Shown here in pieces: positions 1 to 64,000 of a stretch of DNA of 64,000 nt. Made by a program: the position numbers and the translations under genes. Position 1 is the first letter of the stretch, and each line of letters opens with the position of its first letter. Origin of the DNA: an uncultured Planctomycetaceae bacterium (GTDB lineage: Bacteria > Planctomycetota > Planctomycetia > Planctomycetales > Planctomycetaceae); assembly GCA_963813715.1 (NCBI GenBank), contig CAWFAK010000008.1, positions 544,001 through 608,000 of the forward strand, given 5' to 3'. Below the pieces are notes generated by a model. It ran no database searches. It saw only the letters and a program-made list of their open reading frames with translations, and was not told where the DNA came from.

Positions 1-711
1 CTGCGGGCGAAGCCGATCGCGTTGCAGCGGCAGATAGGCCGGGAGCTGACCCGGCGCGGCCTGTCGCTGGTCTGCTTCACCGGCGTGGCCGAGTTCGGTC
101 GCCCCACGTTTGCCTCCGGCCGACCGGAGCTGCGGCAAGCCGTCCTGCGTGACCTGCGGCTGGCGATCGAGGCTGCCGAACGGGTCGGGGCGCGGCAACT
201 GAGCATCGTGCCGGGCAAACGGGAAGTGGCCCTCGATCCGAGCACGCAGCAGCGACATGCCCTCGACTTGTTGCACCGCTGCGCGGATGTCTGCGAGCCG
301 CACGGAGTCACGCTGTTACTCGAGCCCATCGACTACGGGCCCGGTCATTCGCGGCTCTTTCTGCGATCGGCCCGCGATGCGGCGGCCTTGTGCCGTTCGG
401 TCGGCCGGTCGTCGTGCCGCGTGCTGATCGACGTTTATCAGCAAGCGGTCGCCGGCGAAGATGTGCCGGCCTTGTTGACCGACGTAGGCGACGTGCTGGG
501 GCACGTACAGCTGGGTGATTATCCCGGCCGCAAAGAACCCGGATCGGGCGAGCTCGATTTTCGCAGATTGCTGGGGACGCTCGACGCCGTCGGCTACCGG
601 GGAGCTCTCGGCATGGAGCACGGGACGACGCTCGCCGGGCGACCCGGCGAACGGGCCGTCATTGACGCGTATGTCGCGATCGATCGCATGGCGCCGGCTA
701 CGCACTGTTAA
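1..711 (+). CDS. Hydroxypyruvate isomerase / xylose-isomerase-like TIM-barrel protein (5' truncated by window)
   Basis: Motifs LLLEPI, IDVYQQ, GHVQLGDYPGRKEPGSGELDF, GYRGALGMEH typical of the Hyi family; TAA at 709-711. Confidence 0.8.
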   Translation: MRAKPIALQRQIGRELTRRGLSLVCFTGVAEFGRPTFASGRPELRQAVLRDLRLAIEAAERVGARQLSIVPGKREVALDPSTQQRHALDLLHRCADVCEPHGVTLLLEPIDYGPGHSRLFLRSARDAAALCRSVGRSSCRVLIDVYQQAVAGEDVPALLTDVGDVLGHVQLGDYPGRKEPGSGELDFRRLLGTLDAVGYRGALGMEHGTTLAGRPGERAVIDAYVAIDRMAPATHC

Positions 712-763
712 TCGGTGATCTCCGGGGGCTCACGCCCCCGGCTCGGATGTGCGCGAGCGACGC

Positions 764-2605
764 TTATCGCCGCAGCGCCTGCGCCATCTGCTTCTGCCAC
801 TCGGCCACGTCGTGCTCGGTCAGCTCGAAGACGTCGATCGAATAGCCGATCCGCGCGACGGGCTGGAAGAAACCAAAATACTCGAACTGGCCAATGTTGA
901 CCGGTTGAATCGTGCCGGCCGGCGTGCGTACCCAGTGCGGCCTTCCCTGCTCGAAATTCACGCTGACGGCAAATCGTCCGGGCTGCGGCGCGTTGCCCGG
1001 CGGGAGGTGATAGCGGATGCCGAGTGCCGTGGGCGGCACGGTGCCGAAGTAGGCCAGGCCGATTTCGCCGCTGGTTCCCTGCCCGCCTGCTTGTTCGTCG
1101 AGATACTTTTTCAGTCCGCCCAGGTCTTGTCCCCAGTCGACATTCGAGTCGAGCAGGTGCTCGCGACCGCCGAGCGGACCGCCGGCCAGCTCGTTGAAAT
1201 AGGACAGGTGCTCCGGGTGGAAGCGGGCCGAGAAGAGCATCAGAACGGCCAAGCCGGTCGTTGCCAGGGTGCGGGCGGGGAACTGTTTCCAGTCGAACCA
1301 GCCGGCCGCCTGCGAGGCGAAGAGAATCGCAAACGGAATCACCGGCAGCACATAGCGGATGCCGAGCTGCATGGGCGACGTCTCGGCCACGATCAGCACG
1401 ACGAGCGTCGGCAACAGGATGACGGCTTGCCTCGCCCAGCGCCGCGGCCGCCCGGCGGGCATCACCAGCCACAACAGCACCAGCAGATCCAAGAGCTGCA
1501 GCGAGTGTGGCAACTTGTAGAGGAGCGCCCACGCGTAATAGCCGGCGAATCCCTCTTCGCGCCACTGCCCGTCCAGGTAGACCGGGTGTTTCTGCTCCAT
1601 GATCTGCCGCTGGTGGTCGAGCCCTGCGACGTAATCGCGGGGCAGCGGCACCGGCAGCCGCGTCAACATTGGCAAGCGTGCAGCCAGCCGTTTGAGCACG
1701 CCGCTCTGAAACTGGTAGCTGCCCACCGTCGCGAAGGAACCGCGGAAAAGATAGCCCGCGTTCCAGATCCCCACGCTGAGCGCGATCGCGGCGACCCACA
1801 TCGTGCAGATCTTGAGGGGCCCAGGGCGCGGTGGAGCGGCCGTCGAGCCCGCCGGTGATGGCTCGTCTGGCTTCGCGGGCGAGTCAAAGAGTGCGACGAG
1901 CACAAACTCGAGCACGGCGATCGGATAAAGCACGAGCGCCGTGAACTTGGCCAGCTGCGCGAGTCCCAGCAGGCCGCCGCAGAGCAATCCGCGTCCCCAA
2001 CTCGGCCGCCGGGCGAATCGCAACGCGGCATAGAGCGCGAACACGAAGAAGGCGGCCGCGCCCATGTCGGTCGTAACCAGGGAGCCGTGGGCGATCAGGT
2101 TCGGCTCGCAGGCCCAGAAGAGGGCGGCTAGCACGCCCGCCCCGTCGCCGAATAACTCCCTTGCCCAGAGCGCCAGCGCCAGGCCGCCGAGCACTGAGAG
2201 CAGCACGATCATCGAGCGGCCGAGCGTGAACCATCGCTGGTAGTGCTCGCGATTTTTGGCAATGAACACGTCGCCCCAGCCTTGTGGGTCGTGGTACTCG
2301 CCGATCGCTCCTGTTTGGGCCGACGTCAACGTCAGGGGCAAGGCGGCCAGCATCCGGCAGAGGGGCGGATTGAGATCGTCGAAGTCGAACCGGCCCGTCT
2401 TGAGATTCAACAGGCCGATCGGCAGGTGCCAGTATTCGTCGTGCGTCGGCGTCAGCTGACCGGCGGCGCTGATCCCCAGCGCCGCTTGCACGACCAACAG
2501 GGCAGCCACCGGCAGCCAGAAGCGCCCGAGCGAGCGCCGCCCGAGCGAAACTGCTGAGGCTGCGCCGGGAGATGTCGTGCCGGGAGTTGTCACACGGGAT
2601 GTCAT
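764..2605 (-). CDS. Glycosyltransferase family 39 (ArnT/PMT-like, GT-C) membrane protein
   Basis: TPTHDE, NPPLCR, HGSLVTTD, LAKFTA, QLGIRY, LLDSNVDWGQDL motifs and many TM segments; ATG at 2605 preferred. Confidence 0.8.
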   Translation of the reverse strand: MTSRVTTPGTTSPGAASAVSLGRRSLGRFWLPVAALLVVQAALGISAAGQLTPTHDEYWHLPIGLLNLKTGRFDFDDLNPPLCRMLAALPLTLTSAQTGAIGEYHDPQGWGDVFIAKNREHYQRWFTLGRSMIVLLSVLGGLALALWARELFGDGAGVLAALFWACEPNLIAHGSLVTTDMGAAAFFVFALYAALRFARRPSWGRGLLCGGLLGLAQLAKFTALVLYPIAVLEFVLVALFDSPAKPDEPSPAGSTAAPPRPGPLKICTMWVAAIALSVGIWNAGYLFRGSFATVGSYQFQSGVLKRLAARLPMLTRLPVPLPRDYVAGLDHQRQIMEQKHPVYLDGQWREEGFAGYYAWALLYKLPHSLQLLDLLVLLWLVMPAGRPRRWARQAVILLPTLVVLIVAETSPMQLGIRYVLPVIPFAILFASQAAGWFDWKQFPARTLATTGLAVLMLFSARFHPEHLSYFNELAGGPLGGREHLLDSNVDWGQDLGGLKKYLDEQAGGQGTSGEIGLAYFGTVPPTALGIRYHLPPGNAPQPGRFAVSVNFEQGRPHWVRTPAGTIQPVNIGQFEYFGFFQPVARIGYSIDVFELTEHDVAEWQKQMAQALRR

Positions 2606-2627
2606 GTCGTTGGCAGATTCATGCGGA

Positions 2628-3710
2628 TCACGGCTTCGCCGGGCGGACGAGGTCGGAGAGGAGATCCTGTTCCATCGCCTCGGCCGCGATGGCGTTCGCC
2701 CGCTCGTTGGGATGCGCATCGAAGCGGCTTACCATCAGGTTTTCGCCGGCGTGTTTTCGAAAGATCGGGTCGAGATCAAGCAGCGGGATCTTTCCCGACT
2801 TGCAGAAGTCGGCGAGTCGGGCCCGTGCCGCGCGAAACGAGTCTTCGCCCGACAAATCGTGCAGGAAGGGAAAGATCACCATTCGCAGCTCGACGTGCTG
2901 TTGTTTGCACTCGCGGTCCAGTTGAGCCAGCTTGGCCCGCAGGCCATCCCAGGCTTCCGTCTGATACGACGCCGCGAGCTTGTCGAAATACCGGTGGTTG
3001 CGTCCCTGAAACTGTCGAAAGCGGAAATAGAGCCAGTTGAGCAAGTAGGTGTCTCGGAACAAGAAGAACTGCGGCCCGGCCGTGTAGATCCCCTCGAGCG
3101 GCTTCTGCCCCGCCAGATCCATGTAACCTTCAATGTCGTTGAGGTTGTACACGTAAATGAACATGCCGACGTCAGCTTGCATCTTGAACATCACGCCCGC
3201 GGCGAGTGACTCAATTTGCGACGTTTCCAGGCCGGGATCGCCCAGGTTGGCCACCATGTATTGGCCGGGCGCCTTCGCGTCGAGCCACTCGGCGATGCGG
3301 TTGGAGAAGCGGTCGTCCATCCGCTTGATGCCGTGGCCGATGGTGAAACTGTCGCCCAGGAAAATGATCCGCTTCTTGCCGGAGGGAACGTACTTCGTGA
3401 ACGGTTCGTGGTCGCGATTCCCCTCGTTGTTCCGCTCGTGATCGATGTGCAGCGCGAGCCAGCGTTTGGAAACGTTGGTGATGTTGAACGTGTCGCTGAA
3501 GTCGGCGAAGCAGGCGAACGCGAGCTCGCCCGCGGTGACCACCGCCAGCAGCATGCAGAGCGACAGGCCCAGGTTGGGCAGGAACAATCCCCGGCCGCGG
3601 GCCCGTTGTTTCCGACGACCCCACAGCACGCCGAAGAAGAGCGCGGCCAGAATCACCAGCCACACGGCCATGCCGATCAGGTATCCGTCCGAGAGATAGA
3701 ACACCAGCAC
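2628..3710 (-). CDS. SGNH/GDSL hydrolase with two N-terminal TM helices
   Basis: FLGDSFT block I, YNLND block III, FDAHPN block V. Confidence 0.85.
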   Translation of the reverse strand: MLVFYLSDGYLIGMAVWLVILAALFFGVLWGRRKQRARGRGLFLPNLGLSLCMLLAVVTAGELAFACFADFSDTFNITNVSKRWLALHIDHERNNEGNRDHEPFTKYVPSGKKRIIFLGDSFTIGHGIKRMDDRFSNRIAEWLDAKAPGQYMVANLGDPGLETSQIESLAAGVMFKMQADVGMFIYVYNLNDIEGYMDLAGQKPLEGIYTAGPQFFLFRDTYLLNWLYFRFRQFQGRNHRYFDKLAASYQTEAWDGLRAKLAQLDRECKQQHVELRMVIFPFLHDLSGEDSFRAARARLADFCKSGKIPLLDLDPIFRKHAGENLMVSRFDAHPNERANAIAAEAMEQDLLSDLVRPAKP

Positions 3711-3724
3711 CGCTTCGGCCCTCG

Positions 3725-4826
3725 TCAGGTTCCCGCGTGTTTTTCAGGCCGCGCCGGCTGGAAGAAGTCGGCAAGCAAATCGTTTTCGATCGCCTCGGCC
3801 GCGATGGCATGCGCCCGTTCGTTGGGATGAGCGTCGAACCGGCTGACGACCAGGCTCTCGCCCGCGTGGCGCCGGAAGACGGGCTCCAGGTCGAGCACGG
3901 GAATTTTCTCCGCTTTGCAGAATTCGACGATCCGCGCGTGGGCCGCGCGGAACGGATAGTCCTCGCCGACTTCCCGCACGAAGGGAAAGATCACCATCCG
4001 GAAATCGACCCCCTGCTCGACGCAGCGCTGATGCAGGCCCTCGCAGCAGGCCCCGCACTTTGGCCCACGGCTCCGACTCGTAGGATTGCCGCAAGTTCTC
4101 GTAATACGATTGGGCTCCCTGGCTGCGAAAGGCCACGAACCGGAAATAGAGCCAATTCAACAGGTAGGTGTCGCGGAACAGGAAGAACGTCGGTTCGGAG
4201 CTTTGAATCGCTTGCAGCGCGGCCGCGGTGTGCGGGTCGAACGTGTCGACGTCATTCAGATTATAGACGTAGACGCAACACGCCATGTCGTAATGCTTCT
4301 GGAGCAGTTCGTCCTGCGCCAGATGCGTGATCATGAGCGCGTCGTACGCGGGGAGGGCCATGTTCGCGACGACGAACTTGCCCGGCTGCTCGCGCTCGAA
4401 CTGCGCGGCGATCAGGTCGGTGAAGCGGTCTTCCATCCGCCGAATGCCGTGGCCGGCAGTGAAGCTGTCGCCGAGAAAGATGATGCGTTTTTTGCCGCCG
4501 GGAACGTACGTCGTCAGCTCCTGGCGGTCGCGGAAGCCGTTCTGGTTTTTTTCCGCGTCGATGTGCAGGGCCAGCCAGCGCTTGGAGACGTTGGAGATAT
4601 TAAAGGTGTCACTGAAGTCGGCGAAGCAGGCAAACGCCAGTTCCCCCGCCGTGAGCGTCGCCAGCAGCATGGCCAGCGAGAGGCCGGCATTGACCGCCCG
4701 CATCCGCCGCGGCGCTTGATGCGATCGCCGCCGCGCGCGAAGCAGCGCCGCGACGAACAGCGCCAGCGCGACGATCCAGATCGCCATGCCGATCAGGTAT
4801 CCAGGCGAAAGATACAGGACGAGCAC
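3725..4826 (-). CDS. SGNH/GDSL hydrolase paralog (frameshift near 4000-4050)
   Basis: GDSFT in ORF 3744..4826; C-terminus (MVIFPF...FDAHPN) in ORF 3725..3997; closely similar to the neighbouring paralog. Confidence 0.8.
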
Positions 4827-4844
4827 AAATCACTCTGCTGCGGG

Positions 4845-7104
4845 TCAGCGAACCGGATGTTTCCGTTTGAGCACGATGAAATAGCCGTCGGTGTTGTCGG
4901 GCAGCTAATTCCCATTGGTCGGGGTGGTCGCGATATTCGGGCACCTGGTCCGGGCGCTCGATCTTGCTGTACGGCCCGTGCGTATCGATCACGATGTAGT
5001 CGGTGTCGGGTGGCACTCCCGGCTGATAATTGTTGACCGCCCGCGGATAGTCGCTGTAGTCGTACGAGCGCTCGTAATGAGTGAAACGCGGGTGAATAAA
5101 GTCGGTCGAGGCCACGCGGGCAGCTCGGCGGAATCTCCTCGAGCACGCGGTCGAAGACTTCGGCCCGCTTGTCGACGACGTAATGGTCCCGCCAATAAAA
5201 GCCCGAATCGCGGTCCCAAAAATTGATCGACAGCGGGCTCAGTCCGAAGAATATGCCGGTCACGAAGGCGCTGACGCCGGCGAAGCGTCCCCACCACAGG
5301 GCCCGCGATTCCGTCGCAGCGTTCGAGTCGACATCGGCGGACGCTTCGTCGACGACCGCGCCGCGCGGAAACGCGCGACGCGAAACGACTCCGAGGCCCG
5401 CCGCGGCCGACCAGAGCAGGATCGGCACGGCGGCCGCGTGAACGTGATGGAAGGGCGAGTCGATGACTTCGTTCAGGCAGAACGTGAGAAACAGGGGCAA
5501 CGCCACGGCCAGCCGTCCCGGGGAAAAGAGCGGCAAGAAGCCGAGCGGCGCGAGCAGCAACAAGGCGTATTCGGCCGAGTGGGCGTTGCCAAAGGCTTCC
5601 CACAGCAGGGCCGGTCGCGTGAGCATCGTTTGGGCGATCTCGGGCAGGGTCTTGCCGAAGCGGGTGAAGTAGCCGGCGTAGTGAATTTCCTGTCCGTGCC
5701 GAAAGTAGGCCATCACGACCCGCGTGGCCACGAACAGGTAGACGACGGAAACGACCGCCAGCCCGGCCCCGAAAATGAAAACCCGCCAGTTGATGCGTGA
5801 GGTCGCCGCGCGATCCGCGGCCGGGTCGACGCGGTCGGTCCTCGGTTGGTCGCCACCGGCAAGCGCGGGTGACTGTCGGGAGAGGCCCATGGCGAGCGCG
5901 ATCCAAACTCCCAGCGGAGCCAGCACGATTGCAAAGTCTTCCTGCGCGCTGAGCGCGACGGCCGCCAGCAGGCAAAACGTTTTGTACCGCCGCCGTTCGA
6001 GCTGATCGAGCGCGAAGAGCAGGACGGGAATCCCCAGGCCGTTGGGACGAAATGTTTTCCAATCGATGCCGATGTCGAGGAATTGCAGCGGAAAGTAGAG
6101 CAGGCACGCGGCGGCCAGCCAGATGGCCGGCTTCGACTGTCCGGCGTGCCGTCGCGCCATCCAGTAGACCGGGAAGCAACAAGCGGCCAAGAGCAACGAA
6201 TCGCACAACTCGAGCAACAATTGCGACGGCCAGAGCAGATAGAGGGGGACCAACAGCACGTGAATGACCTGTACGTGTTCGCCCAGGAAGATGCCTTGAT
6301 CGAGATAGCTACGAAATCCCTTGCCGTGCAGCAGATTCCACAGATGCTCCTCGTACATGGCCGAGTCGCCGTGCGGCAACCGCAGGCTGCGGTACAACTG
6401 CCAGTTCATCGCGACGAAGACGACAACGTACGCCGCGAAGCACAGCCAGACGGCCAGCGGCAGGCGGTAATCTTCGGCAGCGGGGACCAGTAGCCCGCTC
6501 GATTTCGCGCGCCGACGGCCGTCTCCGACTCCGTCCCTGTGTAAGCGGCTGCGCGTCTGAAAGTCAGGGCGAAGAACGTGGCCACCCAGCCGGCTACGCC
6601 CGCGGCAATCCAGAAGCTGGGGCTGGAGAGGATGAATTGTTGCATCCCCTCGGAGCCGGCCGCGAACGTGGACAACCGGGCCAGTTCCCAACTCCCGCCG
6701 ACCACCCACCAGAGCCAGCCCTTCAAACCCCAGCTCGCGGCAGCCGCGGCGAACGAGAGCTGCTGTCGCCGGGCCATCCAGGCGGCGCCGGCCAGCCAGG
6801 TCACGACGCTGACCGACGCCAGTATTAAGAGGAGAGACGCGTAGGGCGGCAAGGCGGGCTCGCCGCCGGGCGCGGCCGAGGAGGGGTCGGCTCCCAGCCA
6901 GCCGTCGAGCCGATTCATGAGGCCGTGCGACGCGAGCGCCCCGGACGCGATCCGGGAGCCCAGCATCGATTGCCCGCTCGCCGCGCACAGAGCGGTGCCC
7001 AAAGCGATCGCGGCCACCGCTCCAACGAGCCGCAGCCCGTCGCCCTGGCCTGCGCTGGGCGAAAGCGGGGGACTGCCGGGTTGTTTCGCTTTGCCGCGAG
7101 CCAT
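4845..7104 (-). CDS. DUF2079-type membrane protein (GT-C-like), split by about 3 frameshifts
   Basis: PHGDSAMYEEHLWN, FLGEHVQ, FRPN, AQED motifs; N-terminus in ORF 6406..7104, core in 4793..6988, tail VASTDFIHPRFTH...YFIVLKRKHPVR* ending at 4845. Confidence 0.7.
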
Positions 7105-7628
7105 TGGATTCAGTTTAGCAGGGACTTGAGTTTTTCAGGCGTGAAGCCGCCGCTTCCAGCAAAGCAGCAACCCGAATCCCGCGCAACGGCTCCAATCACT
7201 ATTCCGCGTTTCGGAGCGCTTGCGGGTTCGCGAGACGACGTGCAGTTTTCCGACCGGGCTTGCAACGTGTGATAATCTTCAGCGTCCGGAAACCGAGGTT
7301 CGCGCCTGTCCGTCATCCAACGAGTTTGCTCCACGGGCGAGTCAGGCCGGCAGCGGTTGTGTGGCCCGCAAAGTTGTGCGTTGCGATCTCCCTGTTTGCC
7401 TGCGGCGGACGCCACAAACCGGAGCGAATCGAGACCAGCTTGCGGCCGGGAGCCCCAGCCGCTGGTAAGTTAGGAGCCGCGCCGCAAGCCTTTTGCCTAA
7501 GGATGTTTACGTTCGACGTTCGGGGAACACGGGGCAAATTTTTCCGAAATCCGGCTCGCAGATTGCTAGTCTGGAGGGCGGGTTTCGGGGTCGTCCCCAG
7601 TTCGGGCTCATCCCAAGGTTGAGAACGC

Positions 7629-8213
7629 ATGTCTGAGCAAATCGATTTCAATGCAGTCGATTTCAGTCGCAGGGATTTCGCCAAACTAACGCTGGCGGCG
7701 CTCGCCGGTTTGTCGGCAGGTAGCCATGCGCTCGCCGGATCGGTGCCCGCTCGCACGGTCCAGGATCCGATGCTTTCGGACCCGCATATCTGCCGCGGTC
7801 TGAATACGTGTCGCGGTAAGGACGTCACGCGGCGTAATTCGTGCGCCGGCACGGGGACGTGTGCCACGGCCCGCTACCATCCATGCAAGGGCCATAACGA
7901 TTGCCGCGGCCAAGGCGGCTGTGGCGATGCGCCCGGGCTGAACGAATGCCGGGGATGGGGCGCGTGTGACGTGCCGCTGAAGCCGCGCGTTTGGGCGGTG
8001 GCCCGTCAAAGGTTCGAGAAGGTGATGCGCGACCAGCGCCGCCGATACGGCGTGCCGCCGCTCGTGGCCCGCAACGGCTCAGCGCCCGCAGCGACGGGAC
8101 TTCCGCCTCTATCGTTGCCAAGTTGCATCAGCAGTTTGGGCATTGCGGTCTTCGGCAAACGCTCGTTTGGGCTGACCTTGCGCCCAGTCCCCCCGCCGCA
8201 CAGCCGTTCATAG
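7629..8213 (+). CDS. Tat-exported Cys-rich small protein with repeated C-x-G-x-N-x-C-x-G-x-G-x-C units (BufA2/bufferin-precursor-like)
   Basis: SRRDF twin-arginine signal, then CRGLNTCRG, NSCAGTGTC, CKGHNDCRGQGGC, NECRGWGAC. True 3' end may be earlier than the ORF. Confidence 0.6.
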   Translation: MSEQIDFNAVDFSRRDFAKLTLAALAGLSAGSHALAGSVPARTVQDPMLSDPHICRGLNTCRGKDVTRRNSCAGTGTCATARYHPCKGHNDCRGQGGCGDAPGLNECRGWGACDVPLKPRVWAVARQRFEKVMRDQRRRYGVPPLVARNGSAPAATGLPPLSLPSCISSLGIAVFGKRSFGLTLRPVPPPHSRS

Positions 8214-8715
8214 TGCCAATTTTTTGCCATAAATCGGCATTTGTTGCGCGCGGAGAGCCGGCGGAGTTTGTGGACCTGCGCGGTTGTCCCGGAACGGGTC
8301 ATGACGGCTGAATCGATTTTTCAGTGGTGAGCGCCTTTGGCCGTCGAACTTCGCTTGTCTTAAGCACCGGTCGTATAAGTTTTTTCGATTCACCCGCCGA
8401 ATATGAACGCGACAGATTCGATGAAGGGGCCGCGTATACGCAGTTTGTCCATTGTGGTGGCTTGAGCGCCTGATCTTGGAATGTCGGTCCTGCCGGGCCG
8501 CTGATTTCATCGCCCACTCGTCGCACGCGTGTCGCGCACCGCGCGACGACGACTGAGCGGTCGCTCCGAGCTTCCACGACTGTCGGTGCTGTTGCCCCCC
8601 GTTTCCGTCGAACCGCTGGTCGAACACGAGTTTTGGCGTCGATTGGGACGCTCGCGATTCGGGAGTGCCGATCTCGCGCACGGTATCTGCAATCAATTTT
8701 CCCATGGTGAGAGCA

Positions 8716-10155
8716 ATGAAGAACGGATTCTGGAAATCGATCGGCAAGGTGCCGGTCCTGGTGCTGGCCGTCGCGGTCGGCCCGGTCGCCCTGGCGGATG
8801 GACCAGCAGTGGAAAGTATTCCTGCCGACGGAACGGCGGCTTCTGTCGCGTCCCCGATTCCGTCAACGGATCCGACGGCCAGCGTCTCGAGCCCGATCCG
8901 CTTGATCTCGACGGATTCGATCCTGGCCGATCCCAACTGTGCTCCGCCGGCCGGACCGGCCGCGGCAGATCTCGCGCAGGCGACCGCGCCGTGCAACATC
9001 TGGTCACCCTGTTGCCTCTGCAACGGCTGCGGCGGCGGTGCCACGTTCCAATGGGCCCCGGATAAGTGGTGCAACGTCGGCGTCGGCATTCGTACCAGCT
9101 TCAACCACGAGCAGGGCGACAACGTCAACGACAAGAACTTCTTCGCCCTCGACGAAGCCCGTTTGTTCTTCACCGGCAAAGTCACGCAGGTGATCGGGTT
9201 CGAGTTGAACACCGACATCTCGGGCGCCGGCGGCCGCGGTTTCACTGACTCGGCCTCGGACACTGTCAACCTGCAGGACTCGATCCACCTGTTGGACGCG
9301 ATCGTCAAGTTCGAGTTCAACGACTTCGTCAACTTCTGGATGGGCCGGTTCCTGCCTCCGAACGACCGTTCGGACTTGGACGGACCGTTCTTCATCAACG
9401 GTTGGGATTATCCCTTCGTCTCGAACTACCCCGGCCAGTTTGAAGGCCGTGACACGGGTGTCGCGTACTGGGGTCAGTACGGCGGCGGCAGTTTGAAGTG
9501 GCAGATCGGCCTCTTCAACGGCCAGGGTCGTGAGAACGGCGGCAACGACTGGCCCGTCGCGAACGCGGCCACCTCGCCGAACGTCAGCGGCAACCCCGAG
9601 CTCGTCGCCCGCGTCGTGCTCAACCTGCTCGATCCGGAACCGGGATATTACAACTCCAGCACGTACTACGGCGAAAAGAACATCGCGGCGATCGGCTTCA
9701 GCTTCACCGACCAGACCGACGCTCTGGAAGACATCAACGGCCACGTCGGCACGTTCTTCGCCTACAACTTCGACTTCTTGCTCGAAAACAAGATGAGCGA
9801 ATGGGGCTCGGGCACGTTCGAGGCTGCCTACTACCACTATGACGTCGGCGGCGACGTCGCCAACGGCATTGCCGGCAACGCGGGCTTCGTCTTTGTCGGC
9901 TGGATGCTGCCCCAACAGGTCGGCTGCGGCGGCGTGTGCGGCTACATCCGCCCGTACGCCCGATGGCAGAAGTACGACTACTCCGACGAGCAGTTCGCTG
10001 CTTCCGCCGGCGAGTTCAAGGAAGGCTGGGACGCCGGTTTCCAGTACGTCATCAAAGGCCACAACGCGCGGTTCGACTGCTTCTACGGACAGCGCGAGGT
10101 CGAAGGTGGCGGCAACGTCGACATCTTCCGGACCGGCATGCAGCTGATCTTCTAG
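8716..10155 (+). CDS. Outer-membrane porin (OprO/P-like; possibly short-chain amide/urea porin)
   Basis: Signal peptide, amphipathic beta-strand pattern, LLDAIVKFEF..FWMGRFLPP, C-terminal Phe (MQLIF); directly upstream of urease. Confidence 0.7.
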   Translation: MKNGFWKSIGKVPVLVLAVAVGPVALADGPAVESIPADGTAASVASPIPSTDPTASVSSPIRLISTDSILADPNCAPPAGPAAADLAQATAPCNIWSPCCLCNGCGGGATFQWAPDKWCNVGVGIRTSFNHEQGDNVNDKNFFALDEARLFFTGKVTQVIGFELNTDISGAGGRGFTDSASDTVNLQDSIHLLDAIVKFEFNDFVNFWMGRFLPPNDRSDLDGPFFINGWDYPFVSNYPGQFEGRDTGVAYWGQYGGGSLKWQIGLFNGQGRENGGNDWPVANAATSPNVSGNPELVARVVLNLLDPEPGYYNSSTYYGEKNIAAIGFSFTDQTDALEDINGHVGTFFAYNFDFLLENKMSEWGSGTFEAAYYHYDVGGDVANGIAGNAGFVFVGWMLPQQVGCGGVCGYIRPYARWQKYDYSDEQFAASAGEFKEGWDAGFQYVIKGHNARFDCFYGQREVEGGGNVDIFRTGMQLIF

Positions 10156-10199
10156 TCCAAGGATTAGTTTGCGCGACGAAGCCGTCGCGCCCGAACCAG

Positions 10200-10240
10200 C
10201 GAGCCTGGCTCCTCGATCCACCGATCGGGAGCCAGGCTCG
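10200..10240. terminator. Strong intergenic hairpin between porin and ureA
   Basis: CGAGCCTGGCTCC...GGAGCCAGGCTCG 13-bp perfect stem plus inner CGATC/GATCG; no U-tract. Confidence 0.5.
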
Positions 10241-10398
10241 ACTCGTTTCGAAGCGACGCGGTCGGCCCCGAAATGCCCCGCGCCGCTGCCTTGTTTTCGC
10301 TCTTTCGCGACTCTAAGCTCTTCAACTGCGTCGGCCGTCGCACCGAGTGGATTTCGCGCGATCCCGCTCGTCGGCCCGAGCGAACGAGGATCCCCACG

Positions 10399-10701
<303 letters not shown>

Positions 10702-10756
10702 TCGACCGGACCTTTGTTCCCGCCGCTGATATCGACCCCACCATCGGAAGCCGACC

Positions 10757-11251
10757 ATGATCCCGGGTGAATACTTGCTCGACGGCCCCCCGATTGAGTT
10801 GAACGCGGGCTGGCCGACGGCCGTCGTCGAAGTCAAAAATACGGGCGACCGGCCGATTCAGGTCGGCTCGCACTACCATTTCTTCGAGACCAACCGCGCA
10901 CTCGTCTTCGACCGGGAACGTGCCTACGGTATGCGGCTCGACTTGCCGGCCGGCACGGCGGCCCGCTTCGAGCCGGGCGAGGTCAGACGCGTGCAACTCG
11001 TCGCCCTGGGCGGTCAGCGGCGCGTCTATGGCAACAACGCTCTGGTCATGGGCGACCTGGACGATCCCAAGATCCGCCAACAAAGCCTGAAGCGGATGCG
11101 CGACGGGAAATTTGGGAACACGTCGTCAGGCAATCACGAGCGTCGGGCAAGCGTCGGCAGCGCGCCGACGGCCGCTGCGCCCGCCTCCCGACCGGTCAAG
11201 GCATCTCGCAAAGTGGCGAAGAAGCCGACCCGCAAGACGCGGAAGAAGTAA
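10757..11251 (+). CDS. ureB: Urease subunit beta with basic C-terminal extension
   Basis: [40 protein letters not shown]. Confidence 0.97.
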
Positions 11252-11301
11252 TCCAGGAACGCCGCACGCCAGCTGCCGCCGCCGACCGACAGGAGATCCC
11301 G

Positions 11302-13022
11302 ATGAGTCACAAACTGAGTCGTCAGGCCTACGCCGGACATTATGGCCCGACCGTCGGCGACCGCGTGCGGCTCGGCGACACCGACCTCCTCATCGAGATC
11401 GAGAAGGACTACGCCGTCTACGGCGAAGAAGTGGTCTTCGGCGGCGGCAAGACGATCCGCGACGGGCAGGGGCAGTCCCCCTATTACAAGCCGAAGTCGC
11501 CGCCGCATCTCGACCTGGTGATCACCAACGCCGTGATCCTGGATTGGTGGGGCATCGTAAAAGGGGACATCGGCATTAGCGGCGGCCGCATCGTGGCGAT
11601 CGGCAAGGCGGGGAATCCGCTGATCCAGCCGGACGTCGATCCGCGACTGGTCATCGGCCCGGGGACCGAGGTGCTCTCCGCGAAAATATGATCGTGACGG
11701 CCGGCGGCGTCGACACGCACGTCCACTTCATCTGCCCGCAGCTCATCGAAACGGCCATCGCCTCCGGGCTGACGACGCTGATCGGCGGCGGCAGCGGACC
11801 GGCCACGGGCACGTGGGCCACGACCTGCAGTCCCGGCCCGTTCAATCTGGAACGCATGATGCAGGCGGCCGAAGGCCTGCCGATCAATCTCGGCTTCACC
11901 GGCAAAGGGAACAGCAGCCTGCCCGAAATGCTCGACGTGCAGATCAAGGCCGGCGCCATCGGCCTCAAGCTGCACGAAGACTGGGGCACGACGCCGGCGA
12001 CCATCGACTGCTGCCTGGGCGTCGGCGACAAGTACGACGTACAGATCACGCTCCACACCGACACGCTCAACGAATCCGGCTTCGTCGAGGATACGATCGC
12101 CGCCATCCGCGGCCGGACGATTCACACGTATCACACGGAGGGGGCCGGCGGCGGTCACGCGCCGGACATCATCAAGATCGCTTCGGAGCCGAACGTGCTG
12201 CCCTCGAGCACGAATCCGACCCGCCCCTTCACGGTCAACACGATCGACGAGCACCTCGACATGTTGATGGTCTGCCATCACCTGTCGCGCTCGGTGCCGG
12301 AAGATGTCGCCTTCGCGGAAAGTCGCATTCGGCCCGAGACGATGGCGGCCGAAGACATTCTGCACGACAAGGGGGCCATCAGCATGTACAGCTCCGACTC
12401 GCAGGCCATGGGCCGCATCGGCGAGTCGATCATCCGCTGCTGGCAGACGGCCCACAAAATGAAGATTCAGTTCGGCGCCCTAACCGGCGACAGCTCCCGC
12501 CACGACAATACGCGGGTCAAGCGCTACGTCGCCAAGTACACGATCAACCCGGCGATCGCCCACGGCATCGACCAGTACGTGGGAAGCGTCGAGGCGGGCA
12601 AATGGGCCGACCTCGTGCTGTGGAAGCCGGCGTACTTCGGCGTGAAGCCGGAAGTCGTGCTAAAAGGCGGGTTCATCGCCTATTCGCAAATGGGCGACGC
12701 GAACGCCAGCATCCCCACGCCGCAGCCGGTTTACACACGCCCGATGTTCGGCTCGTTTGGCGTCGCTCTCTCGAAAACGTGTCTGACGTTCGTGTCGGCC
12801 GCGTCGATCAAGGAGGGGATTGCCGAGCGGTACGGGCTGTCGCGAACGGTGCTGCCCGTGCAGAATTGCCGCAAAGTCGGTAAGAAAGAGATGAAGAACA
12901 ACGACGCCATGCCCAAGATCGAAGTCGACGCCGACACTTACGAGGTCCGCGTCGACGGCGAACTGGCCACCTGCGAACCCGCCAAAGTCCTGCCCCTAGC
13001 CCAGCGCTATTTTTTGTTCTGA
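11302..13022 (+). CDS. ureC: Urease subunit alpha (single frameshift near 11680)
   Basis: [67 protein letters not shown]. One base missing at TCC-G-CGAAAATATG. Confidence 0.96.
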
Positions 13023-13093
13023 TCCCGCCTCGCCTGTTTTTGCGACCCGCCGGCCGCCACTTGAGCGGACGCGCGCGTCCACTCGGCAAACGA

Positions 13094-13765
13094 ATGCTCA
13101 ATCTGCGGTTGCTCCAGCTCGGCGATTCGGCCTTGCCCGTCGGCGGCTATACGCACTCCTGGGGGCTGGAGACGGCGATCTCGCGGGAACGCGTCTACGA
13201 CGCGGCGTCGCTCGAAAGCTGGACCACCGACTGGCTCAAGCGGTGCGTCGGCCCGTTCGACGGCGTGGTCGTCGCCGCGGTCTGCCGGGCGGTGACGGAC
13301 GGATGTTGGGAGGACGTCGCGCGGGCCAACGAATTGGTCACCGCCTCCCTCGCGCCGCCCACGCTGCGTAGCGCGAGCCGCGAAATGGGCGAGCAGCTCG
13401 CGGGACTGGCCGGCACCTGGGACTGGTCTCGCGGAAAGGTCGACGGACTCGCACAGCCGGAAACACGCTGGAATTACTGCGTGGTTTTCGGCGTCGTCGC
13501 GGCGGCCGGCGGTGCCACGCCGCGGGAGGCGCTCACCGCCTATCTGAATCAAACGACCCTGGGCATGATTGCCGCCGGCGTGCGGGGAATTCCGCTCGGT
13601 CACACGCACGCGCAGCAGATTCTCGCCTATCTGCACGATACCATCGCGGAATTGACCGAACATTATGCCGACCAGCCGCTCGACACGGCCGGCAGCGGCT
13701 GTCCGTATTATGAGGTCTTGTGTGATGAACAGTCTCGACTCTATACCCGGCTGTTTCGCTCGTGA
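13094..13765 (+). CDS. ureF: Urease accessory protein UreF
   Basis: [21 protein letters not shown]...YTRLFRS. Confidence 0.92.
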
Positions 13766-13850
13766 CGTCGACGCGACGTTCGGCCGGATCGAACCACGGG
13801 CGAGCGAGTCGCAGTTTTTTACGGCTGGCGGTCGCACGCGGCGATTCGGC

Positions 13851-14546
13851 GTCGCCTTTCATCGCGAGCACGACCACGACCACGATCACGACGGCATGGG
13901 AGGCGGAGCCGCTCGCTTCGCCGGGCCGAAACGAAAGACGTTCACCGTCGGCGTGGCTGGACCGGTCGGCTCGGGCAAGACGGCCGTCGTCGAACGGCTG
14001 TGTCGCGATTTATGGCCGGCGATCAACCTGGCCGTGATCACCAACGACATCTACACGCACGAAGATGCCGAGTTCCTCTCGCGACGGAAGGTCCTGCCGC
14101 TCGAGCGGATCGTCGGCGTGCAAACCGGCGGCTGCCCGCACACAGCCATTCGCGACGACGCCAGCGCCAACTTGAGCGCCATCGCCAATTTCGAGAGGCA
14201 ATTTCCCGAGCTGGAGATGATCCTGGTCGAATCGGGGGGCGACAACCTCACCGCTTGCTTCTCCCGAGAGCTGGCCGACACCCAAATTTTTGTGATCGAC
14301 GTGGCCGAAGGCGATAAGATCCCTCGCAAGGGTGGGCCGGGCATCGCTCGCAGCGACTTGCTCGTGATCAACAAGATCGATCTGGCGCCGCACGTCGGGG
14401 CCGACCTCGACGTGATGCGGCGCGACAGCCTGAAGATGCGCGGCGATCGTCCCTTCCTGTTGATGAGTTTGCGACAGGGCGACGGCGCGGAGGAACTTAC
14501 GAAGTGGGTCCGTCAGCAATTCGAATCGCGGCGGAAGACTTCGTAA
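13851..14546 (+). CDS. ureG: Urease accessory GTPase UreG with His/Asp-rich N-terminus (start uncertain)
   Basis: [31 protein letters not shown]; in-frame [11 protein letters not shown] upstream. Confidence 0.93.
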
Positions 14547-15510
14547 TCCCCCCCGAGTTCCGTGACCGGCGCTGGCCTCGCGCTCGGCCGGCCAGATCGG
14601 CGGCACGCGGCTCTCGCTCGTTCATTCCGACGGCCGCACGCGCCTGGGCGACTGTTATCAACAGGTCCCCGTCCGCCTGCTGCCCGCGTTCCATCTCGGC
14701 AACGAGCCGGCCAGCCTGGTCTACCTCATCAACCCGACGGCCGGCCTGATGGATGGCGACGGACATCTCCTGGAGATTGCCGCCGGACCCGGAACCCAGG
14801 CGGTCGTCACCAGCCAGTCGGCCACGCGAATTCATCCCTGCCCGAAAAACTTTTCGACGCAGCAATGGCGGATCCGCGCGGCAGCCGACAGCCAGCTCGT
14901 CGTCCTTCCGGGCCCGACGATCCCTTTTCGCGAGGCCCGCTCGTACCAGCGCGTGGACATCGAGCTCGAAGCCGGGGCCCGTTTTGTCTGGGCGGAAATC
15001 TGGCACCCCGGCCGCTACGACCGCGGCGCTCTTTCCGAAAAGTTCGAGTTCACCTCGCTGATCCAGGAGACGCACGTCCGCCGCGTCGGCCGCCTCGTGT
15101 TTCGCGACCGGTTCCATTGGCGCGGATCGACGGCGGCAGCCTGCGGCTGGCACTTCGGTCCCCATCTGGCAGCGGGCAGCCTGTTCGTCGCCGGCCCGCT
15201 CGAGCTCGAATCGCTGCGGAGCGCGGTGCCGGAAAATCCGCAATTGGAGTCGGCGGTGCTGCCGCTCGAGTCGGGCGACGCGATCGTCCGAATTCTCGGC
15301 TCGCCCGCGGACGTAACCGCGGCCGTGGTCCGCGCGGCGCTCGTCATTGCCGGCCGCTGGTCCAATACCAACGCCCCGCCGTGGTTGCTCGAAAGCCACG
15401 CGCTCGCCGCCAACCATTGGTTCTCGGCCGTGCCCGAAGAGCGGACGAGCGATGGCTCGCCGGCCCCGCCTATCGTGCGATCCGCCTCAGCGAACGCGGC
15501 CCTCGGCTAG
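14504..15510 (+). CDS. ureD: Urease accessory protein UreD (frameshift near 14565)
   Basis: Reconstructed ...[16 protein letters not shown]...[38 protein letters not shown] start overlaps ureG. Confidence 0.85.
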
Positions 15511-15635
15511 AGCGCATTAACTCTAGGTTTGCACAGATTCGCAAAGCGAATCAAGAGCTCTCCCCCCTTACGAAGGGGGGGAGCCTCACGTCGCTGCGCT
15601 TCTTTGCCCAGCACACCTTGGGGTAATGCGCTCTA
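15508..15635. mobile_element. 128-bp MITE-like element with 12-bp terminal inverted repeats
   Basis: TAGAGCGCATTA (15508-15519) / TAATGCGCTCTA (15624-15635); internal CCCCCCTT-ACG-AAGGGGGG hairpin. Confidence 0.65.
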
Positions 15636-15662
15636 ATTTCCAGCGAATTCGACATTCGTATA

Positions 15663-15697
15663 TTGACAACTATCTATATAGACGGTAATCTATTTAG
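15663..15697 (+). promoter_or_regulatory. Sigma70 promoter (probably leaderless) overlapped by an ArsR operator
   Basis: TTGACA (15663)-17 nt-TAATCT (15686), ATG 7 nt later; TCTATATAGA and TCTATTTAGA palindromes overlap it. Confidence 0.65.
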
Positions 15698-16039
15698 ATG
15701 AACCGACTGAACCAAGCGTTTGCCGCTCTTGCCGACCCCACTCGACGTGGAATCGTGGTGCATCTGGCTCGCGGCAAGGCATCCGTATCCGACTTGGTCG
15801 GCCTCTTCTCGTTGACGCAACCGACGATCTCGTCGCACCTGAAGGTGTTGGAATCGGCGGGGCTGATTTCGCGTAGTCGAGTGGCCCAGTTGCGGCCCTG
15901 CAAGCTGGAGACGGAGCAATTGAAAGCGGTCACGGATTGGCTGGAGAAAGTGCAAGAGATTTGGGAAGGCAACTACAAGCGACTCGACGCGTTACTCGCC
16001 GAGTTGAAGCAAGCACAGAAAGAGGAGCGAAACAAATGA
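15698..16039 (+). CDS. ArsR/SmtB family transcriptional regulator
   Basis: FAALADPTRR, ISSHLKVLESAGLI, RLDALLAEL. Confidence 0.92.
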   Translation: MNRLNQAFAALADPTRRGIVVHLARGKASVSDLVGLFSLTQPTISSHLKVLESAGLISRSRVAQLRPCKLETEQLKAVTDWLEKVQEIWEGNYKRLDALLAELKQAQKEERNK

Positions 16040-16524
16040 AACCTGCTGAAGTGACCACTCCGTCAGATCGAGAAGTACTGGTGAAGCGGAGCTTTAATGC
16101 GCCGGTGAATCTGGTGTGGCAGGCGTATACAGAACCGGCGTTGATGCGTCGTTGGCTGTCGGGGATGCCGGGGTGGTCGATGCCGGTTTGCGAGATGGCG
16201 ACTCATGTGGGTGGGAAGTATCGCTGGCGCTGGCGAGACAACGAGAATGGCACGGAGTTTGGATTCACCGGAGAGATGCTTGAGGTCGCGTTGCATTCGA
16301 AGATCTCGCATACGCAAATCTTCGACCCAGGCGACTTGGGTGGATCGATGGGAGGTGAACCCTATATCGTCACCGTCACATTCACTGAGACCAACGGAAT
16401 GACAAACGTGGTGACCTCAATCAAGTTCGCCTCGCAAGCCGACCGAGACGCCGCGCTCTCAACAGGCATGACCGACGGCATGGAGATGAACTACAAGCAC
16501 CTCGACGGAGTCCTGGCGGGTTAG
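16036..16524 (+). CDS. SRPBCC/AHSA1 domain protein
   Basis: PSDREVLVKRSFNAPVNLVWQAYTEP, GGKYRWRW, TGMTDGM; ATGA overlap with the ArsR gene. Confidence 0.9.
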   Translation: MKPAEVTTPSDREVLVKRSFNAPVNLVWQAYTEPALMRRWLSGMPGWSMPVCEMATHVGGKYRWRWRDNENGTEFGFTGEMLEVALHSKISHTQIFDPGDLGGSMGGEPYIVTVTFTETNGMTNVVTSIKFASQADRDAALSTGMTDGMEMNYKHLDGVLAG

Positions 16525-16602
16525 GTCGCGTTGCATTGCTCACGCACCTTCGCTCGCTTTCGACAGAACGGCCAACACTCGTGCCCATCGTCGTCCGGCA
16601 AC

Positions 16603-17739
16603 TCAGTCGGTCTGCTTGCCGCTCTTGACCGTTTGAAACAGCCCCTGCTCGTTGCTGATCCACGTATCCTTGTCGCGGATGATCGCCTGCGGCGGCAGCG
16701 TCGGCGAGATGGTTTGCAGGCTGGAGAAGCGTTTGACGGCCGTGCCGATCGCCATGAATTCCAACAGCCCGCCCATCTCGTGGACGTGCGTTTTGATGCC
16801 GATCACATCGTCCGCGCCGATCGAGGCCGCTTCGTCGCGAATCAAACCGATCGCATGCTCGCGGGCGTCATAAATCAGCGAAGTCAGCTCGTTCACCTCG
16901 CCGCGCGAAAACGACTTCAACAGCGCCGCCAGTCCGCCCACGATGCCCAGCGAATAGACCGCCGTCCCCAGCACGAGCTTGAGCGGCAGATAGCCGATGT
17001 TGGCCATGTTCCACGTTTCTTCGCAGGTCATGTCGCTGGTCACAGGATTGGCGTCGTATTCCGGCGGCAGCTCCGGATGTCGCGAGGCGGTGCCCGTCAT
17101 CATCATCTCGTGCACACCGCGAAACGGCATGATCGTGGTTTGAATGCCGACGACGGCGTTCGCTTTGACGGCCTTGGCCTCATCCACCATCCGCTGCAGG
17201 GCCAGGTGACGCGTGTGATTGAACACGTCGCTGAACTGCTTGATCTCGCCGCGGGCCAGGCTTTTCAGGCCGCCGATAATCCCACCTCCGACGCCGATCG
17301 AATAGGCCACGTTGCCAAACACAAACTTGATCGGAAAGAACCCCGCGTCGAGTTGGCAATAAAGCTCCTGGCCGTCGCCGCTGGTCGAAAAGTCGAACTC
17401 GCGAGACGACGAATCGGCCCGATGCACGCACGACCCGATCGACAGAAACTCGACGTTGCCGTGAAAACTCTTGAGGTCGCTGGTGACGCCGGTGATCCCG
17501 TGCCCGTGATGCTGATTGGCTTCATTCACCATCCGGTCGTAGGCCTGCAGTCGGCCTTCGTGAATCACCTGGGTCACTTGGGTCACCTCGCCCCCGGCAA
17601 TCGTCCGCAGCCCCGCGCCAAGGCTCCCCAGAAAGCCGAGCGAATAAACGCTGTTGCCGATCACCAACTCGCCCGGAGCCATCCCCTTCAAATTGAGGCA
17701 GTACATCTCGTTCCCAGACAGGCCGGACATCGCGGGCAT
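16603..17739 (-). CDS. Heavy-metal-binding domain (YbjQ_1/UPF0145) protein, three tandem domains
   Basis: Three repeats of GNxVYSLG...GE...R..A..R...EA ending EF/EM..IG/TG. Confidence 0.8.
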   Translation of the reverse strand: MPAMSGLSGNEMYCLNLKGMAPGELVIGNSVYSLGFLGSLGAGLRTIAGGEVTQVTQVIHEGRLQAYDRMVNEANQHHGHGITGVTSDLKSFHGNVEFLSIGSCVHRADSSSREFDFSTSGDGQELYCQLDAGFFPIKFVFGNVAYSIGVGGGIIGGLKSLARGEIKQFSDVFNHTRHLALQRMVDEAKAVKANAVVGIQTTIMPFRGVHEMMMTGTASRHPELPPEYDANPVTSDMTCEETWNMANIGYLPLKLVLGTAVYSLGIVGGLAALLKSFSRGEVNELTSLIYDAREHAIGLIRDEAASIGADDVIGIKTHVHEMGGLLEFMAIGTAVKRFSSLQTISPTLPPQAIIRDKDTWISNEQGLFQTVKSGKQTD

Positions 17740-17933
17740 GAGGCAACTCCGTGGGGAATGGGGTGAAAACTGCGACCGACGACGCAGACAGAGTATGACG
17801 GGCGCCCGCGGCGATTGCACCTTCCCGAACGCGCACCGATTCCTTGCGTCGCCCTCTCCGCCCGCTGGTTGGCCCGCGTACAATAGGGCAGCGAGCCGCC
17901 AAGTCCGACCGTCCACGGGGAAGGGCTGAATCG

Positions 17934-20843
17934 ATGTCTCAAAACGCAATGCGTCGGTTCGCTTCGGCCGTCCGCCTGCGGCTCACCAGTCTCTCATTGG
18001 CGTCGCTCCTGATTTTCAGTCTGGGGACGGGGGCCGTGCTCGCTGATGGCTCCTCGTCCAAGTCGCCGGCCACCGCGGAGCCGGTCGCTGCTGAGCGGCT
18101 CGCCACCGAACCCCTGACGGCGACCGGCCGGGTGCGCTTGCCAAACGGCTCGCCGGCGGCGCACGCCGTGGTCACGGCCTTCGACACCGTGGAACACAGC
18201 ACAAGTGTCGAGACCGATTTGGCGGGACGATTTCGGCTGCGACATCTGTTCGGCAACTACTTCGGGATCCACGCGCGTACCGCCGATGGGCGTTTCCAGG
18301 CGTGGCTGGCGAAGCCCGCCAGTCATGCGCGCGTCTTGCTCGAACGGCCATTGGAATTGCGGTTGGCACCTGCCCATGAACAGCAAGTGCGGGTGAAGGC
18401 GGCTGGCAAGCCGGTGGGCGGTCTTCGCGTCGTCGCGCTGGGCACGGCATTCAAGGTCGACGGAATGACGGGACCGGACGGCGTCGCCACACTCTGGCTG
18501 CCGGAGGGTCGAGTTTGGACCAACATCGTGGCTTGGGATCGCCAGCGTGGAAGCGCCTCGATCCATGCCTTCGGCCCTTCGCGTGCGAGCGGACTCATCG
18601 AGCTGTCGCTCTTGGAGCCCAAGTCGCAAACAATCCGCATCGTCGACCAGCGAGAGCGCCCGATTCCCAACCTCGTGTGTTGGGTCGACGGCTACACCGC
18701 GGCGAGCGGATTCAGCACCCGGGAATTTGATGAAGCCCGCGTCAGCACGAACTCGCGCGGCGAAGTCACCATCCCTTGGCTGCCCGCCCAAACTTCATCC
18801 GTCGGCTTCGAGGCGGCCGGCCCGAGTTGGAAAGTCGACGAGATTTCGATGGTCTCGCGGGCGTCCCTCGGTAAGCCGACCGTGCACGTTCGGCGGCGCC
18901 GCTCGGTTACCGGTCGAATTGTCATGCCGCCGGGCGCGAACGCGGAGGGGATTCTCGTTCAAGGAGACGGAACCAGTAACACGGGAACCGGCGACCTCTT
19001 TTTCACGCGCGCCTGCCGCGACGGCTCTTTTACCTTTCCGGCAGCCTCGGACCACGGTTATGCGATCGGTATCACCGATGATCAATGGTCCTGCAATCCC
19101 TGGACCGGCGTCGTTCTGACGAGCGACGCGGCCGATCCGGCGGACGTGATACTGCAGGCGTATCCCGCGACTCCGCTCACGATCCGTGTGACCTGGGGGC
19201 CGCAAGCGGAACCTTGGACCGGCGTCTTCCTCTATGCGCAGCAAGACAAGGAGTTCAGTTGGACCAACTCTGCGGGCGAACGAACGGCCTGCGGAGGAAG
19301 CTTGCGGACGCATTGTCCATTCGACGCCGATGGAACAGGCCGGCTCGGCGTCGCCCAGGGAGATTACGAACTGTATTTTTCGTCGAATCCCTGGCGTGAA
19401 ATGCGCAAACTCAAAATTAAGTCGACCGAACCGGTCCTGGTCACTTTGCATCGCCCTTGGAAAGAGCATCGTCAGATTGCCGGCCGGCTCACGCACCACG
19501 GTGCCCCGTTTCGTCCCTCGCCGTCAACGACTCTCCGCGCCTGGTCGATCGAGAACACTCTTGCGACTCCCGCGCAAGCCGAAATTCTGCCGGACGGCCG
19601 ATTCGTCGTTTTGGCGGAAACCAAATGCGTCGGGCTTTACGCCTGGGATCCCGCGCAAAAGCTCAATGCGTGGAAATGGATCAAGCAAAACGACGTGCCG
19701 GCCCGGCTGGAGCTAGCCTTGACTCCGACCGCCGTCTACAGCGGGCAGGTTGTCAACAATGACGGCAAACCAGTTCCGGGTGCTCGCGTGCGATTGATGC
19801 CCCGGGCGATGAGCGTTCACACGATCACAACCGACGCCGTGCTCTGCGAGAGCGTCTGCGACGGCCAGGGACGCTTCAAGTTCGAGTCGGCGCCGACCAA
19901 CATCATCGTCTGGCCGATTGCCACTGCCTCCCCGCAGGGAGCTTTTTCCCATTATCAGATCGGGAAAGAATTCGTACTGAAGGTCGGCCTCGATCGCCAA
20001 AATGATCGCCTCGGAGTCTCCATGGGCGAAGACGAGGAGCCGAGCCAATCCGTCGCTCGCCAATACGACTCCGCGGTCGATCATCTGGCCGATCTTGTTC
20101 GTGACGCTGACGCGCTCGAGGCGCACGTGCTCGTGGGGATTTTGGGCGATCAGAGCGATGTCGTCGAAGACACGTGGCAGCGGCTCGTTGACCGGGAAGA
20201 AACGCCAATTGCCGGCGGGTATCTTCCGCTGCGGATCGCCTCAGGTGAGCTGAGGATCCAAAGCACGCTCTTCTCGCAACTCAAATTGCGGCCGCCTAAG
20301 CCGGGAGAAATGTTATTAGTCGTGCTCGATGGCAGCGGCCGGCGGTCCGACTATTTCTCTCTGTCCATCCGTAACAGACCCGAGGTCTACGAACTGGGCG
20401 TTCGGTTTCTCAATCGCAACGCCCCATCCCGCGATGCCCGCAAAGTCGTCGCGGAGGCCCGTGCGCTAGCTCGGACTACGCACCGCCGGGTGTGGATTGT
20501 GGGCGAGGGCGTTCGTGACTCGTCCAGTGTCCGCCTGGCGCATTGGTTAGAGGATCAGCGCCCTTTGCTCGATCGCGACTTTGTGATCGTGAAGCTGCTG
20601 GCGGGCCGGGATGAGCACATTTCAGACGTCTGCAACGACCTGGAAGTCGGCGAGGGGGGGACCTGGTTCGCGATTATTGACGGAGCGGGAACTGTGCTCG
20701 CCAACAACGACCAGCCTGACGGCAGTTTCGACTATCCCCGTTCGGCGACCGAAAGGCGGCAATTCCGCGGCGTGCTGCAAAAGACGGTGCGGACCCTCAC
20801 TCCGAAGGATATCGACCGGTTAATTAATTCCCTCGGTAACTGA
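17934..20843 (+). CDS. Secreted protein with carboxypeptidase-regulatory-like repeats and a C-terminal thioredoxin-like domain
   Basis: Signal peptide; repeats GRV..P.G.P...A.V / TD..GRF; tail 'EARALARTTHRRVWIV...LDRDFVIVKL'. Confidence 0.65.
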   Translation: MSQNAMRRFASAVRLRLTSLSLASLLIFSLGTGAVLADGSSSKSPATAEPVAAERLATEPLTATGRVRLPNGSPAAHAVVTAFDTVEHSTSVETDLAGRFRLRHLFGNYFGIHARTADGRFQAWLAKPASHARVLLERPLELRLAPAHEQQVRVKAAGKPVGGLRVVALGTAFKVDGMTGPDGVATLWLPEGRVWTNIVAWDRQRGSASIHAFGPSRASGLIELSLLEPKSQTIRIVDQRERPIPNLVCWVDGYTAASGFSTREFDEARVSTNSRGEVTIPWLPAQTSSVGFEAAGPSWKVDEISMVSRASLGKPTVHVRRRRSVTGRIVMPPGANAEGILVQGDGTSNTGTGDLFFTRACRDGSFTFPAASDHGYAIGITDDQWSCNPWTGVVLTSDAADPADVILQAYPATPLTIRVTWGPQAEPWTGVFLYAQQDKEFSWTNSAGERTACGGSLRTHCPFDADGTGRLGVAQGDYELYFSSNPWREMRKLKIKSTEPVLVTLHRPWKEHRQIAGRLTHHGAPFRPSPSTTLRAWSIENTLATPAQAEILPDGRFVVLAETKCVGLYAWDPAQKLNAWKWIKQNDVPARLELALTPTAVYSGQVVNNDGKPVPGARVRLMPRAMSVHTITTDAVLCESVCDGQGRFKFESAPTNIIVWPIATASPQGAFSHYQIGKEFVLKVGLDRQNDRLGVSMGEDEEPSQSVARQYDSAVDHLADLVRDADALEAHVLVGILGDQSDVVEDTWQRLVDREETPIAGGYLPLRIASGELRIQSTLFSQLKLRPPKPGEMLLVVLDGSGRRSDYFSLSIRNRPEVYELGVRFLNRNAPSRDARKVVAEARALARTTHRRVWIVGEGVRDSSSVRLAHWLEDQRPLLDRDFVIVKLLAGRDEHISDVCNDLEVGEGGTWFAIIDGAGTVLANNDQPDGSFDYPRSATERRQFRGVLQKTVRTLTPKDIDRLINSLGN

Positions 20844-20950
20844 CTGGTCCGATGTCGTCCCGCTCAAATCGACACCATTAAAGGTTCGACACCCGGGCGC
20901 AGCCGCCAGGGCGACCGCTTTTCAGCGGGGCTGCGCTCAACTTAGACTGG

Positions 20951-22999
20951 ATGGAAGCCGCGGCGCGAGTTACTGCCTGGTCAGGGTGGGGGGGCGGAGT
21001 GAGTCAGTCCGAAGCAATCCCATTTGCGCTCGCGAGCATCCTCTATCTAGCGACCATGATCTTCGTGGTCCTGATGCTGCGCGAACAGGGGGATCGTCGC
21101 CCCTGGCTAATGCTCCTCGGCGCCCTCGGCACGCTGTTCGTGTATCGCATGGTCGGTTTCCTGGTCGTACGGGAAACGCGGCAGGAGCTGGGACCGTGGG
21201 TCACGTTGGTTGTCTCGGCGTGGCTTTTGGCGTCGCTGTTTTATTTCCGCGCGATCACCGTCGCCGGCCGGGAGACCAAGCTGCTCGCCGAACGGCGGAC
21301 GACAGAGCGCGACGAGAGCGAAAGCCGCTACCGCGCGCTGGCGGAACTTTGTCCGGACGTAATGTACGTGAACGTCGACGGCCGGATCTGTTATGTGAAC
21401 GAGGCCGCCGTACGGTTCTTCGGCGCCAAGGATGCCAGCGAGATGTTGGGCCGCTCGCCCATTTCGCTGGCCGCCCCCTCCTCGCGCGACCGTGTCGCGG
21501 CCCGCAGCACGCAGCTGAAATCGGTCGGCCAGGTGACGGTGAGTTCAGCAGGAAGAGTGGCAACGGCTCGACGGTTCGGTCGTGCCCGTGGAGGCGGCGG
21601 CCGCGGTCGTTCCCTGGCAGGGGACGACCGGAATTCTGGTGATGCTACGGGACGTTTCGGAGCGGCGCCACGCAGAGGAGGTGCGGACGCGGCTCCTGGC
21701 CAGCGAGCGCACGGCCCGCAGCGCGGCCGAGCATGCCAACAGCATGAAGGACGAGTTTCTGGCCACGCTCTCGCACGAATTGCGGACGCCGCTCACCGCG
21801 ATTGTCGGCTGGTCGCAAATACTGCTGCGCGGCCGGACGAGCGAAGCCGAAATGTCTCACGGGCTGGAGGCCATCGATCGCAATACCCGCGCCTGACCAA
21901 GCTCGTCGAGGATTTGCTCGACATGAGTTCGATCCTCTCGGGCAAGTTCCGGCTCGAGATGCAGCTGCTAACGCCCCTGCCGATCGTGCAGGCTGCAATC
22001 GAAACGATTAAACCGACGGCCGAAGCCAAGCGGATTCACGTGAAGGCGCGGCTTGATCCGCAAACGGGTCGAGTGCGGGGAGACGCGAATCGGCTGCAGC
22101 AGATCGTCTGGAACCTGCTGACTAACGCCGTCAAATTTACGCCGGAGGACGGGACTGTGTCGGTGACCCTCGATGAGGTCGATGGGCACGTCCGCATTTG
22201 CGTGGCCGACACGGGCCCGGGAATCTCCGCCGACTTTCTCCCCTTTATGTTCGACCGCTTCCGCCAAGCCGACGCGTCGATCCGTCGCAAGCACAGCGGG
22301 TTGGGGATTGGCCTGGCGATCGTGAAGCAACTGGCCGAGATGCACGGCGGCGAAGTTTTTGTGCAGAACACCGGCCACGACGGCACGACCTTCGTCGTCA
22401 CGCTGCCGATGGCCATCAAGCCCGAGCGGAACGGCCAGGACACGCAGGCGGAACAGCCCGACGGTTGCCGAGTATCGTCGAGCAACGGCAAGGTCGACTT
22501 GAGCGGGGTGAAGGTGCTGGTCGTGGACGACGAGCCCGATACGTGCCGCGTGATCAAATGGGCGCTGAGCCAATACCAGGCGGACGTCGTGACGGCCACG
22601 TCCGCCGCCGAGGCGCTGCCGCTGATCGAAGCCTCGGCGCCCGACATTCTGATCAGCGACATCGGCATGCCGGAGGTCGACGGCTACGAATTTTTGAAGC
22701 GGATCCGGTCGTTGCCCAGGGGCCGCGAAATTCCGGCGATCGCACTCACGGCTTTTGCCCGGCCCGAGGACGAAGCAAAGTCGTTGGCCGCCGGCTATTC
22801 GGTGCACATCTCCAAGCCCATCACTCCCGACGCCCTGTCCGCCGCCGTCGCCTCACTCGCGGAACGGGCGGCGCATGCCGCGGGGAGCAGCCCGAGCGGA
22901 TTGGCCAAGCGCGGCCCTGACGTCGCGCGACGGTTGATTCGCCCTCCGCCGGATCTTCGCCGCCGAGCCTCCGGAGCCGATCAATCCACGTTGCCTTGA
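20951..22999 (+). CDS. Membrane-bound PAS hybrid histidine kinase/response regulator (frameshifts near 21540 and 21890)
   Basis: [19 protein letters not shown] (ORF 21582..21896), [16 protein letters not shown], receiver LVVDD...ISDIGMP...SKP. Confidence 0.88.
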
Positions 23000-23262
23000 G
23001 GCAACATGTGGCCGAAACGCATCGTTGTCCCGTCGCTATAACTTGTCGACTGAGTCCACCCGCTCCGATTGACCGCAGAGAGTGACTCGGACGCACGTCC
23101 ACCGATCGCCACAGCCTGTCACTGCGAAAACGCGGACTAGACTTCCTCTGGTCTGCGGATTTTGCGGTGCGCCGATTGCAGCTCAGGCGTTGATCGAAAG
23201 ATTCTTCGCTTCTGGCTGCGACTCGGGCGCATCCGCGAGCAGCCCCAGAGGGCGAGGTGCCG

Positions 23263-24156
23263 ATGCGTTCGTTCATGTGGCTCGGTTGCGGCGTTTTGGC
23301 CCTCGTGGTTGCGGCACGCGGAGGGTCTCCCGCCACAAAGTCCGCATCAGGCTTGGGGTTGTGGCCCAACTCCGGTGAGGCGGCGAGCGATAGTTCGATT
23401 GAGGTGGCCGGCGTGACGCAGTGCGTTCCCGGGCGCCGCGCCAGCATTGCTCCGGTGCCGCTGCATCCCGTGGTGGATGTGAAGGTGGTTCCGGGCGATT
23501 ACGTTAAGAAGGGCCAATTACTCGTCAAATTGGATGACGACGAAGCACGGGCCGACGTGCGGGCGAAACAAGCGCAGCTCGAAAGCGCCCAGTACTCGGC
23601 CGCGGAAGCCCGCCGCTTTCTCACCAAGGCGCGAGCAAAGCAAGCCGTGCTGCCCGAGCAACGACTCCACGAGGCCGAGCTGGCCGTTCGCAAGTCGGAA
23701 GCCGACGAGCGCGCGGCGCGGGCCGCCCTGGACTCGTCCGAGGCCGAGCTGGAGCATTTCAGCGTCTCGGCCGTCATCGACGGCGTCGTGAGCTGGCTCG
23801 AGGTTTATCCGGGCCTGGTCTCGCGGCCCGGCACGTCGCTCTGGGGCGAAATCGTCGACATCCGCGAGCTCGACGTGCGCTGCGAGGTGACTTCGGAGCA
23901 AGCCGACGAGGTGTCGCTCGGCGAACCGGTCGAGCTACGCACGTCTGATGGGAAACGTGCCTTGCCGCTCGGCCACGTGATCTACATTGCTCCGGTTGCC
24001 GATCCCAAAACCAAGCAAGTGCCGATTCTGGTGCGAATCCACAACCGCGATCAGCGGGTTCGCTCCGGCATTTCTGTCGCGATGCGATTCGCGCCGCTTG
24101 GCGTCGATAGCAAGGCAGGTATCGACAACAAGTTAACGGCGGCCAAAGGCGAGTGA
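23263..24156 (+). CDS. Efflux RND periplasmic adaptor (membrane fusion protein)
   Basis: VVPGDYVKKGQLLVKLDD lipoyl motif, coiled coil, IDGVV, IAPVADPKT. Confidence 0.8.
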   Translation: MRSFMWLGCGVLALVVAARGGSPATKSASGLGLWPNSGEAASDSSIEVAGVTQCVPGRRASIAPVPLHPVVDVKVVPGDYVKKGQLLVKLDDDEARADVRAKQAQLESAQYSAAEARRFLTKARAKQAVLPEQRLHEAELAVRKSEADERAARAALDSSEAELEHFSVSAVIDGVVSWLEVYPGLVSRPGTSLWGEIVDIRELDVRCEVTSEQADEVSLGEPVELRTSDGKRALPLGHVIYIAPVADPKTKQVPILVRIHNRDQRVRSGISVAMRFAPLGVDSKAGIDNKLTAAKGE

Positions 24157-24235
24157 CTGGCGTTCCCGCATTTGCCGGAAGGCGAGAGCGCTCCCGTTTC
24201 GTGTCGGTGCGTTTGAGCTCTAGTCCAACGGCTGG

Positions 24236-24637
24236 CTAGCGTTTGCCCACGCGCTCCTTCGCTTCCAGCCGGGCGAGAATCGGACCGAGGGCGCGGGCAT
24301 CCGCGCCGCTGACCTTTCGGCTCTTGCTCGCATAGGCCAAGAGCGGGGCAATCCGCCCCTCGAGCGCGTCGTCGACGAACGTCCCCACGATTTGAGCCAA
24401 CAGCGTGGCCCGCGAGACGTTGCATTTATAGCGCAACAAATAGCCGACCTTGCTCCGCTTGAGATAGCCTTTTTGCGTCAGCCGTTCCATCACGGTGAGC
24501 ACGGTCGTGCGGGCGCGGCCCGTCTTCTTCTCGAAGTGGGCCGTGATGTCGCGAGCCAGGATTGTCCCGCCGTCGGCGACGTGCAGGAGAATGGCCCGTT
24601 CCAGGCTACCGAGATTGTGACGCAGATGTGCCATCAT
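24236..24637 (-). CDS. BlaI/MecI/CopY family regulator
   Basis: LGSLERAIL, ARTTVLTVMERLTQKGYL, FVDDALEG. Confidence 0.85.
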   Translation of the reverse strand: MMAHLRHNLGSLERAILLHVADGGTILARDITAHFEKKTGRARTTVLTVMERLTQKGYLKRSKVGYLLRYKCNVSRATLLAQIVGTFVDDALEGRIAPLLAYASKSRKVSGADARALGPILARLEAKERVGKR

Positions 24638-24875
24638 TGGGCCTCCGCCGACTACGCGTCTCGCCGCAGCCATTTTTCCCGCAGTCTATTTTTACAGTCG
24701 CGCAGGTCAAGAGGCCAGCGGGCGCCCCGGCGACACTCGTCGCGCGTGGGTGGCGCTGCTTCGAGAACAGAGGTTGAGGAAGAGAGGTTCAGGAGGAGAG
24801 ACCGACCGTACCGTCGGTCCCGCAATGTCCTGGCTCAGACTTACGAGAGTCGCCCGAGTGCGTCAAAATGGTGGC

Positions 24876-25391
24876 ATGATCACCACTCAGTTCCGCGGCC
24901 GTCAGTGGCTGGCGGCCTTCGTGCTGCTTGCGGCCCCAGTCTGCGTGTCTGCCTCGGCGGTCGCCTCCGATATCGAACTTTCGATCGACATCAAAGCGAA
25001 CGGGCAACATGTCCGCAGCACGCGCACCGAAATCGAACCGTCGCCGCAAAAGCCGCTCGCCCGGCCGGTGTGCCGTCTGAAGTTGCACAAGGACTTCAGC
25101 GTCAGTTGGAAGGCGACGAACGGCAGCAAGCGGGAGACATTCAAGGACGTGATGATTCACTGCGTCGTCGTGGCCGAAAACGAGCCCGGACAGCTCAAAG
25201 TGCCCTCGCTCAAAGATCCGACGCAAGAGGCGGCCCTGACCATGGACTTCAAGCCCGGCAGCAGCGCGTCGGGCAAATTCTCGCTCACGATCGACGAACC
25301 GGGAGCCTATTTACTGCGAGTCGAGACTCGCGAAATGCTCGCCACGCACGGCCATGAACACTACGCGGCCATTGATTTGGTGTGCGAATAG
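24876..25391 (+). CDS. Hypothetical exported protein
   Basis: Signal-like N-terminus; EAALTMDFKPG, GAYLLRVET, HEHYAAIDL; start uncertain. Confidence 0.55.
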   Translation: MITTQFRGRQWLAAFVLLAAPVCVSASAVASDIELSIDIKANGQHVRSTRTEIEPSPQKPLARPVCRLKLHKDFSVSWKATNGSKRETFKDVMIHCVVVAENEPGQLKVPSLKDPTQEAALTMDFKPGSSASGKFSLTIDEPGAYLLRVETREMLATHGHEHYAAIDLVCE

Positions 25392-25602
25392 CGTTCTCGG
25401 CCTACTCGTCGCCGGCTTCCTCGTTGCCGCGACCGGGCGCGGAGCGAACCTGCCCGCATCAATCCGCGGGTAATTGCTGGCCCTAATAGTGAAGCGTCGC
25501 CCGTCGCGACGAAGGCCGTCTTCTCATCGATGGCTCGGTCTCACTCGATAGGCCCCGCGGCATGGCGATTTCGCTTTCGGTGCCGATTTTTTTCTTGATT
25601 TG

Positions 25603-25645
25603 ACGAACATATTCGTTATCCTGGGGCGAATACGAACATATTCGT
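25603..25645. promoter_or_regulatory. Tandem BlaI-type operators
   Basis: Two identical palindromes ACGAA-CATA-TTCGT (25603-25616, 25632-25645) just upstream of blaI. Confidence 0.75.
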
Positions 25646-25666
25646 CGACCCCTCCAGGATGCTGCG

Positions 25667-26056
25667 ATGCCCAGAAGTCCGTCGAGCCGGCCAAACGACG
25701 TCGAGCTGGCCATTCTTCGCGTCATCTGGAGTCGCGAGGCCTGCACGGTCCGCGAGGTGCACGACGCCCTGCGGGCCGAGCGCGATACCGGCTACACCAG
25801 CACCCTCAAGATGATGCAGGTGATGTGTGAAAAAGGGCTGCTCAAGCGGGAAGATTCCCAGCGGCCCCAGGTCTATCGGCCGGCCATCCCCCAAGAGCAG
25901 ACGCAGAAAAAAATCGTACGCGACCTCGTCAAGACGGTGTTTGGAGGCTCGGCCCGCAAGCTGGTTATGCAGGCCGTGCAATCGCACAAAATCAGCCGCC
26001 AGGAATTGAAGGAAATCCGCAACTTGCTGGATCAGCTCGAGGAGGGCCAGACATGA
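25667..26056 (+). CDS. BlaI/MecI/CopY family repressor
   Basis: ELAILRVIW, TVREVH, GYTSTLKMMQVMCEKGLL, FGGSARKLV. Confidence 0.92.
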   Translation: MPRSPSSRPNDVELAILRVIWSREACTVREVHDALRAERDTGYTSTLKMMQVMCEKGLLKREDSQRPQVYRPAIPQEQTQKKIVRDLVKTVFGGSARKLVMQAVQSHKISRQELKEIRNLLDQLEEGQT

Positions 26057-29000
26057 ACGCGCTGCGGACTCTCGTCGACTCGCCGGTGATTGAGCGTTTG
26101 GGTTGGACGTTGTTGCACTCGGTCTGGCAGGGGCTGGCGGTGGCGATCGTGCTCGCGCTGTGTTTGCCGCTGCTGCGACGGCGCGGTGCGCGGGCGTCGT
26201 ACGGGGCTTGCTGCGGTGCCCTGCTGCTCAGCGTGTTTTTGCCGGCGATGACGTACTGTCTGCTGCCCGAACCGCAAAGGCCCGTGACCATGCCCGGCGC
26301 GTCGGCGCCCGAACGAAGTCAGCCGGTCGCATCGGAGCCGACGCCGGCAGCGCGTCCGATCCCGAGCATGGCCATTGCACCGCTGGATGATTTTGCCAGA
26401 GACGGCTTCGATCGCGCACCGAAGGAACAGTCCCGCACCGCACCCTCCGCGGGTCAGCAGGCGTCGATCGCGCAACCTGCGAAGAGCGTCTCTTCCCCGA
26501 AGACGTCCCCCGCACAGGCGTCCTCGCCGCCCCCGTCGGTTCCGGCCGCATCATGGATCGATCGCGGCGCCGCACTCGCGCACAGACTTCGTGATCGACT
26601 GTCGCAATGGATGGCTTGGATCGTTCTGGTCTGGAGCGTCGGAGTGTTGGGACTGTCGCTTTGGAACGTGGGAGGCTGGTTCGCGGCACGTCGGCTCAAA
26701 AAGAGCGGAACCATTCCGGCCCCGGTCGCGATCCAACGAGCCGCAGTCCGCATCGCCGAGCAACTTGGCCTCACACGCGGCGTGCGGCTGTTGCAGTCAG
26801 CCCTCGTCGATTCGCCGGTGGTAATCGGCGCGCTCAAGCCCGTCATCCTCCTGCCGGCGAGCCTGGTCACGGAGATTCCGACCGATCAGCTGGAATCGCT
26901 CTTGGCCCACGAGTTGGCTCATGTGCTGCGGCACGACTACCTCGTCAACCTGATCCAATCCGCGATCGAGACGCTGCTCTTCTATCATCCGGCCGTCTGG
27001 TGGATTTCGGCCCAGGTGCGAGCCGAGCGCGAGAACTGTTGCGACGACCTGGCGCTCGCCGTCGCCTCCGATCGGGCCGTTTACGTGCGGGCGCTAGCCA
27101 GCGTCGCGGGTGTGCGCCCTTCGCGAGTCGTGCCTGCCGCGTCCGGCGGCCGACTGATCGTGCCGCCTGCAGCGAATCCTGGGGGTCGTCGATCCAGTGG
27201 CCGCGCATCCGTCGCGCTGGTTGACCGGCGTGGCGATTCTCTCGCTGTGCGGGGCGGCAATCGCATTCTCTGCTCTTAGTTCGCATCCCGTGAAGGCGCA
27301 GGCTCCCGCGCCGCAGGAGCAGAAGAAGCCGGACTCGAATTCGGGGCAGTCGAAAGCCCCGCAACAAAAAGTTCCGCAGTCCAAACCCGAAGCCGGGAAG
27401 AACGAGAGGGTCAAGCCGCGGATCCCGGCAAAGTCGCCCCAGGCGCCGGTCCCCGCGTCCGCCGCCGCACCGCCGGAAGCATTTAAGGAGCCGCAATTCC
27501 CGACGAAGGGGCAGATGCAGATTCGGGTCATCGATGCGGCGGGAAAGCCGATCCCCCAGGCCTTCATCCAGACTTCCATCTGGACCGAAGAAAAAAACTT
27601 CCGCGCGAATCGGAATTACAAATGCGATTCGCAGGGCGTCACCACGATCGTCTTGCCAAAAACTTTGTCGATTCTGCGGATCTGGACTTCAAAGCGCGGC
27701 TATGTTGGAGAGTTCCAGAATTTCCAGACCAATACGCGCGTCCACGAGTTGAAGATCCCGGACGAATTTGTCGTCCGTCTCTCCAAAGGAGCGAGCCTTC
27801 GCGGCATCGTGAAGAACGAAAAAGGGGAGCCGGTTCAGGGCGCCCGGATCGAATGGGAATGGCCGGCCAACGAATTGGTGCAGAGCGATGCCCAGGGGCG
27901 CTGGCAGGTCGACGACGTGCGGCCTGGCAACAAATACGAGGTGAAAGCGATTCACCCGGACTACGTCGGCAACGAAGTCGGCGGCGGATGGAGCAGCCAA
28001 AAGGTCACTGCAGCGGTGGGAATCACCGAAGTGCCGGCAATCATCCTGCGTCGCGGGATTCGCGCCCTGGTGAGGGTGACCGATCCTTCGGGCAAGCCGG
28101 TTCAAGGCGCCGCCGTGATCTGGGGAGACAATCCGTATTTTCGGGCGCGCGACACAGCCGCGCTCACCGATGCGAAAGGCTTTTGCAGTTTGCCGGCGTT
28201 TCCCGACGGGCCGATGCGAATCAGCGTGGTGCTCAAAGACTGGATGCCCGATTCGCGAGAGGTCAACATCGCGCCGAACATGCGTCCGGTCGATTTTCAA
28301 CTGCGACCCGGCAGGAAACTGCGGATTCGGTTCGTCGACCGGGCTGGCGCTCCCCTCCCTGGCGTTTTCGTTTCAATCGAAGGCTGGCGCGGCGTTCGCA
28401 ACCTCGCGTCGAACGTGAACGGCGTCGTGAAGTTCAAGATCCCGAACACCTCTGACAAGCAGGGGATCTTCGAGTGGGATTGGGCGCCCGACGATGCCGT
28501 CAACTACGGCTTCGGCATCGAGGGTTTCGCGGACATGGAGCAGGCGCTGACCGCCGACGGCCGGGAGCACGTCGTCACCTTCAACCGCGAGTTGCACATT
28601 TCGGGACGCGTACGCGACGCGGTCACGGGGCGCAATATCGAAAAGTTCGTCGTTGTGCCCGTCATCCATTTTCGGCCCGATTTTCCGGACCTCGATCGCC
28701 GCCAATCGCGGCAGGGGAAAGCGGGCACTTTTGCGATGGCATTCGACCGCACCGATATCGAGCACGGCGTCCAGATCGAGGCGCCCGGCTACAAGACGTA
28801 CCGCACGAGCGAGCGCTATCCCATCGGCGGCCCGGACCGCGTCCTCGACATCCGATTACGGCCCGCGCCGCATTACACCGGACGGGTCCTCGGCCCCGAC
28901 GGTCGGCCCGTTCAAGGAGTCCGCGTTGCCCTTTCGTCGCGCTTGGAGCAACTCGACGGAGACATCTTCAACGAGCGCGCCTTCAACAAGCCGAAAAAAG

Positions 29001-32000
29001 ACGAAGACGACGACAACGACGACTCAAACAAACGTGGGACGTCTGGCCGCAACGGCGCGTTTGAGATCGCTTCGCAACTGGAACCGTATGTGTTGGTCAT
29101 CGTCACGCGCGAAGGCTTCGCCGAAGTCAATCGGCGGGCGGACCAGCTTCCGGGCGAGATTCGCCTCCAGCGCTGGGCGTCGCTCACTGGGCGGCTCGTG
29201 CAGTCGGGAAAGCCAGTCGCCGATTGCGACATCGTTCTCCGCCCCATTCGTCCGATGGGCGGGGATGAGCCTCACAATTTCTCGCAATTGACCGCGAAGA
29301 CCGCAGCCGACGGCTCGTTCGCGTTTCCGCGAGTTCCACCCGTGCCGTGCAGCGTCGAAGGCTTTCTGCATTGGAGCGTCAAGTCGCCACTGACGGCCAG
29401 CCGATCCGTGCCGTTGCATCCTGCCCCTGGTGAAGATGTCCATGTCGAACTTGGGGCCGGCGGAATCGAGGTGACCGGCCAGTTGGTCGCCGAGAATCAG
29501 CCGCCCGGATTCGACTATCACTTCGGCCTCAACTATCTCGTGGCGCGGCGGCCGGGGATCGAACCGCCGGAATTTCTTGCCGGAAAAGGATTCGATTGGA
29601 AGCGCGGCTGGAACGACTCTTGGCTGCACTCGTCCGAAGGCGGCGCGTACCTCAACACGCTGCATCAGTGGTTCGTCAAACCCGAGCCGGACGGTCGATT
29701 CCACATCTCGGGAGTCGAGCCGGGCACGTATGACTTCGCCGTCAACCTCTACGGGACGACGGAAGGCTGCCTGGTGCATCCGATCGCGACGGGGGTCGTG
29801 CACTTCACCGTCAAACCGGGCGACAAACAGCTCGACTTGGGCAAAGTTTCGATCCCCTCGTTCACGCTGCCAAAAGTCGGCGACGTTGCCGCCGACTTCG
29901 AGTTTGCCGCACCCGACGGCACCAAATCTCATCTCGCCGCGTTGCGGGGAAAATACGTCTCTGATCGATTTCTGGGCGACATGGTGCGGCCCATGTGTCG
30001 CGAAGCTCGACGAGATCGAGCGCTTGCGAAAAGAGTTCCGCGCGGACAAGGAGCTGGTCGTCGTCGGAGCCAATCTCGATTCGGATCCGGAACGGACCCG
30101 CGAATTCCTCAAATCGAAACCACTCCCGTGGCAGCACGCCTTGCTGGGCGACTGGGCCAATACCGACGTGCCGCGGCGTTACGCGATTTCAAGCGTGCCG
30201 GCCTGCGTGTTGATCGATCCGCAAGGCCGCATCCTCGCGAGCGAGTACTCGCTCGAGTCGCTCGAAGGAAAGTTGAAAGATCTCTCCAAAAAGCCGATCA
30301 CGTCACCGACCAAGACCGAAAAGCCGCAGGCGCAGAAATCCACGCAGACAATGCAAATCGCGGCGGCCGATCCCAAAGCGGCCAAAGCCGACTCTCAGGC
30401 GTCCAAAGCAGCCGAGGCGCTGGACGCTGCGCACCCACGGTCAAATGCGGGTCGAAGTCGTCGATGATGCCGGCAAGCCGGTGGCGGATGCCGTTGTCCG
30501 AGTCGAGGCGGGGACGGTCGACGACTTGGAGGATAAACGCGCCTACGAGTGCGATGCGCATGGACGGACCACCGTTGAATTGCCCAAAACCGTCTCTGGT
30601 CTGCGCCTCTCCGCCTCCAAGCCGGGTTTTTGTGCCGAGCAAAAGAGCTTTTGGCCCAAGAATCGAACCGATCACTCGTTCATCGCGGACGAACATCGAT
30701 TTCGGCTCGTCCGCCCAATCCCGATCGGCGGGATTGTGAAGGACGACGAGGGGCGAATGATTGCAGGGGCGAGGCTGCGGTTCTTCGATCCGGGCGCCTA
30801 CCGAAATATCGACGCGATTTGCGACGCACAGGGGCACTGGCGTCTCGACGCGCGCCCCGATCGAGGCACGCAGCTCAATAGCGTGACGCATCCCGACTAT
30901 CTCGCCAATTACCTGTCGAACGCGCACTCATCGCAGCAAAACGTGACCGACGACGCGCTCCGGTCGCAGAAAGCCGTCGTAGTGATGCGCAAGGGCGTTT
31001 CCGTCCGAGGCCGAGTCACCGATACCGGCGGAAAGCCGGTCCCCGACGCGGCCGTCTTTTGGGGACCGGGCGGGAGAAACATGGGTTCGGAACAGTGTCG
31101 CACCGACCAAGCCGGACAGTTCCGGTTTCAAGTCGCGACGACGGGACCGCAGAAAGTGGCCGTCGTCGCCAAAGGCTGGATGCCAGACCAGCAGGCAGTT
31201 CTGGTCTCGCCCACAATGCCCTCCGTCGACTTTCAGTTGAAAGCCGGCAGGAAACTCCGATTGCGAATCGTCGACCGCTCCGGCGCGCCGGTCCCCGGCG
31301 TCTTGACGACGGTCGAAACCTGGCGCGGCGCCTACTTGATCGACAACCGTCCCTCCTATGGTCCCGATGCCGTCGACATTCCGTCACGCACCGACAAAGA
31401 CGGCCGGCTCGAATGGGATTCGGCACCGGACGACCCTGTGACTTTCAGCCTCGGGAAGCAGGGCTACGCGAATACCGAAGTGACGGTCACGGCCGACGGG
31501 AGCGAGCAGACGCGGGCCATCACTCCGTCGTTGCACATTTCGGGCAGCGTCGTCGACGCAAAGACCGGGCGACCGATCGATCATTTCCAAGTCATCCCGA
31601 TCCAGTATCCGACTCCCGAAATCCCAACTCTGTTGCGAGGCGACGGCTGGGGGGGCGGCACACGAGAGGTCCAATTCCTCGGGGGAGGGCGATTTGACAC
31701 GCAGTGCGGGCGCGCGGACGTCGAACATGGTGTCCAGATCGAAGCACGCGGGTACAAGACCTTCCGAGATCCCCACCGATACCGCATTGGCGACCCGAAT
31801 CCCGAGCTGGCGGTGCGCCTTGAGCCGAGCGATCGATTCCGCGGACGCATTGTGGATGCGGCCGGCCATCCCGCGTCGGAAGCGAGGATCCTGGTGCAGA
31901 CGTGGTCCGAGGGAGGATTTTCGATGGATCTCTCGTCTTTGACGACCTCCAGAAACCTCCATCACACAATCGACGTCGATAACGACGGCGCGTTCGAAAT

Positions 32001-33330
32001 CCCGGCGCCGATTGAGCCGTACGTTCTCCAAGTCGTCGCGCCAAGCGGTTATGCCGAGGTCGAGCGTACGGCAACCGAATTGCCGGGAGAACTTCGCATC
32101 AAACCGTGGGCCCGCCTGACGGGGCGCCTGCTGCAATCGGGAAAATCCGTGGCAAGCGTACCGCTCATCGTCGAACCAATCAGGGTCCACGCAACGGGCC
32201 TTCCTCGCGCCTACGCGATCCGGCAGGGCGTGACGAAAGTGGATGGTTCATTCGTCATCGATCGCGTGCCGCCGATCCCGTCCTCCATCCAGGCGCAGCT
32301 GCATTTTGCAACGCCTTCGCCGCTCAAATCGTCACAATCGGTGCCGCTGCAATTGAAGCCGGGCGAAACCATCGACCTCACGCTGGGCGGCAACGGCAGC
32401 GAGATCACCGGACAGCTCGTGGCCGAAAACCAACCCACCAATTTCGATTATCACTTCGCGATCAACTACCTCGTCGCGAAGCGGCCCGGGATCGAACCGC
32501 CCAAGACTTTGACCGGAAAAGATTTTGATTGGAAGCGAGGCTGGAGCGACGCCTGGCGCACGACCGCGGAGGGACAGACGTATCTCAAAACGCTCGAGCA
32601 CTGGTTCGTGAAGCCCGAGCCGGACGGACGCTTTTCGATCTCGGGAGTTCCGCCGGGCGAGTATGATTTCGGCGTGGCGTTATTCGGCGCGACCGAGGGG
32701 TGCCTGGTCCATCCGGTTGCTTCCCGCGTCGTTCACGTCTCAGTGAAACCAGGACAGAAGCAGCTCGCTCTGGGCAAGTTATCGATTCCGTCGCTCACTC
32801 CCCCGAAGGTCGGCGACCTGGCCGGCGCGTTCGAGTTCGAGACGCCCAACGGCACCAAGACCAGCGTGGCCGCCTTCCGCGGCAGCTACGTGCTGATCGA
32901 CTTTTGGGCGACCTGGTGCGGCCCGTGCGTGGCAAAGCTCGATACGGTCGAACATCTGCGGCACCAATTTGTCGGAGATCACCCGCTCGTCGTCATCGGC
33001 GCGAATCTCGATGCCGACACGGCAACGGCACGCAACTTCCTCAAATCCAAACCGCTCCCCTGGCAGCACGCCCTCTTGGGGGACTGGGCGAACACCGATG
33101 TGCCGCGCCGCTACGCAGTCTCGAACGTCCCCGCCTACGTGCTGATCGATCCCGCAGGCCGCATCCTGGCGAGCGAGTATTCGCTCGAGGCAATCGAGGC
33201 GAAGCTCAAAACTCGTCGCCGACAAGCCGAGCAGTCCCCCGGCGAAGGCCGGCAAGCCGCAGACGAGTCTCTCGCCAAAGCCGACTCCGGTGGCGGGTCG
33301 CGGAATCCAAGCCGCCTTGAGTCGGCTCTA
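26053..33330 (+). CDS. Giant BlaR1/M56 peptidase fusion with two carboxypeptidase-regulatory-repeat + TlpA thioredoxin modules (frameshifts near 27165, 29960, 30440, 33210)
   Basis: LGWTLLHSVWQG, LAHELAH, FYHPAVWW, RENCCD; two LIDFWATWCGPC domains; ORFs 26053, 27197, 29577 and 30445 overlap in series. Confidence 0.75.
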
Positions 33331-33457
33331 AAGCTCGAAAAGCTTTCGAGCGTCCTGGATTGCGGAGTCGCCGCCACGTGCCGGTGGCCGTCGCGAACCC
33401 CGATGCCGTTCGCCGTGTCGCCTCCGGAATCGGTAACACTTCCCGGGGGAATGACTC

Positions 33458-34219
33458 ATGAATGCCAGCGGCGGCGATTGGTTTGAGTCTGACGCGTTTT
33501 GGGAGCGGTTTTATCCGTTCATGTTCGCCGAGCCGCAGTTTGCGCTGGCGGCGGAGAATGTGCCCAAGATCGTCGCTCTTTCGGGAGTTGGCGGCGGCAG
33601 CCTGCTCGATTTGGCGTGTGGACCGGGGCGTTATGTCGTGCCGTTTGCGCAGGCCGGCTTTCGCGTGACGGGGGTCGACCGGACCCGGTGTTTGCTCGAG
33701 CGGGGGCGCGAGCGGGCGACGCAGATCGGCGTGGAAGCCGAGTGGGTCGCTGCGGACATGCGCGAGTTCGTGCGGCCCGCGGCTTTCGACCTGGCGATTA
33801 ACGTCTTCACGTCGTTTGGCTATTTCGACGATCCGGCCGAGAATCGCCGGGTGCTGGAGAATATTTTCGCCAGCCTCAAGCCGGGCGGGACGTTCGTGTT
33901 TGAGGCCGTCGGCAAGGAAATCCTCGCGGGGAAGTTTCAGCCGACGCAGGCTGAGACGCTGGCCGACGGCACGGTGATGATCCAGCGCCGGACGGTGATC
34001 GACGACTGGTCGCGGATCGACGTCGAGTGGATTTTGCTCAACGAAGGGCGGGCATCGAGCTACCGCCTGCGTCACTGGATTTACTCCGGTCGCGAAATCC
34101 TCGATTTGTTCGCCAACGTCGGCTTCACTGGCGTCGTACTCTACGGCGGACTGGACGGGTCGCCGTACGGCCCGCAGGCGCAACGGCTGGCGGCCGTGGC
34201 CAAGAAGCCCCACGCCTAG
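33458..34219 (+). CDS. Class I SAM-dependent methyltransferase
   Basis: LLDLACGPGR, ADMREF, FTSFGYF. Confidence 0.9.
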   Translation: MNASGGDWFESDAFWERFYPFMFAEPQFALAAENVPKIVALSGVGGGSLLDLACGPGRYVVPFAQAGFRVTGVDRTRCLLERGRERATQIGVEAEWVAADMREFVRPAAFDLAINVFTSFGYFDDPAENRRVLENIFASLKPGGTFVFEAVGKEILAGKFQPTQAETLADGTVMIQRRTVIDDWSRIDVEWILLNEGRASSYRLRHWIYSGREILDLFANVGFTGVVLYGGLDGSPYGPQAQRLAAVAKKPHA

Positions 34220-34364
34220 GCCCCGCCCGGTCTCCGGCCCCTGGCGGCGTGTGCCGCGCTCCTCTTGTATGATTGGTGGAGACCTCGCTGCGCGGCCGAG
34301 AGATTTCCCGCCGGGAAATCCCCGGTTGGGCGGCATTCTTCCGACCGCGGGCAGGGCCGACTGA

Positions 34365-35754
34365 ATGAAAGCAATCGCCTGGCTGATCGTTGCCGGAATC
34401 GGCATCGGCCTTGCGGTCTGGACCTATCGAGCGGAACGCCCGAGCGAATTCACGCCAATTTCGTCCGGCGTGATCGTCGCGGCCCGCTCGTCCGCGCAGC
34501 GGTTCGACCAGCCGGTTCCCTTTCCGACAGCCAAGGCGCGGGTGCTGTCGCTTCCCGTGATGGGAATCTCCGCCATGCTCGGCATGTCGTCGGGAGGCGG
34601 AGGCGACTCGGGTCGCGGCCTGCGGTTCCAGCTTTCGGAAAAGCTGATTCAGGTGTCGCTGCCCGACGCGGGGATTCGCGAAAGCAGCCTGGCGTGGGGC
34701 AAGCTGCCGCGGATGGAGCGGAACGAAGTTCTTGCCGGCGCGGAGGCCGCTCATCAGGACCGCTTCGAGATCGACGGGACGGAGTACAAGATCACCGGCG
34801 GGCTCGCGCGCGAAGCGGGGCTGTTCACGCGCTGCTACGTGCTGCCGGAGGCCGATCGCACGGGCGAGCACGGCGACGAGGGGAACTCGAGCTTTCGGGC
34901 CGCGCTCTTGATCCCGATGGATGCCTGGCAACTCGCCAAGCGAGAGACGAATGAGCAACTCAACGGGCTGTTTCCCGCCAAAGAGTTCGATCGCGTTTCG
35001 TGCGTGCCCAGCACGTCGCCGCGGGCCTTTTCGCTGATCCTCTTGGGCCAGGGGCTGTTGCTGTTGGGAGGCTCGGGCTTCTTGATCGCAGTTTACGCGG
35101 CTGCCGCGTCCCGCGTTCGCTGGTCCGTGCTCCGCGATCCGCTCGTCGCGCTCTCCACGCATCGGCGGCTCAACTGGGGAGTGCACCTCAGTTATTTCGG
35201 GCTTTATTTAGTCACGGCGTGCCTGGTCTACCGCACGCCCGATGTTCACAACGCAATGCAGGCGATCGTGCAAGGTCAACTGCGGCAGGGAGGCGGACTG
35301 CTGCAGTATGCGGCGAGCGCCCTACTCGACGGGCAATATTGCCTGGGCCGCGCTCGTCACGTTTTCCATCAATTTCGTCGTCGGTTCGCTCGTCTTCCTG
35401 ACGCTGCCTTCGTGCGTCGTTCCGGGGAGCGGGGTAATCCTGGCCGTGTTCCGAGCGATCTCCTGGGGACTGTTGTTGGGACCGGCCACCTGGCAGCAGG
35501 CGCTCGTCATGCTGCCCCACTCGGGCACCCTCCTGCTCGAGGGGGAGGGATACATCCTTGCCACGTTTTTCGGACTGATGATGGCGCAGCTGGTTTTTCA
35601 CCGCGATTCAACGGCAAGCGTGCGCTCGAACTATACTCAAGGCATCCTGCTCAATTTGAGGGGCAGCGTTTTAGTGGCGCTCGTGCTGGCCGTGGCGGCA
35701 ATTTACGAGTCGAGCGAAGTGATTTGGATGATGAAACACTTGGGGACCGGCTGA
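34365..35754 (+). CDS. Membrane protein with C-terminal SpoIIM-like domain (frameshift near 35320)
   Basis: TF.INF, LPHSGTLLLEGEGY, AAIYE motifs in ORF 35242..35754. Confidence 0.55.
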
Positions 35755-35782
35755 CCGCACCGCGATTTGCGAAAGGGTCTCA

Positions 35783-35989
35783 ATGCTGGAGAATCGGAGC
35801 CTCAGCATCCTGGAGGAGCCGCTGGCACCGCCTTGGTTTGGCCGGTGCCCGACTTGCCGTCGCTGGTTCGTTTTCCGGCAGGTCAGGCAGCACTCCGATT
35901 CGCTCTCGCGGACTGTGCAGATGTGGCGCTGCCAGCGCTGTGGTTACGAAGAAACGTTCGCCGACCAGCATCCTCCTCACGCGATTTAG
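35783..35989 (+). CDS. Small putative Zn-ribbon protein
   Basis: CPTC...CQRC in 68 aa, co-oriented between two genes. Confidence 0.5.
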   Translation: MLENRSLSILEEPLAPPWFGRCPTCRRWFVFRQVRQHSDSLSRTVQMWRCQRCGYEETFADQHPPHAI

Positions 35990-36015
35990 AATCAACGCTT
36001 AGCGAGACAACTACG

Positions 36016-38060
36016 GTGTGCGGCATCGCGGGAGTGGCTTGGACGGCGGACGCGGAACCGGCGTCGCCCGACGTCGTTTGGCGGATGACCGACGTCTTGT
36101 CGCACCGCGGCCCGGACGATGCCGCCGTCTATCATTCCGCAGCCGGCCGGCGCCTGCGCACGGCGAGCCGCTGCCGGATGGTCAGGCTGCGGCGGGAAAG
36201 GCCGGTGCCGCGCTCGGTTTCCGGCGGCTGGCGATCATCGATCTGGTCACGGGCCTGCAGCCGCTCTCGAACGAAGATGAAACGGTGTGGATCTCCTTCA
36301 ACGGCGAGATCTACAACTACCAGGAACTACGGCCCGATCTCGAGGCGCGGGGCCATCGCTTTCGCACCAACGGCGACACCGAAACGATCGTCCATCTGTA
36401 TGAGGAATACGGGCCACAGTGCGTCGACCGGCTTCGCGGGATGTTCGCGCTGGCCATCTGGGATGCGAGGCGACAACGGCTGTTTCTCGCTCGCGATCGG
36501 CTCGGAAAAAAGCCGCTGTTTTATCGGCACGACGGCGCACGCCTGCTTTTTGGCAGCGAGCTGAAGGCTTTGCTGCAGTTTCCCGGCGTGCCGCGGGAAG
36601 TCGATCCGGCGGCGCTCGACGCCTATCTGACCTATCAATACGTACCGCACCCCGAGTGCATTCTGCGGGGTTATCAGAAGCTGCCACCCGGACACTGGGC
36701 GATTTACGAGAACGGCCGGCTCGAGGTCGAGCGTTACTGGACGCCTCCTTACGCTGCGCCTCCCGCTTCCGCCAACGGAAACGGCCACGGTTTGTCACAG
36801 CAGCGGTCGTACGAGCAATGGCAAGCCGAGCTGCGCTCCACGCTCACCGAGGCCGTTCGTTTGCGGCTGCGGAGCGACGTGCCTCTGGGAGCGTTTTTGT
36901 CGGGGGGCATCGATTCGACGATCATCTCCGGCTTGATGCAGCGGCTCTCCAGCCAGCCGATTCACACGTTCTCGATCGGCTTTCCGGTCAAGAAATTCGA
37001 TGAAACGTCCTACGCCCGCGAGGCGGCGGCCTTCCTGGGCACGCAGCATCACGAGCAGATCGTCGAGCCGCACGCCCTGTCGATCCTCCCCAAGCTCATC
37101 TGGCACTACGACGAGCCGTTCGCCGACAGCTCGGCCATTCCGATGATGTATTTGTCGGAGATGACGCGACGCGAAGTGACGGTCGCTCTCTCCGGCGACG
37201 GCGGGGACGAGCTGTTTTGCGGCTACGACCGCTATCGGGCCGTGCGGATCGCGGAGCGGACCGATCGCCTGCCGGGCTGGGTCAAACGATTCCTCTCGGC
37301 TCCGCTGTGGCAGCGGTTCCCGAGTTCGGTGGAGCAAAAATCGTTTCGCCGTCGCGTGAAGCGGCTGCTGGCCGAGCTGTCGAAACCGCCCGAGCGGCGC
37401 TACCTGCGGTGGATCAACATTTTTGATGAGGGCCGCCGCCAGGCCCTGTACACGGACGACTTTCGCGCGCGGTTGGGGGCGATCGACTCGGCCGACTTTC
37501 TGCTCGACGGCCTACCGCGAATGCCCCGACCGCGACTTCATCACGCGGACAACCTGCGCGGACGTGCTGACCTATCTCCCCTGCGACATCCTCACGAAGG
37601 TCGACATCGCCACGATGGCCTACGGGCTCGAGGGCCGCTGCCCGTTCCTGGACACGCAGGTGGCCGAGCTGGCCGCCCGCATGCCGATCGAGCTGAAGCA
37701 GACGGCGTCCGGCGGCAAGCGAATCCTGATCGACACGTTCCGCGACCTGTTGCCGCCGTCGATTCAAAACCGCGCGAAGATGGGCTTCGGCGTGCCGCTG
37801 GATAGCTGGTTCCGGGGCGAATTGCGACCGCTGCTGCACGACACGCTGCTGGATTCGCGGAGCCTCTCGCGCAGGATTCTTTAAGCCCGAGAGCGTTCGC
37901 CGGCTAGTCCAGGAGCACGACGAGCGGCGCTGGGACCACAGCTATCGGCTGTGGGCCCTGCTGTGCTTCGAGCTGTGGCAGCGGACGTGGCTGGATCGAC
38001 TTCTCCGCCGCTCCGCCTCAATCGCCGGTCGCCAACATTGTGCACGCCGCAACCGTCTGA
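36016..38060 (+). CDS. asnB: Asparagine synthase (glutamine-hydrolysing) family amidotransferase (about 3 frameshifts; end approximate)
   Basis: GTG-CGIAG, HRGPD, RRLAIID, FNGEIYN, RDRLGKKPL, FLSGGIDS, SGDGGDELF, KMGFGVP. Confidence 0.9.
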
Positions 38061-38260
38061 GGAATGGCGACGTCCAGGACGACCTGAGAGCGAAAAAGAG
38101 CTGCGTCCCCTTTTGTTGCTCAACAACGCACGGAAGCGGAGCGCACGATCGGGGCTACGTTTACACGCGGCCGAAGCGGACGCAGGGCAAAAGCAGAAGA
38201 GGACGCTCGAAAATAGGTTCCTGACACCTCCTTCTTTTTTTCGGACTCGATTCCGCGTCG

Positions 38261-38764
38261 CTACCGTTTAGTGTCAGGATGAACGCCGATAACCTCCCAT
38301 TGATCCTGGCACGTGGGCTGAGCCAGGTTATCGGCAAAATGGAACTGATAGTGCGTGATCTCAAGCGAGTCCAACGTGAACCGGTACCGTTGACCGCTCA
38401 CGGTGGGCGGCCCAAACGATCTTCTCGTATTTGGAACTTCCACGCCGTTCAGCGTTTGCCAATATTCACCTTGCAGGACTCCCGCATTCGAGTTCACGTA
38501 GACATACAAGGGCGGCCACTCAACCGGCACGTTCAAACGATCGACAGTTATTTCCGGACCACCTTGCCTTTCCGTCAGATGGTCAATTTGGACGTAACAG
38601 GGCGTAGCCGTCGTACGGTAAGCCTGACCGTACGTCCCTGTCGGACAACAGTACGTCCACTGGCAGCAGCACCTTCGCATCCGACACGATCTCTTGGCCT
38701 CCGCATTGCCACCGAACCACAAAACGGCACAAATGATGATCGCAAGTACGAAAAAACGCCTCAT
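38261..38764 (-). CDS. Hypothetical secreted protein with Cys-rich N-terminus
   Basis: Signal peptide MRRFFVLAIIICAVLWFGGNAEA then CRMRRCCCQWTYCC; visibly lower GC. Confidence 0.55.
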   Translation of the reverse strand: MRRFFVLAIIICAVLWFGGNAEAKRSCRMRRCCCQWTYCCPTGTYGQAYRTTATPCYVQIDHLTERQGGPEITVDRLNVPVEWPPLYVYVNSNAGVLQGEYWQTLNGVEVPNTRRSFGPPTVSGQRYRFTLDSLEITHYQFHFADNLAQPTCQDQWEVIGVHPDTKR

Positions 38765-39314
38765 GGGACCACTCCGATCGTTCTGACGAGAGGTGTAATG
38801 AAAGTAACGGCCTGGATATCCATCGAAGCCGCGCCATTCTGCGGCTCTTTGCTCGCCGAAATCAAGCCGTTTTCACTGTCCTGCGTGTCTGATCCCTCTT
38901 TGTTGCCAATCTCCTGGACACCGCGCCTATGCCGTGCGGCAGGGCTGGTTTCTGTCACTTACAGTCTCGATGCCTTCCGGCGCGGCCTCGACCGAGATCC
39001 GTCGCCGCTGGAGCGCAATTCGCACCGCGAGGTTTTCTGCACCACGCTCGACGGTCCGGCGGGCGATGCTTATCCCGCGACGCCTGTGTTCGACGTCGAG
39101 CTTTGCACTTCACGCTTGAGTTCAACGACATCGACGTGGCGCTGGCTTATCGAGCAAAAAGAGGAAGCAACTCTTTATTGCTGAGTCTTCGTCGTCACAC
39201 TTCTGCACTCCCGGACTTCCGAAAAGCGGGTCGCCCGGGCCACGGCCGGTCTTCGTGGGAATGTCAAAATCGAATCCGCTTCGCCGCCCGTTTGAGGCCG
39301 CCGGGTGCCGCGGG

Positions 39315-39955
39315 CTACCGGTCGCGTGAAGCCGCAATCCGCCCCATCCGTCCGCTTCGATAGTCGTCGATCGTCTGGCGGATTTCTTCCTGCGTCCGCG
39401 TCTTGCCAGCGTTCCAGATGGTGTCCATGAACTCATGATGGCCGATCCGGCTCACTCCACGCGCGATCGCGGCCATGATGGCCCACCAGTCGCCGTGCTT
39501 CAGAGCGTGCGACGGAATCCAAAGGCCGGGCAACGCCGTGCTCATGATCAGCTCGTTATCGGCAGTTGTGATCACCGAGAACTTGCCGTCGATCAGACGA
39601 TTCCAGATCCACTCAAGTGGCTCCGTGAGGCGGACGGCGACGTACTCGATCACTGCGGCCCGCTCGAAGCATTCGCGCCGGTGTTCGTAGTCGAGCAGGT
39701 CGTTTTCCGGGAAAACGTCCAGGACAAAATTGGGCGGTCCCTTGAAAACGTCGTACGACGGCTCGGGTCGCATTGCTTGAGCGGACCGTGGTTGACCTGG
39801 ACGACGATGCCGGGACAGAACCGGGTGCCGTCATCCAATTGGACCGTCGCGTGGACGCAACAGTACAAGCCGGGCGAGAACAGCCGGTAGTAGTTGATGC
39901 ACGTTGCGAGATCGGTCAACAGCGCGGATTGACCAACATCGAGTTCACGGGACAT
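39315..39955 (-). CDS. Uma2/DUF820 family endonuclease-like protein (frameshift near 39775)
   Basis: GPPNFVLDV, ERAAVIEYV, STALPGLWI. Confidence 0.65.
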
Positions 39956-40025
39956 AACGGCACCTCTTGGGGGGAATGACCAGCTTACCGGAACCGTGCC
40001 TGACACCTTTTCCTCTCTGCTAAGC

Positions 40026-40135
40026 GTGGCGGGGACGCTCCGCCTTGCGGAAGCCCCGTTTGCCTGTTTGCAATCGCGCCGCTGACCTTCGGCAAAGTCC
40101 CGGGGTTTCCGCAAGCGGAGCGCCTGGGCCACCCC
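40026..40135. repeat. Palindromic dispersed repeat (REP-like family D)
   Basis: CGCTCCGCCTTGCGGAAGCCCCG...CGGGGTTTCCGCAAGCGGAGCG; related copy at 59158-59229. Confidence 0.6.
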
Positions 40136-40204
40136 ACCAGATTACGATTGAAGGGGGACCGAGCAGGAGCCCGTTCACCGGACGGTTGGGCCCTTCCCCT
40201 GGCG

Positions 40205-40232
40205 TTGAAATATCCGCGGGCATTGTTAGAGT
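40205..40232 (+). promoter_or_regulatory. Putative rpsO promoter
   Basis: TTGAAA-16 nt-TAGAGT with TG extended -10. Confidence 0.45.
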
Positions 40233-40357
40233 ATCGAACTGAAACAGTCGAGGTATCAAATTCGGACCGAAAGTGCTCTTTGTCGGGCTTTTCCGTCAGG
40301 TTCAGACGTTGAATTTTGGACGGAAAGCATTCTGCAGCAGCGAGTTGGGATCGCAGC

Positions 40358-40627
40358 ATGAAGATGACTGAGGATCGGAAGACCGAGCTGATTCGCCAAT
40401 ATCAGCGGACCGAGGCGGACACCGGGTCTCCGGAAGTACAGATTGCCGTTTTGACCGAGCGCATCTCCAACTTGACCGAGCACTTGCAGACCCATCAAAA
40501 GGATCACGCGAGCCGGCGAGGCCTGCTGATGCAGGTCCATAAGCGTAAGCGCCTGCTTGAGTACCTGCGACGGACGGATCCCGAACGATTCCGCGACATC
40601 AAGAATAAGCTTTCGATCCGGAAGTAG
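40358..40627 (+). CDS. rpsO: 30S ribosomal protein S15
   Basis: [34 protein letters not shown]. Confidence 0.98.
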
Positions 40628-40855
40628 TTCGTCGCTTGGTTTCGTGTCACGTATTTCGAGCCTGGCGCATGGTGCGCAGCGGCTTGAAGTCAGGTCACTC
40701 GCATTTCGGCAGACCTGCAATCGGGCAGGCTTGTCTGCTCGGCGGCTCGCGCGAGTCGCGGCGAGGTCGGCCGGTTCGTGGTCCGCGCTGCGGGGTTGCC
40801 GCAGAGGGCGGCGCGCACGAGATCCAAGCGCCAAGAGTCATTGAGGAAAATATTT

Positions 40856-43003
40856 GTGAAAGTCACTGTTGAACGTGAAATCGGGGGCCGCACCTTTAGT
40901 CTGACAACCGGCGAAATCGCCAAGCAGGCCAGCGGGGCCGTGCTGGTGCAATTGGGAGAAACCGTCGTCTTTGTCGCCGCCCAATCGGGCCCTCCCCGCC
41001 CCGGCATCGATTTCTTCCCGCTCACCGTCGATTACCGCGAGCGCCTGGCTGCCGCCGGCCGCTTTCCGGGCGGCTTCCTCAAACGCGAAGGACGGCCGAC
41101 GACCCGCGAAATCCTGACCAGCCGGCTCACCGACCGGCCGCTGCGTCCGCTCTTCCCGGAAGGCTTCAACGACGAGGTGCAGATCCAGGGGCAATGCATC
41201 GCGTGCGACCCGGAGAACGATCCGGACGTGCTCTCCGTCACTGGGGCTAGCGCTGCCCTCTGCGTGTCGAACATTCCCTTCAACAATCCGATCGCCGCCG
41301 TCCGCGTCGGCCAGGTGGACGGACGCTGGATCATCTTTCCGACGCAGGAAGAGCTCAAGACGAGCACGCTCGACCTGATCGTCGCCGGCAGCAAAGACTC
41401 GGTGCTGATGATCGAGGGCTTCGGGCAGGAAATCCCCGAAGACAAGATGGTCGAAGCCATCATGTTCGGGCACCGCGAAATCGTGAAGCTGTGCGAGCTG
41501 CAGGATGAACTCGTGTCGAAGGCCGGCGTCAAGCCGACCGTCTTCGAGGCTCCGGCCGCCAATCCGTTCATCGCGATCCTGGAAAGCCGGCGCCTCGACA
41601 AGCTGAAGGCCCTCAAGCAGAACCCCAGCAAGGCCGAACGGCACTCGGCGACGGACGAGCTCAAGGCAGCCCTGGCGAAGGAATTCTTCCCCGAGGGGGC
41701 CGACGTCGACGCCGAAGGCCGCACCAAGCTGCAATTCAACGTCGCCTTCTACGACATCGAAGGCAAGGCCGTCCGCGGCCTGTTGCTCGAGGGCAAACGT
41801 CTCGACGGCCGGGCGACCGACGAGCTCCGCAACGTCAGCTGCGAGGTCGGCGTGCTGCCCCGCGTGCACGGGTCGGCCCTCTTCACCCGCGGCGAAACGC
41901 AGTCGCTGGCGACCGTCGCCCTGGGCACCCCCCGCGACAAGCAGCGGGTCGACGGCCTCTTCGGCGAAGTCTCCAACCGCTTCATGCTGCACTACTACTT
42001 CCCCTCCTATTCGGTGGGCGAAGTGCGGCCGATCCGCGGACCGGGACGGCGTGAAATCGGCCACGGCTGCCTGGCGGAACGCTCCGTCGAGCGGATCATC
42101 CCGGCCGAGGAACGCTTCCCCTACACGATCCGCATCATCTCCGATATCACCGAGTCCAACGGCTCCAGCTCGATGGCGAGCGTCTGCAGTGCCACCCTCT
42201 CGATGATGGACGCCGGCGTGCCCATCGTTCAGCCGGTCGCCGGCGTGTCGATCGGCCTGGTCAAAGAATCCGACGACCGCTTCACCCTGCTGACCGACAT
42301 CATGGGTGACGAGGACCACTTCGGCGACATGGACTTCAAGGTCGCCGGCACGCAGCGCGGCGTGACCGGCATCCAGCTGGACCTCAAGATCGACGGCATC
42401 AGCGAGAAAATCATCCGCGAGACGCTGCAGCAGGCACACACGGCCCGCCGCGAGCTGTTGCGGACGATGCTCGGCGTGATCCGCAAGCCGCGGGGAGACA
42501 TTTCTCCGTACGCACCGCGGCTCACGCAGATCAAGATCGATCCGGAAAAGATCGGTCTCTTGATCGGCCCGGGCGGCAAGACAATCCGCAGCATCCAGGA
42601 AGCGTCGAAAGTCACGATCGACGTGCAGGACGACGGCACGGTGACCGTGGCCGGCCTGAACGGCCCGTCGGTCGAGGAGGCCCTGGCGACCATCGAGGCT
42701 CTGACCGAGGAAATCAAGGTCGGACGCATCTACGAAGGGACCGTCAGCTCAGTGAAGGACTTCGGCGCCTTCATCGAGATTGCTCCCGGCAAGGACGGCC
42801 TGTGCCACATCAGCGAGCTGTCGGACGGTTACGTCAAGAACGTCACCGACGTTTGCCGCGTCGGCGACAAGCTGTCGGTGAAAGTCATCGCGGTCGACGA
42901 TCAGAATCGGGTCAAGCTGTCGCGGAAGGCCGTCCTGGCCGAGGCCGCAGCCCGTGCCGGCGGCAATGGTGACGGCGACGCCGAGGGCGATCGAGCGAAT
43001 TAG
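40856..43003 (+). CDS. pnp: Polyribonucleotide nucleotidyltransferase
   Basis: DFFPLTVDYRE, HGSALFTRGETQ, GRREIGHG, ESNGSSSMAS, GDMDFKVAG, KH and S1 domains. Confidence 0.98.
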   Translation: MKVTVEREIGGRTFSLTTGEIAKQASGAVLVQLGETVVFVAAQSGPPRPGIDFFPLTVDYRERLAAAGRFPGGFLKREGRPTTREILTSRLTDRPLRPLFPEGFNDEVQIQGQCIACDPENDPDVLSVTGASAALCVSNIPFNNPIAAVRVGQVDGRWIIFPTQEELKTSTLDLIVAGSKDSVLMIEGFGQEIPEDKMVEAIMFGHREIVKLCELQDELVSKAGVKPTVFEAPAANPFIAILESRRLDKLKALKQNPSKAERHSATDELKAALAKEFFPEGADVDAEGRTKLQFNVAFYDIEGKAVRGLLLEGKRLDGRATDELRNVSCEVGVLPRVHGSALFTRGETQSLATVALGTPRDKQRVDGLFGEVSNRFMLHYYFPSYSVGEVRPIRGPGRREIGHGCLAERSVERIIPAEERFPYTIRIISDITESNGSSSMASVCSATLSMMDAGVPIVQPVAGVSIGLVKESDDRFTLLTDIMGDEDHFGDMDFKVAGTQRGVTGIQLDLKIDGISEKIIRETLQQAHTARRELLRTMLGVIRKPRGDISPYAPRLTQIKIDPEKIGLLIGPGGKTIRSIQEASKVTIDVQDDGTVTVAGLNGPSVEEALATIEALTEEIKVGRIYEGTVSSVKDFGAFIEIAPGKDGLCHISELSDGYVKNVTDVCRVGDKLSVKVIAVDDQNRVKLSRKAVLAEAAARAGGNGDGDAEGDRAN

Positions 43004-43045
43004 AACTTCACAGTTGAGCGGCCGCTCGATCGTAAGACCGCCGGC

Positions 43046-43891
43046 GTGGTTTCTGAGAACCGATGGCGGACTCCTCCAGCTCGAACGATCAAGTCTTCGG
43101 CGCACGAGCCGATCGGCGAAGGTCCGGATCCGTCCGGGCCTTCCGCCGCGGCGCGCCGACCGATTCGGCCCGGACTGCGCGGACCTGCCGGGGCCGGCGG
43201 CGGCCAGCTTCGCCGGCAATTTGAAGAGGTCGCCGCGCTGGCCGGCGGCCTCGCTCACGAAATTCGCAATCCGCTCTCCACGATGGGCATGCTGCTGGAA
43301 TTGATGGCCGAGGACCTGGCGGCCGCGGAAACTCCCCGCGACCGCCGCATCCTCACGCAGCTCAAAACGCTGCAGCGCGAATGCCAGCACCTGGAGGACA
43401 TCCTCAACGCGTTTTTGCAGTTCGCCCGCGTGGGCGAGGTGGACCTGGTCGAGTCGGACGTCAACCAGCTCGTCCGCGACTTCATCGAGTTCTACAAGGC
43501 CGAGGCCCACGATCACGGCATCGAAATCAGTCCGCACCTGGCGTCCGATTTGCCCCCCGTGCGGGCCGACCGTTCGCTCTTCCGCCAAATGCTGCTGAAT
43601 CTCGCGCTGAACGCTCAGCAGGCGATGCCCGACGGCGGCATCATGGAGCTGCAGACGAGCGTGAGCGACGGCTGGATTCAACTGGCCCTCATCGACAACG
43701 GCATCGGCATGGACGAGGCGACGCAGGCCCGGCTGTTCGACGTCTTTTTCTCCACGCGAGTGGGAGGCAGCGGGCTCGGTTTGCCGACCGTTCGTAAAAT
43801 TGTCGAAGCGCACCAGGGACGCATCGCCTGTCAAAGCGAGCCGGGACGGGGAACCCGGTTTGTGATCTCGCTTCCCCCGGCCCAGCCATGA
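43046..43891 (+). CDS. Sensor histidine kinase (NtrB-like, cytoplasmic)
   Basis: [28 protein letters not shown]. Confidence 0.9.
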
Positions 43892-45375
43892 CGACCGCCA
43901 AGAAAACCGACACGGCCACCATCGACCCGCCGAAAACCGACGGCACGAAAGCCGACCCCAAGAAAGGCGACCCGGGCGATCTGTCGGGCATTCCGATCCG
44001 CGTGCTGATCGTGGATGACGACGAGGCCCACGCCCAGGCCGTCGCGGAAAGTCTCAAGCGGATCAACTGCGACTGCGCGGTGGCAACGTCCGGCGCCGGA
44101 GGCATCGCGCTGATCGAGAGCGAGAACGACTTCGACGTCGTCGTCACCGACATGAAGATGGACGAAGTCGACGGCCTGGAAATTCTCCGCAAGAGCAAGG
44201 AGGAGCTGCCCGACGCGGAGGTAATCGTCGTCACCGGGCACGGCTCGATCACGTCGGCCGTCACGGCCATGCAGCACGGCGCCAACACGTATCTTTCCAA
44301 GCCGCTCGACATCAACGAGCTGCGGGCGGCCGTGCAAAAAGCGTCGACGCGCGTGCGGCTCATCCGTCGCAATGCCGAGCTCAACCGGCGGCTCGACGAG
44401 CGATTCGGCTTTGAGGGAGTGATCGGCTCCAGCCCCCAGATGCAAAAGGTGATCGAGATTCTAAAGTCGGTCGCCCCGACCGATAGCACGGTGATGATCC
44501 ACGGCGAGAGCGGCACGGGCAAGGAGCTGGTCGCCCGGGCCCTGCATCAAAACAGCCCGCGTAAGAGCAAGCCGTTCGTTCCGCTCAATATTTCGGCGTT
44601 GCCCAGCAGCATCCTCGAAAGCGAGCTGTTCGGCCACGAGCAGGGGGCCTTCACCGGCGCCGTCGGCCGGCGGATCGGCAAGTTCGAGTTCGCCAACGGC
44701 GGCACGCTGTTCCTCGACGAAGTCGGCGAGATGCCGATGGAGACGCAAATCAAGCTCTTGCGCGTGCTCGAAGATCGCAAGGTTACGCGCGTCGGCTCCA
44801 ACGAAGAACACGAGGTCAACGTGCGGCTCGTGGCCGCGACCAACGCCGATCTCAAGGCGATGATCGAAAAGAAATCATTCCGCGGTGATCTTTACTATCG
44901 GCTGTCGGTGGTCAACATCCCGTTGCCGCCGCTGCGTGACCGCCGCAGCGATATTCCGCTCTTGATGGAGCACTTCCGCAAAGACATCTGCGGGCGGATG
45001 CATAAGGAGGTCGTCGGTTTCAGCAAGGCGGCCCGTCAGGCGCTGATTTCCTACGATTGGCCCGGCAATATCCGCCAACTCCGCAACAGCGTCGAGCGAA
45101 TGATCGTGCTTGATTCCGACAGCTTGCTGGACGTCGACGACCTACCCGACGAAATCGCCGTGCTCGCCCGCCGCGACGGCGACACCACCGGCATGCCGGC
45201 CGTCCCCGGCAGCGACTCGCTGATTGGCCGCCCCTTGAACGAAGTCGAACGCTATTACATCCACCGCGCGCTGGAGCTGACGGAAGGCAAACGCGAGGAA
45301 GCGGCCCAACTCCTGGGAATGGGCGAACGCACGCTCTACCGCAAGATCAAAGAGTACGGTCTCAAGAACTACTGA
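43888..45375 (+). CDS. Sigma54-dependent response regulator (NtrC/ZraR family)
   Basis: Receiver, [29 protein letters not shown], Fis HTH TLYRKIK. Confidence 0.95.
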
Positions 45376-45626
45376 GACTTTTTTCGTCTGCCCGCGTGGT
45401 GTGAGACCGGGCGGCCTCGCCTCAAGCACGGACGTCCTAGCGGAAGTCCTTACGCTCATCAAAGATTGATCTGCGCTGGCCCCGCGACTAAGGTAATGTC
45501 TTAGTCGCGTGCAGGACGCGTCTCGTCCGCAGAAAGGGCTGCGCCCACCTGCTCTATCGAGGCACCCCTCTTTACTGACCTTCCTCTTTCGCCTGATTGC
45601 GGACCAGGCACACGAAGGAGGATGTC

Positions 45627-47102
45627 TTGAATCTCGAACAACAGAAGAAGCAGGCCCGCGAGCTCTTGCGGGCGATCCGGTCCGGGAACGCAAACGCGCT
45701 CTCTCGTCTGCGGCGGCACCACGCGCGCTGGGCGGCATTGGACGAAAGCGCCGTACGCCAACTCATTTCTTTGCACGATGCGCAATTCGTTCTCGCTCGT
45801 GAACAAGGGTTCGCCAGTTGGCCCAAGCTCAAGGCCTACGCCGAGCCGTCTTCGGGCGCACGGCCCACACGATTGTTCGTAGCGGATGTTGCCTGGATTA
45901 CAGACCGCGTCCATGGCTTGCTTCGAACGCGGTCTTCGGCGGGTCCTGCAGCGCTGGAGCAAATTCGAGAATGGCACCCGCGTTTCTCCGATTGGAGCGA
46001 CGAAGAAATTCGCCAAGCCCCCTTCACGGAAGAGGATGCCCGATTGGTCTACGCTAGGGAGCACGGCTTCGAAACCTGGGATGACCTGACCAGGCGTGTG
46101 AATCTCCTTGCGGCGAACCCCGCGACAGCGGCGACGGAACCGTTCATGGCTTCCTTCGTCGCGCTGAAGTCGGGCAACGCGGCCGCCTTCGAAGCTCTGC
46201 TCCGCGCGAACCCTCGTCTGGTCAACGAGCGCGGGACAAATGGGAACACGCTGCTGAATCTCGCTGTCAGCTTCGCCGGCAAGGCGGATTGGCACGGCGG
46301 GCTGTCTCCGATTGCGACTTTGCTGGCCGCCGGCGCCGATGTCAACGAGGCCAACGATCGGGGTTGGACGCCGCTCCATGCGGCCGCCTACTCCAACCAA
46401 CCGGAAATTGCGTCCTTGCTGGCGGAAAAAGGTGCGGCCCTGGACGCGGAAGCACACGGTGCGGGTGGCACTCCGTTGATTGCCGCGCTGTTTTGGGGTC
46501 ATCGTGAGGTGGCCGATTTGCTCGGTCGCCATTCGGTGGCTCCAAACAATCTCCGCGCCGCTGCCGGGCTTGGCATCCCCGAGTTGGTGGATGCCTGCAT
46601 CCAATCCGACGGCACACTAACTCCCGAAGCCTGTGCTGCCAGAGGCTTTTACCGTCCGCACAGCGGTTTCCCGGACTGGCAGCCTTCGTCAGATCCGCAG
46701 GAGGTTCTCGATGAGGCACTGGTGTGGGCCTGCAAGAGTGACCGCTTGCTCGTCCTCGAGCGGCTCGTCAAAGCGGGTGCGCGGCTGAATGCCGATCCTT
46801 ATCGAGGCACGCCTCTGATCTGGGCCGCGGCCTGCAATCGTGCGGAAACCGTCGCATGGCTGTTGGACCACGGCGCGAGCATCAATCAGAAAGCGACCTT
46901 TGGCGGACTCACACACGGGCAGGGAGTCACGGCTCTCCATATTGCGGCCCAGTCCGGACACCTGCCTGTGCTCAAGCTCCTGATCGAGCGCGGCGCCGAT
47001 CCCTCGATCAAAGAGGACCTCTACCATTCGACTGCCGAGGGGGGCGCAGCGTTCTTTGGCCAGGAAGCAGCGCGGGACTATTTGCACTCGTTGGGCACAT
47101 AG
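45627..47102 (+). CDS. Ankyrin repeat protein
   Basis: LNLEQQKKQARELL, AREQGFASW, GWTPLHAAA, TALHIAA; TTG start after GGAGGA. Confidence 0.88.
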   Translation: MNLEQQKKQARELLRAIRSGNANALSRLRRHHARWAALDESAVRQLISLHDAQFVLAREQGFASWPKLKAYAEPSSGARPTRLFVADVAWITDRVHGLLRTRSSAGPAALEQIREWHPRFSDWSDEEIRQAPFTEEDARLVYAREHGFETWDDLTRRVNLLAANPATAATEPFMASFVALKSGNAAAFEALLRANPRLVNERGTNGNTLLNLAVSFAGKADWHGGLSPIATLLAAGADVNEANDRGWTPLHAAAYSNQPEIASLLAEKGAALDAEAHGAGGTPLIAALFWGHREVADLLGRHSVAPNNLRAAAGLGIPELVDACIQSDGTLTPEACAARGFYRPHSGFPDWQPSSDPQEVLDEALVWACKSDRLLVLERLVKAGARLNADPYRGTPLIWAAACNRAETVAWLLDHGASINQKATFGGLTHGQGVTALHIAAQSGHLPVLKLLIERGADPSIKEDLYHSTAEGGAAFFGQEAARDYLHSLGT

Positions 47103-47111
47103 CTCGGCCTT

Positions 47112-47186
47112 TCCGCCAGTGTCTGCCTCCGCATCAATAACCACTGGCGGACAAGCCGCCAGTGCCACCCACCGCCAGTGCCACCC
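47112..47186. repeat. REP-like hairpin family E
   Basis: CACTGGCGG-ACAAG-CCGCCAGTG-CCACCC plus partial duplicates of CCGCCAGTG, between convergent genes. Confidence 0.65.
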
Positions 47187-47191
47187 AGCAC

Positions 47192-48270
47192 TCAGCGATG
47201 GGCGAGATGCGCGTACTCCGCCAACGGCAATTCGACGCGCGTTTGCGAGGCCGCGCTGCGGGCGACCGCCTCGGTGAACTCCATGTAGCGCACGCCCGTC
47301 GCGAAGTCGGTGAATCGCACCGTTTCGTAGCCGCGGATCGCCCCGACAAATTCGGCCTCGACCCGCCAGCCGCCCTGTTTCTCGGGCGGAATGTCGAATT
47401 CGAGCAGTTGCGTTTCGCCCACGCGGCCGGTGAGCAGACGCTCGGCGGGAGTCGCCTCGTAGCGCAGCGTCGCCTCGCTGCCGTAGAGATGAATCTGGTT
47501 TCCGGGCCCGAAACGGCAGACGCCGCTCAGGTGGTAAAGGCCCCGTCCGCCATTTTCCAGGTCCGTCAGAATCTGCACGCTATCGGGAATCGTGACCTCG
47601 GCCGGTCGCGCGGCGTCGCCGTGTCCGCTCGGCCGCGTCTTTGTGAAGGTCTGCGTCCGCGCGAACACGCTGACGGGCGGCGGAGCCCAGCGGAGCAACG
47701 TTTCGTGCAGGATGCCCAGCGCCAGCACGTTATAGCCGCTCTTGTCGATCTCCTGTCGCCAATGCAGCGGAGCGTCGGAATTGGCGAAGGCGTCGTTGGC
47801 GCCGATCACCACGACCTCGCGAATGTCTCCGAAAAAACCGTCGCGGAGCATGTCGCGCACGTACTCGTTCTGCACCAGTCCGAACGGGCTGGGGACGATT
47901 TGCTTGACCAGATCCGGATGACGATGCGCGGTGTCGGCCATGCGATGGGCCTCGGCGGCGTTGCGCGCATCCGCGCCTCGGTCAACACGTGCTTGCCGGC
48001 ATCGAGCGCCGCGCAGGTGATCTCGCAATGCAGGTTCGGCCAGGTGCCGATGCAGACGGCGTCGACGTCGCCATCCGCGATCAAGTCCTGCCAGCGCGGA
48101 TACGTGCGAGAAATTCCCAGCTCGCGCGCGGCGCGGGCCGTCGATTCGGGTGTGCTGTTGACGACGCCGACCAGCTCGACGTCCGCCAGCGCGCGAAAAC
48201 CGGGAACGTGCCGTTCGCGCGTGTTTTTGCCGGCGCCAATGAGCCCAATTCGCACGCGCTGTTCGGCCAT
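47192..48270 (-). CDS. Gfo/Idh/MocA oxidoreductase (frameshift near 47970)
   Basis: [35 protein letters not shown]. Confidence 0.88.
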
Positions 48271-48412
48271 CGCAGTCCTCGCGGTGTGAGCTGCCCGGAA
48301 GTGCCGCGATTGTAACGCCGTCGACAGCCTGTCGCGATCTTCGAGGAAACTCGTGCGCCGGCCGAACGAAAGCACGCAGCCAGATCGCCGTTCGCGATCG
48401 CCGCTCGACGTT

Positions 48413-48490
48413 TCAGGCGGCGGCCCCAACATGCCGCTCGATTCAGGCGGCGGCCCCAACGTGCCGCTCGATTCAGGCAGCGACCCGAAC
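48413..48490. repeat. 30-bp tandem repeat (about 2.6 copies) at the 3' end of lpxB
   Basis: TCAGGCGGCGGCCCCAAC(A/G)TGCCGCTCGAT repeated. Confidence 0.75.
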
Positions 48491-49640
48491 GCGGTCGACC
48501 GGAGCCAGATGGCTCAGAATGCGATCGGCCGTGCGGCCCGTCGCGCCAGGCTGGCCGATTTCCGCGCGGAGTTGTCGCAGCTCGCGGGCGACCTGGGCGA
48601 GCTGGTAAGGGCTGCCGATCCACTCGTTGACGACGGCCGCCATCTCGCGGACCGTGCGATCAGGTCGCAGCACGGGCATCCATTCGGGCATCAGGCGGCG
48701 GCCCGCGATCAAGTTGGGAAGCGTGATCGAATTGACGTGCACGAGCGGCCGCACCAGGGCATACGTCAGCGGACTGACCCGATAGAGAACCACGGCCGGC
48801 TTCGCCCGCGCCAGCATTTCCAAACTCACCGAACCCGAAACCATCACGCAACAGTCGGAGGCCTCGATGATCTCGGGCGTGCGGCCCAGGCAAAGCTCCA
48901 CGGGCAGCGACCGCGGCCGGGAGGCGAGCATCTTCTGGCAGCGCTCGCGATGGCGCTCTTTGTAGCAAGCGACGAGAAAATGCACGTCCGGGTGCCGCGC
49001 GGCCACTTGCTCCATCAGGTCGATCTGCAGCGGGAAGTTCGACTCGACCTCGTGATTCCGCGACCCGGGCAGAACGCCCACGATCCGCCGATAGTCGGCC
49101 TGGGCCTTGCGGCAGAACGCCTCGTCCAAGCGGCTCTCGGCCACGTCGTCAAAAAATGGGTGGCCAACGTATTCGGCGTGAAGCCCACGCTCGGCGTACC
49201 ACTTCGGTTCGAAGGGGAGTCCGCAGAGAATGTGGTCGACGAACTTCCGCATCCGCTTGATCCGCCACGGTCGCCCAGCCCCAAAGTTGGGGCGGCAGAT
49301 AATAAAAGACGGGGATGCCGGCCGCCTTCGCCTTGCGGGCGATCCACCAGTTGAAGCCGGGAAAATCGACCAGCACGACTGCGTCGGGCGGCGATTCGCG
49401 AAACATCCGCTCGGCCCGTTTGACGAGCGAGTAAAACTGCCAGAGCAGGGGGATGACGCGGAAGATGCCGACGACGGCCAGGTTGGTCAGTTCGTAGTTG
49501 ATGTCACAGCCGGCCTCGGCCATTTTCGGTCCGCCGTAGCCGCTGAACTCCAGATCGGGCTGACGCCGCTGGAGTGCGTGAATCAGGCGGGCCGCATGCT
49601 GGTCACCGCTGGGCTCGCCGACGGAGAAAAAGATCCGCAT
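48473..49640 (-). CDS. lpxB: Lipid-A-disaccharide synthase (frameshift near 49275)
   Basis: [49 protein letters not shown]. Confidence 0.93.
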
Positions 49641-49643
49641 GAT

Positions 49644-50381
49644 TCAGGCCGCTTTCGTCCGCGGCGTGGCCGCGTCGAATTGCTGGGTCGCCCAAGCACA
49701 GCAGGAGGCGGCGTCGGCACGGAGGGCCCGCTCCACCGCCCAATTCCACGTTTCGGGAGCGACCAGTTGCTGCGGCAGCCGCAGCACGGCGATCGCATAA
49801 CCGGCCGCTTGTTGCACGGCCGCGTGCAGACGGATCGACGGCATCAGGTGCAGACTGTCGTGAACTTCCTGAAAGTCCTGGTGGCCGGGCAGGGCGCCCA
49901 GGTGCCGCTCGAAGCAGCTGAAGGCATGTCCCATCAAATCAGCGCTGCCGTGTCCGACGGGGCACAGAAAGGCGATGCAGCCGGCCGGCGGCAAACGACT
50001 GATCAACTTGAGCGTGGCGGCGTAGGCCGCGCGTGACGACAGGGACCGATGATATTCGGACGCATCGCGGACCAGCACGACGTCGAATTCGGTGCGGATC
50101 GAGGGCAGGGGATCGCTGACCGACGCGCAACTGAAGCTGCAAGTCGGCGCGTTCCGCCGGGCGTCGAGAATATTTTTGGGCGATTCGTCGATCCCCGTGC
50201 ACTGGATGCCGAGCGAGTCGAAAAATTTCGCCAGCTCGCCCCGCCCGCAGCCGACTTCTAAAACGCTGAACCCCACGCCCAGGCGCAGCGCGGACAACAG
50301 CCGCGACATGACCTTACGGGGAATGCCGGTTTGCTCGAGCAGATCGCTCGATTCCGCGCTGAGACGCTGCCAGGGTGACAT
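49644..50381 (-). CDS. Class I SAM-dependent methyltransferase
   Basis: VLEVGCGRG, TGIDES, FDVVL. Confidence 0.75.
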   Translation of the reverse strand: MSPWQRLSAESSDLLEQTGIPRKVMSRLLSALRLGVGFSVLEVGCGRGELAKFFDSLGIQCTGIDESPKNILDARRNAPTCSFSCASVSDPLPSIRTEFDVVLVRDASEYHRSLSSRAAYAATLKLISRLPPAGCIAFLCPVGHGSADLMGHAFSCFERHLGALPGHQDFQEVHDSLHLMPSIRLHAAVQQAAGYAIAVLRLPQQLVAPETWNWAVERALRADAASCCAWATQQFDAATPRTKAA

Positions 50382-50539
50382 CACGCACCTCCCAAAGGGT
50401 CGGCCGGTGCGCTCTTTCGGACGGGGAAAGGTGAAGGGCCGAGCCAAGGGGGCGAAGAATATCGCGCGCCCCCGATCCGGGCAATGGCGGAATCCGGGCG
50501 AATTTCGCCGCTGGTTCGGCGGATGGAGAGGTCGCGCTT

Positions 50540-50662
50540 TGGGTGCCACGGTTGAGCTCGCTCAACCGTGCTCTTCGCGTCCAGCACCGTTATCAGCACC
50601 TAAAAAGAGCACGGCCGAGCCGAAGTGTCTCAGCCGTGGCACCCGAATTTCCGGACACCCTC
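50540..50662. repeat. REPIN (family B REP doublet) with one MITE-type end
   Basis: GGGTGCCACGGTTGAGC-TC-GCTCAACCGTG ... CACGGCCGAG..CTCAGCCGTGGCACCC, then GAATTTCCGGACACCCTC; homologous (inverted) to 54005-55303. Confidence 0.85.
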
Positions 50663-50783
50663 ATCCCGTGCTAAAATGAACGGGCGACGCTGCGATTCCG
50701 TTGCGGCTGCACAGAACTCCCGGATACAACCGTGGGCGCCGACCGGTGTATCCTCCAGTCACGGGTGACGAGCCAGAATTCGT

Positions 50784-51507
50784 ATGGGAAGAAATTTCGA
50801 GAATCGCAAGCAATCGATCTTCAAGAACGGCTGCTTCGAAATCCAAGCTCTACGCCAAGTACGGCAAGAAGTTGTACATGGCGGCCAAGAATGGCGTGCC
50901 CGACCCCCACGCCAATCCGGCCCTCCGCAGCATCGTCGAAAAGGCCAAGAGCGAAAACGTCCCGAGCCATGTGATCGAAAAGGCGATCCAGAAGGCGAAG
51001 GGCGGCGGGGGCGAGGACTTCCATCCGGCGCGTTACGAAGGATTTGGTCCCGGCGGCGCCTTAGTCATCGTCGATTGTCTGACCGACAACAATCAACGGA
51101 CGATCTCCGAAGTCCGCAGTTGTTTCACCAAGACCGGTTCCAAGTTGGCCGGCAATGGCGCCGTCGCGATGTCGTTCGAGCACGTGGCCGTCCTCTCCTT
51201 CAAGGGCGACAACGAAGACCAGGTGTTGGAAGCCATGCTCAACGCGGACGTCGCCGTTGAGGACGTCGAAAGCAAGGACGGCTACATTACGATCTTCGCT
51301 CCGCCTGCCGAGTTTTATAAAGCGAAAACGGCCCTGCTGGAGGCCCTCCCCGACGTCGAACTGGAAACGCAGGAAATCACCTTTCTCCCACAAGCCAGCA
51401 AAACGCTGAGCGCGGGCGACCAGTCGAGCTTCGAAAAATTCCTCGAGATGCTGCACGAGTGCGACGACGTGCAGGACATCTACCACAACGTCACGTTTCC
51501 CGGCTAG
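50784..51507 (+). CDS. YebC/PmpR family protein (frameshift near 50825)
   Basis: MGRNFENRK, YEGFGPGG, TDNNQRT, DDVQDIYHN. Confidence 0.92.
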
Positions 51508-51704
51508 CAGGCCGTTGACGTCGTTGTAAACACGGGTCGCCCAGCCTCCGATCCGGATTGCTGCCGCACGCGTCGATCCGACTCCACCGACGGTTTCCCC
51601 ACGCAATTTCATTGCGGCATGCGTGTGAGAGTGGTTGCGATCGGTGCGACCGTCAGTAGAGAATGGGTGCCGACAACAACCTGCTCAAACAAGGGAGAGG
51701 GGAG

Positions 51705-52190
51705 ATGCCGAAGCCCGCGAAGAACACGATTTGCCTGTGGTACGACGGCGGCGCCGAAGAGGCGGCGCGGTTTTATGCTCGGACATTTCCCGATTCCTCT
51801 GTGGGTAAGATTGTGCACGCGCCGGCCGATTATCCGGCAGGCAAGAAAGGAGACGTGGTGACGGTCGAGTTCACCGTGCTGGGCATTCCCTGCCTCGGCT
51901 TGAACGGCGGGCCCGTGTACAAGCACACCGAAGCTTTTTCGTTTCAGGTCGCGACCGCGGACCAGGCCGAAACGGATCGCTATTGGGACGCCATCATCGG
52001 CAACGGCGGAGAAGAGAGCATGTGCGGCTGGTGCAAGGACAAGTGGGGCCTGTCGTGGCAAATCACGCCGATCGTCCTGACGAAGGCTATCGCCGATCCC
52101 GATCCCGCCGCCGCCAAGCGGGCCTTCGAGGCGATGATGCAGATGAGAAAGATCGACATTGCCACAATCGAGGCGGCACTTCGCGGATGA
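51705..52190 (+). CDS. VOC family protein (3-demethylubiquinone-9 3-methyltransferase/PhnB-like)
   Basis: CLWYDGGAEEAARFY, LNGGP, CGWCKDKWGLSWQI. Confidence 0.9.
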   Translation: MPKPAKNTICLWYDGGAEEAARFYARTFPDSSVGKIVHAPADYPAGKKGDVVTVEFTVLGIPCLGLNGGPVYKHTEAFSFQVATADQAETDRYWDAIIGNGGEESMCGWCKDKWGLSWQITPIVLTKAIADPDPAAAKRAFEAMMQMRKIDIATIEAALRG

Positions 52191-52224
52191 AGAATTTCGT
52201 CAGAAGCGCGGCGCCGGTCGCGGG

Positions 52225-52947
52225 TCAGGCAGCCCGGCGGCGGCCTGCTTCGGGCCGTTCGGCCGCGGAAAGCTCGGAGAGAGCGGGTAACCCTACGGCG
52301 GCCCGGGCGATGGCGTCCTGTCGCGCCATTTCGGCCTGCAGTCGCTGCGCGTAGACCTCGAGTTCTTCCCGCTCCAGGTTGGGGGGGACGACGAATGCCG
52401 GACCGCCCCGTGCATGGATCCGCGTGAACGGCTTCGGCAGCTGCATATCGGTCCAACTGCCGGGAATCCGCCAGGCGCGGCGGCACGCGTAACCGGTGGG
52501 AATAATGATGCGACCCGAGCGCGATGCCAAATAGATGATGCCCGTCTTCATCTGGCGACGCGGACCGCGCGGTCCGTCGGGCGTAATGGCCACGTGCAGA
52601 TCGCGCACGCGGTCGAGCAGCTCTCGCAGGGCGCGGCTCGCCCCCCGCTTCGAGGAGCCCCGCACCGAACTGATGCCCAATCGCCGCATGGCCTCGGCCA
52701 GATAGGAGCCATCTTGATGCGGGCTCACCAATCCGGCCATTTTCTTCGGCCGTCCGGCGAAACAAGTCATCAAAATGTCGTCGTGCCAGATGCAATACAG
52801 AAACCGGCGGTCACCCGTGTCCTCGTAGGGGCAGCACCCGTCGACTTCCGTGGCGACCTCGATCCGGCACGTTTTGAACAGCGCCCGCACGAGCACGACC
52901 GCGACGAAGGCCACGAGCTTCGTAAGATAGCGGTTGCGGATCTTCAG
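52225..52947 (-). CDS. DUF374 lysophospholipid acyltransferase family protein
   Basis: IWH, SPHQDG, VRGSS, TPDGPRGP, SWTDMQLPKPF; start uncertain. Confidence 0.85.
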   Translation of the reverse strand: MKIRNRYLTKLVAFVAVVLVRALFKTCRIEVATEVDGCCPYEDTGDRRFLYCIWHDDILMTCFAGRPKKMAGLVSPHQDGSYLAEAMRRLGISSVRGSSKRGASRALRELLDRVRDLHVAITPDGPRGPRRQMKTGIIYLASRSGRIIIPTGYACRRAWRIPGSWTDMQLPKPFTRIHARGGPAFVVPPNLEREELEVYAQRLQAEMARQDAIARAAVGLPALSELSAAERPEAGRRRAA

Positions 52948-52969
52948 AGACCGACTCCGACGGCGGGAA

Positions 52970-53086
52970 GCACGAAATCCGAATGAAATGACGAAAAAAT
53001 GTCCAAATGACCTAAGCCCGAAGGAAGACAGTTTTCCCTTCAGGGCTTCGGGCTTCCTTCGTCATTTCATTCGAGCTTCGGGTTTG
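52970..53086. repeat. Inverted short-tandem-repeat element
   Basis: CGAATGAAATGACGAA...TTCGTCATTTCATTCG and AAGCCCGAAG/CTTCGGGCTT arms. Confidence 0.65.
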
Positions 53087-53299
53087 CGCCCGGAGATTGT
53101 ATCGACCCGCGGAAATCCTCAAATCCCAGTTGCCCAGGGCCTCAGTCCGCCTTTGCCTCAAAACCTCATTCGATTGCGCTCGGGCCTGTGAATTGTTGGA
53201 GAAACCCCCTACGGGCGGACACTGGAGCAGCAGCGCGAAGGGTGAGGGGCCGCGCGGCCATGCGGCATCCAGCGCAGTCCGTCGGGCTCGTTCGCGCGG

Positions 53300-53830
53300 T
53301 TAGGCGGGAACGTACGTCAACCGAATCAGGTCCTCGCCAATGAGATCGCTGCTCACAAGGCGGAGCGGCGGCCGGGGGCCGGTGAAGAATGGCTTGCCGC
53401 GACCAAGTACGATGGGGTGGAGGTAAAGTCGATACTCATCAATAAGACCAAGTTTGGTGAGGCTTCCTGCCAGGTCTGGTCCCGCAACGTCAATCTCCCC
53501 AACGTGCTGAGCCTTCAGCCCACGGATCACCGCCTCGATGTCATCCTCGACAAGCGTGGCGTTGGGCCCGACCGACTTCAACGAGCGCGACACGACCCAC
53601 TTCGGATGGCTCCGCCACGCCGCCGCGAACTCGCGTTCCTCCGCGACCCAATCCGGAAGGTCATCGTCCCAATAACGCATGACCTCGTACGTGCGGCGAC
53701 CGTACACCATGCCCGTCAGGTCGCGCACTTGCTCGATGAAGTGACGAAAGAGCGCCAGGTTTGGCCTAAATTCCAGATGGTCGACGTAGCCATCCAAGGA
53801 CTGGTTCAAGCCATAGACGAGCTTTGCCAT
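53300..53830 (-). CDS. Dihydrofolate reductase / RibD C-terminal family protein
   Basis: QSLDGYV, YGRRTYEVM, LIDEYRLYLHPIVLGRGKPFF. Confidence 0.9.
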   Translation of the reverse strand: MAKLVYGLNQSLDGYVDHLEFRPNLALFRHFIEQVRDLTGMVYGRRTYEVMRYWDDDLPDWVAEEREFAAAWRSHPKWVVSRSLKSVGPNATLVEDDIEAVIRGLKAQHVGEIDVAGPDLAGSLTKLGLIDEYRLYLHPIVLGRGKPFFTGPRPPLRLVSSDLIGEDLIRLTYVPA

Positions 53831-53961
53831 GCGACAAAATCTCCACCCCAGGTTCTTCAGAAAAGCTCGAGCCGACGTTCCGCAGGAGTCGGTTGGGCAC
53901 GATCTGCTCGCCGCATGTCAGTGTAACCAATAACCCGAGGTCCGCTTTGGCCGATTGTGCC

Positions 53962-53986
53962 GGGTGCCATGCCCACAGCTTTGGGT
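53962..53986. repeat. Family A REP, interrupted by a MITE end
   Basis: GGGTGCCATGCCCACAGCTTTGGGT then GAGACCGTCC. Confidence 0.75.
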
Positions 53987-54096
53987 GAGACCGTCCGGTA
54001 ATTCGGGTGCCACGGCTGAGACGCTTCGGCTCAGCCGTGCTCTTCCGGTTGCTGATGACGGTCGCGGCATCGTGAAGAGCACGGTTGAGCAAGCTC

Positions 54097-55279
54097 GAGG
54101 GGATCCGGGAATTAGGCGCTCTAAGAGAAAGGGTCTCCGTGGGTTAATGTTTTTTTGTCACAAAGAACATTGGCCCCACGGGAGACCCAAGGATGGGACA
54201 TTCTACCCGCGCCTCAGCAAGCCTGCATGCGTTGGTGAAGTTGATGATTCCTGTGTGCCAGCGTGCTGAGAGAGAGCACCCGCGTCGCGGTCCGGGACGA
54301 CCACCGGAGATTGCTGATTGGGTCATGCTCGTGCTCGTAACCGTCGCGATTCTCAAATACCGTCGGAACAAATCCGCCCAATACCGATTTCTCAGTCAAA
54401 ACCGAGCCAAGCTTTTGGAATGGATCGGGACCACCCGGTTCCCGTCACGCAGCACGTACTGTGAGCGTTATCGAAGGGCCCATCGCCTGTTTCAGGTTGC
54501 CGTTCGTCTTCAAGGCAGGTGTCTGTTGAAGCATCAAGTCGGCGACGCACGTTGTGTGGCTGTCGACAAAAGCCTGATTCGGTCGTTGGGTCCGAAGTGG
54601 CCAAAACGGCTGCGCATCCAAGGAAAGCTTTTGCGGGGTGTGGACCGTGAGAGCACGTGGGGCTATTGCAAGCACCATGGTTGGGTCCAGGGCTACTCCT
54701 ACGAAGTCCTACTTTCTGCGGGGAAAAAGGGACTTGTTGTGCCCCTCTTGGCGTCGGTGAATCAGGCTCACTGGAGTGAGCACCGGTCATTCCCCGAAAA
54801 GATTCCACACTTGCCTCGACCCACCAAGTACGTCTTGGCGGATAGCGGCTACGACGGCAATGACCACGCTGACGCCATCGAGCGAGATTCGCGTGGCAAC
54901 CCGACAGGCCGGCGGTTTTTATGCCCTCAAATCTACCGAGGAGGACATCGTCGCCAGCCGGGACCATTTCACGACGCACATCGTGCTCGAAGAGAAGTCC
55001 GCACTCGCCGGGAGGCGCGATATCAGTACTTCCAGACGAAGACAGCCCGGCTTCACTATTCGCGGCGAGGCAGAACCGCCGAGCCGTTCCACGAATGGTT
55101 CAAATCCACATTCCAACTTCACGAGCGAGCCTGGCACCGTGGCTTGGACAACAACCGCACCCAAGTTCTCGGCGCCCTGTTCGCCTACCAGCTACTCGTT
55201 CGCTACAACCGCCGAAAACACAAACACAACGGCTCAGTTCGCTGGATCCTCGACGGCCTCTGAATTCCCGGATCCCCTC
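54097..55279 (+). mobile_element. 1183-bp DDE insertion sequence (IS5/IS1182/IS4-like) inserted in a REP hairpin
   Basis: Perfect 17-bp IRs GAGGGGATCCGGGAATT / AATTCCCGGATCCCCTC; 10-bp direct repeat GAGCAAGCTC at 54087-54096 and 55280-55289. Confidence 0.92.
54193..55263 (+). CDS. DDE transposase (356 aa)
   Basis: VAVDKS, LADSGYD, Y..R..TAEPF..FK catalytic pattern; fills the IS. Confidence 0.9.
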   Translation: MGHSTRASASLHALVKLMIPVCQRAEREHPRRGPGRPPEIADWVMLVLVTVAILKYRRNKSAQYRFLSQNRAKLLEWIGTTRFPSRSTYCERYRRAHRLFQVAVRLQGRCLLKHQVGDARCVAVDKSLIRSLGPKWPKRLRIQGKLLRGVDRESTWGYCKHHGWVQGYSYEVLLSAGKKGLVVPLLASVNQAHWSEHRSFPEKIPHLPRPTKYVLADSGYDGNDHADAIERDSRGNPTGRRFLCPQIYRGGHRRQPGPFHDAHRARREVRTRREARYQYFQTKTARLHYSRRGRTAEPFHEWFKSTFQLHERAWHRGLDNNRTQVLGALFAYQLLVRYNRRKHKHNGSVRWILDGL

Positions 55280-55763
55280 GAGCAAGCTCAACCGTGGCAC
55301 CCAAGGCAAATCTTCCCTCTGAATTCCCGGACAGTCTCACGACACACGTATGCCACCTAGCGGAGCCCCACGCCCCATCGCGCGGTGGGACCACTTTCGG
55401 CGCCCCCCTTATATTAAATGTGAGGGTACCGTCACGGCGGGACCACTTTTTTGTTGTCCCGGCGGGTCCACTTGTCCCACCGGCGCATCGCCTCGGATGA
55501 GTCCGCCGGCTTGGCTGGAAGGCGATCGGCGACCTCCGCCTGGTCATGCCGCTCGATCCCGTCCCAGTCCCACTCAGGGTGGACGGGCCGGAAATAACGG
55601 CCCAAGTCTGCCGGGGATCCTTTTTCCCCCCTATGTGAAAACGGATCCCCACCACCAGCAGAAAGCCTCTTTTGTTCCGCCTGGTCCTTCCCGGCGGGCA
55701 AGTTTTGACCGCAACTCACTTCTCGCGGCGGTCGCGGGATCGTATGTGGCGATCGCCCGCCCC

Positions 55764-55869
55764 GCTGGTTCCGTAGGACAAGCTGCCAGCTTGTCCCCTT
55801 GTCCCATGTTTCAGCTTCGGAATCGGGGACTGGAGCGGGCAAGCTGGCAGCTCGCCCTACGGAACCAGC
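55764..55869. repeat. GTAG-type REPIN (family C)
   Basis: GCTGGTTCCGTAGGACAAGCTGCCAGCTTGTCC ... GGCAAGCTGGCAGCTCGCCCTACGGAACCAGC. Confidence 0.8.
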
Positions 55870-56620
55870 CGCCCGGGTTTGTCTCCGGTCCCGTCCCATT
55901 GAGAATGTGTCTGAGAATGTGTCCGGACCGGATTTTTCCCGCCCAACGGGAATTCGCGCTGCGCGTCCGGACCGACGACAGCCGAGTGGGCGATGTCGAG
56001 ATTTGCCGGGAAATGCTCGATAAAACAACGTGTCCCGTCCCGGTCCCGTGTCCGGTCCCAGCCCTGACCGGCAATCACGTTCGCTCGCGCACGCTCGGCG
56101 TCGCCGAAGCGCACTCGCGTTCAACGATCTCCGTGGTCCACGCGGGCATGGCTCCTGCTGTCGCGCGAAGGGCGCGCATCGCAACCGGCCGCGAAACACG
56201 TCGCTATTTTCATTCAGCCACAAAATGGTGGTTTGAACAAGATCGATTTTCTACGCCGCCGCTCTCGTGTCCGTTTGTCGCACGGACAGAACTACGGAGA
56301 CGAAATCGCAGAGCATTGTGGTTGGCGCAGGGCCTCAAGAAGCATCGATGCCGCCGTCCTCTTGACGCGGAACGGGAGCGACAAGAGCCAAGGCCTTCAA
56401 CAAAAAAATGCCAAGCTCCTCATGAAGGTCCCCGCTGCGAATGTTCTTGTCGCGCATACCGGGCGTGGCGCATGCTCACTTCTGCCGTTCGCCGAAAGCC
56501 GCCGCTCGAAATTGAAAAACGCGGATCAACGACTTCTTGCAATTACGCAACTTGTCAAATGGCGTGTTTTCCTGGCTCGCAGCGTTCCGTATCCCTTCGG
56601 GGTTCAAGGCGAATGCTCGG

Positions 56621-57588
56621 TCAGGAGCTCCGTTCGCGACGCGACATGGACACTCTATGACGCCACACGTCCCGAAGTGCCTGGGTCACGTTGTCATGCG
56701 TCGGCATCAGATGGGCCTTTGAAATCCCCTCAGCAAATAGCAGCCGCTTGAGCTCCCAAATTGCGTTAGCTGCCAACGTGTGCTTAACGAGCGACCCAGC
56801 CGGCAACAGCCTTTCGTACCGTGGCCACGCGCCATCCAAGAGATAGTTAGCATCGGCCCCTCCAATATATGTGAACAAGCCTTCTTGCGCATTCAGGAAG
56901 CCGATTTCGCTCCGGTCGACTGTCATTACCTTGACTCTCGTTTTCGAAAGGGCGAGATGTTGGAGGCTCAGTCCCCAAACGGCGATCGGGTCTTTCTGTC
57001 TTTGCGAAGCTGAATCGGCGGCGAAGAAGGCGGCTTTCTCGGCGCGATATGTCCAATCGAGAAAACGGGTCCGGATGCCGTGGTGTTGAGCGATCGCACC
57101 GGCCAGCCTCCATGGGTCGGACGCGTCGTCGGCCTCGGTAAGCAAAAATGGGAGATGGAAACCCGAATACCATTGGAAACCCCCTCCAGGGATTCGTAGT
57201 CCCAGCTCGTCGAGCATCCGAACAAATTCGAACACCGCCGCAAATTCAAATCGCTTTCGAACAATGAACGATCGGATCCTCTTCTTCCTCCAATGCGAAA
57301 TGTCGCGTCGAGCGTTTCGGCTTCTGCAGCCGCATCACTCAGATCGACCGCGGCATCATACAGCTGGAACAGTTGGTCTGATCGGACCTCCGGTCGCCAG
57401 AGGGATGGAACGAGCGCGTATCGCGATTTTGACTGTCCTCGAAAGATCCATTGGCAGTGCCACGATCCGTCCTTCAGCCAATGCCTCGAGGAGCGGCGAA
57501 GGTCGGCCAGAAATGGCGCGGCTTCGTCGTAAGAACGCTCGATGATTTGGCAAAGGTGGGGTTTCCGAGGTCCGCGTTTTTTTGCCAA
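56621..57588 (-). CDS. FRG domain protein (frameshift near 57250)
   Basis: WIFRGQ...LVPSLWR in ORF 56968..57588; AQHHGIRTRFLDWT...AAFFA and NAQEGLF in ORF 56621..57235. Confidence 0.85.
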
Positions 57589-57675
57589 TCCAGTGTCTCC
57601 GGTGCCGACACTTTAGTTTAACCGCCATGCGAGCGGAAACAGGGACACACTGTGTCGTGCCCAAAGCTCGGCGCC

Positions 57676-57709
57676 GGGCGCCATTCCCACGGCTCGGCGT
57701 GGGCATGTC
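57676..57709. repeat. Family A REP abutting the RAYT stop codon
   Basis: GGGCGCCATTCCCACGGCTCGGCGTGGGCATGTC. Confidence 0.75.
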
Positions 57710-57710
57710 T

Positions 57711-58284
57711 TCAACCTCGAGAGGTACGCGGAAGTGAGGATTGATCGACGCGGAGAAGCCCGCTGCCGGGACGCTCATATTCGACAGCACTTGACCACTG
57801 CCACGCGGTTGGAGTTGGACAGAGTCCCCGTCGCACTGCGTTTGCGTGGATATAGTCGATCTCGGCCCACACTGTCTGTGGTTCCATCAGGTTGCGGTCG
57901 TAGCCGCCGCCACGCTGCCAGAAGCGGTAGTGAAGTCGGCCACCCGGCTGCCGATCTTCCATCCGTGAAAGAAAGGCAGGAGCCGATCTTCGCACGTGTG
58001 ACAAGACTTTCAAGGAGACCGGCTGTTTTACTGAAGTCAAAAACTCGCTGATCGAATATCGCGGTTCCCGAGGCCACACGAGCAAATGCACATGCTTCGG
58101 CATGATCACGTAGGCCCAGAGATCAAATGTATGCTTTTCCTGCGCTTGATCGATCGCCTCAACGAGCCAGCGGCGGGTTCGCTCTTTCGACAGAAACGCA
58201 CGCCGACAGAAACAGGAAAACGTAAGTGAATGGGCTTGTCCCAGCTCGTTATACCGACGACACGTTCTTGCGGTGGCCGTTCAT
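57711..58284 (-). CDS. REP-associated tyrosine (Y1/HUH) transposase, RAYT (frameshift near 58266)
   Basis: Reconstructed AHSLTFSC...LWAYVIMPKHVHLL (HUH), FWQRGGGYDR, YIHAN (catalytic Tyr), WQWSS; flanked by inverted family A REPs. Confidence 0.88.
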
Positions 58285-58347
58285 GAGGAAGAACTGCTGC
58301 GACGATCAGAACAATCTCCCGTCGCGACATTCTGCCAAGCATTCTAG

Positions 58348-58543
58348 GACATGCCCACTCAAAGCCGTGAGACTGTCCGGGAATTCGAGGCTACAAACTC
58401 TAGGAAAATCGAGGTTCGACGGATTTGGACTTACGTCGAATCTGGACATCGATTCTGAGCAGTCGTAAATCTCCGACTTTCCACGGCAATTGCTCTGCAT
58501 GAATTACCGGACTGTCTCACTCAAAGCCGTGGGCATGGCACCC
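58348..58543. repeat. Family A REP split by a MITE
   Basis: Removing 58369-58530 restores GACATGCCCAC-TCAAAGCC-GTGGGCATGGCACCC. Confidence 0.8.
58369..58518. mobile_element. 150-bp MITE with 12-bp target duplication
   Basis: IRs GAGACTGTCCGGGAATTC / GAATTACCGGACTGTCTC; ACTCAAAGCCGT duplicated at 58357-58368 and 58519-58530. Confidence 0.85.
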
Positions 58544-58610
58544 TGCGTGGTTGTGCGAAGCGGAGCTTCGGGGACGTGCAGTCCCAAGCGGAGTGTCGAC
58601 CGAGCTCAAG

Positions 58611-59095
58611 CTAGCGGGCGATTTCCAGCCGGGCGATCTGACCACCAACGTCAAAGATTCGCACGAGGCTGCCCTCTCTGTCGGGCCGCCGTGAGATTGC
58701 GTGTTATTGAAGCCGGCGGTGACCATGAAGTCCGCGTATTCGTAATGGTGCCCGTTCACGGTGAACTGCTCCATCACATGTCCCTCCGGCGGCATTGGGA
58801 CGAAATCGACCACCTTTCCTTCGACGACTTCAAAGTGACCCAATCGAATTGCTTCGCGAAGCCTCCAATAGTCCGAAAAGGTGCCCAGAAAGGTTGCCAA
58901 TACCCAAAGGATCGAGAAAGCGGCTCCACAATAGGCAATAGCCCGCTGCATGGGATTGAGTCCATGGGTCTTCGCGGTCGTGGATTACAGCGCCACGAAA
59001 ATCGCGACTAGGATTAGGCCGAACGCAGGAAACCACCAGTTTCGGTATCCTGCCTGGCCGGCGTCAAAGACAAGTTCGTAGGTCGCTGGGGTCAT
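58611..59095 (-). CDS. Hypothetical membrane protein (2 frameshifts)
   Basis: MTPATYELVFD..WWFPAFGLI, VVEGKVVDFVPMPPEGH, GFNNTQSHGGP...IARLEIAR*. Confidence 0.55.
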
Positions 59096-59157
59096 GGCGA
59101 GCACGCATCACGGAGGTCTAGCCGGGACATTCTAGCCAAAAAGGCGGCTCCTTCTCT

Positions 59158-59229
59158 CGCTCCGAAGCGGTGCTTGGGACGGAGGTCAGCGCTCCGGGGC
59201 TTCCGCAAAGCGGAGCGCCCGGGCACCCC
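59158..59229. repeat. Second copy of REP-like family D
   Basis: CGGGGCTTCCGCAAAGCGGAGCGCCCGGGCACCC matches 40101-40134. Confidence 0.6.
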
Positions 59230-59271
59230 TGTCCCGTCAGACTGATCCGTCGGGCCCGCGCCGGGGGCCGA

Positions 59272-60757
59272 TCAGATCGCCGCGACGAGTTCTTCGCGCG
59301 GGGACTCTTGGCTGACGATTGTCGCCGGGCGGACGGGGATCGGTTCGGTTCGCACGGCGGGGCGGCGTTGGAGTAGCACGCAGGTCGCCAGGAACCAGAC
59401 TGTCGTGCCCAGCCCCAGCAGGCCGACTCGGCCGCTGTTGGGCAACAGGCAATAGTGCAGCCACACCAGGACGACGGGAATCCAGGCCACGAACTCGGAG
59501 GCTCGCAGTCGACTCAGTTCGACCAGTCGCTGGCAGACGAACGGAATCGCCGGCAGGAACAGCACGTAATAGCAGCCGCGGGCGACCGGGCAGACCACGA
59601 GCGTGGCGACGCAGGCCAGGCCGAAGACTGTTCCGCGTCCGACCGGGTCGTTCGCAAATCCGGCTCGCAGCACGAACCACAGCAGGATCGCCAGGGCCAG
59701 AATTCTTCCGGCGACGATCAACATGCCGGAGTCGCCAATCGTCCATTGGCAATCGCAACGACGCATCGTGCGGGTGATCGATCAGCGTGTCGTCCGGTCC
59801 GTAGTCGAGCTTGCGCGGTGAGGAAGTTGCCGAAGCGGTAGGCGGCATTGTCGAGACTTTGATTGCGAATGGAGCGGACGTCCTCGCCGAAGTCGGACGT
59901 GCGGACGTCGACCACTTTGGTCACGACTTTGGAGAACCAGGTGTGCAGATGGTGGAGATTGCCGTTCCAGCCGGTGAGCGCCGCGGGGATCAGGAAGGCG
60001 AAGAGCAAGAGGCCCACGGTGAGTCCGCCGCCCAGCACCGCGGGCCGCTGCCAGGCCTGTCTGAGAGGTTGTCCCTGTTTCCAGGCGACCCAAGCGAGCC
60101 GCGCTTCGTACAGCAACAAGCAGCCGACCGGCAGCAGCGGGGTGAGCTTGAGAATCCCGGCCAGCGCGAAGACCAGGCCCGCGAGCGCCCAATGGCGGGC
60201 TCGTGTTCCCGTGAGCGCGATGCGGAAGCCGAGCATCAAGCAGGTAGAGTTTGAAAACCTCGACCTGGCCGCGCTGCAGGCAATTGAAGGCGGGCAAGAT
60301 CGCGGCAGCGATGGCGGCCGTGCACAGGCACATGTTGAGCTGGGCGGGATCCTTCGCCGTGCTGGGCCGTGTGAGTCAGCACAAAGGCGAGGATTCGCCT
60401 CAGCTCGAAGTAGCAGCCAAACACCATGCCGACGCTGAGCACGAACCAGACGCCGACCTGCCCCATCGGCGGCAGGACGTGCAGCGGCGCGACCAGGATG
60501 GCGAACATCGGCGGATAGAGATACCGCCAGCCGCGCGGATTGCTCACCTGGTAGGGGTCGCGTCCGTCGAAGAACGCGGCCCCCGCTTCGGTGTAGACGG
60601 TGAAGTCGGTCCGGTGCTCGTTGATTCGCTGGTGATTCACCATGCCCCGCGGCACGACGTCCAGCCAGCCCCAAATCGCAAAGGCAATCAACAGGCCCAG
60701 GTAAATCCAACGATAGCGGAAGACTTCCTCCGCAGGACGAAATCGCGGCATCGTCAC
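59272..60757 (-). CDS. Glycosyltransferase family 87 (DUF2029), about 3 frameshifts
   Basis: TDFTVY, YLYPPMFA, LQRGQ, LKLTP, NQSL motifs across overlapping ORFs. Confidence 0.78.
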
Positions 60758-60783
60758 GGAGTTCCTTGGTCAGCGCTTCTCGG

Positions 60784-61767
60784 TCAGTCGTGCAGTGTTT
60801 CCATCGGCCGGGGCGCGTTCGCCTGGACGGCGGCGTCGGTCGCCAGCTCGAGGTCGGCCCGGGCCACCGGATGGTCGGAGGCGGGGTTGGCGATCCACTC
60901 GGCCCGCACCGTCCGCAGTCCGCGAGTGAAGATCCAGTCGATCGGATTCTTCTTCACGGTGGGGCCGGGAATGTCGGCCAGCGCGTTGTGCACGCCGGGC
61001 GTGTGCATCAAGCGGACCATTTCGGGGTGCGTGCTGAACTCGTTGAGGTCGCCCAGGAGAATGGCCGGCTCGTTCAGCGAGAGGAACAGGTCGAACGCCG
61101 TCCGCAGCTGGATATCGTGCGTGTCCCCCTCGGTGTCCTTGTCGATGTGCACCGTCAACACGTGCACGGTCCGTCCCCAGTGGGTGAAGTTGGTCAGCAA
61201 GGCGGCCCGGAATCGCTGGCGGCTGGGAGTGGGGAGCGGAATACGGACGTAATCGCTGAGCGGCAAACGCGTGAGCAGGGCGTTGCCGTAGTGGTCGTGC
61301 CACCAGCGGCGTTCGGCGGGCACGAAGATCCAACCCATCTGGAGCCGCTCGGCGACGTCGGCGACCTGCGGGCCAGTGAATTCAAACGGCGGATTGCGGA
61401 CCTCCTGCAAGGCGGCCAGGTCGAGATCCTTCAACGCCTCGGCCGTGCGTCCCAGGTCGCGGATGCCGTCGCGGCCGACGCCGGCGTGCGTGTTGAACGT
61501 GGCGACCCGCAGCGGAGCCGACGCCGCGAGCGGCGCCAGGCGTTCCGTTTCGTGCAGCACGAGCGGCTCGACCGGATCGGCCGGCTTCTGGATGGCTCCG
61601 TCCGCGAACAGCCCGGTACCGACGGCGACCAACGCAGCCAGAATCAGCATTTTGCGGCTGGTCAGCCGCGCCCAGGTCGACGTCGGCTTTGGAGCGGTGG
61701 CGTTCGGCTGCGGGGTGTTCGGCCGGGGAGCGTTCGGCTGTGGGGTGTTCGACTTTGCTTTGGTCAT
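60784..61767 (-). CDS. Endonuclease/exonuclease/phosphatase family protein
   Basis: VATFNTH, ALQEV, GNALLTR, GDLNE, IDWIF, SDH. Confidence 0.88.
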   Translation of the reverse strand: MTKAKSNTPQPNAPRPNTPQPNATAPKPTSTWARLTSRKMLILAALVAVGTGLFADGAIQKPADPVEPLVLHETERLAPLAASAPLRVATFNTHAGVGRDGIRDLGRTAEALKDLDLAALQEVRNPPFEFTGPQVADVAERLQMGWIFVPAERRWWHDHYGNALLTRLPLSDYVRIPLPTPSRQRFRAALLTNFTHWGRTVHVLTVHIDKDTEGDTHDIQLRTAFDLFLSLNEPAILLGDLNEFSTHPEMVRLMHTPGVHNALADIPGPTVKKNPIDWIFTRGLRTVRAEWIANPASDHPVARADLELATDAAVQANAPRPMETLHD

Positions 61768-63745
61768 CGCGTGGTCCTTTCGTCGCTCTCGTGATAGCCG
61801 ACGGGCGTGACGAATTGTTTGGGGAATGGGCCGGGCTCGCCGAGGATGACGTCGTCCTCGTAGGGAACCAGCGGGCCCGGACGTCGGTGCATGGCCTGCA
61901 GCGGCGAGATGCGGAGGTAGTGGACGGCGACCCGTTTGACGTCCTTGCGGAACTTCAGGCGATAGAGCGTGAGCTGGCCGGCGTGGGGCACGCCCCGATC
62001 GATCGACGGGCTTTGGTCGAGCTTTTCGACCGTTCCCCAGTGCTTGAGGTGCTCCTGCTCGAACGACAGGCTGATCAACAGGATTTCGGAAGCGTGGATT
62101 TCGGCCGCGTCCAGAAATGACAGATCGTGGAGCAGAGTTGCCGAGTCACGCTGGTAGAAGAGTCCCAGCATGCCGTGAAACGGATGTGTTCCCATGTCGA
62201 CGAAGACGGGCAGCTGTTCGTGGTCCGCCCGCACGCGGACGGCCTTTAGGAATTTGACGTCGTCGCGATAGCGGTCGAGATATTCGGCGCTGTACAGGTG
62301 GCTGCCGCAGTAGGCGATCGCCAGTACGGTAAACACGGCCGCGCCGGCCCGACGCGGGTTCGGATTGAGCGCGCCCCACGTGATCAGATAGGCGGCCACT
62401 GGCGCCGCCACCATCAGGGCGTAAGGCAACCACACGGGGCCCGGAATCTGCTTGTGGAAGATGACCAGCGCGACGATCGCCGGCAGGGCGACCGTCACCA
62501 GGCTCAGGCTGGGGCTCCGCAACAGTCGCGGCCAGGTCGGGACGACCTCGCGTAGCTTTCGTGCTCCCAGAATGCCGAAGATGGCCCAGGGCGAAAGTGC
62601 GTGCAGCAGGTAATGATGGTGTTTGCCGCCGGGGATCGAAAAGACGATCGGCACGACGAAGGCCCAGCACCAGAGAAACCGCTCGGGCGACGTCGGCTCA
62701 TTCCAGCAGCGCTTCCAGGTGGCCCACAGACCGAAGGGGACGAGCACCGTCCACGGGGCACACATCCACAGCATGTTCACCGGGTAGTACCAGAGGGGAG
62801 CGTTGGTGACCGTGTAGTTCCCGCTTACCCGCCCGCCCAGGTCGAAGAACCAGAGGTCGGTCACGTCGGGATAGCGGGCGTAAATGGCCGCAGGCCAGGC
62901 GAACATCACGACGGTGTAGGCGAAGCGCCCCAAACCCAAACGTATTTGGCGATCCGGCGGAAGTCGCGCGTCCCCAGCAAAAAGACGGCGATCGGCGCAC
63001 CGGCCATCACGGCACCGAACAGAAGTCCCTTGACCAGATTCGTCACGCCCAGGACGACGAAGAATGCCAGCAACCACAGCGAGCGTTTGCCGAACAGTAC
63101 ACGGAAGAAGCCCAGGCGCGACAGGGGCGGCTCGGCCTTGCTGCTCCAGCCAATGTTCGGCAGACCGAACTCGTTCTTGACGAAGAGCGCCATCACCACG
63201 GCCATGATGCCGCAGAGGTGAATCTCGTCTTCGGAGCTCCAGGCGTAGCGGGTAAACTCGAGGGTGGTAGCCATTGCCAGTCCGGACAGCACGCCGATGC
63301 CTCGGCCAAACCACAGTGCGGCCACCCAGGCGACGCAGAGCACGGTGAGGATCGAATAGAGCGTCGGGCCGATTCGCACGATGGCTTCGGTGTCGCAGCG
63401 GCCGAAGAGCGAAGCGATCGCCACGGTCGACCATTGCGGCAGGGGCGGATTCTCCAGCCACGGGGCGGGCGGCATCGTCGCTTCGCCGGCGCTCGGACGC
63501 TTGGCGTCGATCTTGGGAACGACGAAATCGTGATCGGCGAACATCGACCGGGCCGTCTGCGGCAGCACCGCTTCGTGCAAAGAGAGCGGCCGGCCGCTGA
63601 CGATGGCGATGCCAAACACGATCGCCGAGTAGACGGTGAGCAGGCATAGGTCGCCGCGCGTCAGGCGTCCGCCGGCACACATCGCGGGTCGTGCGGAGGG
63701 CGTCTCCGCGGACAGAGCGCGAGCCTCGCTGTCTGGTGCTGCCAT
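61764..63745 (-). CDS. Glycosyltransferase family 39 (ArnT-like), frameshift near 62935
   Basis: LSLHEA, WLENPPLPQW, NLVKG, PLWYY, PWT, GGKHHHYLL. Confidence 0.82.
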
Positions 63746-64000
63746 TTGATCGCTCCCCAGGGTTGCTCGATCAGGTCCGGCAACCGCATCACAAGCGCGT
63801 CGAGCAGGCGGAGCGAATTACGCCCCGCATGAAGTCCAACTGCCCGAAATCGAATCGCCCAAAATCGAATCGCGGAATCCAATCGCCCAGCCGGCGCTCC
63901 GCTCCAGGCATTCGCCGGCTCGTCGGGCCGCGAAAATTAGGCCGATTCGCCATTTCCGTCAACGGCAAGTCGGTTGATCTTTGTTTAGAAACGCATGCCC

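Follow-up and report, generated by a model that had tools for sequence, protein, structure and literature searches.

Separate insertions into hairpins probably account for a 43-bp inverted repeat around a RAYT gene in an uncultured Planctomycetaceae bacterium

The window, a 64,000-nucleotide stretch of DNA from an uncultured Planctomycetaceae bacterium, contains at 53962-58543 a dense array of genes and repeats: the DDE element IS-A, a mosaic of short repeats, an FRG-domain gene, a RAYT, parts of REP-A hairpins and two MITEs (Table 1). An earlier sequence-only reading had described a DDE IS, a RAYT with its REPs, an FRG gene and two MITEs inside 43-bp inverted repeats, each made of half a family A REP fused to a MITE end. 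We recovered all of these contents, with two corrections: the RAYT and FRG genes are out of frame, and the likeness between the MITEs is confined to their ~20-nt ends. The inverted repeats stood as described, 53962-54004 matching the reverse complement of 58501-58543 at 40/43 bases.

Table 1 Features of the block, in window coordinates
Feature	Coordinates	Strand	Details
Outer half and loop of REP-A-like hairpin (gggtgcCATGCCCAC AGCTTTGG)	53962..53984	+	With MITE1 end, forms left arm of the 43-bp inverted repeat
MITE1, ends GAGACCGTCCGGTAATTC / GAATTCCCGGACAGTCTC	53987..55338		~163 bp without passenger; REP-B doublet inside; split by IS-A
IS-A, ends GAGGGGATCC.../...GGATCCCCTC	54097..55279	+	356-aa DDE_Tnp_1 transposase ORF, 54193-55263
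Mosaic (~1 kb) of several short repeat families, no gene assigned	55342..56319		Includes hairpin 55756-55877 (arms of 44 nt)
FRG-domain gene, divided between two reading frames as assembled	56621..57588	-	Pfam FRG, E 2.7e-9 on 56621-57235
Intact REP-A hairpin 3' of RAYT (gggcgcCATTCCCAC GGCTCGGC GTGGGCATG)	57676..57707 (hairpin 57682-57707)
RAYT (REP-associated tyrosine transposase)	57711..58284	-	NCBIfam REP_Tyr_transpos profile
First arm and loop of REP-A hairpin 5' of RAYT	58348..58368		Ends in left MITE2 TSD copy ACTCAAAGCCGT, 58357-58368
MITE2	58369..58518		150 bp between TSD copies; second copy at C14:86906-87061
Right TSD copy (58519-58530) and second arm GTGGGCATGgcaccc of split REP-A hairpin	58519..58543		With MITE2 end 58501-58518, forms right arm of the 43-bp inverted repeat

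The RAYT scored above cut-off against both NCBIfam NF047646 (86.8 bits, cut-off 80) and Pfam Y1_Tnp (31.5 bits, cut-off 23). Its translation contains HVHLL and IDYIHANAV, with N-A-V in place of N-P-V, which we take to be the HUH motif and the catalytic tyrosine, respectively. The frame is not intact: relative to the orthologue in G011, one extra base after codon 7, near codon 8 (~58262), cuts the ATG off from the remaining frame, and because no in-frame ATG/GTG/TTG follows until two codons ahead of the HUH motif, the N-terminal third would be missing. The FRG homologue in G008 has its N and C parts in a single frame. Both frameshifts in the window could be assembly errors.

Inverted REP-A sequences flank the RAYT, and the same REPs recur across the genome as short, GC-rich palindromes in inverted doublets, as expected of a REP/REPIN family. 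REP-A hairpin matches number 28 in the source genome (23 of them have a loop of 8 nt), mainly in doublets laid out as gggtgc-HP1-spacer-HP2-gcaccc; intact hairpins and doublets without MITEs are among them. The intact doublets C5:1407257 and C7:297455 contain 26-mers identical to the REP-A-like sequence at 53962. Orthologues of the RAYT (74-82% identity) occur in G011, G003, G004 and G007, each adjoined by REP-A hairpins or halves, on both sides in G011, G003 and G007 and upstream in G004 as an oppositely oriented half-site only. In the ~3.5-kb loci examined, nothing beside them matched FRG. Within the genus the RAYT clade has a patchy distribution, with several copies in both G011 and G003.

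Each arm of the inverted repeat reads gggtgcCATGCCCAC + 8 nt + GTGAGAC.GTCCGGTAATTC, in which a 20-nt MITE end comes after the outer half and 8-nt loop of a REP-A hairpin. This junction is found at 6 further sites in the source genome, where a MITE end directly follows 8 of the 40 REP-A outer halves, and exact copies number 6-9 per genome in 6/12 genomes of the genus. Because the junction recurs, the 43-bp match reflects repeat-family identity rather than chance: with near-identical MITE ends at the same position in oppositely facing REP-A hairpins, the outer junctions look like a long inverted repeat. A repeat search stretched the ungapped match to 67 nt at 81% identity (53938-54004 / 58501-58567), with 14/24 matches in the outer 24 nt. 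That outer likeness is present at these two alone of the 40 outer halves, and our only explanation for it is that each side has a REP-C-like motif.

Both MITE1 and MITE2 have the build of DDE-type MITEs, being small and ORF-less with ~18-20-nt terminal inverted repeats, and their ends show a marked preference for REP-A. The CATGCCCAC arm lies exactly 10 nt from 13 of 22 MITE1/MITE2 ends, versus 690 of 400,000 random positions, scored at the exact offset with ≤2 mismatches; the 22 ends exclude 4 IS-B ends and one four-mismatch match, and the C14 MITE2 end is placed in its own class. The preference has exceptions, as the other 9 ends do not adjoin a REP-A arm. The 12-bp TSDs include the hairpin loop, and loop sequences vary between copies yet are duplicated on either side of a single copy. 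MITE2 has a perfect TSD (12/12) within the RAYT's 5' REP. Across the complete MITE1/2 copies, 5/9 score at least 10/12 (12, 12, 11, 11, 10), against 4/182 non-cognate flank pairings; one scores just 8/12 because of a 1-nt indel, and three have no TSD. TSDs of 10-12/12 also occur at two non-canonical REP-A sites, C5:1413583-1413742 (a one-mismatch arm, on one side only) and C16:112256-112435. In relatives, the loop is duplicated at 5 MITE-sized junction pairs (8/8, 8/8, 8/8, 8/8 and 7/8).

The MITE ends also resemble those of two ISs, matching IS-B at 16 and IS-A at 14 of 18 positions, with a further ~9 nt of likeness to both at the right end; no autonomous IS with ends identical to the MITE ends was found in the source genome. 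In our reading, a DDE transposase of this IS group would move the MITEs. IS-A itself is flanked by the 10-bp TSD GAGCAAGCTC (54087-54096 and 55280-55289), which corresponds to the loop region in the second of the MITE1 hairpins. All 4 IS-A copies in the genome sit within MITE1 at this same position in the hairpin loop, with TSDs of 10/10 (2 of 4 copies examined). The copies are 98.7-100% identical but the surrounding MITE parts only about 81-89%, so the insertions are independent. IS-B targets the palindrome TTCCCAAGC-GGA-GCTTGGGAA, with TSDs of 11/11 in 2 of 3 copies. Both thus insert into palindromes or stem-loops, a trait of the IS1182 family, whose profile (NF033551) is the only named IS profile touched by IS-A. 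Unlike members of that family, IS-A scores far below the cut-off (24.9 versus 270 bits, a weak C-terminal match over residues 272-334 only) and, at 356 aa, is much shorter than the 488-position profile. Contigs from soil metagenomes also contain the IS and related repeats.

We compared the locus with G002, the closest relative, whose flanks are 91-95% identical. There, 53984 is joined directly to 55339: MITE1 with its IS-A is absent, and the left REP half and 55339-56319 are kept. The mosaic also recurs as a unit at C16:112237-111104. The stretch 56320-59171, with FRG, RAYT and MITE2, is replaced in G002 by an unrelated 4.7 kb, itself not found in G000; in 5 relatives, matches to this stretch are limited to the REP-RAYT-REP part and the REP/MITE ends. 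DNA comparison found FRG in none of the 5 relatives, and protein comparison found it in G008 alone (41% identity). The G002 site corresponding to 53962 is a non-canonical hairpin, its second arm GGCATGCCACC following a 19-nt loop, and no target duplication or footprint is visible there. It is the one orthologous site without a MITE in our comparison, and it concerns an atypical copy, the window MITE1, whose flanks agree at 4/12 with no TSD. Simple DDE insertion therefore fails to explain how this copy arose; its mismatched flanks may stem from recombination between copies, from excision in G002 or from a non-duplicating mode of insertion.

We consider it likely that the region grew by accretion of separate hairpin insertions rather than as one element. 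All our inferences are drawn from static sequence. What the sequence shows directly is the layout, the insertion position with its TSDs, the recurring junction and, in G002, parts that vary independently; that a DDE transposase of this IS group moves the MITEs, and how MITE1 came by its mismatched flanks, are inferred. In this reading, a compact REP-RAYT-REP unit (57676-58543) supplies REP-A hairpins built as CATGCCCAC-N8-GTGGGCATG. MITEs, whose ~20-nt ends are like those of DDE_Tnp_1 ISs of the same genome, insert at AC-N8-GT, the loop plus two stem bases per side, which they duplicate as the 12-bp TSD. MITE2 entered the RAYT's 5' REP at this position, and MITE1 adjoins the REP-A-like half at 53962. 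IS-A entered the loop of the second hairpin within MITE1, leaving its 10-bp TSD.

The sequence-only reading had proposed that the outer ends could move the RAYT and FRG genes as a block, so that the 43-bp repeats would serve as functional termini for a composite transposon carrying IS, FRG and RAYT together. As in composite transposons that have an IS or MITE copy at either end, related, inverted elements with near-identical outer ends enclose genes here, and 56320-59171 is strain-specific relative to G002. That strain-specific stretch does not coincide with the repeat-bounded 53962-58543, however, and the parts vary independently in G002, which keeps the left REP half and 55339-56319 without MITE1 and separately lacks RAYT and FRG. 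MITE2 has a TSD of its own, and the outer flanks ACAGCTTTGGGT and ACTCAAAGCCGT agree at 4/12, leaving the unit without a shared TSD. The block occurs only once in the genome, 56320-57660 is single-copy, and the scarcity of FRG in relatives also speaks against a travelling unit. Conserved RAYT/FRG synteny in relatives, which would have pointed away from mobility, was absent from the ~3.5-kb loci examined, the orthologues lying elsewhere as compact REP-RAYT-REP units; stand-alone recurrence of the junction, set beforehand as evidence against a composite, was found at single MITEs. We rejected the composite as highly improbable, since it has no unit-wide TSD and is neither present or absent as a whole nor copied elsewhere. 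The proposal that DDE elements land in REP hairpins is supported by the fixed offset of the ends, the loop-containing TSDs and the nesting of an IS in a MITE in a REP.

The recurrent junction would also arise if the REP half belonged to the MITE, whose true end would then be the whole ~43-bp sequence, with no targeting of REP hairpins. The copy at C5:351163-351320 fits such an arrangement, with REP-A outer halves on both flanks, differing loops and no TSD. We regard it as very unlikely, as loops vary among copies and are duplicated at both sides of the same copy, TSDs persist at the two non-canonical sites, and REP-A hairpins or doublets free of MITEs exist and flank RAYT orthologues in relatives. 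It is similarly unlikely that a RAYT or another HUH enzyme, not a DDE transposase, moves MITE1 through its internal REP-B doublet, with TSD-less insertion as the normal mode. The interior of MITE1 is a REP-B doublet of the kind flanking a RAYT at C3:72441-72866, and the window copy has no TSD against the empty site in G002. Single-strand HUH transposition, as in IS200/IS605, is not known to make TSDs, but other MITE1 copies show TSDs of 10-12/12. The 20-nt ends and the added right-end likeness to IS-A and IS-B also argue against an HUH enzyme, as does MITE2, which shares these ends and has a perfect TSD with no REP-B inside.

Accretion of hairpin insertions is a known kind of event, as REP-targeting and palindrome-targeting ISs have been described before. 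REP-targeting ISs are known in five IS families, with recombination yielding hybrid copies that have mismatched direct repeats (Tobes & Pareja 2006, PMC1525189); named examples are IS1397/ISKpn1, ISPsy8, ISPpu9/ISPpu10, ISPa11, IS621 and ISRm22. As with those elements, the position within the REP palindrome is fixed, all or most copies lie in REPs, and some copies have mismatched direct repeats, put down to recombination. In contrast to them, the occupants here are mainly MITEs of 150-165 bp and not complete ISs, the 12-bp duplication is long and covers the whole 8-nt loop, the transposase belongs to a 356-aa DDE_Tnp_1 group that is none of these named ISs, and a second tier places IS-A in a hairpin inside a MITE. 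Stem-loops are the target of IS1272, an IS1182-family element, with modelled outcomes that include loop duplication, whole-stem-loop duplication and stem-loop replacement (Wan et al. 2017, PMC5678879). It is likewise a DDE IS seeking hairpin or palindromic DNA, and of its modelled outcomes, which include loop duplication and TSD-less replacement, the C5:351163-351320 copy looks like the latter. New IS1272 insertions are reported as TSD-less replacements, whereas loop duplication accompanies most copies here.

Like the RAYT/REPIN systems described in Bertels 2017 (PMC5581495), the locus has a Y1/HUH gene between inverted REPs and same-sequence doublets scattered in the genome. Unlike the typical single-copy, vertically inherited RAYT, its clade is patchy and in places multicopy. 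The locus further departs from RAYT/REPIN systems in its low REP-A copy number, in a RAYT that reads frameshifted and in the sizeable share of REP sites (8/40 outer-half matches) occupied by MITEs or related elements. Nunvar 2010 (PMC2817692) and Bertels & Rainey 2011 (PMC3116915) reportedly also treat such systems.

A further, tentative reading concerns the REP-B doublet. A DDE-type end adjoins about 19/22 REP-B first hairpins, and MITE1 may be a REPIN captured between DDE-type ends. REP-B would then owe its spread in this genome mainly to transport inside a hairpin-seeking DDE MITE, independently of its RAYT; the MITE would seek out hairpin loops of another REP family, and the cargo hairpin would be the only landing pad of IS-A, giving a three-tier self-propagating chain. 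If true, the hairpin target of every tier is carried or created by the one before it, and REPIN transport as MITE cargo would be a RAYT-independent route of REP spread.

In aggregate, the long inverted repeat around this RAYT would be the footprint of site-specific insertion and not a vehicle of the RAYT. A REP family with a broken-looking RAYT is heavily colonised by hairpin-seeking elements, and in this soil-associated genus a large, uncharacterised 356-aa DDE_Tnp_1 group and its MITEs seek and duplicate hairpin loops.

The 43-bp inverted repeat that the sequence-only reading placed around the island (53962-58543) is real, with 40 of 43 bases agreeing between 53962-54004 and the reverse complement of 58501-58543. 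An ungapped extension brings it to 67 nt at 81% identity, the added 24 nt matching at 14 of 24 positions. On both sides the arm reads gggtgcCATGCCCAC, 8 nt, then GTGAGAC.GTCCGGTAATTC. In the source genome G000 (7.49 Mb, 63% G+C, 18 contigs; the window is C8:544001-608000), 8 of 40 matches to the outer half of the REP-A hairpin continue into a MITE-type end; this arm type is not peculiar to the island locus. Across the genus, 6 of 12 genomes contain 6-9 exact matches each to CATGCCCAC-N(8,9)-GTGAGNNNGTCCGG, and a reversed control pattern gave 0 matches. Five MITE-sized pairs of these matches carry an identical loop on both sides, as read from the matched strings (8/8 in four pairs, 7/8 in one). 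We also considered the 67-nt extension as a regular mosaic of REP-A and REP-C; such a neighbour lies at only these 2 of the 40 REP-A outer halves, so this explanation is weak.

Complete REP-A hairpins, defined as CATGCCCAC-N(4-12)-GTGGGCATG with one mismatch permitted per arm, have 28 matches in the source genome, 23 with an 8-nt loop, and most are paired as doublets (gggtgc-HP1-spacer-HP2-gcaccc). The island's REP-associated tyrosine transposase (RAYT) gene, which matches its NCBIfam profile at 86.8 bits (cut-off 80), has such a hairpin intact on one side and split on the other. Its nearest orthologues (74-82% identity, in relatives G011, G003, G004 and G007) are laid out as a compact unit of gggtgc-HP1, a ~560-bp gene and HP2-gcaccc; REP-A is clear on both sides in G011, G003 and G007, and the upstream side in G004 is a half-site only. 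The ~3.5-kb orthologous loci of these four relatives contain no FRG match. Three other RAYTs in the source genome, at 40-44% identity, have no REP-A around them.

The split hairpin is interrupted by MITE2, a small element with DDE-type ends bounded by a perfect 12-bp duplication, ACTCAAAGCCGT (58357-58368 and 58519-58530). Taking out MITE2 and one duplicate leaves gaCATGCCCAC-TCAAAGCC-GTGGGCATGgcaccc, the rebuilt RAYT 5' hairpin. Four sites in the island region carry the 20-nt end GTGAGACTGTCCGGGAATTC, and the ends are the sole sequence that MITE2 shares with MITE1. At least 15 further MITE1 copies, whole or partial, were found with nhmmer, and the MITE1 interior is itself a doublet, gggtgc-CACGGCTGAG-N9-CTCAGCCGTG ... 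CACGGTTGAG-N-TCAACCGTG-gcaccc. The same doublet lies on both sides of another RAYT (C3:72441-72866), there without DDE-type ends. Its first hairpin has 27 matches; judged from the match rows, ~22 belong to its family and ~19 of these adjoin a DDE-type end. One partial MITE1 (50534-50661, minus strand, profile positions 2-131) lies in the window 3.3 kb upstream of the island, with no REP-A arm adjoining. The search for an autonomous IS whose ends equal those of the MITEs led to a repeat termed fam3, which yielded only a ~100-nt common stretch, with no second end and no transposase; this repeat has the 20-nt MITE end without mismatch and in every case stands beside a CATGCTCAC-N9 REP variant.

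Features of the island, related copies in the source genome (G000) and corresponding sequence in relatives; bare coordinates are window positions
Feature	Position	Details
GTGAGACTGTCCGGGAATTC sites	53985-54004; 55321-55340 (reverse); 58367-58386; 58501-58520 (reverse)	
MITE1 copy	53987-55338	~163 bp without passenger
IS-A	54097-55279	ends GAGGGGATCC.../...GGATCCCCTC; 356-aa ORF, DDE_Tnp_1 domain (E 6.2e-10)
Intact REP-A hairpin at one side of RAYT	57682-57707	
RAYT	57711-58284	minus strand; NCBIfam REP_Tyr_transpos and Pfam Y1_Tnp matches
Split REP-A hairpin at other side of RAYT	58348-58368 + 58519-58543	
MITE2	58369-58518	150 bp; second copy C14:86906-87061, 92% identity
REP-A outer half + MITE-type end	two island arms; C5:351138; C5:351345; C12:50809; C14:87084; C17:505105; C18:64444	
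IS-B copies	G000 C5:251382-252565; C14:31905-33090; C7:1108417-1109602	
fam3 copies, among others	G000 C12:213806-213885; C14:33221-33319; C14:36505-36603	
G002 4.7-kb cargo	L015 (G002:C17) 8302-13011	261-aa and 174-aa ORFs without Pfam match; IS4/IS5-type transposase (DUF4096 + DDE_Tnp_1); 467-aa CarboxypepD_reg protein
G011 deletion copy, example	C2:1643173-1643321 + 1643340-1643402	matches window 57671-57819 + 58307-58369

Searching with the 18-mer MITE end at ≤4 mismatches returned 143 matches, mostly chance, which we classed by interior sequence. Once four ends of a second IS, IS-B, had been taken out of the MITE1_R class, one four-mismatch match removed and the C14 MITE2 end given its own class, 22 genuine MITE1/MITE2 ends remained. 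For 13 of these, CATGCCCAC (≤2 mismatches) ends exactly 10 nt outside the MITE end, as it does at 690 of 400,000 random genome positions; the C18:64418 end, where the arm is displaced by one base, is left out of the 13. The flanking 12 nt of nine complete copies agree at 12, 12, 11, 11 and 10 of 12 positions in five, at 8/12 in one with a 1-nt indel in its end, and at 4-5/12 in three; 4 of 182 non-cognate flank pairings score ≥10. The exact arm offset and the flank agreement thus place the MITE insertion point at AC-N8-GT, which takes in the loop and, on either side of it, two bases of the stem.

IS-A, the passenger of MITE1, repeats this pattern one level down. It is bounded by a 10-bp duplication, GAGCAAGCTC, and uninterrupted MITE1 reads CACGGTTGAGC-AAGC-TCAACCGTG at the same point; IS-A therefore interrupts the second hairpin of MITE1 at its loop. 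All four genome copies sit inside MITE1 at the same position. They are 98.7-100% identical, with adjoining MITE parts at only ~81-89% (computed) and outer flanks that differ too, and they are independent insertions into old MITE1 copies. The nested hairpin-targeting is real and well supported. The sole profile that IS-A touches is IS1182, at 24.9 bits against a cut-off of 270, and no IS family name occurs among its 1237 relatives in the protein database (E ≤ 1e-5), a few of which carry Pfam PF13751; IS-A is therefore given no family. IS-B, related to it at 68-74% identity and present in 6-7 copies, occupies a palindrome, TTCCCAAGC-GGA-GCTTGGGAA; two of the three copies examined are bounded by an 11-bp duplication (AAGCGGAGCTT). 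Over 18 positions, the MITE end shows 2 differences from IS-B ends and 4 from IS-A ends. A REP-C-like motif resembling the IS-B site is present at 58555-58600.

It had further been suggested that the outer ends could move RAYT and FRG together as a composite element. G002 is the closest genome searched (RibD_C protein 98% identical, flanking DNA 91-95%), and there 53272-53984 is joined directly to 55339-56319 (...CCCACAGCTTTGG running straight into ACGACACAGGCATGCCACC...), with no MITE1, IS-A, duplicated target or footprint at the join. In place of 56320-59171, which holds FRG, the RAYT unit, MITE2 and an ORF at 58517-58951, G002 has 4.7 kb with other genes; this cargo was not found in the source genome, a short repeat excepted. 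Collinearity starts again at 59172, and therefore the variable segment differs from the segment bounded by the inverted repeat. The source genome contains no other copy of 56320-57660. DNA matches in five relatives are confined to 57665-58593 (RAYT unit, REPs and MITE ends), and protein comparison with 30 relatives recovered an FRG homologue in G008 alone (41% identity). The G007 locus has no REP; its departure from the window comes directly past the promoter region of RibD_C, and it thus provides no further empty site. With parts lacking separately in G002, no second copy of 56320-57660, and only 4 of 12 bases common to the flanks outside the outer MITE ends (ACAGCTTTGGGT versus ACTCAAAGCCGT), the composite element is not supported, and by these comparisons the island is not a unit. 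Within it, the ~1-kb stretch 55342-56319 has no gene assigned; it is built of short repeats from at least four families, each with 10-35 copies, and includes a hairpin with 44-nt arms (55756-55877). It is kept whole in G002 (L015:7321-8301) and duplicated at C16:112237-111104 beside another MITE1.

The flanks of the window's MITE1 are mismatched, and its history is open to three readings. Its right flank is homologous to that of the C16 MITE1, beside the other copy of the ~1-kb repeat, and the element may derive from recombination between two MITE1 copies; G002 nonetheless shows a clean absence of MITE1, for which this history invokes later excision there. For ISRm22, an IS that targets REPs, hybrids whose direct repeats do not match have been reported (PMC1525189). 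It may instead have inserted without duplicating its target, or have taken the place of a stem-loop, an outcome modelled for IS1272 (PMC5678879); at C5:351163-351320, a MITE1 does stand where a REP-A doublet would have its inner stem-loop, and no duplication accompanies it.

Twenty public runs from 14 studies contain 23-31% of sampled window words, and we compared four of them, using assembled contigs only. These contigs cover IS-A (for example, a 1222-nt contig with 0 differences) and short repeats, and none of those listed from the four runs spans the island. IS-A occurs at 99.7-100% identity on soil-metagenome contigs from three studies (runs X1, X2 and X3). Apparent joints such as 53987 to 58518 were rejected as excision products: their sides measure 21-30 nt and are separated by other letters, and they represent ordinary REP-A doublets from different loci or different organisms. 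In one X3 contig, 53984 and 55339 are linked across 26 other letters.

Compared with the intact G011 gene, the window RAYT has an extra base after codon 7 (MNGHRKN...), which puts its ATG in a different frame from the remainder. The FRG Pfam match is limited to the C-terminal part (ORF 56621-57235), and the N-terminal part is read in a different frame; the G008 homologue has the two parts in a single frame. A neighbouring membrane-protein gene (59272-60757, minus strand), a single 493-aa ORF in G002, has four 1-nt insertions in the source genome (59732, 59816, 60238 and 60361), making it either a pseudogene or a sign of assembly indel errors. Given these insertions and a completeness of only 82.6% in spite of 18 contigs, indel errors in the assembly could account for the frameshifts in RAYT and FRG.

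In the published description (PMC5581495), RAYTs typically occur as single copies and are passed on mostly by vertical inheritance. The clade found here differs: it is patchy across the genus, the best G002 match being only 47% identical, and multicopy in G003 and G011. G011 has at least seven RAYT matches and dozens of internally deleted REP-RAYT-REP copies of ~210-230 bp; there the clade looks IS-like, and the copies with internal deletions resemble precursors of REPINs. Literature searches aimed elsewhere met no account of DDE-type MITE ends enclosing a REPIN, although one may be in print. ISs that insert at fixed REP positions are described in five families (IS3, IS110, IS4, IS256 and IS5; PMC1525189), and stem-loop targeting for IS1272 and, more broadly, IS1182-family members (PMC5678879); the nested hairpin-targeting seen here belongs to this known kind of behaviour.
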